Shown here one piece after another: positions 1 through 64,000 of a stretch of DNA of 64,000 bases (positions are counted from its first letter, which is position 1; every line of letters begins with the position of its first letter). The stretch covers positions 85,274,419 to 85,338,418 of the forward strand of contig JASCQW010000027.1 in assembly GCA_030264375.1 (NCBI GenBank), written 5' to 3'. This DNA is from Carcharhinus longimanus (lineage: Eukaryota). Below the pieces are notes generated by a model. It did not search any database. It was not told the DNA's origin and saw only the letters and a program-made list of their open reading frames with translations. The position numbers and the translations under genes were made by a program.

Positions 1-271
1 GTTTTCTGCCATACATCCAATAATTTAACATCCATGGAGCAGAGTAGACATGAGAAATGTCTCACTCAATGACTCAGTTCTTTTCCTTAGTTGTGAGCCT
101 TTATTCAGTTCTTAATTTCAGCGCAGCTATATTGGAACTTCAATATTCAATGAACCCATATTTTTCCTCGAATAACTAATTAATATGTATTTCAAAGTAA
201 TACATACATAGGATTGTACAAATCAAAAATAGATTTTGTGTTCTGAGTTTTACAACCACGGGTCTTATTGT

Positions 272-640
272 TACTCACTCGTGGGACATGTGTGTCACTG
301 GCTGGCCAGCATTTATTGCCCATCCCTCGTTGTCCTTGGGAAGATGGTAGTGAGCTGCCTTCTTGAAACACTGTAGTCCACATGCTGTGGGTTGACCCAT
401 AATGCCATTAGGGAGTGAATTCCAGGATTTTGACCCAGCAACTGTGAAGGAATGACAATATATTTCCAAGTCAGAATGGTGAGTGGCTTGGAGGGGAACT
501 TGCAGAGAGTGGTATTCCCATGTATCTGCTGCCCTTGTCTCTCTAGATGGAAATGGTCATAGGTTTGGAAGATGTTGTCTAAGGACCTTTGGTGAATTTC
601 TGCAGTGTATCTTGTAGGTCGTACAGTATCTACAGATAGG
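272..640 (-). mobile_element. 3' end of CR1/L2-group LINE (ORF2 C-terminus + 3'UTR), decayed
   Basis: Minus-strand peptides CTTYKIHCRNSPKVLRQHLPN and HSFTVAGSKSWNSLPN..FKKAAHYHL (WNSLP motif of CR1/L2 ORF2 end); tail gggcaataaatgctggcc. Confidence 0.8.
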
Positions 641-940
641 ACAGTCAATACTCTGCCTTTTGTGAACAGCCAAAGGTGTTGCCTGATATAATCTGCCAGT
701 CATTGGGATGTATGGCTTGCCATTGCACTGGCAGTGAAATTTATATCCCACATTGCTCATTTGTGTGGTAGACAGAACATCTTTTTGGTTTGAATGGAAT
801 ATCCTGTAAATGGAAAACACCAGAGGTGTTGCCATTGTATAATAACAACGTGAAATGACCAGATTCACTTGTTGCTCAATTTTTTTTAGATAATTTACCC
901 TTCCAGATTGTTTTTAGTTCCCGTTTTTAAGGGGCTAAGT
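641..940 (-). mobile_element. Penelope-like element, GIY-YIG endonuclease fragment
   Basis: ORF 557..868 segment SRCYYTMATPLVFS..QKDVLSTTQMSNVGYKFHCQC resembles the PLE 'KD.L...SNVVY.F.C.C...Y.G' motif. Confidence 0.7.
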
Positions 941-1419
941 ACCATATACTATGACAAGCTACTTCACTTTTTGCGGAGTAGATCCAGGGAACACAGCCTG
1001 TGCTGAAAAGGATGGTCAACTCTGAAATTAATCTGTGGAAACAGTGGGCTTGATATTAATCTCCACAGATGGGTCAAGTCAGATTTGCAAAATACAACCC
1101 GAACAAGCTAGAAATGCACCTGTTTCTGTTTGTATCATGGTGAGATTCCAGACATCCCTGAAGGCAGGTCTGTCATTATAATATGTTAACGAGGTTCTTT
1201 TCATGTGATTTTGACAATAATTTGAAATTAACACTTTTGCATGGATTTCCCAAGATTTACAAACTCATCAATGGAGCAGAAGCTAGTTAGAAAGGTATTT
1301 TAGTTGGAAGATTGAAGGTTAGTGTTCCAACACGAATAAAGACATTGTGCTCACAGCTGTTCTCTGAGAAATAGTTCAGCATACCAATCATTGTGATAGA
1401 CTTAATTGAAATTGAAATT

Positions 1420-1932
1420 TGGCATGTCAGCTACAACTCTCGCTAACTTTTACTGATGCGCCACAGAAAGCATTCTTTCTGGTTGTATCATAGCTTGGTA
1501 TGGTTCCTGCTCTGCCCAAGGCTGCAAGAAGCTACAAAAGGTTGTGAATGTAGCCCAATCCATCACGCAAAGCAGCCTCCATCCATTGACCCTGCCTATA
1601 TTTCCTGCTGCCTTGGAAAAGTAGCCAGCATAATTAAGGATCCCACACTCCCCGGACATACTCTCTTCCACCTTCTTCCATCGGGAAAAAGATACAAAAA
1701 TCTGAGGTCATGTACAAACTGACTCAAGAGCAGCCTCTTCCCTGCTGCTGTCAGACTTTTGAATGGACCTACCTTACGTTAAGTTGATCTTTCTCTACAC
1801 CCTAGCTATGACTACATTCTGCACTCTCTCATTTCCTTCTCTATGCACAGTATGCTTTGTCTGTATATGTGCAAGAAACAATACTTTTCACTGTATACTA
1901 ATACACGTTATAATAATAAATCAAATCAAATC
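1420..1932 (+). mobile_element. Rex1/Babar-type LINE 3' end
   Basis: GKVASIIKDPTLPGHTLFHLLPSGKRYKNLRS..SLFPAAVRLLN C-terminus; tail aataaatcaaatcaaatc. Confidence 0.85.
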
Positions 1933-2469
1933 TACAGCGTGGTATGTTGACACATGGAATGTTGGGATGACTGACTATTTCAGATTAGAATTTGGGCAAG
2001 GAACCTAATCAGCATCCACAGCAGTCAAAGCACACGGGAGAGGGATCTGTAGTGGACAACAGAGAAGGGAGCAATAAAGAGACTGGAAGCATCATCCACT
2101 TATCAGGGTCTAGAAACAGAGGCTCAGCTTCCTCACTGTACAGCACAGTTTCCAAAAGCTAATTATCATGTTTGGTGATCATAGACATCTGCAGCCTCCA
2201 GATGAAGACCTGCTCCCTGCTGGACAGCACATGTCGAGTACTAGCTGAGGGTTAAGGGCGAGGCACCAAGTGTGATAAGCTGACACTTGATATGAGTCCC
2301 CTTATCACACCATCCATCTCCTGAGTCAGCGCCACATCACTGTCACCTCTCTGTAGGGCAGTCTAATGATGCTCGATGCTATACTAACAAATCACACTGA
2401 TGCTCCGATGGCACCCGTGCAACATAAATTACACAACCGTCCTGTAACATCAATCAATGAATGTTGGAC

Positions 2470-3200
2470 TGGACTACTCCATATTCTGAAAGATGTGCCA
2501 GGCAGGACTGCCAGTCCCTTGCACATTTTCTGCCTCAGCCTCTATCACTATCCTTTTCATTGCTGCAATGCCTGCTCCCTGGCATTTGTGAGCTCCACTG
2601 CCTGTTGTGGCCCAACTCTGAAACTCGCTTCTGCTTTGTATTTTGTCCTGCAAGGGGACACAAGTGACGTATGAATGCCTGTAAAGTATGTGTGTCTCCA
2701 ATGGTAGCAGTTCTTTCGGTGAGGGTGAGAATCAGGATATGCTATTACGAGTGGCAATGGCACATATTTGACAAATATGTTGACAATGCCTTTTGAGGTT
2801 GTGTGCCAAGAATTGTGAGAACTGAAAGATGTGGTATCACATTACATGAAGATTGGGTTGAGTGGCAGTGGTAGATGGAGGACGTAGGAGACGAGGAGGT
2901 GCATTGAAATGAAACAATGGACACTGCTGAAACTTAAGAGAATGTGAGGAGTGATGCGGATGGAGCTCACTTGACAAGACAGATTGAGTGCGCCACAGGA
3001 TTTGGGGGAATCTGCAAATTTGTGCACCCTTACAAATTTGGTGAGTTTATCAAAAAACTTTCTATATTGGTTCCGTACCCTTAGGACAATACCTCTGCTG
3101 TTCACCTCTTAAGCCATTTCCAGCCACACCTGCTGAGGGAGAGTATCTCCTTCATAGCCCTCACTTGACTAAGAAGTAATTCAAATGGCACCTCATTTTA
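2470..3200 (-). mobile_element. Harbinger Myb/SANT-like gene relic (apparently two exons)
   Basis: Minus strand QQVWLEMA*EVNSRGIVLRVRNQYRKFFDKLTK resembles the Myb/SANT-like DNA-binding domain; a downstream acceptor (ccccttgcag, ~2648) precedes a DKIQ..ELTNAREQAL-like segment; in-frame stop. Confidence 0.6.
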
Positions 3201-3774
3201 TCAGGTTACACTTCACTTCATAAATTGCATCCAACTCCTCCAAATGGCCTTTGTGCAGTCAACAATGAAATAGCCAAGCTAAAACCCTGTGGGTAAGCAT
3301 CACTCTTGCTCACATGAGACATAAGACCTGGAAGTCAAATTATGATGAAGCATTCCTGTTGAAGTTGTACATTTCAAAGCATCCCATGATCTTCTGTGTT
3401 TATGGCCCCTTCCTACTCAGATCCTATCTCCATTTTAAATTGAGAACAATATTTCAGTGAGTGACTCACTGAAGAGCTTTCCTAAGATCAACAAAAATTA
3501 GTTAGATTTCTACCAGAAAATAACATTTTGGAATACAGTGTTTGAGAAGTAACATGAAATAAATGTTGTGCATTTAGGAAGAAAATGTGACTTTAGGCTT
3601 ATGCTTTTAAATCTCCCTACTACTGGAGTTTCCCTCGTGTCATTAACGGCTTTGTTGTAAGTTAACTGAGAGACTGATGCTATGATTAGATAGCAACTCT
3701 ATTAGTATTATACCATGTGGTTATCAAGATGGCTTCATCTAATCCTAGGGGAAGGATGTTCTAGTCCAGTTCAC

Positions 3775-3886
3775 CCCAAGACCAGAAATTCTCTCCTGAG
3801 GTCAACAGACCTTTCAGTGTCCCATCAAATTGTCTGTCCTGCCCGTAACAATTCCCACAATGGGCAGGACCGATAAATTTATTCCC
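3775..3886. mobile_element. Short (~120 bp) non-autonomous DNA transposon (MITE family A), degenerate
   Basis: Shares gaggtcaa..tgtcctgccc..gggcagga blocks with the copy at 29007-29132. Confidence 0.55.
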
Positions 3887-4429
3887 ATGTTCTTAAAAAG
3901 CTTAATATTTGGCATATGTATTAGCTTAATTATGATAGTTAAAGAATATAGTACAGACATGGCTCACAATGGCATAATCCATTTTAAGTAACTAAATCAA
4001 CAAGCTAACTGGTCACGTATCTCACTGATGTTTAGAATCTCATTTCATACAAAATGACAAACAACATTCACTTAAACAACAGTCCTGGCACATCAAATAG
4101 TTCACTGTATGTGAAAAACTCTGAGGCCTCTCTGACAGATGTGATAAGGTGTTAAATAAATACAAGTTTCTTTGCAAGATCAATTCATCCATTATTATTG
4201 CAAACTTTTTTGTTGACTTGGAGGAATTTCAGCCCTTCTGTTCTGAAACACATCCATTGTTTTGATCAGTTCAATGAGCTTCTTTATGATCTCCCATCCA
4301 TTGCCATCTGCAAACTCCATCTTGTTTAAAACCAATATTCAGATGCTGTTCCATTGCTTTGTCCTTGATGACTTGTATTGACTCTTTGTTCACCTAGTGC
4401 ATCAGATTTAAACTTATTTTCCTGAATTT

Positions 4430-4600
4430 CCTGAGCGGGATTTACCCCGCAACCCACCATGTGTTTCACAGAGATGGAGGGGGCCCAGCCTTGGTTGGCA
4501 GCAGGATCTTCTGATCCCAGCATTGACTGTGTTCCTTGTCAGATGTGCCGACACTGGAACGGAAGATCCCGCCGGCGAGAATATCCAGAAAATTCTGGCC
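4430..4600. mobile_element. MITE family B (internally hairpinned)
   Basis: Termini ctgaatttcc / gaaaattctggcc; internal ggatcttc...gaagatcc; similar to 7288-7515 and 12390-12570. Confidence 0.55.
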
Positions 4601-4607
4601 AATGCGC

Positions 4608-4728
4608 AAAGGTACAGGGAAAGAGCGCAAGAATGGCACTAAGTCACAATGTTCAGATGGAGAGCTGGAGCAGACATAATGGGCTGACTGACTGCCTTCA
4701 ACACCATAACAATTCGATGATCCTGTGA
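4608..4728 (+). mobile_element. Old CR1 3'UTR fragment
   Basis: gggaaagag..gcagacataatgggctga..cct..tgatcctgtga tail pattern. Confidence 0.45.
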
Positions 4729-5632
4729 AGTTGGGGTTGTGCGAGTGGGACATCACTTTCCAAAGAAGGGGACTCCTCAAAAACTGAGAGAGTCTCAACT
4801 CTCATCCTCATAGCTTTCAATGATGTTCTTCTAAAAAGGAAAACAAATGTGGTTTTGTCTTATTTTAATAATAGTTTAATCAGTCTTGTTTCAGGAGGTT
4901 GATGAAGCTCAGCACATTCATACAAGGAATGTTAATTAGATGTGAGGAGAAAATGTTAATGTTTTAAGAGCCAGTTTCCCCTTTCAGGGAAACTGTGGAA
5001 TCAGCTAATTTTGTGCCATAACTGATTTTTGAAGTTTCACATCTTATTTTGGCTCCCTGCACTGATTTTAATGGGGATCTAAACTGAAATACAAAGCCAT
5101 CGCAAATTAACAGCTTTGCTCAAGCTGGGACTGGAATTCCTTACTGAATGGTAAAATTCCCCATCGTAAGAAGTCTAAATCTGAAAATGATAGCTTGGAA
5201 TTAAGCCAAATGTGTAACGTTTTAGCATGGGCTTAGTAATCAGACTGATTCAGATGTGCTCCCAAGTTTCAGGGGCTTGGATTTCAAAGATTAATCTGGA
5301 TCAGATTTTAAAATTCTGCTCTTTGATTTAAATGCTTTTATTTTAGTAAATAAACTTGGTACATTTGGGCATTGGCAATATTACAGCCTGATTTACATTA
5401 ATGAAATCTATCTTGTCAGATAAAATGGGGGCTGCAATCAAGTAGGTTATTTTTGTACATTTACACAACAGTTTAACAGTCAGGTTTCAGCAGATCTACC
5501 TGATCTGCATAGCATCCGTAACAGTCTTATCTACAAATCCTGTACAAACTCTTACTACTGTTATAACCACCTCCCAGTGAGGCTCCACAAAGTTGTTGAT
5601 CTGGGTGAGATCCCTCAGATCTGTCAACAAAT

Positions 5633-5951
5633 AGGGAGAGGCAGTGGTGTAGTGGTATAATTGCTGTTCTGGGGCCTGGGTTCGAATCCCACCGTCACAG
5701 ATGGTGAAATCTGAATTCAATAAAAATCTGGAATTAGAATCTACTGATGACTATGAAAGCATTGTTAATTGTCGTAACAAACCATCTGGTTCACGCATGT
5801 CCTTTAGGGAAGGAATTTTGCTGTCCTTCCCTGGTCTGGCCTACACGTGACTCCAGAGCCACAGCAATGCGGTTGACTAAAATGTCCTCGGGGTGGTCAA
5901 TAAATGCAGGTCCTGCCACCGACACCCACATCCCCTGGACAAATAAAAAAA
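5633..5951 (+). mobile_element. tRNA-derived SINE with 3' tail shared with the LINE at 272-640
   Basis: A box (tggtgtagtgg), B box (gggttcgaatccc), core ctggttcac..cctttagggaaggaa, tail caataaatgc..gacacccacatccc + A-rich end. Confidence 0.85.
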
Positions 5952-5972
5952 TCTAACTCGAGCGCCCCAAAT

Positions 5973-6720
5973 TGTTACAAACCCGAACTGGCACCTTTCT
6001 TTTTTCAACAACCTACCTCGCACCCCCATTCCATCTACCGCTGCCCCATCCCTGTCTCTAGTCTCTGTGGGAACAACAAGCTTTAATCAAACAAGATCTA
6101 ACAAGACTCCCTTTCCTGCGGATAGCCACTCCAGACCCAAAGGTCATGTTTTTAAAAAGGAATAAATTTAACCAGGATTTACTGAGTTAAGATAGAGTGA
6201 GTTTATTAACCATTGAAAAAGCAAGGCGAAAAATGGTAAAACACATGCATGTACATTCATACAGACTGGAGGTGAGTACTGAGATATACGAGGCAGTTCC
6301 TGATTCATGAAGAGTGTGTGATGAAGTGTGTGACTATTACGATTCAAGATTCCAGTAGAGTTGACTTCGGTAGGCGAATAGTTGGTTCTTTGATTCCAGT
6401 CTTCTGTGGTTTGGCAAGGAACTCCCGAGGTCTCTTTTCAACTGCAATCCTATTGCTTGCTGGGGCTGATTTCCACAGTCAGACTGAGAGAGGTTCGAAA
6501 TGGCTATTTTGCAGGGGCACCGTTGGCTGTTTCTGCTACTATGTCACACACCTTCAGTGTGAAAAACTTCCATCTGCTAATTCTCACATAAACAGCTCTT
6601 TCAGCTGCCTTTTAACCCATTCTTTCCATATCCTCACTGGAAAGCTGAGTCTACAATTCCATCTAAGCAATGGCTCCAGCTGTGGGACAGATTGGAAAAC
6701 CCCAGCATATGGGTCAGCTG
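5973..6720 (-). mobile_element. Probable solo LTR / LTR-like segment
   Basis: Starts tgttaca; minus-strand AATAAA (tttatt ~6202); LTR-like composition; far end not resolved. Confidence 0.35.
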
Positions 6721-7120
6721 CAAAGGCACTGATGTTCTACTTTCTGCCCAATGAATAAAACAATCAGCTCCAGAGGCACAAAGCAAGAAGCAGTACAGCC
6801 AATCGACATTGCACACGCTTGAGGAAACTAGCAATCAAACAGGACTTTGGTGACATGTAAAATTTTTAATTGAAAATAAAAACACAGATCACTGGAAGTT
6901 GTCTCTTCAGCCAACTATGTCAAAAAGCACTGGAGGAAAATAGAAAACTGTAGAGCTGTTACAGCTAGGCCACTAACACGCTCTGAGTCCAGACCTACTG
7001 AAGCTAAGGTTGCCAGAAGCCATATTTTTATGTTTAACTCCTGTAAACACTGTTCATTGCTTATGTGCCACAAAGCCACCTGCAAAGCAACAACAGCTAC
7101 TGCACAAAGAGTTGTGACTT

Positions 7121-7283
7121 CATAGAATCATAGAATCCCTACAGTACAGAAGTAGGCCATTCGGCTCGAGTCTGCACCTGCCACAATCCACCCAGGCCCA
7201 ACCCCGTAACCCCACCTATTTATCCTGTTAATACCCCTCATGTTTATCAATTTATCATGACCAATCCACCCAACCTTGTCCAA
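7121..7283 (-). mobile_element. HE1-type SINE, 3' portion
   Basis: catagaatcatagaatccctacagt tail on the minus strand, matching 59685-59977. Confidence 0.85.
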
Positions 7284-7287
7284 ACAA

Positions 7288-7515
7288 TGGGTGGGATTCT
7301 CCGGCTGTTCACTGGCAGTGGGATTTGCTAGTCCTATCCGCCCACAGGTTTCCCGGCAGGGTGGGGTGGTTTCAATGGGTTTCAATGTCAGCGGCAGGAC
7401 CAGAGAATTCCATCGCCAACAAGCGACATGCCACCTCCCACCACCAAGAAACACAGGTCCAGGAGACCCGGAGAACGCTGTGGCGGTATTAGCCACGCTG
7501 GGCAGAGTGTCCTGC
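7288..7515. mobile_element. MITE family B
   Basis: Left terminus gggtgggattctcc; internal inverted blocks; CpG-rich. Confidence 0.55.
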
Positions 7516-10369
7516 TATCAATAAACAGTGTAAAACATGTAGAAAACCCAGCCACTTTGCTCACTTTTGCCCTTCATCAGCAAAATCAACTGCTAAGACC
7601 AGTACCAAAAGTGCCACGTACCATGCCATAGTAAATAGGAGAGAGGATGAAGCCAAAATAGAGGCAGGTTATCCTGAACATACTTTCACGCAAAGTCTTT
7701 CCAATGCAACATTGCCACATGTAACAGTGACCATGGTCGCTCGGACATAGATGCTTTCATAGATACAGAAGAATCTAGCAATGTTACAAGAAACAAAATG
7801 ATCAGCTAATATCAGGATTATCCAATTCTCCACAAACCAGGGAATCAGAAAACTTCCCTTCACCAACAGTGATAAATCACTAAACATTCTCAGGACTTTT
7901 TGAAACATCAGCTTAATTTAAATGCACCAGGTGAGGGCTATATTTTATGTAATATTTGGAAAATGTCACACACTCATTAACTTTCAGCAACAGTTTTGCA
8001 CATGGTTGCCGTCACATATGCAATTCCTGTGCATACAAGCAACATTTTTGAATTCTATGCTAACCACTTCAATGGTATTTACAAACTGAGGTCAGATTTC
8101 AGGTAGACTCCAACATGTTCCCTGCAGCACATCAACAGCAGCCAATACTAATTATCAGGAAGCAGTCTCAGAAGGAACATCAGTGTCTACTTGACCTCGA
8201 CATTAGTGAGAAAGTTGACGGTGAGCCTACCCCTTTGCTCTCACACATACAATTTGTCAAAAACCCAAAAATTGCCAAACCAAGTCATAAAATGGATAAC
8301 AAACTTGACACCAACAATCAATGACATCTTAGAGAAAGTGGTACAGAACGCTTCACTGAATTTGACCTCGATGCAGGCTGTGTTCAGATCAAGCTTGCAG
8401 AAGACTCAGGGTATGTTATAGTATTCTCTATCCATATCCAACTTTTTGATACAAGAAGTTGAACTTTGGAGTCAATTCAGCAGCTGAGATATTTCAATGC
8501 ATGGTACAGTCCGCACTTCAAGGACTTGAAGGCACTCTGAGCAGCAGTAATGGCATTCTCATTTATACTCAGATTGAAAGTGACCTCCCAGAAACACCTA
8601 TATACATGCCCACACAAAATATAACCTCACCTTGAACAAAGACGGAGCAGCACCTGATCCACAGGAAGCTGAAGATATTGAAAATCGTTTGGATGCTATA
8701 AATGTACAGGAGACTCAAAGCCTGTTAGGGCTCATTTCAAACTGTAGTTGCTTCATTACTGACCTCACTATGCGAAATGCCCCCCAACATGATCTGACAA
8801 AAGAGACCACCGAGTAGGAGTAGATTACATCGCACAAGCAGCTTGTACACAGTATCAAACAATGGTTATCAGCAAGTTGCACAAATGCCTAATTCGACCC
8901 GAGGAAACAACCCTGCCAGTGTGCCTGCAAGTCCATTTGTCTTAAGTACAGTTGCCTTGCAAAATTACAAGTCAGGTAACCTATCAGTCATTTCATGACA
9001 AGTAGTTCATTAACACCCGTAGAGTTGAATAATTTTCAATCAGGGAAGCACTCTCAATCATATGAGTGTCTTACACTTTCAACTCTATTTGTATGGAAGC
9101 TAATTTGAAGTCATAACCTATTACTGATAAGTAAGCTTGTTCAAAATCCACATAGCAAATCACCTACTCAAATTGAGGTCAGAATTCTCATCCACAGCTG
9201 GTATTCTCTGGTCCCACTGCTGTGAATGGAATGTCAATTCTCCATTTTCGCTTGCAGCGGTGGCGGGCGAATGAGATTGGAGAATCCCAACCAGAATATT
9301 TGATATTGAAGCTACAAGAGTAGGAGTTCCATGTTGAGTGTCAGGTATTGTCAACCAAGTGGACTAAATTCAGGTTTACCATTGTTAACAGTTGGTCCTA
9401 ACAGTTGGTGAGCAAAAGGCTGCTGAATAACATCTTAACTACATAAACCTGAATGCAATCCCTAAGTCACTAAAACTAGTTGACCTCAAAGCACCAACAA
9501 GACCAAAATGAGGTGTTGCAAATGTGTACGGCAGCTATGGAGTCACAGAATAGGAAAGACATGATCAAGAGAATATCTACAAATAAAATTACTCATACAT
9601 CGCTATGGTTTCACAATGTTTTAAATGCGCTCATTGTTATAACCAAATCTGATCTTGTGTTATGTAAGTGCTGCATTCTCATTCCACAATCATTGAGGGA
9701 ATGTGTTGTCAGTAAAGCAGGTGAAGGTGACTAGGGAATTGTCCAAACCAAACAACTGCTTCAGAAAACGGTATGGTTTCCAGAAAATAACTGCATAATT
9801 GAGTACTGAATCAGTCAACATTTGCCATAACAAGCAGCCACAATATTAACATTTTTGTGATCCTCTCAAGGTGTCTGAACTATCTCCAGGATCATGGATT
9901 GAGGCCAGTGTTGATTTCATAGACATGCATACTGATAAGTACCTGTTGGTTGTCACTCACAACAATAGCAGATTCCCAGTTGTGGAAATACTACTTCAAC
10001 AAAAGAAGTCATCCCAAAACTTAACCAGACATTTCCTTTGTTCAGGGTCCCTCACACAACGAGAATTGACAATGGACTCTCATTCAAAAATGATGAGTTT
10101 GATAATTTTTTGAATTACCTGGGTTTCACTGATTGAAATATTACATCCCACTGGCTGAGAACTAATGGAGGAGTCGAGAGATTTACACCGACCTTGAAGA
10201 TTGTGACACGTGATGATTATGTTGGAAAGCAAACAGCTGCCTATGACATCCAATCATTTATTGTGACCATCACAAAAGAATCAATGATCACTTCTGAGCA
10301 TGGTTCACAAATCATCACACAAACTTTGTCAGTCTTCAAAGGGACAGGAATGGTTGTTGGTAGTTCTGG

Positions 10370-11258
10370 GGTATAGATGTTTCATTAAGAGTAGGGGAGG
10401 CAGTTAAAGAGGTGGAGGAATAGCATTGTTAATCAAAGATAGTTCAATGGATGCTGAAAGGCATTTCGAGGGCAATCTGCCTATTGAGGTAATATGGGCT
10501 GAAGTTAGAAACAGAAAAGGATCGGTCACGCTGTTAGGAGTTTTATATAGATCCCCAAATATCAATAGAGATGTGGAGGAGGAAATAGCAAAGCAGATTA
10601 TGGATAGGTGTGGAGGTCAAAGGGTAGTTATCATGGGTGGCTTTAACTTTCCAAATATTGATTGGAAGCTTTATAGGTCGAATAGTTCGGATGGGACATT
10701 TTTTGTACAGTGTGTGCAGGAGGGTTTCCTGACACCATATGTGGATAAGCCAACAAGAGGTGGGACCACACTGGACTTGGTACTGGGTAATGAATCAGGC
10801 CAAGTGTTAGATTTGTTTGTGGGGGAGCACTTTGGAGATAGTGACCACAATTTGGTATCCTTCATTATTGCAATGGAGAAGGATAGAGTCACACGGCAGG
10901 GCAAGGTTTATAATTAGGGCAGGGGTAATAATGATGTGATTAGGCAAGAATTAAGGAGCATAAAATGGGAACAGAAACTGTCAGGTGTGGGCACAAACTA
11001 AAAGTGGAGTTTCTTCAAGGAACAAATACTGTGTGTCCTTGATAGGTATGTCCCTGTCAGGCAGGGAGGAAATGGCCGAGTGAGGGAACCNNNNNNNNNN
11101 NNNNNNNNNNNNNNNNNNNNNNNNNNNNNNNNNNNNNNNNNNNNNNNNNNNNNNNNNNNNNNNNNNNNNNNNNNNNNNNNNNNNNNNNNNGCTCGGCACA
11201 ACATTGAGGGCCAAAGGGCCTGTACTGTGCTGTAATGTTCTATGTTCTGTGTTCTATC
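10370..11258 (+). mobile_element. CR1 LINE (ORF2 endonuclease, internal gap, 3' tail) nested in the Gypsy element
   Basis: ORF 10426-10917: GVLYRSPN..GGFNFPNIDW..KPTRGGTTLDLVL..EHFGDSDHN (APE domain); after the gap, gggcctgtactgtgctgtaatgttctatgttct tail. Confidence 0.92.
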
Positions 11259-11539
11259 TACTGAAAATGCCATTGGTGAGCATTGAGCCAAATCAGATAT
11301 TGCCATCTCAGATGAAGAACTCGTGTTAAGTGAAATTACACCTGATACCCTAAGAATAGGAGTTCCCAATCAGATGTCCACAGACACTCACAGTTCCATG
11401 AGAGGGTTCCAGGGGTTCCATGTAACCAAAAGAAAGTACTTTTCTCAAACTTGAAAACACAACCATGCAAATTAACTATGCGCAGATAAGTCAGTTGAAG
11501 AAGCAAAGATTTGGGACAGAGTAAGGGTCACAAATCAAA

Positions 11540-12210
11540 GAAAAATAAATGCTGAAACTGACAAGTGGAGCCCAGCCTCTCTGAGCATTGGTTTCTGAGG
11601 GACTGATTAGTGAATCTATCGGTAGCCAATGCTCAGAGACAGCAGGCTTCGATTGGCCAATTTTAATTTTTGTTTTATGCTCTGTTGCTGGGCAGAATAG
11701 TGGCTGAGTGAGTGGAGGATGGCCTATCTGGTGAACGAGTGGTGGTAGTGGAGATAAGTATTCTTACTCAGTAAGAGAAATTGTCAGCTTGTCAGTGTCA
11801 ATCACACCCTGAGAACACATTTTTTCTGAAAAAAGTAAATCCTGGCAATCCTAACTAAAAACTGTGCAAGGGATTGGACATGGGAGGGACACATTGGCAG
11901 AGGATTCATGGGTGGGGAATGTTTTGAGAGAGGATTCATGGTGGCCAGTCTTGGGAGGGTATTCATAGGAGGAGGGTTTGGGAGAGGATTCATAGCAGGG
12001 GCACAGGAGGAGGGCATTGGCAAGAGATTCAAGGGGGGGGCTTTGGCAGGAGATTCATGTGAGGGGGAATGATGGAAGGAGGGCTTTGGGAAGAGATTAA
12101 TGTAAGGGGGCGAAAATGTGTCATCAACATGAAAAGATTGTTTTGAGTTCTGCAATGATCTTTGGAGGTCACTAGGGATAGTGCAGGTGGAAAAGTTTGG
12201 GAAACCTTGC
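11540..12210. mobile_element. Probable hAT-type non-autonomous element with internal hairpin and minisatellite
   Basis: Right end aaaagtttgggaaaccttg resembles Charlie-type termini; left end not resolved. Confidence 0.4.
11880..12110. repeat. Degenerate G-rich minisatellite (~25-30 bp unit, core gagaggattcatg)
   Basis: About seven variants of ggattcat/gattcat separated by G-rich spacers. Confidence 0.75.
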
Positions 12211-12389
12211 CCTTGCTTAAGTGTCTATGTTACAAGTGAATTATTTTCAACTGGTGAACAAATCTTTCATCTCATCGTATATAATTGAGTGTATTGTTAT
12301 ACTAACACTAGTTACAATATGTAATAAATTGAATGTTCTAGTTACATTTATTACTGAGACTTTGGAGACAATTGATTGAAACATGCAAT

Positions 12390-12570
12390 GGCCAAGATTT
12401 TCTGGTCCTCCCTCAGTGGGCTTTCCTGTGGTGGAGGCAGTTCACCATTGACCACTAGTGGAATCTTCCGATCCTGCCAAAGTAATTGGATATTTGTGTT
12501 GCTCTCTCGCCCCACTGCCGGGGAACCCACCACAGGGAGTCACCTTTGGAAGGACTGGAAGATCCTGCCA
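12390..12570. mobile_element. MITE family B
   Basis: TIR-like ggccaagattttctggtcct / aggactggaagatcctgcc. Confidence 0.6.
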
Positions 12571-13424
12571 TTAGGAAGGATCTCATTACGAAGAAGGGGA
12601 GGGATGTAGTCTTTTAGAATTTTGAAATTGCAGTGTATACATATTGTTCAATTGGAGTTACCATCCAGAACTCTACCAGCAGAAGGAGCCTGCAGGCAGA
12701 AGCAGAGAGCCTGAAGAAGTTTGTTTCAATAAATGAAGCCATTGTACTCATGCACTTTTAATTTTGGTTATCTCTGGCTGTTTCTGTTCCCGAGGACCTC
12801 TCACACACACGCATGCCTTTTCCGAATCCACTCATGTGAGGACTGAGATGGAATTGTTGATGTTGAGTAACTCTGGTATGCAAAAGTGGATTTGGACATC
12901 CCGAGCTTCAAGGTAGTAATTTACCAGTGATCCTAAACAGCACTTTCTGCTGAGCTAAAAGCTAAACACAGGTTTACATTTCAAAGATTCAGAGCCTGCA
13001 GTGTTTGCAAAAAGGCAAAGGCTTGCCGCTGAATCTCTTTATTTACAATTGGTGCAATCACTGTTAATAATTGACAAGCTAGCCCAGAGCAGAATGGGAC
13101 TTGGATGAGTAAGCCACCAATTGGGAGATGGGAATTTTCCCAGCTTGGCTCTAGATAATCAAGCAAGCAAGTGCTCAGTGGATAAGGTGGCCAGGAAGAA
13201 TGTTGTCAACTTCCACAAATATGCTAAATAAACCATCCTTTATTTCACTGCTTCCCCCATCAATATAAAGACTGATGCTACATTCTTCATCTATCAGCTG
13301 AGCCAAGATTTCTCCCAACTCAACATCAGAAAACCACTGCACTGCGAAACTAGCCAATTTCATCCAAGTTCATTTTATATTTAAACACACATTCTAGAAA
13401 TGCAGGGACTGTGTGCTAAGTCAC

Positions 13425-13643
13425 TGTAGTAAGTCTTCAGAGGCAGATGTGCCTTTATTTACAATTCTAACAGCAGTACACAGTGCGATCAGTGAACAGT
13501 CAACCTTCGGGAGTGCCAGAGGAACTGACACTCCCGGTTAAATACAAGGAAAAGACTCCCTGATTGGCCCATCAATTAATGCCTTAATCAGGGAGTTCAT
13601 ATTCCAACAGGCCAACCTCAATGGCCTGATTGAAATCATCACA
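13425..13643 (-). mobile_element. Solo LTR (~220 bp)
   Basis: TGTA...ACA ends; colinear with the second copy at 32961-33850; flanks gtcac/gccat (decayed 5-bp TSD?). Confidence 0.75.
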
Positions 13644-14314
13644 GCCATTATGTCAACCATAGGCAAAGGAGTTAACAATTCCAGATATAGCAGATAGACA
13701 TTAATTTATTTCTTCCTCTTAAATATCAGTTGCTTTTTCTGTAAGTACTTATGGTTAAATAAATAGGCAGCACATTTCATTGTGATGTGGTTTGTCGCTG
13801 GTCTCTGTCCAAATTTGAGGGGGAAATTTTAAATCCTGATAATATTTGGATCCGTTAGGATGTAAATATTAAAAAGATTAATCAGAAACCCGAAGCCAGC
13901 CTGTCTTCCACACACCATCTTCTGCTTGTGACCAGGGTGAGGGGAGGGAGAGAATTAACCCACTCCGAGGATGTGGGAAGAGGAGCTGGAGGAGGAAGCA
14001 CTCATCCATTCCAAGAAGGCAGACATAGGAGAGCCGGGGAGGGTGTTGGTGGTGGGAGGAGGAGGGAGNNNNNNNNNNNNNNNNNNNNNNNNNNNNNNNN
14101 NNNNNNNNNNNNNNNNNNNNNNNNNNNNNNNNNNNNNNNNNNNNNNNNNNNNNNNNNNNNNNNNNNNNATCACATTGCTGTGGCTCTGGAGTCACATGAA
14201 GAGTCACACTCCCCTCTCCTACACTAACCAGTGGCAATCGATGGGTCAGGAACGAGAAATTGTTACCCCCACGTTATCATCATAAAGTGGGTGCATGGGC
14301 CAATTTTCACTCCA

Positions 14315-14510
14315 TTTCCTGGATTGATGCAGCTCCAACACTAAAGAAGCTCAACACTATCTCGGAAAAGCAGCCCCCTTATTGGCATCACACCCATCAG
14401 CTTTAACGTTCATTCCCTCCACCACACACAGTAACAGCACCTACAAGATACAGCAGTGACTCACCTAGGCTCCATCAACAGCACCTTCCGAATCCAAGAC
14501 TTTGACCATC
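14315..14510 (+). mobile_element. CR1/L2-group LINE ORF2 fragment (same family as 272-640)
   Basis: WIDAAPTLKKLNTI..HSLHH..QHLPNP. Confidence 0.7.
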
Positions 14511-14511
14511 A

Positions 14512-14850
14512 TACAATAATTGAATCCCCACAGTGCAGAAGGAGGTCCATTTGGCTCATAGATGCTCTGCTCGGTGCAGAATCAAACACAGGCCCGCCCC
14601 TAACCCCACATATTTACCCTATTAATCTCCCTAACGTACACATCTTGGGACACTAAGGGACAATTTTAGCATGGCCAATGCATCTAACCTGCACATCTGT
14701 GGATGGAAACCGGAGCACCTGGAGGAAACCCATGCATACACAGGGAGAATGTGCAAACTCCACACAGACAGTGAACCAAGCCAGGATTCGAACCCAGGTC
14801 ACTGGAGCTGTGAAGCAAAAGTGTGAGCCACTGTGCTACCATACCGCCCC
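14512..14850 (-). mobile_element. HE1-type SINE (tRNA head, V-domain, CR1-derived tail)
   Basis: Reverse complement gives gggcggtatggtagcacagtgg..gggttcgaatcc..tgtctgtgtggagtttgcacattctccc..ccttctgcactgtgggga. Confidence 0.9.
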
Positions 14851-15344
14851 TTATTATCATAAGACTGCAGCCTCACATTTTATCCCTCTGTGCACAGAGG
14901 CAAGGACAACTTTATGGAAGATGTTTTCCAGTACTGTAGCAAGAATACTTCCTCCTGATCTTCCAAGTTTAAACAGTCTCCCCACTACCCACGAAGGATC
15001 CCAGAACTCCTCCCATGTCAGAATTGCTGACCTCCCCTTCAAGAGAACCAGACCTCAACCATCACCAGGATCAGACTCCCCACTACAAGATTCGGATACC
15101 CCACCAAACACCACACCTCCCTCCATCAATCCTTACTCTATCCTGGCAAGGCAGACTCTCTGTGTTGGAGTGTTCACTATACTCAACGGGGGAGCCAGCA
15201 AGTTCCTGTTGGTAAACCTGCTGGAAAAAGATAGATGAGGTTAAAACTCCACTCTATATGGAGTCTCAATCACAGCTGTTTTTCCCCCATCGCTGACATA
15301 CCACTCAAGCTCAGAACGCCTGCCTCAGACAAAATAGGAGCCTA

Positions 15345-15453
15345 AGGGTAAAACTTTCCCATCCTGCCCGCCACGGGGCAGACCATGCAAAGGTCTATTG
15401 GCCTCGGGTGGGAATTCCGGCCTTGGGGCAAGTGCAGCTGGAAAATCCCACCA
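15345..15453. mobile_element. MITE family A
   Basis: Reverse-orientation match to 29007-29132; end ggaaaatcccacc. Confidence 0.65.
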
Positions 15454-16699
15454 TGAAAGTCTGAAATGAAAGAAACAATGAATCTTATTGCACCATTGTT
15501 GTCTGCTGTTTCACTTTAATACAGCAAATTACTGATCCTAATGTCAAATCTGTATGCTTCCAAACCCANNNNNNNNNNNNNNNNNNNNNNNNNNNNNNNN
15601 NNNNNNNNNNNNNNNNNNNNNNNNNNNNNNNNNNNNNNNNNNNNNNNNNNNNNNNNNNNNNNNNNNNNTAACGTACATTTAGGTAATGGAGCATCAGAGA
15701 GGTGTTTATAAAATCATTTTATGTTTAAACCTTTACATGGTGAAATGTTAAATTGCATTAATGTATATCTGCCTGGAAATAGGAGGTGGCATCATTAATA
15801 ATCCCAATTTCAAGCAGTAAGAAGGCTTTTCTCAGACAGCCAGGTCTCCTTTAAAGTTTGTAAAGAGGAGAAACTGTTTTATAAAGCAGAGGACTGCACC
15901 CAGTCCCCTGCCAGGGCCCCCTTCCTGATAATGATGGGCTGAAGGAACATGGACAGCAGGTTCCACCTGGATGCCACTTCCTGAACAGCATGTGGTACAT
16001 AGACATAATAGGCTTACTAATACGTTGATCACTGTGTCTGACCAGAGGACAGCGCTGCAGATGAAAGAACCAGCTGGGCTGAGGACGCCACAGCCTAACC
16101 CTAATCCTCTTCACTACTCTGTCTATTTAAAATAATAGTCTCGAGAAGAATCGGCACATCTAAATCATTCTATGCAAGATATATCTCGAATGACAATATA
16201 CACTTGCTTGACTGAGAAACTCTGTAAATTGTTTAAACTGATAGGTACTGAAAACGCGCAATCATTTAAAAAATACACGACTGTGTTGTATAATATGTGC
16301 AAAATTAACAGACATTTTCAGCTTCCAACAGAGTTCCTTTTGCCTTCAGCCTCATTTCATTATTACCATGGATACCTACCCATTCCCATGGAGACGGTCT
16401 CGATTCCAAATTAAAATTTTAAAAAGTGCAATATTCACAGTCTCTCAGTTGTAATGTTCCATATAGATAGAGGGAAAGTTGTTTAATATAATGGGATCAA
16501 AGCACTGAGTACAATTCCATTTTTCAATGCTTTCCTAATTTGAACAATGTTCTCCTGTATGTGGAATCGAGGTTTATCCTTAACTCTGTTTGGTCCTCAG
16601 ATCTACCTTAGGCATTACCCTGAAATCAGTGCTTTTACATGATTTTCAATTGGAGTAGTGCAGAGGGCCAAGTATAAGATATAGCAAAATCCCAAAGGC

Positions 16700-17310
16700 A
16701 TTTAGAAAACAAGATTTATCATTTGCAGTAGCCAATTTGCCCACAGAAAGATCCCACAAACAGCCACAAAATAACTGACCAGTTCATCTCCTTCNNNNNN
16801 NNNNNNNNNNNNNNNNNNNNNNNNNNNNNNNNNNNNNNNNNNNNNNNNNNNNNNNNNNNNNNNNNNNNNNNNNNNNNNNNNNNNNNNNNNNNNNCTCCTT
16901 CTGGTGTTGGCTGAGGGATTCTTCATGTAGAAGCATGGAATGTTAGACATTTACCTTAGTAAGAAGTCTCACAACACCAGTTAAAGTCCAAAAGGTTTAT
17001 TTGGTAGCACAGCTTTCGGAGCATTGCCCCTTTATCACTTTAGTGGTGATGAAGGGGCAGCGCTCTGAAAGCTCATGCTACCAAATAGACTTGTTACACT
17101 TTAACCTGGTGTTGGAAGACTTCTTACTGTGTCCATCCCAGTCCAACGCCGGCAACTCCACATCATGACATTACCTGGGAGGGCAGATGGGACCTCATTT
17201 TTGCAGCTCACCCAGAAAGGTGGAACCTATGACAACACATGCAGCACCCATGCAGCACTGTACTGATGTGTCCATGAAGATTATGTGCTCAAATCTCTGC
17301 AGTAGCAGAC
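16700..17310 (-). mobile_element. Deu-domain SINE (SacSINE1-like), split by a gap and a Penelope-derived insert
   Basis: gccaatttg..aagatcccacaaacagc and gagggcagatgggacctc..cagaaaggtggaacct..gcagcact blocks typical of DeuSINEs. Confidence 0.65.
16958..17167. mobile_element. Palindromic Penelope terminal-repeat element with hammerhead-like motifs on both strands
   Basis: 16958-17128 is an imperfect inverted repeat (agtaagaagtct...agacttcttact); tgatgaaggggcagcgctctgaaagct on +, mirrored on -; homologous to 41045-41360. Confidence 0.8.
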
Positions 17311-17574
17311 ATTCACTCTGACACAATTTTCCCGTGGTGTTCATGTCACTGGTTGTTCATGGCGTAGCCACATTATAGTGTAAATACAACAGTAAAGAGC
17401 TAATTTGATGAATTNNNNNNNNNNNNNNNNNNNNNNNNNNNNNNNNNNNNNNNNNNNNNNNNNNNNNNNNNNNNNNNNNNNNNNNNNNNNNNNNNNNNNN
17501 NNNNNNNNNNNNNNTACTCTGTGAATAGTGTTTCATGTATGAGGAACTCACCAACTTACTTGGTGAGTTTCTAC

Positions 17575-17720
17575 AGAGACTTGGTGGTGCAGTGATAGCA
17601 TCCCTACCACTGGATCAGAAGCTCTATGTTCGACTCCAATGCCAGGACTTACTGGCCATAGAAGAAGCATTCAACATGATTCAACAAGCTGATAATCAGC
17701 TCGGAAATGCTTCCACCACT
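17575..17720 (+). mobile_element. Old tRNA-derived SINE head
   Basis: A box tggtgcagtgatag and B box gttcgactcc; no cloverleaf or CCA-type end. Confidence 0.5.
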
Positions 17721-17825
17721 TCCCCCATTATTCCCCGAAGGATAAAACAGTATAGGTGTGATGAAACAGAAGAGAGAGTGTGTGTGTGTTCTCACTGATA
17801 GGTTTTATTGAACTGGTTAGAAATT

Positions 17826-18210
17826 GTACAGTGCTCGCTTCATGGCAGAGTCACATGACTATGGCAAGCTACGTAGCACATTTAGTACGATTGCGTTCTC
17901 ACCAGCCAAATATCCCTCTTTCCATATTCAACAAAATTGTGGGTCATTCTTCCCCCAGTATCTTTGCGTTGTCTCTAAAACTTGTTTGGTCAGAGCTCAC
18001 GGAGCTTGATACATTGAAGGCTTCTGTTTACCATATGTTTTCAAAGATATGTACTCAGCTGGAATCTTACCCTTCAAGTCTTCCAGTTCAGTTCTGATGT
18101 GAACATTTTCTTTGGCTCACGCTGTTCAGTCTGCCTCATGGCAGAGTCACATAATGATGGTAAATTGGATAGTTTACTCAATAAGATTGCATTTTCAAAA
18201 CCCAAACAAT
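17826..18210. repeat. Diverged ~85-bp direct repeat pair (17826-17912 and 18124-18208)
   Basis: Shared tcatggcagagtcacat followed by an ungapped alignment through gattgc.tt.tca..a.ccaaa. Confidence 0.75.
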
Positions 18211-18444
18211 CAGGGTGCTCAGTGCACTGGCAATGAATATCGGGAAAACGTAGGTAAGCTGCCAACAATTTCCTTTCGTTAATAGCAAAGTTTCCACCAG
18301 CAATGCAGGTTCAGAAAATCACACTCAATGAACAAGTATTAAGGTTTAGAATGTCAAATCTGACTGTCCCTGCAGATAGCCTATTGACAGAATTGAAGCT
18401 ATTGTTATCAATTAAAGTGTATACCAGTTTGAAGCAGTTAGGAC

Positions 18445-18773
18445 TGGTGCAAATCCTGCTGGAATGAGACTCTGCTAGTAGCATTCAATGTTGCATCACA
18501 ACCCATTGCAGCTCTGATTGCAGCCTAGAGAACATGATTGATGGGGGAAGAAATTTACTTTTAAGTGAAATGTAGAGAGGGATATCACATTCAGCAGATA
18601 AAAGTTTGGAAAGTTTCTGGGGAATCTTGAAATGTGAGATGATACAATGGACATTTTTGAGAGTTGGGAAGATGTTGTCACTTCCGATATGTAAGGGCTG
18701 TGAATAATGATTCAAATAAGCATCTGATGCAACATTGAATGCTAGGGCAATTTCTCTGACACGATTTGCACCA
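18445..18773. repeat. Inverted-repeat-bounded ~330-bp element (possible MITE)
   Basis: Perfect 20-bp IR 18479-18498 / 18725-18744 plus outer 11-bp IR 18445-18455 / 18763-18773. Confidence 0.75.
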
Positions 18774-18971
18774 ATTCTACTTCAGGAAGGGTACCGTTCA
18801 GTAGACTGTACCCACAGCGTGTCTTCAGCAAGTACTTTTCCTAGGATCTTCATTGAGAAGCAATGGCTCAGGGTCAGTCGCTTCACCAAGGAGACTGTCA
18901 ACTAGCTGTGTCACCTGATGCAATTGTAACTCAAACCTCCCACTAGGGCATAGGCATGAATTTTTTTTCAG

Positions 18972-19160
18972 TTTTTATTTATTAGTGTCACAAATAGGCT
19001 TATGTTAACTCTGCAATGAAGTTACTGTGAAAATCCCCTGGTCGCCACACTCCGGCACCTCTTTGGGTACACTAAGTGAGAATTTAGCTTGGCCAATGCA
19101 TTTAATCAGCATGTCTGAACCTGGCATTGTGAGGTGGCAGTGCTAACCACTGTGCCACTG
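18972..19160 (-). mobile_element. HE1-related SINE, alternative-tail subfamily (internal deletion)
   Basis: tttatttattagtgtcaca..aatgaagttac tail plus ctaaccactgtgcca head. Confidence 0.85.
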
Positions 19161-19199
19161 TCTGTAACTGTTTAAAGTCACTGTGGCCATTAACTGTTA

Positions 19200-19520
19200 A
19201 CAGGTTCTTCCCAGCCTGCAATACCTTGACATTTCTCCGTTTGCAGTTCACCATTGTAACAGGGAAGTCACCAAGACTTCCTTTCAAGATCTCCTTTCCT
19301 ATGACCAGAACAAAGCAGGACGAGAGATCGCGAGGCTTCACCTGCATTGTGGTCTTCCCAGGATGGCAAGAGGCCACACAAGACACCTCACCTTGCGTGC
19401 TCCCCATCATCAGCCAAACATCTGGAATGATTCTCCACTCCATGAGTGACCAGTTGTGTGTGATCATAGGCAGTCCATCATGCAACCTGCACCCACTTGC
19501 CTTTCAGCAGTTATGATGCA
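19200..19520 (+). mobile_element. Harbinger transposase fragment
   Basis: ISPFAVHHCNREVT..ISFPMTRTKQDERSRGFTCIVVFPG..QLCVI resembles the HARBI1-type transposase. Confidence 0.65.
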
Positions 19521-20189
19521 TTCAATCCTCTGTGTCACCTTTATTTCAACCAATCTGCCAGCTTACAACAACAACATTTAAATTAATATAGGAGGAAAAT
19601 TAATTTGCACATTGCTGATTCTGTGCAGAATACATGGATTCCGTCAGGGCAAACAGCAGCTTGGACCTTTACTTGTGCAATCCACTTGGCTGTCTTTAAT
19701 GCTGTTATGAAAGAATCCACGAGGGCCATGTAGGTAACAGCCCACAGTGCTGCTCAATTCCGGGAAATCAATGCCAGCCTGTGTAGCAGATGGACCAGGA
19801 GTTTGGTAAATCTTGTGAAGGCTTTGTCACAGGTGTCACACCGGAAAGGTTTTGCCCTAGTGTGAATGTGGCAGTGTTGGGGGAGCGTTGATGACCGTCT
19901 GAATGATTTGTCACACACCTCACACGTGAATGGTTTCCCCCCTGTGTGAATTCGTTAGTGGATTGGAGGCAAGGATCACAGGCTCCGGGACTCACTTTCT
20001 TGGCTGCAAGGAACTGCGCCCATCTCCCCTACAACAACTACATTCTAGTTTACACCCCCCACTTTAATGTCTCCAGCACCATGGTTCATGATTAATTTGC
20101 TCATCCATCGTGCGGTTCCATTTCTGGTGTATACAAGCAGCAATAGCTTCAAACAAGTTGGACAATTGCAAGGGTGAGGCTCCTCCATT

Positions 20190-20398
20190 TGTACCTGCTG
20201 GATTCACATACCTGACTCACTTACATCACGCCCATCTGCCCCTGACCTTGGACTAAATTGGAAGTACCTATCCTAAGGGCTCCTCCTGGTACAACGTGAT
20301 CATGTAACTATCCCTCTCCCTGATACATCACAGTATCCAAAGCTCAGACTCCAGCTCATCAATGCTGCAGATGTTCACTGAGCTACAGACACTTAGTG
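20190..20398 (-). mobile_element. CR1 ORF1 N-terminal fragment
   Basis: KCL*L..IDELESELWIL*CIRERDSYMITLYQE, resembling the CR1 ORF1 zinc-finger/coiled-coil. Confidence 0.6.
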
Positions 20399-20494
20399 CT
20401 TACGTAGTATTAAACTTTGTTTAATAACACTCCTGTGAAGCTGCCTTGGGATGTTTTACATCAATGAAGGTATCATGTGGGAGAAATTTGTTCA

Positions 20495-20610
20495 TGTGGC
20501 TAGTGGTGCTACACATGGTAAAGGACATCTTCTTTGGGCTGGAAAAGAACTTGGAGGGGAAGGATGGAATTGCTATGGTCCACGTGGGCATCAATGACAT
20601 GGTGGGACCA
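20495..20610 (+). mobile_element. CR1 ORF1 esterase (SGNH) fragment
   Basis: VKDIFFGLEKNLEGKDGIAMVHVGINDM (VHVGTND motif). Confidence 0.65.
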
Positions 20611-20694
20611 GAAGATCCTAGCCAATGCGTGTACTCTCAATGACGTTCTGCACCATGGGGAAGGCTGCAATCCTCATGAACACATGCACTTGCC

Positions 20695-20997
20695 TGGTTG
20701 TGGTACAGTGGTTATTACTGCTGCCTCACTGTGCCAGGGACCTGTGTTTGATTCCCGGCTTGGGTCACAGTATGTGCAAAGTCTGCACATTCCCCCCGTG
20801 TCTGAATAGGGTTCCGCTGGGTGCTCCGGTTTCTTCCCACAGTCTGAAAAACATGCTGGTTAGGTGCACTGGCCATGCTAAATTCTCCTTCGATGTATCC
20901 AAACAGACGCCGGAATGTGTCGACTCAGGGAATTTCATGGTAACTTCATTGCAGCGTTAATGTAAGCCTACTTGTGACACTAATAAATAAACTTTAA
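20695..20997 (+). mobile_element. HE1-related SINE, alternative tail
   Basis: tRNA-like head and V-domain; tail cttcattgcagcgttaatgtaagcctacttgtgacactaataaataaacttt. Confidence 0.9.
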
Positions 20998-21299
20998 ANN
21001 NNNNNNNNNNNNNNNNNNNNNNNNNNNNNNNNNNNNNNNNNNNNNNNNNNNNNNNNNNNNNNNNNNNNNNNNNNNNNNNNNNNNNNNNNNNNNNNNNNAA
21101 TTTCATGGTAACTTCATTGCAGCGTTAATGTAAGCCTACTAGTGACACTAATAAATAAACTTTAAACTTTGTCTCTGACAAGAGAGAGTGAAGTGTAGTT
21201 TGCTCTTATTGAAAGCAGATCTTCTGTGACCTCCCTAAGGGATTGTGGACAGCAACTGTAAGATGTTACAAATATCTCCAGCACCAGACTGGAAGGAGC

Positions 21300-21470
21300 C
21301 AAATGTATTCACATTCATTGCCACAATCACCTTCACAGACACTGACATTGCAATTCTTGTTCTGATCTCAAGTTCCACTTGTGACTGCAGCAGAGAAAGA
21401 TTTCAATAAGACATCCTTACTAAAGTACAGACATCTTACACACTGTCCTTTACTGATGCTTGAGTAGGGA
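21300..21470 (+). mobile_element. Possible ancient hAT transposase C-terminal (dimerization) relic
   Basis: FTDTDIAILVLIS[frameshift]VPLVTAAEKDFNKTSLLK resembles FP.I.IA..I..T.P.T.A.AER.FSK..L.K. Confidence 0.35.
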
Positions 21471-21944
21471 AATTGCTTCTTAAACACCCTGAGCAGATAT
21501 AGCTTCATTCTGAGAACCCTTCTCCTTTTCTTCAAGCAGCTTGTCTTGCTTTGCGTGACCTCTGTTCATTCTTCCACTCATGCTGCATTCCAAGGGAAAA
21601 TACCTACTTCTACATCCGTGTCTGCAAACAATTGATTTGTGCAAAAGTCTTGAATTCAGCAAAAAAACTCTTCAGCCAACATCAGACCACACCTTGTGGA
21701 CAATCCTGATATAACAGATTGAAATCATACAGATCCAGGGCTGAGATTCATGAGATGGGACTATGGGCACAAATTCAGGGGTTGCCTTTCCATCTTTCAT
21801 CAAACCTCCCACTTCATAAAAGATTCAACACTAGAGTGTAGGTTGGCTGCAGAAACAAGAAGGTTTGACTTTCTAGCCTCATGTAAATATTTTCATGAAA
21901 CCAAGTTTTAAACTTCAGTATGCAACTTCAAGCTGTTCTTTGTT

Positions 21945-22266
21945 ATAGAAACCATACAGTGTAGAAGGAGGCCATTTAGCTCATTGAACCTGCACCAACC
22001 ACAATCCCACCTAGACTCTATTCCCGTAACCCCATGAATTTACCCTGTTAAACCCCCTGTTACTAAGGGACAATTTATCATGGCCAATCCACCTAACAAG
22101 CACATCTTTGGACTGCAGGAGAAAACCGGAGCACCTGGAGGAAGCCTACACAGACACCAGGAGAACGTACAAACTCCACATCGAAAGTGACCTAAGGCCA
22201 GAATTGAATTCGGGTCCCTGGCACTTTGAGGCGGCAATGCTAACCACTGTACCATCGTGCCGCCCA
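21945..22266 (-). mobile_element. HE1-type SINE, near full length
   Basis: Head gggcggcacgatggtacagtggttagc, V-domain and CR1-like tail. Confidence 0.9.
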
Positions 22267-25200
22267 TATCTAATAATGCAATACTAAAGATCTAAGTACA
22301 AATCTGTTTCTGGGTTGTATATTGTGTTGTAAGATCTGGAGAAGGTGAGAGGTAAAAGTGAATCTCTAACAAAAAAAGAGATGTGTTGTGTATGATTTTG
22401 TTCTTAAAACCTGGGGTATTTAAGTCAGTGCTTTGTAAATCAATGGCATATGTAACAATTTTTCAACAATTGCTCCAGTTAAAGACATGAAATGATCGAC
22501 AAAAAATGATGGCAGATAAAAAATTTGCTAATCTGCTACACAAGTGTTTTTGTACCTCTTATCATTGTAAATCAGATATCTAAAATTGACACTTTTCCTG
22601 TATTTTGGGTTGGACAGGTTGTCACTGACAGTACTGCTAAAATACTTACAGTAGTTTTATTTGAACATTCGATCTTCCCAGAACATTGTGATTATGCAAA
22701 TTATGCAATTACAAAACTTACTGACATATGTCGAAGGAGAAAGAGTTATGATTGCACTAATTTCTTTTTACACATATATGCCTTTTAGCTAAAATGGTAT
22801 TCCAGAAACATGACACAAAACAAATAGGCATTTGATTCATCAATATCTGAAAAGAGAAAATACATCTGAAATGTAAACCTTACGAATCTTCTTTAAAAGG
22901 ATTGAATGAAATGGAGGAGTTAAGAATAAAAGGTAAAACACCAAAGTCAGACGTATTAACTATCCATTACAGTGGGCGATAATAACTTGTTATATTCTTT
23001 GCTACCAAGAAATTTTCTTAACTTGCAGTCTAAAATTCATGTGATGCATCTAAACTCAAAAGGAATTTTCCAATTCTCCATCAGGGCATTACAACCAGCT
23101 GCCGTCTTATCGAACATTTGGCTTGCAATTTCTCATCCATTGATATGGCTGGGTGGAAATGTCCACCCAGTGAGATGTCCCTGTTGTTTCCTGACCTTAC
23201 AATCCAGTAAGTGAGATCTGACAGGTGACACTGAGCCTTGGAAAGTACCTCCCATTAATCTGCTTTTTCCATTCAAGATGTTGACAGGCTTGCTGTGCAA
23301 TTCCAGGACTTTCCATTTTCATTTCTGCTTCCAAGCATTAGTAATTTTAAAATATATTTACACCTGGCATATTCAAATTCTTACATCAAACTGTGCAGGT
23401 GGTTAAATTAAAATAACAAACTGGGTTCAGTGCATGTGCAACTTAAAAGGGTGACAAATGTGATTTGGCAAAGAAGTAAGAAACTGTACGAAGAGATGAG
23501 AAACCAATGTACGGTAATAGAACTCAGCAATATGCTGGATTTGCAAACAGTATTAGGCTGTTAACTGTTTCCAGGTTCATAATTATGTGGTTGTCATGAT
23601 GATGCTGTGAATGGATTAAGTTGTTAACACACCGTGAATTTTTATGCAACTTTCTTAAATGTATGAAGTGATAGAATTAATCTGAATAAATAGTTTCTTT
23701 ACTGAAGACAGCAGGGTTTTTATTATTCTGTTTTATTTATTAGTTAAAAGCCATTAGCTATGTTAATGAAGTACATGATATGTAAGAAAGCATGGGCAGA
23801 ATTTTGCCACTTTTTAGCATAGTGTCATCCTAGGTGGGAAAAGTGGAGGGTATCCCGCCAGTTGCGTTGCCACAGCATTTTGCCAAATAAAGATGAAGAG
23901 ATGAGTCCCACAAGGCCATGCTGGTGGGTGTGACATTAATATAACTATAAGAATTTTTTTTTAAATCCTGTTCTCTGCAATGGTAAGCAGACTTTTTTCA
24001 GTTTGGTTTCATTGTTGCAGTGTTGTCTACAAGGGGTCCTTTTATTGCTACTTCAATTGCTTAAACAAGGTATGTTTATTTTAACTTGGGAGGTTTTATG
24101 ATCCTGCACTGATAGGAGGATGNNNNNNNNNNNNNNNNNNNNNNNNNNNNNNNNNNNNNNNNNNNNNNNNNNNNNNNNNNNNNNNNNNNNNNNNNNNNNN
24201 NNNNNNNNNNNNNNNNNNNNNNNNNNNNNNNNNNNNNNNNNNNNNNNNNNNNNNNNNNNNNNNNNNNNNNNNNNNNNNNNNNNNNNNNNNNNNNNNNNNN
24301 NNNNNNNNNNNNNNNNNNNNNNNNNNNNNNNNNNNNNNNNNNNNNNNNNNNNNNNNNNNNNNNNNNNNNNNNNNNNNNNNNNNNNNNNNNNNNNNNNNNN
24401 NNNNNNNNNNNNNNNNNNNNNNNNNNNNNNNNNNNNNNNNNNNNNNNNNNNNNNNNNNNNNNNNNNNNNNNNNNNNNNNNNNNNNNNNNNNNNNNNNNNN
24501 NNNNNNNNNNNNNNNNNNNNNNNNNNNNNNNNNNNNNNNNNNNNNNNNNNNNNNNNNNNNNNNNNNNNNNNNNNNNNNNNNNNNNNNNNNNNNNNNNNNN
24601 NNNNNNNNNNNNNNNNNNNNNNNNNNNNNNNNNNNNNNNNNNNNNNNNNNNNNNNNNNNNNNNNNNNNNNNNNNNNNNNNNNNNNNNNNNNNNNNNNNNN
24701 NNNNNNNNNNNNNNNNNNNNNNNNNNNNNNNNNNNNNNNNNNNNNNNNNNNNNNNNNNNNNNNNNNNNNNNNNNNNNNNNNNNNNNNNNNNNNNNNNNNN
24801 NNNNNNNNNNNNNNNNNNNNNNNNNNNNNNNNNNNNNNNNNNNNNNNNNNNNNNNNNNNNNNNNNNNNNNNNNNNNNNNNNNNNNNNNNNNNNNNNNNNN
24901 NNNNNNNNNNNNNNNNNNNNNNNNNNNNNNNNNNNNNNNNNNNNNNNNNNNNNNNNNNNNNNNNNNNNNNNNNNNNNNNNNNNNNNNNNNGTTCTGCTCA
25001 CCAGGTGGAGGTTCGTAGGGGGGTCTGTCATGATTCACAATGTGAAAGGACAATTTAACATGGGGGACTATCAGGCATAAAGGGCAAGTTGGGATCCCGA
25101 TTCTTAAAGTTGAGATTAGTGCTGATCTGGTAATTTAAATTACTTCCCCATGTTTAAATTTCACTATGTTAAACACTATTGATTCTATCTGAAATAAAAG

Positions 25201-25315
25201 CTGAAAATATTAGAAATGTACATTGAATAAATTTGTATCTGAAAGGGAAACTTATCTTCAGGGATCAGAGATAACCTTCCTTCAGTTTCTGATTAAAGGT
25301 TGCATCAGAAACATG

Positions 25316-26140
25316 GGGCAGAATTTTCTCAAAAAATGGCAAAGTGTAAGGGTTGGATTGAAAATCGGAGTGTTTCTCTCTAAAGGCAGAAGAAATCTGG
25401 GGCATGGTTAACACCATCACACTGACAGGGTGGAGACTGATAGAGCTAGCAAGGCCAGCTCTACAGAGATCAGGGTGCCATCTTTAAAGGGTTTCCCAGT
25501 TTGCACTTAAAATAAATTCCCCCAGCCTCTCCATGGAAACGAAGAACCACCCCCACAAGAATTGGGATGACCCAAAGAAGTACTGGGGGCATTCTCCCCC
25601 TTTATATCCACCACCCCCGCTCCCTTGCTGTCATCAGTTTCTCCCCTCTCCCTCCCACCCCCACCAAACTTTGAGAGGACCTCCGCACCATTGGAGGAGG
25701 ATTATCCCCGCACCCCCACCAATTCCCCCCGCACTGTCCCCTTCACATGCCCCCTTCATGTGCCCTCTTCTTGTGCCCCTGGCACTGCCCCAGCCCTGCC
25801 TGCTGCACTGCCAAATCTTGGGCCTCAACCTCCAGGGCCTCCAGGCACATCTGTACCCTCATTGTGACTGTTTTTTGATTTCGAAAACCGGTAGTGATTC
25901 GAGCCTGTTTGATGTCGTGTCGACTTGGGAGGATTTAACATGGTCATTTAATGATATTTAAATTAAAATCATGCAAATCTCATTCACACAGTTTCTGGGG
26001 TGTGAACCTGGTCACATTACTGGTGGGTGCGGGGGGCAGAGAAGATCTCAAACCAAGATCTCACTGTCACAAAACCCATGATGGCCCTCTGGTGAGATTT
26101 AGTAGCCATTTCGGGATTTGCAGTCGTGGCAAATGGGGCC
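25316..26140. mobile_element. Long non-autonomous Harbinger-like element with C-rich interior
   Basis: Left end ggggcagaattttctc; similar starts at 23794, 40828 and 44289. Confidence 0.55.
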
Positions 26141-29006
26141 ATTACATGGTTGACGCTGCTTCAACCCATGTACTTACTAGTGCAGACCCTCATCCGCGAA
26201 TGAATTTATTTTAATCTGGAGCACAGGGAGTCTTCCATAGATTCCTCAGTATGAGGCCTGGGTCACTTTAACTTCAGGCCCAACTTAAATCTATCCACAT
26301 TTTCCCAACTCACAGGTTATAGGAATGTTTTAAGATTCAACAGCTTGGAGTGATAAGTCCTGCTAGGGCAGGGTGGGAGGTGCAAATGGTTGGGGGTTTG
26401 ATGCTACTGGGTACCCTGGGAAGCTATTCTAGGCATGAGATGAGTATTATGAGGAGGCTCACCGAGGAGCTAGCAAAGGTGAGATGGGGAATGAGAGTGG
26501 GATTGAGAATTTCGGATTCCGGTAGGATTTCCTGCATTCTTGCTTCTCCAGGACCACAACAAATCCTCTAAAAACAATTTAAAAATGTAGCTTCTCTGGC
26601 CATTCTTTGTCCCAGGCTTCACTGATGTGGTTGACACCGTGCGGGACTCCCATTTTCTGCTGTTAAAACTGCATCACAACATCAACAATGTAATCAGGAT
26701 GCGATTTTCACATTTCAGTTAGAGCAAGCAGCTTCTTTAATGGTGTAGGGATGGGATGGGGTGGGGATATTGTTTCAAAGACAGCGTTATTTTTGCACTG
26801 TTCTCAGTAGGAAAATCAAGGCTGTAGAACTGGAATGATCAGCCTGCAGTTTATCTATTTGATCTCTATGCCCAGGCACAGCCCCAACCAAACATGAACC
26901 CAAATGGTTTTTGGGGTGCTTGCTGAAGTAAGGTGTGAGAAGCCAGGGAATTCCAGAAGTACAGCCTTCCCCATTGGAGAAATAGATGTTTGGCCATCCG
27001 TTTCTGTTGATACAGTTGCCAGATGGTCTCATTAAAATGTTTGACTGAACTGAGACTCACTGATGGATGAGCTCAGTAGAAGTCTAATTACTCAGGCTGA
27101 AATGGAGTTTTAGCTTTGCTTGATGAACATATGTATGAAGTTACTGGGTGGCAGTGCATGCAGCTGATGTGACATCCATCCAATGTCAAAAATCATTACA
27201 GCGCCTGTCACTAGGCAACAGGTGAGTGATGATGCGGGGTAGGGGTTTTTAGGATGGGGGAAACATGAGAAGTGGGAAGAGGGCTTGGCAGCAAGGCCTG
27301 GGTTGGCTGTCAGTGCCCCCACACCACTTCCCAATGATGGGATCTCAATCAGGCACTGAGTGACCAACCCTCCAAACATAAGTCGACATGAAAACATGCA
27401 CAATACATCGTGAGTTCCCCACATGTTATTGCATTATTATGAAGCCTTTATGTGGCCAATTATTGCCCTCTAACAGGCATCATTTGGCAACAAGATAGCA
27501 AGGTCACCTATGAACTTTTCTGCATGGACTTAATCAGGGTGGATGTGGGAAGCTGTTGGGATCCTCACCCCACCATCCCATCTGATTAAATGCCCCTCCA
27601 CCACCATACTCACCATAGGAGAGGGCACAAGATTTTGCCTGATGAATTGCAATGTCTGATTGGCACATTTACAAGGTTGTAAGAGCAGATTTTTCAATTG
27701 CTGTTTTTTTTCTTGAGCATTTCAGGACTTGCCATTGTTATTCTGTAGCTCTTTAGTTCTGTGCATAGTGCACACTGGGTGGGTAGGCATGAAGTATGAA
27801 AGTAGGAATGTGGAAGCAGCATAGGGTATGGAGGGGCACGGTTGATATGAAGGGGCAGGAGGTAAGAAAGTCATGGAGGGGATATGGGAAGTGGGTGGAG
27901 GATGAAGAAGTTTGAGGGGTGAGGGCTGGAACGTGTAACAGCCTTTAATACAATGAGGGTCAATGTTCCGGAGATCAGAGATGAGCCTTCTAACCAGTCT
28001 ATCTTGGCACTCAAATGCCTCCCTGGCTACCTATGAACTGTTCCCAAGTTGGCAGGCCTGACTCGATCCTGCGCCCCTTTCCGGAACAAAAATAGAATGT
28101 GTGCATCCCATTTATTTGGAGCAGAGTCTGCTGAGTCAGGAAATTTCCTGGCATGCGCTTCCGGCCTTGTTAGCAAGAATTTGACTCTATTCTTTTTGTC
28201 CAGCAAACAGCGCAGTGAAGGCACTTTCCCCCATGGAACTGGTCCTACACAGCTCCCTTCAAACCAGGAAATTTAGTCTGGAGGTATTAGAAATAATGTT
28301 AAAATTAGGATACACAACCTTTTTAAAATAACAGATAAGTAAGTGCCCTTTGAAATACACTTGTTTGTTAATATCACAAATTGTAATTCCTAGGCTTTTA
28401 TCTCTGATTTTCTGGACGACTTGAAGATGTCAGATCTGGAGTTATCATATAGCGTTGGTTTTAGATCCAGAGGGCTTGTCTGAATATTATTGATGTTCCA
28501 CACTAATACTACAGCAATTAGAACAACAGGAAAGATCTCCAAGCAGATTTGGAAGAAGATATTCATTGTATGCATTTCCTCATATCCCAGAGATCTATTT
28601 TTCATGGAACCTTGCCAGCCAGAAAGCACTCCAAGTGCAACACTAGTCATTTCAAGTTACAGTTGTCTCATATAGTAAACCCTGATATAAATCTCCAGAC
28701 TAACCAGAGCCTATTTTGTACATCCTCTGCCTGCATGTTCAGCAAAGAGACACTCTTGTCCCTGTTGACAGCCTCGCTCTGCCTAACTTACAGCCTCACT
28801 GGTGCATGCAATATCCTTGATATATCAGGATACCTGTCCCCAGTCCAGTTGATACTAACATACCAATAAGCACCCTTATTCAAAATGAACTTTCAAACTA
28901 TTATTCAAAATAAAATATGAACTACACATAAAATAATTTGTTTAAAAGCCTCAGCGTGTTCACTTTGATACAAAGGGCTTTATTTCCTTCTTTGTCTGGC
29001 CCCCTG

Positions 29007-29132
29007 GGGCAGGATTTTCCAGCCGCTCTCACCCCAAGGCCGGAAAACCCCACCCGAGGTCAATGGCCTTTGCATGATCCATGTCCTGCCCACTATGATT
29101 CCCGTGGCGGGCAGGATGGGAAAATTCCACCC
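29007..29132. mobile_element. MITE family A, complete, 3-bp CTG TSD (Harbinger-type)
   Basis: TIR gggcaggattttcc / ggaaaattccaccc, flanked by ctg on both sides. Confidence 0.8.
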
Positions 29133-29393
29133 CTGATCTTCAAAAAGGAAATTGATAAAGGGTTAAGAATTCTTCTAGTCACTGGGTGCAATGTTAACAG
29201 CCCCAACAACAATTTCGTCTGGTGAGAATTTCCATTGCAATCACAGACATATTTTAGTAACAATGAAAGATTTACATGGCGGGTGAGAGCTGAGAATCTA
29301 GTGGGAGCCAAAAATTCAGAAACCCTCCCGCGTAAGAACATGCTGCAATCTTCCCAAAGGCAGGTTAATGGCGGGTCTGGTTTCTTGCTGCCT

Positions 29394-29833
29394 GGTGGCA
29401 TGAAGATGTCTGCGTACATCCCCACCAGCTGGTCCATGCAGGACCTGAGTGCTCATCCGGATACTCCATCTGGACCAGTTGCTTTCCATGGGGTGACTTT
29501 TGAGAAGGTTGCTCCAACATCAGCAATGGTGACGTTAGATATAGGTTTAGCCGAAGCCTCTGGGATGGACGGAATGTTCTCACTGACCTCTTGTTCAAAA
29601 CAGGCACAGATGCATTGAGTTCATTGGGGAGAGTTGTGTTGAAGCCGACTATCTCACCTGCCTGTTATGTCTTGCAGACCTTGCCATAGTTGGGAGGATT
29701 GGGGTGGACAGCCCGGGACTCTAGCTTGGTCCGGTACTATCTTTTGGCATCTTTTTTGGATTTCCGTAGATCATATCTGGATTTCTTGTGTAGGTCAATA
29801 TCGCCTGACTTGAACACCTCAGATCTGATTTCA
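29394..29833 (-). mobile_element. Rex1/Babar-type LINE ORF fragment running into a gap
   Basis: KVTPWKATGPDGVSG*ALRSCMDQLVGMYADIF; KSRYDLRKS. Confidence 0.8.
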
Positions 29834-31299
29834 NNNNNNNNNNNNNNNNNNNNNNNNNNNNNNNNNNNNNNNNNNNNNNNNNNNNNNNNNNNNNNNNNNN
29901 NNNNNNNNNNNNNNNNNNNNNNNNNNNNNNNNNNNNNNNNNNNNNNNNNNNNNNNNNNNNNNNNNNNNNNNNNNNNNNNNNNNNNNNNNNNNNNNNNNNN
30001 NNNNNNNNNNNNNNNNNNNNNNNNNNNNNNNNNNNNNNNNNNNNNNNNNNNNNNNNNNNNNNNNNNNNNNNNNNNNNNNNNNNNNNNNNNNNNNNNNNNN
30101 NNNNNNNNNNNTGGTCTGATTTGCCAAAGTATAGACAGGCGATAGAGAGGTCACACCAGGTGGAAAATCATGTCCACTCCTCAAACCTATTTGAAAAAGA
30201 GTGGTGTGCCCAAGGCAGACCTCAGTTCACTCAAGGCTTCAAAGCAAGTGCAACATATATTGCCTTCTTGCTATAGCGCTGCCCTGTTCCTGCTGCATGG
30301 TCTGCCTCTCTGCTGGGGCAGAAGATTTGTGCCCTTCAGCCCCAAGTTTATGGACAGCACTGGAATTATGGACCCTCCTGTTTCACAATAACAGGATCCA
30401 GTATTGGTGGGGGAGGCTGGAGAACTGGAGGCAGTTCTACCTGCACATTGTGAAGCTCCAGATAAATCAGATTCACTCAGACAGATGCAGGGAGGATTAC
30501 ACTCACTCCTGAAGTACAGGTGTAGTAGCACCACCCTGAGGGCCTAGAACAATGGTGTCATGCAAAAATGAAAATAACATCGGTTCTGCCTGGGAGGGAT
30601 ATGAGGCAGCGTCAGAGAACCATGAAGCTGGGGCTCCTTCTTGGGATGGACGCTCACTTGCTGGTGCCGATACAGTGGACATGATCCAGGTCAGTGTCAA
30701 AGGAGAAAGATGTCATTGCCCAGGAAGAAACAAAAAGCCAATCATTTCATTTGGCGCTGTCAAAGAGATAGGCAGAATTCAATAGCCTCACATCAAATTC
30801 TGAACATCAACAGCATATAAGGCAGGAATGCAGGCTTGCAAAGCAAAGATAATAATGAAATTATTATCAAATTATTCATTAATTCTGCTATTCTATCAGT
30901 GAAGGGCAGTTATGGGTTAATAATTAATGCCATTCATCAACGGCCAAATAGATTCCACTCATTGACCACGTGTAACTGAAAGGTCAATGCTATGCCTCTT
31001 CAAAGAATGGAGTGCAGAGCTATTTTGTTTTAATCATTTGTTTCACACTTTCACACCCCACACAGGGCTCCAGATGTTAGATCTGTGGAGTGGAATGTTG
31101 CTTACCTCTGTGTGTGTGCTAATGTCTCAGGGTTAATGCTGCACCGGGCATAATGCAATCGAGGCACGTAACACTGTGAAGCCCCACATCTCCCATTGCT
31201 CTCTCAATCTCAGCTTCTCTTCTGCACCCCTTAACCGTTATTATTTTCAATGTTTAGAATGAAGGCTCATGGAGTAGTGAACCCAGGCCTCCATGCTGA

Positions 31300-31945
31300 G
31301 ATTCTCAAAGTCTTCATTCAAAAAGAAGGTGAAGGAAGGAGAGGCATTGCAGCTCCAGCAGGAGATCCTGCTTGGGGGATATGGCCAATGGGAGCCTGAG
31401 CATGAAGAGGAGGGTGAGGGGGAGTGATCCAGACAATGGAGGTGATGCGTCAAATCGATGGATTATGGTCGAAGAATATCCTGCTTACAAATGAGCGAGA
31501 GACTGTGCAAGATATGCCTGCGATTGTTCAGAGACCTCATTGATCCTATATGCCACATACCTTGTGAAGACCTGGTGCTAATGGGATTGGAGGCTTTCCC
31601 CTCCCAGTGGCTTTGATGGTGATGATACAATTCAATTTCTTTGCCTCTGGGTCTTTTTAGAGATCATCAGGAAACCTGTGCAACATCTCTCAGTTTCAAC
31701 ACATTACTGAGTACAGGAGGTCACTGATGCACTTTATAGGGAGCTCTATCATTATGTTAGGTGTGCTCTGGACAAGAATAGTTAGGTTTAAAGATTCACT
31801 GGCTTCATTGCTGTCTCAGCCTTCCATAAGCAGGCAAGGTGCAATATAATGCACCCATGTGGCTATGCAGGTCCATGACAGCAGTTCCTATTGCTTATAA
31901 ACCACAAGGGCTACTATTCCATTCATAAGCAACCAGTGAATACCT
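31300..31945 (+). mobile_element. Harbinger transposase relic
   Basis: LPVALMVMIQFNFFASGSF*RSSGNLCNISQ..EVTDALY..INHKGYYSI. Confidence 0.8.
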
Positions 31946-32704
31946 ACCTATCCAAACACAGGTAGCACATCTTCAACAATAACTTCCTTTCCTACACCAT
32001 CATTCCAGATTTTCTCAAGGATTTGTCATTGACTTTATACATAAAATAATGTATATGTATTGTGCTGCCTTTCATTGATATCATTCAACACAGCAGTTTT
32101 TACAGTAGCACCTTTAACATAATAGAAGACATGTGGCTGATTTTCAGATGTCTCCTAATTATAACCCCTCCATCACTTCTTTCAGCGCCTTAACTGTCCC
32201 AGCACTTGCAGATTGCTTGTCTGACCACAAGTGGGGATCTTAATTCCTTCCACTTGCACTTCCCAGCATCCCTCAATGTTATATGTATTTTTGTGGTTTA
32301 CTAACCATATTTAAACATAACTCCAGCCAGGCCCACAATGGTGTTCATGCAAGCTCCTTCTCACCACTCATTGTCTGACTCAACCAGCATAACTTTATGT
32401 CTTTTTTCCCTCTGTCTTGTCTGGCTTTCCTTTAAATTCACTTCAACTTATCCTTTTGGAAGTGGGTTTTATATTCTAACCGCTCTCTGGATAAAAAGTT
32501 TTCTTCTGATTTCCCCCTTGAATTTATTGGTGGCTACCTTCTGTTTATGGGCCCCGATTTGGAATGTTACCCTTACAACACATTTGATTTAGCACAGAAT
32601 TGTTATATAAAAGCAGGTTCTAAACCCTGAATATTCAACTCCCAAGCATGCATAGTTCCATCTATTTCTAAGCCTATGTCTGCTAACTATTCCAAATCTT
32701 GATG

Positions 32705-32845
32705 AGACATCCCTGATGAAGGATCATCCAGACTCGAAACATCGGCTCTATTCTCTTTCTGCAGAAGCTGTCAGATCTGCTGTGATTTTTCCACATTTTC
32801 TATTTTTGTTTCAGATTCCAGCATCCACAGTATTTTGCCTTATTC
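32705..32845 (+). mobile_element. Penelope-type terminal repeat with minimal hammerhead motif
   Basis: CTGATGA-aggatcatccagactc-GAAAC at 32713-32740, followed by ctgctgtgattttcca..cagattccagcatc. Confidence 0.7.
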
Positions 32846-33143
32846 CAAACCCTAATTCCTTTCAACTTTTGGAGACCTATTCAATAAATTCTTCTCTGGT
32901 TAAATTCTGCCATCTCTTGTCTCTTTTCTTGGCTTTGAAAAATGGAAGTTCTAATATGGCTGTAATAAGTCCTCAGAGGCGGAAGTCCCTTCACCAAAAT
33001 TCCTTTATTTGCAAGAATCAACACTCCGACAGAATGCTGTCAGTATGTATCAACATCCAGAGGGACAGAGGAGCTGGCACTCCTGTTTAAGTACAGAGCA
33101 TGGAGCTCCCTGACTGGACCATTAATTTGGCCCTTAATCAGGG

Positions 33144-33785
33144 GCATCTTTTTGTGTGCAACCAAATAAACAAAATCAACTTAATTTAGGAACAACTCAA
33201 AAGGGGCAACTTTCTAAAAGGAGGTGAACCGCCCAAAACAAAAAACAAAGCTGAAAGGAAACATAAAACATTAAATTAAAATGTGATTAAAGGGATCAAT
33301 AATACATCCCAGCGGGCACGGAAGGCATCAATTGTGCCCTCGGACACCGCATGCTCCCCCTCCAGGGATACCCGCCCACAAATATAGCCGAAGTAGAGGG
33401 GCAGACAGTCGGTTTGGATGACCCCCTCGATCACCTGCTACTTGGACCTGTGGATGGAACGCCTTGCCAGACCCAGGAGCAGGTTCACAAGGATGTCCTC
33501 CTCTGAGGGACAGAGGGATCTAGGTGTGTGTGTACATAGATCCCTGAAAGTTGGGAATCAAGTTGATAAGGTTGTTAAGAAGGCGTNNNNNNNNNNNNNN
33601 NNNNNNNNNNNNNNNNNNNNNNNNNNNNNNNNNNNNNNNNNNNNNNNNNNNNNNNNNNNNNNNNNNNNNNNNNNNNNNNNNNNNNNTTTGTAACTGGTCG
33701 GCGCAACATCGTGGGCCGAAGGGCCTGTTCTGCGCTGTAATGTTCTATGTTCTATGTTCTGTGCCAACCCCCTGCTCTGCACTGA
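33144..33785 (-). mobile_element. 5'-truncated Tx1-clade LINE with 15-bp TSD
   Basis: GVGTEEDILVNLLLGLARRSIHRSK*..DCLPLYFGYICGRVSLEGEHAVS..AFRARW; TSD ggcccttaatcaggg at 33129-33143 and 33786-33800. Confidence 0.8.
33505..33760 (+). mobile_element. Young CR1 LINE (5'-truncated, internal gap)
   Basis: QRDLGVCVHRSLKVGNQVDKVVKKA; tail (gttctat)n. Confidence 0.9.
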
Positions 33786-34454
33786 GGCCCTTAATCAGGG
33801 AGTTCATATTCAAGAAGGCCAACCTCAATTGCCTGATTAAAATCGTTACAATGCCTTTCAATAGATTTCATCAGAATTATTGATTGAAGATGGAGTTACA
33901 ATGGCATTAGAGAAGTAGCAAAGAGAAATGATTCTCACTTCTAAACACCAAGCTCTAATTTTGTGCTCTCATGTTGCCTTTAATAACTCTACTCCAGTTT
34001 AAGCAGGGATCTCACAGGCACGGTGTAGCTTAAGGTATAATTTTATTAGCTCAAAGTCCACAAAAATCTAGCAGAGTGTTAACGTTACAAATCAATCAGA
34101 ATTCTCTCATTACATTCTAGTACGAGTTACAAATCCCTCACAACCTGGGACAACGTAGTTGCATCAGTGACGGTTATCTGTTCTTCCAAGGTGCTGACTA
34201 ACTAGTCATGCTCATCTGATTTTTATGATTTGTTTATGGGCCATACAAAGCCCCTTTATTGTGTGGTCAAACTTACCTAACATTCCATAACTGGATTATG
34301 GCTGAGTGGACCAATTACACCTTTATCTTTTATCGCATGTTTCAACTATTAGTTTTACCTGATGTCACATCAGCAGAAATCCTTTTAATTCGTCTCTTGA
34401 AACAAAGGAACTTCTTATGTACAAAGCATTGACAAGAATTGTGCTTTATTTCTC

Positions 34455-34650
34455 AACACCCCTAATTCTGGATGACCTCACTCGAGGAAATAGCTTCTCT
34501 CTATCTACTCTACTGAGTCCTTTTATCATTTTAAACACATCAATTTGACCACCCCTCAACCTTCTAAACCTAAAGCAATAATAAATCAAACTTATGCAAC
34601 CAGCCCTCTTAATTTAACCCTTAAAGTGCTGGTATCACACTAGGGAACTT
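34455..34650 (-). mobile_element. Old CR1 ORF2 3' fragment
   Basis: ggaaatagcttctctctatctac..tttaaacac..cccctcaaccttcta pattern. Confidence 0.55.
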
Positions 34651-35109
34651 AACAAAAATAAACCTTATATTCTGTCTCCCAGCTTCAGCTTCATTCCTGC
34701 CCCAATATCTAAGCTCAACTTCATATTGAGCCTTGTCCCTTATCCCTCTACAAAACATGCTTTTGTTTCTTGGGATTGACAAGTCGATTATACCTATCAC
34801 ACAGGGAATGAGCTGGACATCAGAACTCAGTATCTCAGTATTCCAGAATGTCATACTTCAGAATGAAGCCATTCAGCCAATCAGGTCAGCATCTATGTTG
34901 TTTTTTCTATATTGAGATATCTAGGCTAATTCCCCACTGCCATTTGGTTCCCATACCCTTCAATAATGTTCCTTTTCAAATATCTTTGTTGTGAATGAGA
35001 TTTACTTCCATGACAGATTGTTAAAAACTGGTTTCTGTGTAAATAATTGTTTCAAGCCTTCTTTTGGTTCTAAGTGTGAACCTATCTTCATTAGTAGCTC
35101 TCTCGTCTA

Positions 35110-35480
35110 TGAGTCAAATGATGATAGGTTCAAACTCAAATCCATTCCAAAGACAAGAGAATAGGGTGATATTTCCATTTAGTAATGATGTAGTTTGGTA
35201 CTTATACCAGGGACTTTTTCTTAGTCAAATGAGCCTTGTCTGCGCTCTCAAAGTACACATTAATGATCCCATGAATTTTTTTTAAAGAGCAGGGTAGTTT
35301 TTTGAATATCCCTCACGACCAAACATCTGACAATTTAGCTCATTGGTGTTTGAGGAACTTGGATAGCCTGGCTGCTGTGTTTCCTGGCATGACAATAGTG
35401 CCTATGCTTCAAACACACTTCATTGGCTAAGAAGAGCTACAAGACCATGAAAGGCACCATGAATGCTAACTCTTCTTTGT
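35110..35480 (+). mobile_element. Deu-domain SINE, degenerate
   Basis: gatcccatg..aagagcaggg..tggctgctgtgtttcct..cttcaa..cttcattggct..atgaaaggc. Confidence 0.6.
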
Positions 35481-36119
35481 GTGATGGTCTTCTTATGCTC
35501 TTTTATTCAANNNNNNNNNNTCAATGTTTTCTCTAAGCTGTGTGGGGACAGAACTTAGCATACGGGAAAGAAAGGCTGTGAGGATAAAATGCAGCCCCTT
35601 TAAGTTGTGTGGCTGCTTAGCAATCTTAAAGACCTGGATAAAGCAAAGGGAAATGAAGAGGAAACATTGCTCATTAACTTGTCATTGTTACATCAGTGGA
35701 ACAATTTGTCACTATTTACCTCAGTAGAACCGTTGAATATCTTTACTACCATTATCAGGTCAACCTTATCTTAAGCCCTGAATTTCAGAAACCATTTAAC
35801 TGTGACCTGTTTTATTGTGACTATGTGAGTAAGCAACAGGTACATACCTTGTGATCTCTGCATGCTTAATGATTTTCTTAAACCACTTTTCAGGAAAAGG
35901 TAGGTGAACTGTGACCAGATTGTAGTGCATTTTTTTTGCTATAATAGTCCACTAAACCTGCCGTGAAGTGCTTTTAAAATATATCACAAGACAGCAAAAG
36001 CATGAGCGTTCTCGACANNNNNNNNNNNNNNNNNNNNNNNNNNNNNNNNNNNNNNNNNNNNNNNNNNNNNNNNNNNNNNNNNNNNNNNNNNNNNNNNNNN
36101 NNNNNNNNNNNNNNNNNCG

Positions 36120-38993
36120 GAAGTGCAGTCAGAAAGTGATTCAGAGTAAATCCAGTACTCACCAAAGCCACAGCCACCAGGTACACTGCTCCGGAGAACA
36201 ATGAGCCTTGAAGCCAGACAACAGCCGAACAGCATACTGCTGGCACCATATAACTGGTTACATGTTAGTCCACATACTGGGAGACCTATTGGCTCCTTAG
36301 TCCTACTTATTCCTGAATCGAGACACTATGAGGCCATCCCTGATGTGTCAGCCTAGTCGGGCCCTCTCTATTTGCCTCCTGCTCTGAGTGATCACCCTCA
36401 CTGCCCTCCTCAAATTCCTCTTCATCTGAGGAGATGCATTGCTCCTCCGGTCCAGGTGGTCTCCCCTCTGCAACGCCAAGTTATGGAGAGCACGACAGAC
36501 TACAATGATGTGGGAGACCCTCTGGGGCTATATCGTAGTTCAGGCAGCTGAAGCACATTTGCAACAGGCCAATAGCCTGCTCGACCAGCAAGTGAATGCA
36601 GCATGAGCCTTGTTGTAATGAGTCTCAGTCGGTGTTTTTGCCTCTGCACTGGCATCATCAGCCACCACCTCAGTGGATGCACTTTATCCCCTAGGAGACA
36701 TTCCTCCGGCCACCACTCTCCCTGAAAGATGACTGGGATCTGAGAGCATCCCAATATGTAGCTGTCATGGATGGTCCCCTGGAAATGGATACATACCGAC
36801 ATGAAATGCATCATGTGGTCACAGACGAGCTCCATATTGAGGGACGAATATCAGTTCATGAATGGCACTAAATGGCAACATGAAATGTGCAAGGCCACGT
36901 GGATGCAGTCAGTCAAACCTTGCACCAGGGTGTTCTGCTAAGAGGGCAAACCTCATGGCCCTGGTATCTTGGTTCTCCTGGTCCTGGTCCAAGGTGATAT
37001 ACATGTGACACATATGCATGTAATGGGTATCAGTGACATCCCAGATACAGTTCTGTATGGCTGATTGGGAGATGCCACTTACAGGTTGCAGTTGGCGCCC
37101 TAGAAAGAGTCACTCACGCAGCTCTGAGTTTAAGGGTCACAGATAGTGGGTGTCCTCCCCATGGGGCCAGCTCTTCCAGACTCTGGCAGAAGTGGTCCAT
37201 CTGCCCTGGGATGGATGCAGCCTTCCAGGGCACTGCATTTCTGACATCTGCAGGTTGGAATAACCTCAGCCAGTACCTATGCATCTGCAGTGCTGCTCCC
37301 AGAACACTGACAGACTGGGCCTCTCCCTCCTCTGCAGAGCGCAGGTCCTGGCAAGGTGCCCTGGCACGTTAGAATCTCTGCTGCTGCTCTATGCCAATAA
37401 TGAGAATTGCCAACACGACAGTCTCCATTGACGTCCAGACTATGCACTGTAAAGAAGAGACCACAGTGAGCTATAAGGGCTCATGAGGGAGCCCTGATCC
37501 GCATTCCCTGACTCCTCTGGGACTACCACCCAATGGCAGCACACTCAGTGGGTACTTCAATGCCATCCCTCACACCCTCCATTCTGATGCTCTGGTCACA
37601 TCTCCACATTGGACCCTGTCAACTCCAGCTGAATGCAGCACATGGATGCTCCAGGGTCTCAGTGGCACCAAAGGCAGCATTTTCCCAGCCCCTAAGATCC
37701 CCTCAGAGAAACCTGGTGTCACATTAGAGGGCAGTCAAGTGCCTGAACGTGACCAGCATTTGCGTCCTGATGAGACTTTGCTGATGCACCCATCATGACC
37801 TTGATAGTGTTATTTATCATTACCCAATCAAGTCTTGCATAGGGATGCACATCAATGTTATCTGTGAGATGTTGCAATTTTTCTGGGAATGTCAGCTCAA
37901 TGCCTGGAATGATGGTTTGTGAAGGTTTAGCATTTGGCCTCCAAGAAACAGCAGTGCTCTTTGGCTGCACAGCATTTACTGGCATTACCTGAGAAAGGGG
38001 AGACTGGGGTGACAGTTCAGCCAAGTGTCTGCCTCTTGTGGCAGATGTGGCACAGATGAATCATGCGAGGCCAGCAATTAGCATATCCAGCTCCTTCCTA
38101 GCGGGCACCCTGTTTCTCCCAGATCACAAGAGCTGAGCAGCCTTCCATGACCTATTGAGATCCACTGTTACTCGCATGCATCCTGAGAATTGGTTTTGAA
38201 CTTCCAGCAGCCACCCAGCACTTTGTCCTCACACTGCTGCCTGAGAGTGGGTGCCAATCACATTGCAGTGATCCTCCCCCATGTGCAAGACTCTTTAGGC
38301 CACATGAGGGGAGATATAGCCCATTGCTGAATTCCCCCATTGTGCCCTGACAGCCCGCCTCCACCCAGGTAACTCTGAGTCACCTGCAGTGTTAAGCCTC
38401 TTGTTTTCAAACCCTCTCACCTTCTGGCCAGCCCCCACTAAGGAAGGGCAATCCTTAGCTGCGATATAGTCAGGATCCCAGGAAGCAGGACATAGTAATT
38501 GCCTCCTGCACACCAGCCTTCACAACACCCTTAAAACCCAAAATGGAGGGATAGCAAGGCCTGAAGATGACCCCTTTTGATCCCCCTGCCCCGATATGTC
38601 GACTGCAGTATCCCCATCCCCAAGTTGCACCTATCTTGACCCACAGGTGCCAAGGCCAAGCTTTACAGAAAAAGGGAGACTCCAAGCAGAGACATGGTCA
38701 TGAGTGCTTGACAGGGAGCACACCATATGGCTGCTGAAGCACTTATATCTGGTTCTGAATCATGGCGGTCTAATTAGCTGCCAGCATGGGGGCGTGATTC
38801 TGGAAAAATGGGCTTTTAATGAGTTTTTACACACAAATACATACAAATGCACTACTCGACCTGCCATGAAAATTAGAAGCGGAAAATTTGAAATTAATTT
38901 TATGCCAGTGGGAAATTAACCTTTCGGCACTCTCTAACTTTTCCCATCCTGCCCACTGCATGTTTGACTTTGGAAAGACTGGAAATCCAACCC
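36120..38993 (-). mobile_element. Decayed autonomous Harbinger transposon (transposase ~36340-37450)
   Basis: ELVCDH..FQGTIHDSYILGCSQIP..LLGDKVHPLRWWLMMP (DDE_Tnp_4/HARBI1-like); TIR-like ggaaatccaaccc at the right end; left end probably lost in the gap. Confidence 0.8.
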
Positions 38994-38994
38994 G

Positions 38995-39238
38995 AAGGGA
39001 TTTACTTAGATTAATTCAGTGGGCAACAATTTCGTGGATGGCGTATAATGTGGGAAAATGTGAATTTGCCCACTTTAGTAGGTTTATAGAAAAGCAGTAC
39101 ATTATTTAAATATAGGGAGTCTGCACAACCCTATGGTACAGAGGAAACTGGGTGTTCCAGTACCCAAATCAGAAAAAGTTAACATTCAGGTGCAGCAAAT
39201 AAATTGGAAGGAAAATGGAATGTTGTTGTTGATTTCCC
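38995..39238 (+). mobile_element. CR1 RT fragment
   Basis: DLLRLIQWATISWMAYNVGKCEFAHF; QRKLGV..SEKVNIQVQQ. Confidence 0.8.
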
Positions 39239-39579
39239 ATTCAGGAAGTGGGAATAGACATGTGGGCCTTAGTGAGGGTGTGAAAATGGGTATGGTATCC
39301 TGGAAAAGTTGTGGCATCAATAGAAACCTCTAAGAATAAGATTTGATAAGTCAAGTTCAGTTGTGAGATAAATGCAGTCTGGATTAGGGCTCTGGAAACA
39401 GGAGTAAAGTTGTGGGTAAGGGGGATAGAGATGGTCAGGCAAAGGAAAGCAAATTTATTGACAACTGAATATGGGGACAAAAAGCAGAGCTCAGGGTGAA
39501 GTAATGGACCATAATGTCTTATTCCAGACACAGCCACTGGAGAGGATGGTGATAATTTCACTGGAAGAGATTTTCAGAA

Positions 39580-39865
39580 CCTCAGAATATGAAGAAGTGT
39601 TTAACAGTCAATGAGGCACTTTTTGAAGTTGCAGTGTAAGTAATACAGCAGTTAAATATACATAACAACATCACCCTACAAACACCTGACTGATGTTCTT
39701 TGAGAGATAAATACTGGTCAGGACACTAGGGGGAACTCCCCTGCTGTTTTTTTGGGAGTGATGTCATGAGATTTTTTTGTATCCACATGAAAGGACACGA
39801 GGTCCCATTTTAATGTTTCATCCAAAAACACACTTCCAACAGTGCAGCTCTCCTCAGGTACTCAT
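39580..39865 (-). mobile_element. Deu-domain SINE fragment
   Basis: caatgagg.acttttgaagt..ggtcaggacactagggggaactcccctgct..tttaatgtttcatccaaaa..cagtgcagc. Confidence 0.65.
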
Positions 39866-39869
39866 TTTC

Positions 39870-40600
39870 CCATTGCGTCTGTGTGGTGGACACCCACCTT
39901 CCATGCATGCCTCAACACATAGTCCTAGGCTTTGGAATGTGACAGTCTGCAACACTCAGTTGGGGACCAAGAAGTTTCAGGCAGGCCAAAGAGTGTCTTT
40001 CATCAATGCTACAGCAATAGCTGATGTTTGTCTTGCAGTGCGTCCCTGGGAACAGCCCATTGAGCACAGAATGCTGCATCATGGATTTGCTCGGAATGAA
40101 CCTCCATAAAATCACCACATCTCTCTCCCGACCTTCTTTGCAAAGGCACATTTCACAAGGAGATGGACAACAGTCCCCGTTCCCTACAACAATCACTTTG
40201 AGGCCAACATGCAGATGGGATATGTAAGAAGGATCTCACACCAGCCAATCTAGTCTTTGTGCTTGTTTAAAAGTTCTGGTTGTGATCAGGCATTCTGCCA
40301 TATGATCTTGACAGTCTGCTCAGGCTGTCATCTGCCAGGATGCACCAATTTCTTTTTCCAAAGGGCCTCTCAGACATTGTATACAGACCACTTCCTGTGG
40401 TCAAAGGTGTTTCTCTGCTTATATTTTTGCACAAAGGATCGGAGTATGGCATAGTCTAACTACTGGGAGAATTCTGCGGCAACATGGCCAAACCCATCCT
40501 TCACAACACGGGGACAAATAGAACCTCAGTACATTGTGCCACTTAGTGTTTGCAGACTGAGGATTTACTACAGTTTGATGCAGCAAAACACAAAAGTGCC
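39870..40600 (-). mobile_element. Tx1-clade LINE ORF2 3' region, decayed
   Basis: EQTVKIIWQNA..ELLNKHKD..TVVHLLVKCAFAKKV..RFIPS..SVLNGLFPGTH..DYVLR. Confidence 0.75.
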
Positions 40601-41044
40601 GTCACGATTAGGATGATGTCAGGAACATTTTTCACCCTTGTTATGAACCATATATCACAACTCGAAACATGATTCATGGGGATGTATAGTTTTGTTTTGG
40701 AAGTCATGTGAAGGCCCAGTGAGAAGATCCAGCCCAGTCATTGTGTAACAGTTATTAAACAACATTTATTAAAGATAAGAGTAATGCACAAGTAGGACTA
40801 TAATTCACTGAGATAACTAAATACGTGGGATGGAATTTTCTCTACAAGATTCAAAGGGGCAATCTTATAAAAATAATATTCTGTGTGCCGGGCGTGAAAA
40901 GGGGAGAGTTTCATCATTTTTTCAGCGAGATCACAAATTAAATCTTACGGCACTTTGTGCAAAAGATGCACATTCTGACTCCAACCAGTAGGGGGAGGGT
41001 GTGGGGCCTAAGTTCGCTGGAAAGCTGGCTGTGCTCACTGTACA

Positions 41045-41360
41045 GGATGTGGAGATGCTGGTGTTGGACTGGGATAAACACAGTAAGAAGTCTCACAACA
41101 CCAGGTTAAAGTCCAACAAGTTTATCTGGTAGCAAAAGCCACTAGCTTTTGGAGCACTGCTCCTTCATCAGCTGAGTGGGATTTCAGTTCACAAACAGGG
41201 CATATATAGACACAAACTCAGTTTACAAAATAATAGTTCAAATGCATGTCTTTACAGGTAATCAAGTCTTAAAGGTACAGATAATGTGAGTGGAGAGAGG
41301 GTTAAGCACAGTTAAAGAGATGTGTATTGTCTCCAGCCGGGACAGTTAGTGAGATTTCTC
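41045..41360 (-). mobile_element. Penelope terminal repeat with hammerhead-like motif
   Basis: Minus strand cagCTGATGAaggagcagtgctccAAAAgct (GAAA mutated); homologous to the arms of 16958-17167. Confidence 0.8.
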
Positions 41361-41834
41361 AGAATATGCTATTCCTCAGAGGAAGATACCCAGTTAGCAC
41401 ATTTGACAACTGCACCTCAAAATCTGGAAGGGTGTTACTTTCCATGTTGGATCTTCCTGACTTTTTTTTTGCCTCTTATAGCAATGCTACTTTAAGATGA
41501 CCTGCAGCCTTTTAGTAGCTGCCAGTGCTGGACAACAAGGCCCTTTGCTTCATTCATTGTGAACTGTGAACAATATTGTGCAAAGGAGATGCCTATAGCA
41601 TTACAGGGACACACAGGATGAGAAACAACTATCACTGAGAAACAACTATAACTGTCACTGAGCTGAGATCACATTATCAATCCCTTAAACTTATCAAAAG
41701 CATTGTGCATGTAATTAAGCAACAATTATTTTAGTCCTTTATTTAGTCTTTACAACTTATTAATAAGTAAATAGACTACCAATCAATGAAATTTCAAGGA
41801 AAGTGTTATAAAACTATTAAACAGAAAAAGCTTA

Positions 41835-42108
41835 AAGCGTATTTATTAGTCACAAATAGGCTTACATTAACACTGCAATGAAGTTACCATGAAAATCCAG
41901 CGCCTGTTTGGGTACACTAAGGGAGAATTTGGCTTGGCCAATGTATCTAACCAGCACGTCTTTCAGACTGTGGGAGGAAACCAGAACACCCAAGGAAACT
42001 CATGCAGACACAGGGAAAACGTGCAGACTCCACACAGACAGTGACCCAAGCTGGGAATTGAACACAGGTCCCTGGCAATGTGAGGCAGTATGCTAACCAT
42101 CATGCCAA
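41835..42108 (-). mobile_element. HE1-related SINE, alternative tail
   Basis: Same head and tail as 20695-20997. Confidence 0.88.
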
Positions 42109-42945
42109 CAGGAAGTTTAACTGAAGATTTAAAAACTAACTTTTCCATTTTTAGGAAACTTTTCTGAATGTGTATTTGATCTTTGATAATGGAAGAATTT
42201 CTTTTGAGTTAAAATTACTTTTTCATGAAATCCTCACTAGCTTGACATTGTTGCACTTGCTGCTCATAAGAGCTGAAGTACTCACTCAGTGCCGTGTTTA
42301 AAATATGTGCTTTATGGCATGGCTAGTAACAGTTGAAAAGTTGTATGACCAAATAAAGGAATGTTTTGTTTCACATTCACAGTTAATATAAAACCACCCT
42401 TTAATTATTCAACTGAGATCAAAGATGCATTTTACACTGTTGCTTACTTCAATAAAAAAATTTCTTTAAACAGAAATCAGAATTAGGACTGTACTCTAAC
42501 AGCACATCTGTCTTACATCCTTAAACCTTTGTCAAAGTACCACTATCCATCAATGCACTTCAATCCTTTGGTGACTTTTGTACTGGCAGTATGAACACCT
42601 TCCCATTACTGACCCAAAGAATGCTTCATTCTGTCATCTCCTGAGTGAAAAGTGTTTAGGAGACTGATCCTTAGAGGAAGCCTTCAGTTTGGAACCAGGT
42701 CATTGGGTGTTTAATATGGATCAGTGATTTTAACACAATGTTTTGATGTACATTGGGGCTTCTGACAGGGATGAATGATGATCTGAGTGAAATATAGGTG
42801 CCACACAAAAGACAAGCAATTTGAAAACTTGCTTTGGTCCCACACCAGCAAAGAATATTTATCAAAAGCCTCCTTTGCGCTACAGCTGCAATTTGTATTT
42901 GCTGGGAATTGGCAACTGATTTGTGGTAACATTTTTCACTGCAAA

Positions 42946-43017
42946 TAAAGAACAAAGAACAAAGAACAACCCAGCACGGGAAACAGGCCCTTCGGCCCAA
43001 CAAGCCCGCGCCGCCAC
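42946..43017 (-). mobile_element. Young CR1 3' tail entering a gap
   Basis: (aaagaac)3..caggcccttcggccc, CpGs intact. Confidence 0.8.
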
Positions 43018-44288
43018 NNNNNNNNNNNNNNNNNNNNNNNNNNNNNNNNNNNNNNNNNNNNNNNNNNNNNNNNNNNNNNNNNNNNNNNNNNNNNNNNNNN
43101 NNNNNNNNNNNNNNNNNAGTAACAATGTCTGGAATATATTCATCATTTAGAGACGAACAAGGCTGCCACTTTAGGTAAGGAGAAAAACCATAAAAACAAG
43201 TATGCATCTAAGAAAGAAAATATAAAATGTAAAACCTCAAGGATTTAAATGTAATACATTAAAATTTATTTCTCAAGTTTATTTCTTGCAAGAAAATGAC
43301 AAATTTTATATAATATCAAATCCTTCAAAATAGTTGGGCTTAGAAATTCAGAATAACTATCTTTGCCTGTTTCTCAACGGTGAGCTCCAAACTGATCCTG
43401 ATATTTGTCCTTATACCCACTGTAATAGAGCCTAGGTGGCACAATAGCTCACTGATGCAAAGAAGAGCAAAATGAGGCTACTGCTTTCTGGGGATAATGG
43501 GAGATCTAATATAATGTGGGGATGTTGGTCTGACTAGGTGTAATGATTAGAGATCATGAGAAGGTATGTAGGAGATCAGCTGCCATGACAGATGCTGATT
43601 GGAAGTTTGATTAAACATGAGGTTGGGAGAAACACTCCTGCTTATTTACCTTCAGGCTGTCCCTCAGGTTGCTTCCCCGAAGAACAGCCCACAATGGTGT
43701 TTGTTTGCAATGGCAAACAAATTTTGGAGAGGGAACCTCAAACAGGTGTATTACTTGTATTTGCAAATGGCCTCCACACCAGCATCAAATGTGTGTAAAA
43801 GCTGGATCTTGTTTGTACAGACAAAATATTATCCTGCAATATCAGCTGTGGCTCTGTTGCTAATGAGATTGCAGGTCCAACTGCTGAAATGTGAGCATAC
43901 AAAATCTAGTCAGAAGTGTGTGTCTGAGTGCTCCCATTAATTTCATATTGATTGTATTTAATTACATGAAGGCGTTGGCCATTAAATGCTGATTTATTTG
44001 TGCCTGTATAAATACACTGAAACTATTGTGTTTGAATTAGAAGCTTGTGCAATTCTGTAAATATATGCTTATAAATGTAAACAAAAACTTTCACCAAACT
44101 GGCTGTCTGGAAGATAATATGATAGCAGAGGAAGGTTGCCTAAAGGAGAAGTTTGAAAATTACTAAAGAAAAAATTCAGACATTGAAGTTTTGGACCTTC
44201 TATTTGAATTTTTGAATAAACATTATGATCAAGTTGATCAGATAAATATCTGCAAGGCATTGTCAAATTGATAGATTTCAGAAAACAG

Positions 44289-45391
44289 GTGGAGAATTCT
44301 TCCAAAACAAATCTATGTGTTGAATTCACGTGAAAACTGGAGTAATTCATGCTATTTTTGTCAGTGGGAGTTTAGAAAAGAATCTCCCACACTCAGTGCA
44401 TTGCAAAGGCCACCAATGTGGACATCATTAAAAACTAGGGGGCAGGACCTACCCCACCAGAGAGGCTGAAATCAGTGAGCTGAGCAAGCTACTACGCACG
44501 TGCTGATCTGTCAGTGACACACTGATGGCCTCCCAATTGCTGGCCAGCTCAATCGCTGCCCAGCCCCATGACACCCACAATGCCAACTCTCTGCCCACCT
44601 CACTCCCCCAAAGGCCCAATCGCTGGCCTCCTCGTGCATTCCCGGTCCAACCCAGACCCCCACACTCCCAACCCNNNNNNNNNNTCTCCAGCACCCCTCC
44701 CTGAATCCCAACCCACACAGTCCTGATCCCCCCGCAGTCCCAACCCACCTACCACACCTGAGTCCCAAACCCCTCCTGTATGCCAACCAGCCCCCATCGG
44801 CTGACCCCTCCAACCCAGCCTGCCCCAATCACTGCCCTCCCCCTTCCCCTCTGATCCCTATGCAGAGTGGCAACAGGAACCCCCACCATTTGCACCTAGG
44901 CCCTGCCCCCATATGCCACACCTTCCATATGCCCACCCACTTGGCACTGCTCCATGCCCAATGGGCAGTGCCAACATGCCCCTGGGCTGTGCCAGAGGCA
45001 CAGGCTGGCACTGTCAGTATGCCAAAGCCCAAGGGGCACCACCCCCACCACCCAACCCTGGGGCCTGATCTTCACTCCAGTGGGATCAGGCCGCTAGTTC
45101 CCCTTTAGCAGGGGGCCACTCTGAACCCTGCTAAACTGAACCACTCTGGTGGGGGGAAATGCTAGCGGGCCCAGAGACTTCAATTCCGAGCCCGCTAATC
45201 ACAGTTAATTTATATGCAAATTACCATTTAATAGTTTCTGCACTTCACAGATCTGACACTACTGGACATACGGCATTAGAGACGTTAGCAGAGCGTGAAC
45301 GTGCACACGAACCTTGCAAATCGACCAACACGAAAATATCCCGGCTCGCTGTACTAAAAAATTTGCGCAGCAGGATGAGAGAATCACAGCC
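44289..45391. mobile_element. ~1.1-kb non-autonomous Harbinger-like element, possible CAG TSD
   Basis: Degenerate TIRs gtggagaattc / gaatcacagcc flanked by cag on both sides; C-rich minisatellite interior. Confidence 0.6.
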
Positions 45392-46401
45392 CAGATGATC
45401 GTTCTATTGGTGAATATATCATGGACTATAATGAATTGTATGAAAGATTGGTGAAATTCATTTGGAGGTTTCTGGACTGAAGTATCATTAAAATTATTCG
45501 ATTGAGTGAAGGTGTCGCATATGGATTGTAACTGGTGTTAGGTTCTTGGAGAAAGGAACCCTTTTGGATTGATACCTACTACTTTGAAAAATTGCCTTTT
45601 TTCAAAGGAAGTAATCATAGAACAAATGGAACATTCCATGATGACACAAGGAATAGAGAATGCAACGTTTGCCAGGTTGTAAAATGGTCCAGAAAGGGGT
45701 TAAAGTCGTGGAAAGCTATTTGGATTGCAGTTTACAGCTGCAAAAACAAGGGACAGAGAGAAACTCTAATATTCCTATGAGGCTATATGTATCCATAAAT
45801 CACTGCTTTCCAGATAACATTCAAGAATCAGCAGGTGAGTGTCTGCTGGTGATTGTATCATATGATGAGATAACTCTGTCTTGTTAGTAAATAGATATTG
45901 CAATTAGCCAAGCGTAGAGTTGCTGTAATTGGTTAACCACTGCTGTGGGAAACAAACTCCAAAAATCTTCATCTGTTCTTTCAAGATGGGGGAGTGGTGA
46001 AGAACAGGATACCAGGATAGCTACTGAACTTCCCTAATAGTTCAGATTATGGACTCAATTCAAAAGGAAGAGTTCAAGACAGCAGTGCCAATCAGAAGCT
46101 GGGTTAAATGTGGAGATTAAATAAGGATGAAAATACTTTTAATTGGTTATCTGGATATTACAGCAGCAGACAGAATTATAAGTGAATGCATCCCAGAGAT
46201 GCCAAAGGAACAGTTAATATGTGCCTCAGGTGTGACACTTCTTTTTGCAAAACAGAGGCAGAGCCCCAGGAATTACACATGATGCACTGAATTCTGAGGA
46301 AGTGGTTGAAGGTAATGAATCCAACCAAATTATACTTGCCAAAAAGAGCTTGGCCCTGTGTTAAATCTTTTAATCATGGACTACTTTAACTAGTACTTTA
46401 A

Positions 46402-46766
46402 CTGGGGAGATTTGATAGAGGTGTATAAGATTTTGACAGGTATAGAAAGTCGGCTTTTTCCACTGAGGCTAGAGGAGAGAAAAACCAGAGGGCGCGGCTT
46501 AAGGGTGAAAGGAGAAAAGTTTTTAAAGAGAGTTTTAGAGGGGGCTTCTTCACGCAGAGAGTGGTGGGAGTGTGGAATGAGCTGCTGGATAAAGTGGTAA
46601 ATGCAGGGTCACATTTAAGAAAAACTTGGACAGGTTCATGGATAAAAGGGGTGTGGAGGGATATGGTCCAAGTGCAGGTCAGTGGGACTAGGCAAAAAAT
46701 GGTTAGGCACAGACAAGAAGGGCCAAAAGGCCTGTTTCTGAGCTGTAATTTTCTATGGTTTCTATG
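46402..46766 (+). mobile_element. CR1 3' end
   Basis: GDLIEVYKILTG..KTRGRGLRV..VVGVWNEL; tail ttctatggtttctatg. Confidence 0.9.
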
Positions 46767-47049
46767 AATTTCATTTAATAGTGGTCAAGGTAACCATAGA
46801 TCTAGAGTTTTGGATTCCTATTCAGAGAACCTCAACGCAAATTTAATATAGGAAAGGAGATTGGGAAAGTATTGCCTCTGGTAGAATATTCAGTTGTGTT
46901 TTAGAAGTATGAAATAACAGGATAATGAAGTTACAGGATAGTAGAGGTGACCAGTAACTGCAGCACTGACATATTAAGTTCCCATTTGGAGAGTCTGCTT
47001 GGCTGTAGTAAAAAGTCTAGTTAATCAAAGAATCTGACAGTAGAAACCC

Positions 47050-47410
47050 AGATATAATAATCAAGTCTGTGGAGTAGTAAGGGACTGCTAACCTGTTAGA
47101 GGTGTTGTTTTTTGGATGAAGTTAAACTAAGATTCCATCTAACTTCTCACATGCTTTTCAAAGACCCTTTGGCCCTATTCCAAAAGCAGCAGAGGGCTTC
47201 TGCCTATGCCCTGGCCAAAATTTATCTCACAACTAACATCACTAAGAACAGATACCATAATTTTCCAGTCACGTTTGCCCCAAGCCTGGAAAATCCCACC
47301 CAAGGCCAATGTGACCTGCCTGCTACAAACCCCATGGTGGATGGGACGGGAGAATTCTGCCCAGGTTGTCTGATCATTTACCTTGCTGCAGTTTGTGGGA
47401 TTTGACAATG
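47050..47410 (+). mobile_element. Deu-domain SINE with MITE family A inserted (~47255-47362)
   Basis: ttggatgaagttaaac..aagaccc..agcagaggg..cctggccaa..; resumes after the MITE with tcatttaccttgctgcagtttgtggga. Confidence 0.6.
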
Positions 47411-48594
47411 AGATGAATAACCAGAGAATTGGCTGGCTGTGGCAAGAGACTGGCATCTGACGGCCATCAGTTTTTTTAAATGTGTGCAATGTGGGCTGCA
47501 CCCAGATCGAGCCCAATTGTAGGCATAATCCAATTTTAAGGCCCATAGTTCCTAGTGGCAATAGAAATCCGATAACGCTGCACTGTGACAAATATTTGCT
47601 GTCTATTTTTGTCTTGGTAAATCTGAAATGGGTTAAGTGACTTAAAAATTGGTAAATTTGTGAGAATCCTACCAAGATTGCAAAGAAGTTAATCAGAGGG
47701 GTCTAATGCAATTTGGCTTGCATTATATTATTCTGTATATGCAAAGGATACAAGAAAATGGGATGTTAGTAGAGAGCTCCAATGTTGAGTTAGACTTGGA
47801 CAGGAATAAGGGGCAAATAGTCACCCTTTATGCTAAAATTTCTGTGGCTACTATGAGGTCAATAATGCAGTAATGATTCTGCCTCTAACAAATGGAACTA
47901 ACTTAAAACCAGCTAATTTAAGCATTTTTCTCTCGAGCAATGAGTGATAAGCTGGGAGTCCCATGGTAGCCAAGAATTGAATGGTCAGGTTCCATGCAGC
48001 AGCTAGTGAGGGACTACCAGTTGCCTATCAACATGCAGTGTTTCCCTTCTGTAATACATCAGGGACAAAAATCCTCTGTCAAAGGTTGGCCAATGAAGAC
48101 AGAAAGTTGGAGTACAAATTGGTTGGACCTGTACAAAGGACAGAACCACTCACTCAAATCCTTTTCAAGTCTTTTTGGGCCAGCTCCCCCAAAACGTTGT
48201 TGGAAACAGATGCTTGAGTAACTGGATCACCACTCAGGCAATCTAGCCACATTAAGGAGAAGCTTTATAACTCACATCATAACAAGGTTTAATTCAACCT
48301 TGTGCCCTTTAAAAGCACAGGATCTCAAGTCTTTATATACTGAATAGCTGTAGTGCAAAATGTGAAGTACTTTGGGCATATGGAAAGCCTTAGACCTCCA
48401 TGCTGGGGCTCTCATGATATAGAATTATACTTCAGCTGCCAAGAATCACATTGTTGGCAACTTCTTACAGAGAATTACACTGAATTTCCAAAAACAGACC
48501 ATTTAGCCCAATTGGTATATGCACCCAGTTGGTGCATTTGCTTCAACTGAGACCCCCCCACAACTCTAATTGATCTAACTCCATCTACATGATC

Positions 48595-49575
48595 TATAGA
48601 AACATAGAAAACTAGAAGCAGGAGTAGGCCATTCTCCTGCCATTCAGCTGATCATCAAATTCAATATCCTGATCCCCCATTTCCCCCATATCCCTTGATC
48701 CCTTTAGCCCCAAGAGTTATATCTAAAATTTCTTCTTGAAATCAGGCAACGTTTGGCCTCAACTACAATTCTGTGGAAATAAATTCCAAACATTTACCAT
48801 CTCTGGGTGAAGAAATTTCTCCTCACCTCAGTTCTAAAAGATTTATCCCTTATCCTCAAACTATGACCCCGAGTTCTCGACTCCCCCACCATTGGGAACA
48901 TTTCCAAATCTATCCTGTCTAGCCCTGTTAGAATTTTATAAGTTTCTATGAGATCTCCTCTCAATCTTCTATACTCCTGTGAATATAACCCTAACTGACT
49001 TAATCTCTCCTCATATGACAGACCTGCCATCCCATGAATCAGCCTCGTAAACCTTCACTGTACCCCCCCTATAGTAAGGACATCCATCCTCAGATAAGGA
49101 CACCAAAACTGTACACAGCACTCCAGGTGAGGCCTCACCAATGCCCTATACAGTTGCAACGAAACATCCCAATCCCTGTAGCCAAATCCTTTTGCTATGA
49201 AGGCCAACAGATCATTTGCCTTCTTTACTGCTTCTGTACCTGCGCACTTTCTTTCAGTGACTGGTGCATGAGGACACCAAGGTTTCACTGAATATCCAGC
49301 TCTCCCAATTTACATCCATTCAAGTAATAAACTGTCTTCCTATTATTGCTACCAAAATAGATAACTTCACATTTGTCCACATTATACTGCATCTGCCGTG
49401 AATATGCCCACACACTCAGCCAGTCCAAATCACACTGAAGTATCTCTGCATTCTCCTCACAGCTCACCCTTCCACTCAACTTTATATCATCTGCGCATTT
49501 GGAGATAACACATTCAGTTCCCCCTTCCAAATCACTAATATGTAATGTGAACAGTTGGGGCCCGAGCACAGATCC
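48595..49575 (-). mobile_element. CR1 LINE RT and 3' end, nested in an older CR1 tail
   Basis: LGPQLFTLHISDL..SKCADDIKL; LYRALVRPHLECCVQFWCP; LSYEERL..RLRGDLIETYKIL..RTRGHSL; (catagaaa)n tail. Confidence 0.93.
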
Positions 49576-50157
49576 TTGTCATTCATCCTTCATGTATCTA
49601 TCTATCTTCCCTTTAAATGTCATCTATACAATTCACCTCAAATACTCCCACGCAGTGGCAAGTTCCAAATTCAAAATACTTTCTGGAAAAAAGTCATTTT
49701 CCCTCACTAAACTCCACAAGAGCTTTCTGCTATTGATGCGGTTCAAATCATAAGGATGCATTTGGGACTAATGACAAAGGGATTGTTGTCATTAGGGTTA
49801 TGGAACATATGAAAGGCCTGATTTTTCTTATTATACATCTAGCTATGACCAGGGATATAACCTCACAGATTTACTGCATGGTGAAACTGTGCTAACTTCA
49901 GAAGCTAGTAATTACATGGCATTGAATTGCCAGTTTTGATTTGGCTCTGCTTAGACTGTGTATGTGACTGTAGAACACTATTACTATTTGCTTTACTGCT
50001 GGAGACCAATTCCATTCCCCACCCACAATTCTAACTCCTTCTCCTGATTAATAGGGAGCTACAAGAAATGCAACACATGGTCTAGCATGAGAAAAAATGG
50101 GACTTCACTTTCACTGGAAATCGAACTCAACATTGGAGCTATGTATTAACATCCTTG

Positions 50158-50362
50158 TGCCTGTGAGGCTCCGATTTCCTCCCACAGTCCAAAGATGTGC
50201 AGATGAGGTTGATTGACCATTCTAAATTGCCCCTTAATGTGAAGGGGATTATCAGCATGAATATATGGGGTTATGGGGATAGAGCCTGGGTGGGATTGTT
50301 GTCAGTGCAGGCTCAATGGACCAAATGGCCTCCTTCTGCACAGTAGGGATTCTATGATTCTA
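50158..50362 (+). mobile_element. HE1-type SINE 3' half
   Basis: tttcctcccacagtccaaagatgtgc..gggattctatgattcta. Confidence 0.88.
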
Positions 50363-52269
50363 TTATTTGTGGATGTACACAGCAATTGTGATTGTGTGAC
50401 ACATGGTTGGCATGTTTTTTGCTGTACAAGTTGAAACTAGGCTGTAAGACATGTTAGTGCTTTTGATAAGGCTGAATAGTAAGCACAATGGGAAAAGCTA
50501 GAATAACGAGGCAAAATGAATAGGGAGAATAATATTCTGCTGATTGATTTTGATTTTTATGGTAAGCATGAATGACAATGTAAAGTGAGCCAGGCTAATG
50601 AGGTCTGACTGTACTGTGCTCTATTAAGGATTAAGAACAGGGAGGGGGAAATGAATCAACATTCCATGCCTTCTGGGAATATAATTTTAGATTAAAAAGA
50701 ATAATTTCTCTCCAGATCAAAGTGAAGCCAGGGATAGACTAAATTCCAGTGTTAAGTAAGCAAGCATTGAATGAACCTCCATATTCAAGAGAATGGTTTG
50801 AAGGAAAGTGAGGCATTGTCGATTCTGAAAGGTCCAGAATTTATTTACATTGAACAAATCATCTCAACACAAAGAGTACAATTGTTTTCCTGGCTGGGTT
50901 TTTGGTCCAATGATTTAATGTAATGCAGTACTCCAGTGAAAGTGAAGTCCCATTCCTTCTCATGCTAGAAAGACCATGTATTGCATTTCTCATAGACTCA
51001 CCATCAATCAGGAGAAGGAGTTACAAGTGGGGGGAGCTGGTCTCCAGCAGAGAAGCAAAACAGGCTTCTAAAAATAGGCACAATTTTTGGAGAATGGTCC
51101 ACTTTGCTTTTTCTTGACCTTGATCAATTTGCCATTTGCACTTTGTTGTTTTGCATTACAGTTCCAAACCAATTTCACCCCAATGTCCAAGAAACATAAT
51201 AAATGTGACCATTGATTTGAAACGCAATGCTTATAGCAACACAATGATCAAATGCAAAACCGAAGGAGTGTAAGGATGTAAAGCCAATTGTCTGCAAGAA
51301 ATTATTTAATTTGAAGCCACCCAGGTATCAACCACAAACATAACAAACTAATTTCATCAGTGAGTGTTTGGGGGTTGGGGGGAAAAATGTCAAGGCTGCT
51401 CGCTGCAGCAGCTACTCATTGGCATCCCATGGGTGACTGCTTCTCCATCACAAGTAATGACACATATTCAATGGGTTATAAAGTGGTCTTAGGTGGAGTG
51501 TAAAATGGATGGCAGATTGGCTACTGCCTATTTTACCCTGCCTCTTCTACTCCACTCCCCCCACAAGAACTTATACCCAGTGATATGTCAACCCCAATAT
51601 GAGACGGGATATTCCAATGACATGTTAACAAGAGGAAAATCTTCCACGATGGATTCAGCATTATGTGCTGTGGTGCTGATACAGCATTGGGACAGGACAT
51701 TTAACATTTGAATCTCCAAGGAGTTGTAATCAAACGGGGCACACCTCACTGCATGATCTGTGTCTGGAATTTTCAAAATGTAAAAGACAAATTCTGCTTT
51801 TGCTTTCTCCAGGAGCAGTCAATTTACATTTTCCTCAGCTGGAATCAAGACGTACAGAAGTGGATTTCCATCATTCCTCAAGGTGGACTGTGTGACACAG
51901 GAATTGGGCCTTGGTGGCAGCTCTGCCCATATCATTTAAACATGCCCCAAATTCAATGGTATCCCCTTGGGTAAAGGTCACTTCCAGCCAAAATACAGTG
52001 CTGGGGGAGGGAAATCCTGCCCAGTTTAGGCTTATCATATTCATGAACCATTTTCTACATGTGAATCTAGATTTTCATCCTGTACGAACAGTAGCAGAAA
52101 GGAAATAATCAACTTGCATTTATATAGCATGTTTAATATTATGCTTTATATTATAATCCTATAAATCCTAAATCCTATACTTTTTACTTCACTTTAACTT
52201 GCTGATGTATTCATCTTGTAACTAATTCAGAAACACCCTGCACTGAATGGACAAAGTGCTTCCCAGTTT

Positions 52270-52700
52270 TCAGAACTCATCCCTAACTCTCTCCCCATCT
52301 CCTTGGATTCTGAACCCTCATTTCCCAGTCTCCCTATCTTACTAATCTCCTATTCTGCTGTGTCCCTGCCTTACAAAGACTCCAATACCGAATCTCCCTC
52401 TTTTACCAATTGCCTATTCTCCCATGTCCCTGCTATTACAGATACCCCATTTCCCATTCTCCTCCTCTCCCCTTTCTCCCCTTTACCCCATCTTCCTTTA
52501 TTATTGATGCCCATTCCACACTCTTCATCTCTTTGACCCATTCCCTAGTTTTGCTGCTTTCCCTGATCCCCAATCTCTTGCTACTCGAGCTCACATTGCC
52601 TATTGACCCTCTTTCCACAATCCCTTATTTCCTGGACTCCCTAGTCAATTCACCCTCTTCAAAGTCATCATGCAAATCCTTAGAAAGCCTATGACCAATA
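52270..52700. repeat. Pyrimidine-rich low-complexity tract
   Basis: Strong C/T strand bias over ~430 bp. Confidence 0.6.
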
Positions 52701-55307
52701 TGGGGCCTCATTCAACATAATCCCTCATATATTTTAACAATTTAAACTTGTACTGTTTCAATCTATTCAAACTGCTGGAACTTTGATAGTTTCCTGTTTT
52801 TAATGCTTCTAATTGGTGCTAAATATCATTTTCACAAAGTCATTTGAAAACATTTCATCCAGTGGAGAGGATTTTTCTGTATTCACGATTTCCTAAGAAA
52901 TTGTAAGCTGTGGTATAAAGTATGAATTTACTATTTTGTTCAGTACTGAAGGAAGGAAATTTCCTCTCTCCCAGCTAGTCTATCCAATGTAGTATTTTGC
53001 ATGTGGTGGATGTGGTGTTGGAGGGTGCAGGGATGTATGGAGGAGGACAAGGGAGCTGTATGTTACAGTTTTACCCAATGTCAGGGAAGGGGTTAACCAT
53101 CAATATAAATAGATACAGAAAAGGTAGAGATTTACATTCCACTGACTACTCCCTTCCAATGTTTTTTTTTCTGTTTGAAAGAAAGCGCTAACCTTGATGT
53201 GAAACTATGCTCCTCATAGATTATTAAACCCAAAAGAAATGGTTTGAAACCTTTTCAGTTATCTTCAGGATTCTTTATTTATAATGCTGCTATTTATCAT
53301 CCAAGTTTATAAATTTAAGCTCGCAGAAAGCCTTCAGAACACAGTAGGTCATCCATTCAACATTTGGTTACATTAGTATTAGACTCGAGTAAGTAAAGCC
53401 TCTAACCTACGAGCCCTTTTATTATTTTGAGCCAGTAACCTTGACTATACATATTTCTTTGCCGAACAGAAAAGAATTTCTAGCACTACTTTGGAGGACA
53501 GTAAGAGAAATCACTGCTTGTAATTTGTATAACTTCTGATCAACTGCACTTTGTCAAGCACTTTACTTTAAACTAGTAATAAACAAGCCCACAGTAGTTT
53601 ATTGACTTTTGCAACTTTGTGTCATCAGTGGCTATGCAGAATTGGAATATGATTCCATTTAGATTTTAAATGTTAAAAAGGTGTACCATACGAAAAGGCT
53701 TTGTTTTTCCAACTTGTTGAACTGTAGTGCACATTTCATTGGTATAGTTTGGATGAAATGTTGCTGTCTACAGTTTAAAATTCCAGGTCTTATTTTCAGA
53801 GTATTTGATCCCATCTCCAAATATTATTATAAACTAACAGGATAGAAAAGGGGGACAAAAAGCCCAGGCACCGCTTGTTGGTGCAATGTGGAAGTTCAAC
53901 TGAGTTCTATTTCAGGTTTTTGAGTGGCGCTAATAATTGTGGAATGCCAGGTTCTGCAGAGTAGGTACACTTGAATAACCACATCATGGCTGTTGAATAG
54001 AGAGTCACCTAACTGACAGAAAGCAAGGCTTGCAACGTGCAACAGTGAAGCTGTTAAACCCCTGGTATGGCACATGGGGGGAACCCAGGCTAGTTGTTTC
54101 TACAAATATTTTGTCAAATGATGTAGTTGGGTAGATAAAAGGAAGCCAGCTTTGCAGATTAGGCCTTGAAAAACTTTGGAAAGGCTAAGGGAGAGGAGAG
54201 AGGTACTGGTTAGTACGGATTAACACTCCCCTAGAAGTCCCTGAGTGTAAAAGGATATTGGGATGAAGATGTCAGCTTGACAAAACCCCCTAAACCAAGC
54301 AAATAATTTTGTTATATTTGACACATACCTGCCACAAGGAGGCACGTAGAACAACCATCTCTGATAACTTTCATTCTTTTATGATACCTTATGCAAAGCC
54401 ATACTAGGGTGCTACCTAGATTTAGACTTACCATAATAGAAGGAGCATAAGGAATGCTTTGTATGAATAGTGGCATTAAGGATGTCTGTCCATTATACAA
54501 TAACCAGATGCTTATGGCAACCTGCTGCACAGCAGACATTCGTAAAGAGGTTCACACCAGAACTTTTCAACCGGGATTTTGTCAACAGCATTCCTGTGTA
54601 CCGGAACTGTGTACCAATTCCACTTTCTCTCTTTTTCCCATTCTCACTCAATTATAATTAAAATTCTAAGTGTTGATGGTGTACATGGAAAACACGTGTG
54701 ATTCAGTGGTGGGGGAAGCTTTTCATTGGTAAAACCCCTGTCAGCTGACAATGCAGCAGGTTTGGGCAGGGTATGAAATAGTCTCCTGGTCAAATAGGGA
54801 GATTCTGCATCACGGCTACCAAGTTCCTGTTCAACTCCATTGCCAGTAATATAAGAGTTGAGAGCAGAAAGGAGGTACGGGGATTTTCAAAATTAAATTT
54901 TATGTGTCAATATTTCACATTACATTGGTTTCACATTATTTGTGTGTGCATCACGGTTATTAATTGAGATGAGTTTAGTCAGAGAGCTCAATGTGCTGCC
55001 ATACCCCATGGTCAGCACAAATTGATGATTACAGGGGAGTTAGGGAAATTTCCTTCATTGTGGAAGAAATAATGTTGTGTTCCTTTTGGTCACTCTTTCT
55101 TGAATGTTCACATTAACATCCAGTTTTGGACTCACGCCTCTGTGGGACATAGCTGAACTTATAGACTCAGCTGGCTCTCCCTTCTACACATTGCGAAGGA
55201 TGCTGTCCAAGAGCAATCTCAATGGGGACAATTGAAATGTGGTAGGTGAACTCCAAGCCCTGCATGGACTCTATCAGCCAATACTCTGAGGTGAACACAT
55301 TAGGGCA

Positions 55308-55422
55308 ACAGGATATAAGCAAAATACTGCAGATTCTGGAATCTAAAACAAAAACAGAAAATGCTGGAAAATCTCAGCAGGTTTGTCAGCATCTGTAGAG
55401 AGAGAATAGAGTCAACGTTTTG
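55308..55422 (-). mobile_element. Penelope-type terminal repeat entering a gap
   Basis: Reverse-orientation match to 32740-32845 (gcaaaatactg..aatgctggaaaatctcagcagg..gagtcaacgtt). Confidence 0.75.
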
Positions 55423-56659
55423 NNNNNNNNNNNNNNNNNNNNNNNNNNNNNNNNNNNNNNNNNNNNNNNNNNNNNNNNNNNNNNNNNNNNNNNNNNNNNN
55501 NNNNNNNNNNNNNNNNNNNNNNCAGCCAATACTCTGAGGTGAACACATTAGGGCACTACTGATCTTGCCCTTTAAGTCCCCTAACCGTCTTGTCTTGACT
55601 GACTGTCATCACCAATACACTCCCCACCACACCCGAGACAGCAGGTCCACCCACTTCACTCCTCCATGCCATCAACCTCACCCTCTGTCCTCCCCTCAAT
55701 CCGTCTTTCACTCCCTTATGCCCCCAACCAATTCCAGAAGGCCTCTCATTGCTGACTCACCATTGTTAGCCATGAGCCTTATGTAAGTCTATTCTCCTGC
55801 TTCCCTCCCCCGTGTCATAAACTTAAACCCAAGAAAACCGCTGACCTTATCCAAAACTGTACCAAGGCAATTGGTGCACACCACCTTTAGTCAATTGTAA
55901 ACCAGGCAGCACTCAATTCTCATTTGTCACTGACTTTATTTCAAAGGTAGGACTTTATTGAAAATTGTTTCATTTTAATGAGTATTCATAGTATGCAAAT
56001 GCATTAAAGTATGAACCAGCCACAGGCCAATGTAATGTTTGACACACCGCTAACGCATTGCTAAATGTATCTTGGTATTTCGACCCACCTTCAGGAAATC
56101 AAAATTTGGCATCCTGCCTAATTAATTCACATTTGCTTTCCTTATAGATTCCATTAAGTTCTCCCACTGCCAACACCATATCCCCCACCCCCAACACTGC
56201 CACTTCATTTTAATGTTATGTCATCAGGTTAAAATCCAGTGCTGAGTGAGCTACAAATTTAACTCCCAGTTTTGGCAGATTTCATGACCTAAAGCTTCAC
56301 TGTGCAAGCAGTTTGATTCCTACAACAGACAAGTGGCGTGCTTCCTCTGCTAATTAGTTATAATTCAGGAAATAACAACGTAGGTCTTCAACACTGCAGT
56401 GCATGGAAGCTGTTTCCTCACAAGATCACCTTGGCAACATATACCAAACAGCCAGGAAATGCACTTTACTCTGCACTTCTAAAATCAATCCTCAAATAAT
56501 ACAAGTGAGCTACTGGCAACAATAACTTGCAGGCAATAATGCTTCATTTATAATCCATCATTCTAAACCACATAAAGCACAGAATTAATGAATAATGAAA
56601 ATTGTTACTCTCATCATATTCTTTCAACTCTCAGTCTTCCTATTCGTACACAATGAAAG

Positions 56660-56940
56660 CCAATGACATTTTCCAGCATTTCCTTGGAGATGAACACAGG
56701 ATGCAGAGATGTTGAGGAAGTTCATCTACTTGGATAAGCGGGCACTGTTGGGAATTTACATCAAGATGCAACAACAGAAGCAACTAACAATCCATCACTA
56801 ACATTTTGTCTTCTGTTTCACAAGGAAAGCCAAAATTGTTTTAAAGGCAAATGAACACAGAATTCTCGGCAATTTGAGAAGGAAAGTTGGTGATGGTTCA
56901 TAACCAATGGTGTGTCCGTAGCGCATACCCCAGAATTGGA
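56660..56940 (+). mobile_element. Possible ancient RTE ORF fragment
   Basis: DVE[fs]KFIYL[fs]G and KAKIV resemble the RTE 'V..F.YLGS..RI.KA' motif. Confidence 0.3.
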
Positions 56941-57377
56941 GCTCAGGCCTTGCAATAAGCATTTGAATTAACTGTTACCCCCTACAGGCAGCTCACCTGT
57001 CGTAAGGGAAGAGAACTACTGCCACTCTGGAAATGTGTTTTTTGAAATGAAAGCATTAACTGATTGATGGTGACTGCAGCTGAAGAATCCAAATGCCTGC
57101 TCTGTTCAGTGCCAGTTGAATCTCATGCAAGGGTCTTTATACAGGCAAGAAGTCCCTTAGTTACGTATGCGAGTCCCCGTAATACCTGTTTCATGTATGT
57201 GACACAGATGTCTGGGAAGCCACCTATGCCAATATGTTTCCCGCAACCCACCCCCCCTCCCTGCCACACCCAACCCCCCTCTGCCCCAATGCCCCAAGGA
57301 ACTGATTGCACTCTTCCATTTTACACCAGTGAAACAGCTGCCTCAAGCTTCAGTTTTACCTGCAATTTCTGCAGCCA

Positions 57378-57639
57378 TAGAGGGGGCAGTTTTTGTACAA
57401 AGCGTGCAGGAAGGTTTTTTGACTCAGTATGTGGATAGGCCAACTAGAGGTGAGGCTATATTGNNNNNNNNNNNNNNNNNNNNNNNNNNNNNNNNNNNNN
57501 NNNNNNNNNNNNNNNNNNNNNNNNNNNNNNNNNNNNNNNNNNNNNNNNNNNNNNNNNNNNNNNTTTTTAACTGGTCGGCGCAACATCGTGGGCCGAAGGG
57601 CCTGTTCTGCGCTGTAATGTTCTATGTTCTATGTTCTAT
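57378..57639 (+). mobile_element. Young CR1 (endonuclease start, gap, 3' tail)
   Basis: FVQSVQEGFLTQYVDRPTRGEAIL; tail identical to 33691-33760. Confidence 0.9.
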
Positions 57640-57650
57640 TTCTCCAATTT

Positions 57651-57925
57651 GCAGCATGTTTGCACAGTAGTTAGCACTGCTGCTTCATGTACCAGGGTTC
57701 TAGGTTCAATTCCCAGCTTGGGTCACTGACCATGCAGACTCTGCACATTCTCCCAGTGTCTGCATGAGTTTCCTCTGGATGCTCGGGTTTCCTCCCACAT
57801 TCCGAAAAACATGCTGGTTATGGGCATTGACCTGAACAGGTGCCTGAGTGTAGTGACTAGGGGATGTTCACAGTGTTAATGTAAGCCTACTTTTGACACT
57901 AATAAATAAACTTAAACTTAAAACT
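57651..57925 (+). mobile_element. HE1-related SINE, alternative tail
   Basis: Head plus gacactaataaataaacttaaactt end. Confidence 0.88.
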
Positions 57926-58354
57926 TAATATCTCTCCCCAAATTCAGCAGATCATAGGCAGAATCCCTGAATGTGTAAACAGAGATAGAGGAGCCACTGT
58001 GGAGATTCAATTCCAGCAAATATGACATCTGTTATGGACCAGGTATGTTCAGGTTTTATTGTCTTTTGTGGGTCACATCAGCTAATAAGATGGAGCCTCT
58101 AAAGGGCCAAATGTAAAGTGCAGTTCATGTAACTCAAACTGCTGCTGATATTAACCAAACTAAACATTTCTGATTTAGGAGGCAACAAGACTAAAAGCAG
58201 ATTATCTGAATCTGCCTGGCCCATAAAATTCAACTAAGAAATGAGAATTGTCGTCAGGTTCTTGTGGTTTATGGGTTGTACTTTTCCAGTAGACCTGTGA
58301 CCCACAGGAATATGCAGCCTATGGCAATCAACATACAAAATGGTGAGCAACAAG

Positions 58355-58505
58355 GCTCGGCACGGGAGCACAGTGGTTAGCATTGCTGCCTCACAGCGCC
58401 AGGGACCTGAGTTTGATTCCCAGCTTGGGTCATTATCGGTGCAGAACTTGCATGTTCTCTTTGTGTTTGCCTGGGTTTCCTCCCACAATCTGAAAGATGT
58501 GCTTT
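58355..58505 (+). mobile_element. HE1-related SINE 5' part
   Basis: gcacagtggttagcattgctgcctcacagcgccaggga. Confidence 0.85.
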
Positions 58506-59684
58506 TTTTCCATTAAGTCTTTCTTTTCCTCAATAATGTGAATCAAATCTGTTCGCAGCCTGGATGTTACTGTTATCATACGTCCTAACTAAAATAGTGG
58601 TGCAAAGAATTTGACATGAGCACGTTATGTGTTCAAACAAAAATCACTCACAAGACTTTCCAATTCAAACTCCTGAATATTGCACCTAAATGCTTCTAAT
58701 CCACAGAAGTACTCAAGCCAAATGTCCAAAATATCCATTCATTTTCACGATTTTGTTCCAATCTGTTTTCATAGGACAACTGCACATTTCTCTCCCCACC
58801 CCTGTCCCACCCCAAATCATCTCCAAACCCCAGCCCTGGCAGCAGAAAACCATTCTCCCTGAGATATATCTGTCATGGTAAACTCCAATCCAATTCCTAT
58901 CCAGATTTATTCAATCCCGTTTTGGAAACAGCTCAGCTTGTTCGCAGTCTTTTCATCTTGAAATTGTCCTAAACAAAAACATGGGATCTTGACATTTTCA
59001 AGTGAATTATTGCTATTCTTGTGTTTCATATGATCATGTTTTGCCCCATGGTATTATCTCTGTGCTAATTTATTCAAGTGTTGGGACTGGGATTAATTTC
59101 TTATCCCGCATCCCCAACCATGCTTCTAACCCCATTCCTCCTCCATCTCTGCTCCCCACCCCTGCCACAGCTCCCTCTGATAATACTGAGGAGAGAATCT
59201 TTTAGTCAGTTGTCAGAGTGCAAATCAATTTAACTTTCTATGTCCATGTTTAAAATTGACAGTTCAGGAACTGAAGATGGCAATAGTTCTCTCCCTATGA
59301 GTGGAGTTAAGGCCATATGCCAGCCTAGATAAGGTTGTTAAATATACATTGGTTGTTGCAGCTGTACCTGGAATTACATTCTTATTTCTATTTTAATGGG
59401 ATGCTGAAATGATGGACACATTTTTTCCATAGATATGGGATGGCTGTTTCATATAAATGTGCAAACCAAATTAAAATTGATAAAAGCAAGAAAATGAAAT
59501 GTACCCTTTTCCTGATGTATTAGGGATAAATACAATCCAGACTGAGCACTCATGAAATGTAGACTAATAAAGAATTTGCTGCAATCCTGAAAGAAATCTA
59601 TGATACTTTATTTCACTTATCACATTTCTTCTGAAGTATGACGTCCCTCTCCCATGGGGTAAATTTATTCACACCGTCCTAACA

Positions 59685-59977
59685 TGCCTCACAGCACTGG
59701 GGACCCAGGTTCGATTCCCGGCCTCGGGTCACTGTCTGTGGGGAGTTTGCACATTCTCCCCTGCGTGGATTTCCTCTGGGTGCTCCGGTTTCCTCCTATA
59801 GACCAAAAATGTGCAGGTTAGGTGGATTGGCCATGCTAAATTGTCCATTAGTGTCAAGGGATTAGCAGGGCAAATACATGGCGTTACAGCCATAGGGCCT
59901 GGGTAGGATTGTGTTCAGTGAAGACTCGATGGGCTGAATGGCCTCCTTCTGCACTGTAAGATTCTATGATTCTATGA
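59685..59977 (+). mobile_element. HE1-type SINE
   Basis: B box ggttcgattccc, V-domain, tail gattctatgattctatga. Confidence 0.9.
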
Positions 59978-60061
59978 TACTGTTTGTTTTTTCATTACTG
60001 ATACATAGTATATAAAAAAAAAGAATGAGCAAAAATATGGAACAAGAACAAAAGCCAATAT

Positions 60062-60265
60062 CAGAGCATAAGAGATAGGAGCAGGCAAAGGCCATTCAGG
60101 CCATGAGCCTACTCCGCCTTTCAATAACTTCATTGCTAATCAGATTATGGCAGTACTTGCTTGCTTGTCCTCAATAACTCTTGATTCCCTTGTCAATCTG
60201 TTTAGCTAGACTTTAATATGTTCAATGACCCAACCTCCACTGCTCTTTTGGAAAGAGAATTCAGA
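60062..60265 (-). mobile_element. CR1 3' end fragment
   Basis: cataagagataggagcagg..ggccattca..ttcaatgaccca. Confidence 0.7.
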
Positions 60266-60817
60266 ACCTTTCAGTCCATCTGGCCTGTTGAACCTTAGAT
60301 CCCCACAGGGCATGTACTGTTTACTTTACCATGTACTCACAGATAAGTTAATCAATGAATTATTAAATACTTTTGCTGGCATTTCATGCATTTACTATTT
60401 TGTGAGTAAGAAGTTCTTAATGCACAGACCTTGAATAGGAGGTGAATCAAATAAAAATGATTGAACGAGCTATGAATAATTATTGGGGGATTTTCTCAGA
60501 CCTGGACTTAAAACAGTGAGGGCAAACTCAGTATAGTGGGTATGATATCTCTTTGAAATAATGTTGTCCTGATTTTGCAGGGTTCACCGAGGACAATCCC
60601 ACTAAATATTTGTGGCACATACCAGTATCGGCTTATTTCAGAAGTTTGCTGACATGGGAGAGATGGGAAATGGCGTAAGTGCAGTTCTTAAAGCTATTTA
60701 AAAGCTCTTAGTTATCTTTTATTCAGCTGCCACAAAAGTCATGGCTGTAGAAAGGAGCAGGCCAACCCCACCCTCTAATGACAATTACAAGATTCAGTTG
60801 AGAACAGAATCAGGATT

Positions 60818-60940
60818 GGCGCAAATTGGTTGCTCCTCTTCCTACATTGCAACAATGATGACACTTCACATGTACCTCATTGTCTGTAAAACATTGTAGA
60901 ACATCCTGAGGTCATGAAACGTGCTATATAAATGCAGGTT
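60818..60940 (+). mobile_element. DeuSINE 3' tail
   Basis: gcaaattgg..ttcctacatt..tcctgaggtcatgaaa..gctatataaatgca. Confidence 0.7.
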
Positions 60941-61144
60941 AATTTGATGATTGCCAAAGTAATGAAACACTCCATAATAACAGTTGTTAACTTAGACAAA
61001 ATGTAAGTGAGTGTGGGCATGTTATTCTCTTTCCAGTAAATAAATGCCAACATACAATAATGACACAAGAGCACTGCTCTAGTCACCTTACTTGTAAAGT
61101 AAGCGGGCGCATCAGAAAGGTTTGACATGGTATATCAGCATACC

Positions 61145-61445
61145 TGGGTGGCACAGTGGCTAGCACTTCTGCCTCACAGCGCCAGGGACTTGAGTTCGAT
61201 TCCTGGCTTGGATCACTATCTGTGTGGAGTTCGCATGTCCTCCCCATGTCTGCATGATTTTCCTCCGGGTGCTCCAGTTCCCTCCCACAGTCGGAAAGAC
61301 ATACTGGTTAGATGCATTAGCCATGCTAAGTTCTCCCTCAGTGTACCTGAACAGACACCGGAGTGTGGTGACTTGGAGATTTTCACTGTGACTTCATTGA
61401 AATCTTAATGTAAGGCTACTTGTGACACTCAAAGATAAACCTTTA
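61145..61445 (+). mobile_element. HE1-related SINE, alternative tail
   Basis: Same architecture as 20695-20997. Confidence 0.88.
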
Positions 61446-62376
61446 AAACAAACACAAGCAACTAGACCAATGTTTCCCCAACACTTGGGATCAATGCCCC
61501 TGAAATAGTAGTTTATTTCACAGTATGAATCAGATTAGTATGTATTTTCAGTGATATTTACTCAGCAATAAGAGGGAAGCTATTTCCTTGTTGAATTGAA
61601 GAAGCCACATTAAAACACGTGACAAGCATATCAGCATGAGTCTGAATATGCAACAGATTTCATCATTCCAAGGAACGGAAAGCTGAGTCTTGGCTTCTGG
61701 TACTTTGTTTTTGAAGCATTTCCCTGACCCCACTTTTCTATTAACTGTTACACCGGCACCAAACGGCGTAACAGATCACTGAAATGCTGAACCACCCTAT
61801 TGCAGACCACACACTGCCACGGACATCTGGACATAATCTCAACCTTTACTGCCGAATTTCAGAATGAACCTCGCCTACAAGATACTTTTCTGAAAAAAAG
61901 CCTGTCAGGGAATGTGTTACATTTTATTTAAAACAATTTAGCTTTTATCACATTCACATACCAAAAGGGTGAGCTATACTGTCGGGTAGATAGGTACATG
62001 AAAGCAGGAGAAATATGTGATGAATTCCTTTTTGTTCCATTATCGCCTCCTCAGCTTATCTTTGCTCAAACCCCTTTCAGATTTGATGGGATTCATCAAT
62101 CAAATTTTAATTCATGTTGTCCTCTCTAAGTTGTATGTATATTTGTTTCTATTTTAAATATAGAAATTGGTTCCTCTTAAAACATCTTGCACATTGTCAC
62201 GTTTGTGCAACCGTCTTTTCTTGTTTCCAACTCGACATTATTTGTATCCACCAGTTTTGTTCAGAATCCCAGATGAAAGGTTAAGGCCAGTGCCGCAGGA
62301 TACCACCAAGGTTGAAAAGGCAAGATTAATGAAGAGAGAGCAAATGAACAATGCTCAGCTTCTGTTTTAATAGCAT

Positions 62377-62863
62377 GGGTGTCGATTTTAACTTGGGGGG
62401 TCGAAGTGGCACTGGGGGTGGTCGGTGTTGGTTTTGGGGTGCGGGAACTATGCCAATAGCTATCCAACCAGGAGAAGCCCAGGGGATTTTTTTAAAGTTT
62501 TACAGAGGTTTCATCAAAAAAGATTGATCAATGGCCTTCTGGTAATGGAGGTGAAAAAAGTTGCATTCTTTCGAGATGTAGTTAGGTGGCATGCTAAGTG
62601 CAAGATTAATGTTTATTTTTGCATTCTGGATATGGGAGTTAAATTGGCTCACATGGCCTCCATCATCCATGATTATCGTGATTTTGTGCCAGTATTGCTA
62701 TCCCGACAATTTCTCTGCCCTTGTCTGTCTAACACTCACAATACTGAGTGAAAGAAAGACTTCAGTGGAAAGGATGTCTGGCCGGGGTAGAAATGGCTGG
62801 TTAACTGGCGACCACCCACTTTATGCCCTTCCTGCCCCCTACTGAAGTTGAAAGCCTCAACCC
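62377..62863. mobile_element. ~490-bp TIR-bounded non-autonomous DNA transposon
   Basis: gggtgtcgattttaactt / aagttgaaagcctcaaccc imperfect TIRs. Confidence 0.55.
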
Positions 62864-63129
62864 ACATGTGCCCTCCCTCTCTGTGGACAGAATCAACCAT
62901 AAGGTCAGAGCCCAGCTAGAGAATTCTTGTCTGGGCCACCAGTTGGATGCAGTTCAGGGTCATCAGCAGGAGTCAGATCAATAAATCTCCCACTGTTTGC
63001 TGTCATGTGTGGATGTTTGGTAGCTGGGTCCTAAGCACAAAGTTCACCAGGTCTTTTTCTCACATTAGCTTATTTAAAAAAGATCTTTACACAGTGCCTG
63101 TAAAAAAGAACAGTGAGGAAGAACCTTTT

Positions 63130-63335
63130 TTTACGTAGCGAGTGATAATGACCTAGGTCTCGCTGACCACAAGGATGCTGGAAGTGGAGATGAACAACAA
63201 TTTCAAAAGGAAATTGGATGGGCACCTGAGGGAAATCAATTTGTAGAGCCATGGGATCGAAGCAGGAAAATGGGGCTGAGTAAATTGTTCCAACAGCATG
63301 GATTTGATGGGCTAAATGGCCTTCTTCTGTGTAAT
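63130..63335 (+). mobile_element. Old CR1 3' end
   Basis: tttcaaaaggaaattggatgggcac..gatgggctaaatggccttcttctgtg. Confidence 0.7.
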
Positions 63336-63448
63336 AATGACTCAACGGCTCTTCATTAGATTGTGTTACTGACATTTCGTACACATACAAATAACAATAA
63401 CATATATGAAAGCAACATGAAAAGCTTAATTTTGAGTAAAATATACAG

Positions 63449-63720
63449 GGTGCAATTTCCCCACCCCGCTACGCTACTCGATCACCATAGCAGGGTGGGA
63501 AATTTAAGTGGGACCTAAAAAAGTTGATTCCCGCCCGACAGCCGGCAGGTCGTGATCTTCCTGGGCCATTTTGTTCAACGTATTCAGCCTCGTGCCAGGG
63601 AACAGCGCGATGCTGATTTAAATATTCAGCGGGTAATTTAATTCCTTTTAGTGAGCTCTGGACGCTAATGTCCAGGCTCACTTGGATTTCCAACCTGGCC
63701 GGTGAAGGCTCCCACAGGCA
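63449..63720. mobile_element. Harbinger-like non-autonomous element end
   Basis: gggtgcaatttcc terminus; CpG-rich interior. Confidence 0.45.
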
Positions 63721-64000
63721 GGGACCGAAGCTGGTCTCTAGGCAGTGGCGGATTAACTATCACCCGGACCCTTAGGCTGAGCTTTGACCTTTGACCTTGC
63801 CTCCTGCCCCTTGCCTCACCCTTCTTTGAATGGAATAAAGTGACATTAAGTGACGTTAGATAACTTATATCATTGTACTATGTATAATGTGCTACATGTA
63901 TAATATCATAAAGTTATATGAATCAATTACAGCCCTTTTATTCATTTATTTTTCATTCTCTTTACATTTGTACTTTAAAAAGCTTCCATGTTTTTTGGTT

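What the first reader, a model, noticed from the sequence alone, without database searches (positions are those of the whole stretch)
16946..17176. Palindromic double-hammerhead Penelope-derived mini-element inserted in a DeuSINE
Seen: a ~170-bp imperfect palindrome (16958-17128) plus a 39-nt tail, flanked by near-duplicated gacat(t)tacct, splitting a DeuSINE. Each arm carries a TGATRA-stem-GAAAG motif, so both strands encode a hammerhead-like core, although the cores here read GTGATGA/GTGATAA rather than CTGATGA. Known: Penelope-like element terminal repeats carry minimal hammerheads and often form inverted arrangements. Inference: a non-coding mobile unit of ~200 bp whose transcript from either strand is a long dsRNA hairpin and may once have self-cleaved, like a retrozyme or SINE.
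Basis: partly seen in the sequence, partly recalled or inferred. Interest (0 to 1): 0.7.

Follow-up and report, generated by a model that had tools for sequence, protein, structure and literature searches.

The report
Mirror-image Penelope stub in shark DNA
This 210-base mirror-image stretch is a stump-sized insertion of a common Penelope-type jumping gene with broken ribozyme motifs, likely not a self-spreading element; many such stumps stop at one spot and often carry an extra G there, which likely marks copying off the capped start of the element's own RNA.

Summary
The palindrome, 39-nt tail, target duplication and split host repeat are real. Both arms are the end (pLTR) of a Neptune-type Penelope-like element, whose RT/GIY-YIG parent I traced in the genome. 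Inverted arm + one-sided tail + TSD is a published PLE footprint, and this scan noted it before in other shark genomes (72 notes). It is not a heritable SINE or retrozyme: arm lengths run from about 30 nt to over 1 kb, junctions differ, palindromes recur in several parent subfamilies, both hammerhead cores here are broken, and 0 of 100 arms end at the cut site. What is added: 36 of 98 unbiased arms stop within -3..+10 of a site 31 nt behind a TATA box; about 70% of arms ending exactly there with a non-template base carry an extra G (27% expected); 27 of 34 pairs carry exactly one tail. Best reading (inferred): two cDNAs, primed at both target nicks from two internal start sites, run off a capped, uncut sense RNA and are joined head to head.

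The parts
16946..16956 (+). Left copy of the target-site duplication (11 nt); host-repeat sequence
   Evidence: fits the host repeat model in register
16958..17046 (-). Inverted short arm: pLTR from about the predicted start (+1, to about -2) to +89; no tail
   Evidence: 90% identical to the in-script family reference over 91 nt; outer end in the +86..+100 class
17004..17038 (-). Broken minimal hammerhead of the left arm: C3 to G, G8 to A, cleavage-site base missing
   Evidence: read against the family; fails the descriptor that the family reference passes
17039..17046 (.). Head-to-head junction; the G that replaces C3 of the right core comes from the left arm
   Evidence: alignment (same junction type in L007)
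17047..17128 (+). Direct arm: pLTR +8 to +89
   Evidence: 89% identical to the reference over 17047-17167
17046..17077 (+). Broken minimal hammerhead of the right arm: stem I and C3 lost at the junction, C11.1 to U
   Evidence: fails descriptor
17129..17167 (+). 39-nt PLE tail, ending on the ATG (17165-17167) that opens the parent ORF
   Evidence: L147 and L155 run from this tail into the ORF; outer end in the +122..+137 class
17167..17176 (+). Right copy of the target-site duplication (10 nt)
16702..16956 (+). 5' part of the old SINE-like host repeat (interrupted by a 100-N gap, 16795-16894)
   Evidence: E 4e-10 for the piece before the gap; the piece after the gap aligns only as part of the empty site
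17168..17300 (+). 3' part of the old SINE-like host repeat (DeuSINE by recall only)
   Evidence: E 1e-11
41043..41357 (-). Second copy of the same family in the window: single 5'-truncated pLTR (-180 to +128) with TATA and tail, no inverted arm

Best explanation
The element is a short head-to-head insertion of the end (pLTR plus tail) of a Neptune-type Penelope-like retrotransposon, likely built anew at each landing from two short cDNAs that ran off the capped 5' end of the element's own RNA. Shown: origin of both arms, two fixed outer ends (+86..+100 and +122..+137), variable junctions that pile up at one site, an extra G at that site, TSDs, broken hammerheads. Inferred: the site is a Pol II start (TATA at -31, initiator-like CCCACT); the enzyme nicks both target strands, primes reverse transcription from each nick at one of two internal start sites flanking the tail, and, when it uses the tail copy near the RNA's 5' end, reaches the cap after only 90-130 nt; the two cDNA ends are trimmed and joined, often by 1-3 nt microhomology. 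The product lacks the TATA box and is predicted to be dead on arrival; any read-through RNA would fold into one long hairpin that buries the hammerhead.
For: Parent: arms continue upstream through a TATA region into a GIY-YIG C-terminus with a Cx4CxxC linker and downstream from the tail into the ORF; RT pieces hit PF00078 (4 of 7 pieces, best E 2e-7); best relatives are shark proteins at 74-84%, and more distant ones carry PF00078 + PF01541. Unbiased 1.47 Mb: 98 arms, outer ends 47 at +86..+100, 50 at +122..+137, 1 between; inner ends 36 in -3..+10 against 4 and 2 in the equal stretches either side (p 3e-12). Genome-wide: of 10,786 arms reaching +1, the next base corresponds to an added G in 1,172 and to A/T in 861; by eye about 4 of 100 of the first and 44 of 100 of the second are merely substitutions in arms that continue, giving about 70% G among true ends, 27% expected; about 64% among arms with no partner arm. 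Control at +4: about 6 of 19 true ends (by eye; P = 6e-4 under 70%). An extra G at full-length 5' junctions is read as the cap for L1 (PMC11702581, passage). Exactly one tail in 27 of 34 pairs (p 8e-4). Either arm may reach further 5' (tail arm in 5, short arm in 8, level in 14 of 27). TSD in 8 of 20, 7 of 14, 23 of 33 pairs against 2, 1, 1 in shifted controls. In vitro, an anole PLE cuts and extends both strands, starts at two internal sites bounding the tail, is predicted to be a dimer and uses uncut RNA (PMC11167929).
Against: The start site is predicted from sequence only; no raw RNA reads were available. The window copy itself does not show the extra G (its left arm reaches about -2). 21 of 100 arms end at -1..-6 and many end downstream of +1, so the pile-up is a zone, not a point (by eye). 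The direct comparison of the two small by-eye samples alone (11 of 17 against 6 of 19) gives p = 0.09. The base after the added one is A in 61 of 100 rows (by eye), which the cap alone does not explain. 52 of 100 arms continue upstream past the TATA box and need longer templates. 4 tail-tail and 3 no-tail pairs of 34 do not fit strict coupling. The biochemistry cited is for a Poseidon-clade element whose ORF starts inside the hammerhead, not at the tail end. Twin priming and fold-back followed by trimming leave similar scars.
Confidence: 0.62

Rival explanations
1. Same PLE origin, but the inverted arm is made by fold-back or self-priming of one cDNA (or on an antisense template), and the one-sided tail comes from endonuclease resolution of the intermediate.
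For: Proposed in PMC3846280 (Discussion) and PMC8557442 (passage). The two arms of a locus mostly share subfamily letters (about 43 of 50 by eye) and are slightly more alike (0.87) than arms of different loci (0.845-0.854). It explains one-tail pairs directly.
Against: A copy-back arm cannot reach further 5' than its template, yet either arm can be the longer (5 against 8 of 27), and one pair overlaps by only 9 nt (+83..+137 with +1..+91). The extra G points to a capped sense template, not an antisense one. About 4 of 50 pairs differ in a subfamily letter (could be later mutation).
Confidence: 0.22
2. Longer inverted insertions collapsed afterwards by deletion of the palindrome centre, leaving about 200-bp stumps.
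For: Long inverted copies exist (672 and 1,276 bp), junctions show microhomology, and long palindromes are unstable (own knowledge).
Against: Deletion would not favour +1 nor add a G there; single arms with no partner also stop at +1 with the G (about 30 of 100 rows, by eye; L147).
Confidence: 0.09
3. One reading: a heritable non-autonomous mini-element (SINE- or retrozyme-like) that spreads as a unit and once self-cleaved.
For: About half of the unbiased pairs (10 of 20) have the window's size class, roughly 14,000 in the genome (6,600-27,500); outer ends are fixed; some junctions recur (68 exact copies); 39 other top hits share the boundaries (selected for that).
Against: Junction variety; the recurring junction is a 3-nt microhomology found in several subfamilies; only 3 of 88 columns differ between short and tail arms at p<0.05, two at CpG sites and biased by query choice; no promoter inside; 0 of 67 pairs keep both hammerheads, and the stem II closing pair has probability at most 0.02 inside the palindrome in 7 of 7 copies tested; 0 of 100 arms end at the cut site; not tandem.
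Confidence: 0.05

Closest known systems
Insertions of endonuclease-bearing Penelope-like elements with inverted 5'-truncated pLTR, optional 30-40 bp tail and TSD (PMC3846280, passages and Discussion; PMC8557442, passages)
   Same: Head-to-head inverted pLTRs, one-sided tail, TSD, TATA plus initiator-like motif in the pLTR, heavy 5' truncation.
   Different: Here both arms are cut down to 90-130 nt, no ORF is left, and inner ends pile up at the predicted start with an extra G, which the passages read do not describe.
Minimal hammerheads of metazoan PLEs (PMC4209133, Results and Discussion read)
   Same: Family reference has the min-HHR plan: short stem I, extra base before stem II, palindromic 15.2-16.2, no loop 3. 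The paper already reports dual min-HHRs 100-700 bp apart on opposite strands, ascribed to truncated PLEs.
   Different: Both cores of this copy are broken; opposite-strand cores cannot form the same-strand dimer that the paper says is needed.
Poseidon element of Anolis (PAc) in vitro (PMC11167929, main text read)
   Same: Two internal RT start sites bounding the tail; both strands cut and extended; uncut RNA is the template.
   Different: Different clade; PAc ORF starts within the hammerhead, here at the tail end; the paper does not treat inverted insertions or run-off at a cap.
Non-LTR retrozymes (bioRxiv 10.64898/2026.07.22.740005, first fifth and passages)
   Same: PLE pLTR origin, type I hammerhead, non-coding.
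   Different: Defined by tandem units each with a complete hammerhead; this is an inverted, dispersed pair with none intact.
L1 twin priming and cap-derived extra G (PMC11702581, passages)
   Same: Second priming from the opposite target end gives an inversion with preserved TSD; extra G at complete 5' ends.
   Different: L1 arms cover adjacent, non-overlapping parts of the RNA; here both arms cover the same part, from fixed start sites, giving a palindrome.

Membership tests
EN+ Penelope-like element insertion | Parent ORF with RT and C-terminal GIY-YIG endonuclease | tested here: met
   RT: PF00078; GIY-YIG motif in the translated majority, weak PF01541 in 1 of 7 pieces (E 0.005, below cut-off), and in relatives
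EN+ Penelope-like element insertion | pLTR with minimal hammerhead | tested here: met
   reference passes the descriptor; intact in 6 of 54, 2 of 21, 3 of 40 arms
EN+ Penelope-like element insertion | Inverted truncated copy, 30-40 bp tail, TSD | tested here: met
Neptune clade | CX2-5CxxC linker between RT and EN (shared with Nematis) | tested here: met
   translation; definition in PMC8557442
Neptune clade | RT phylogeny with reference Neptune elements | not tested
   no labelled reference set at hand; no tree built
Non-LTR retrozyme | Tandem head-to-tail units | tested here: not met
   head-to-head, dispersed
Non-LTR retrozyme | Complete hammerhead in each unit | tested here: not met
   both cores broken; 0 of 67 pairs keep both
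Non-LTR retrozyme | Self-cleavage and circular RNA | not testable with these tools
   no raw RNA reads; no bench
SINE-like non-autonomous family | Copies descend from a master with a fixed internal structure | tested here: not met
   variable junctions and several subfamilies; no side-specific letters beyond chance
SINE-like non-autonomous family | Own promoter inside the unit | tested here: inconclusive
   TATA lies outside the unit; downstream promoter elements, known for Drosophila Penelope (PMC2377424), were not tested
DeuSINE (host repeat) | Deu-domain homology | not testable with these tools
   name recalled; no reference sequence obtained; only an old interspersed repeat is shown

The most novel reading that the evidence does not exclude
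Shark genomes hold a fossil record of Penelope 'strong-stop' DNA: thousands of stubs made by twin-primed run-off from a capped, uncut sense RNA. This would fix the element's transcription start to the base, argue against the published antisense self-priming idea, explain head-to-head inverted pLTRs with a one-sided tail, and show that hammerhead cleavage is bypassed in most insertions.
Probability: 0.5. Interest if true: 0.6.

Novelty: new member of a known kind. Interest (0 to 1): 0.37.

Why it matters
The locus itself is an ordinary fossil. The population statistics matter: how PLEs make inverted repeats, and whether they copy a sense or antisense RNA, is stated as open in PMC3846280 and PMC8557442. 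A base-exact pile-up with an extra G, and one tail per pair, give sharp predictions for an in vitro system that already exists (PMC11167929). Practically, about 14,000 such hairpins would be mis-called as miRNA precursors or new ribozyme SINEs.

Tried and rejected
Rfam: no hammerhead model hit; miRNA hits are generic hairpins. Hammerhead cleavage as the source of arm ends: 0 of 100 rows (one subfamily only, last base filtered) and 3 of 148 local arms ending at +36 (by eye); the apparent cluster at +36..+43 is mostly related subfamilies with a different hammerhead region. First Pfam scan of four broken pieces gave nothing; PDB sequence search gave nothing meaningful; the protein atlas was not available. 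blastn and single-sequence nhmmer barely found the host repeat; an early profile that included this locus was discarded. Expression: no RNA holder listed; contigs of four possibly-RNA runs from other organisms hold the family but cannot show a start, strand or level. No empty allele was seen: contigs of a second organism span the tail-flank junction with 6-7 differences in about 275 nt. The 30 best BLAST hits were not used for the pile-up or one-tail counts because they are selected for the window's shape. Literature searches found no paper on a start-site pile-up or cap G in PLE insertions; subscription papers, the 2005-2006 PLE reviews, Repbase and Dfam were not seen, and supplements of PMC11167929 and the bioRxiv preprint were not read and may bear on this.

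Full report
Observation. The described structure is there. 16958-17128 is an imperfect palindrome (83-86% in three blocks; z = -14.3), followed by 39 nt without a mirror, and bounded by an 11/10-nt duplication. It splits an old repeat: a profile made from other copies aligns across the empty site. That the repeat is a DeuSINE is recalled, not tested.

Origin. A search of the own genome gave 9,144 candidates; the 39 best other hits cover the same span, but they are selected for that. Walking out from longer copies gave the parent: upstream of the arm lie a TATA-like box and the end of an ORF with a Cx4CxxC linker and GIY-YIG motifs; downstream, the tail ends on the ATG of the ORF (L147, L155). 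Open pieces hit the RT family PF00078 (4 of 7); closest proteins are from sharks, and relatives combine RT with GIY-YIG. The linker suggests the Neptune clade (PMC8557442, passages); no tree was built. One 33-mer of the arm occurs 15,760 times exactly.

Known layout. An inverted truncated copy, an optional 30-40 bp tail and a TSD are described for PLEs (PMC3846280, passages and Discussion; PMC8557442, passages); opposite-strand minimal hammerheads 100-700 bp apart were reported and ascribed to truncated PLEs (PMC4209133, Results and Discussion). This scan noted the same thing in other shark genomes (72 notes, 8 shown; unchecked AI notes, read after my own reading was written); two further word searches for a cap G found none.

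Unbiased census. In 1,466,100 non-N bases (1.6 Mb of tiles plus the window) there are 98 arms and 20 head-to-head pairs. Positions are relative to the A of the predicted start; the script's scale includes a zero. Outer ends fall in two classes (47 at +86..+100, 50 at +122..+137, 1 between). Pairs run from 149 to 1,276 bp; 10 of 20 have the window's shape, about 14,000 in the genome (6,600-27,500). TSDs were found in 8 of 20, 7 of 14 and 23 of 33 pairs of three sets, against 2, 1 and 1 in controls; the window copy scored just under the cut because its two copies differ by one base in length.

Not a heritable unit. 1,220 loci have both arms with a 55-85 nt centre; the 50 listed have diverse junctions and belong to at least five subfamilies, the two arms of a locus mostly to the same one (about 43 of 50, by eye). 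The commonest recurring junction is a 3-nt microhomology and is spread over several subfamilies (68 copies). Short and tail arms show no distinguishing letters beyond chance (3 of 88 columns). So the palindrome is formed again and again from the parent RNA.

Hammerheads. The family reference has the minimal type I plan, but only 11 of 115 arms keep it and 0 of 67 pairs keep both. In this copy both are broken; the G at core position 3 of the right arm is a junction product. Each strand carries only one sense core, and in 7 of 7 copies with an intact core the palindrome suppresses stem II (probability at most 0.02; 0.00-0.98 in the lone arm). Arm ends do not mark the cut site: 0 of 100, 3 of 148 locally.

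The added signal. Inner ends pile up: 36 of 98 in -3..+10, against 4 and 2 in equal stretches either side. The site lies 31 nt behind the TATA box in an initiator-like context (consensus recalled). Of 10,786 arms that reach it, 1,172 have a G in front and 861 an A or T, where the template has C. By eye about 4 of 100 G rows and 44 of 100 A/T rows are arms that simply continue, so about 70% of true ends carry G (27% expected), about 64% in arms without partner; at a control position 3 nt away it is about 6 of 19. For L1, such a G is read as the cap (PMC11702581, passage). In contigs of three other organisms, 6 of the 8 strand-switch joints shown have one side within -3..+11 of the site (47 joints not shown). 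Exactly one arm has the tail in 27 of 34 pairs (p = 8e-4), and either arm may be the longer at the inner end (5, 8, 14 level).

Mechanism. The anole PLE cuts and extends both strands, starts at two internal sites bounding the tail, and uses uncut RNA (PMC11167929, main text). Put together (inference): each nick primes at one start site; on the tail copy just behind the cap, synthesis runs off after 90-130 nt; the two ends are trimmed and joined. Starting on a tail copy at the RNA's far end would give the long arms (52 of 100 continue upstream). Against: the start is unmapped in RNA, the window copy shows no G, ends spread over a zone, an A follows the added base in 61 of 100 rows unexplained, the small-sample control alone gives p = 0.09, and fold-back with trimming cannot be excluded.

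Verdict. The locus is an ordinary, old (about 10% from the family majority; junction shared with a second organism) PLE stub. Identity about 0.93 certain; the twin run-off mechanism about 0.6. Interest is modest and rests on the cap-G and one-tail statistics, which make an open question testable. Other papers seen: PMC2377424 (abstract, Discussion), PMC4824008 (passages; 2 of 3 supplements searched), bioRxiv 10.64898/2026.07.22.740005 (first fifth, passages), PMC11371274 (search listing only).

Noticed in passing
rows (whole genome): After the added base the next letter is A in 61 of 100 rows, about 22 of 30 in arms without partner (by eye): a second untemplated base, CpG decay or a target preference; unexplained.
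   Followed up: partly
G000:C1:24056288, C1:116442270 and 116442487, C1:158628506: A few arms are joined at about +1 to same-strand sequence from the start of the ORF (about +160..+200), suggesting further start sites downstream, template jumps or circular templates.
   Followed up: no
window 17146-17155: The tail holds a conserved self-complementary GCCGGC core, a possible RNA dimer contact or protein site.
   Followed up: no
window 17031-17046: On the antisense strand the family reads like a 5' splice site at the hammerhead's 5' end, so copies lying antisense in introns could act as cryptic donors; degraded in this copy.
   Followed up: no
window 16795-16894, 20931-21166, 33587-33760 with 57464-57639 and 11091-11257: 100-N gaps with overlapping or repeated sequence at their edges: likely unmerged assembly overlaps, and gaps that end in the same repeat.
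   Followed up: no
random blocks, e.g. L072 1288-1530, L107, L110: A related subfamily with a different hammerhead region often sits beside assembly gaps, which suggests younger, more perfect palindromes that failed to assemble; counts may under-represent them.
   Followed up: no
window 14508-14849, 20693-20998, 21945-22265, 41832-42110, 57662-57916, 59685-59978, 61143-61447: Abundant SINE-sized repeats, 70-80% alike; not identified.
   Followed up: no
window 10408-10914 (+): 169-aa open frame that looks by eye like a LINE endonuclease fragment.
   Followed up: no
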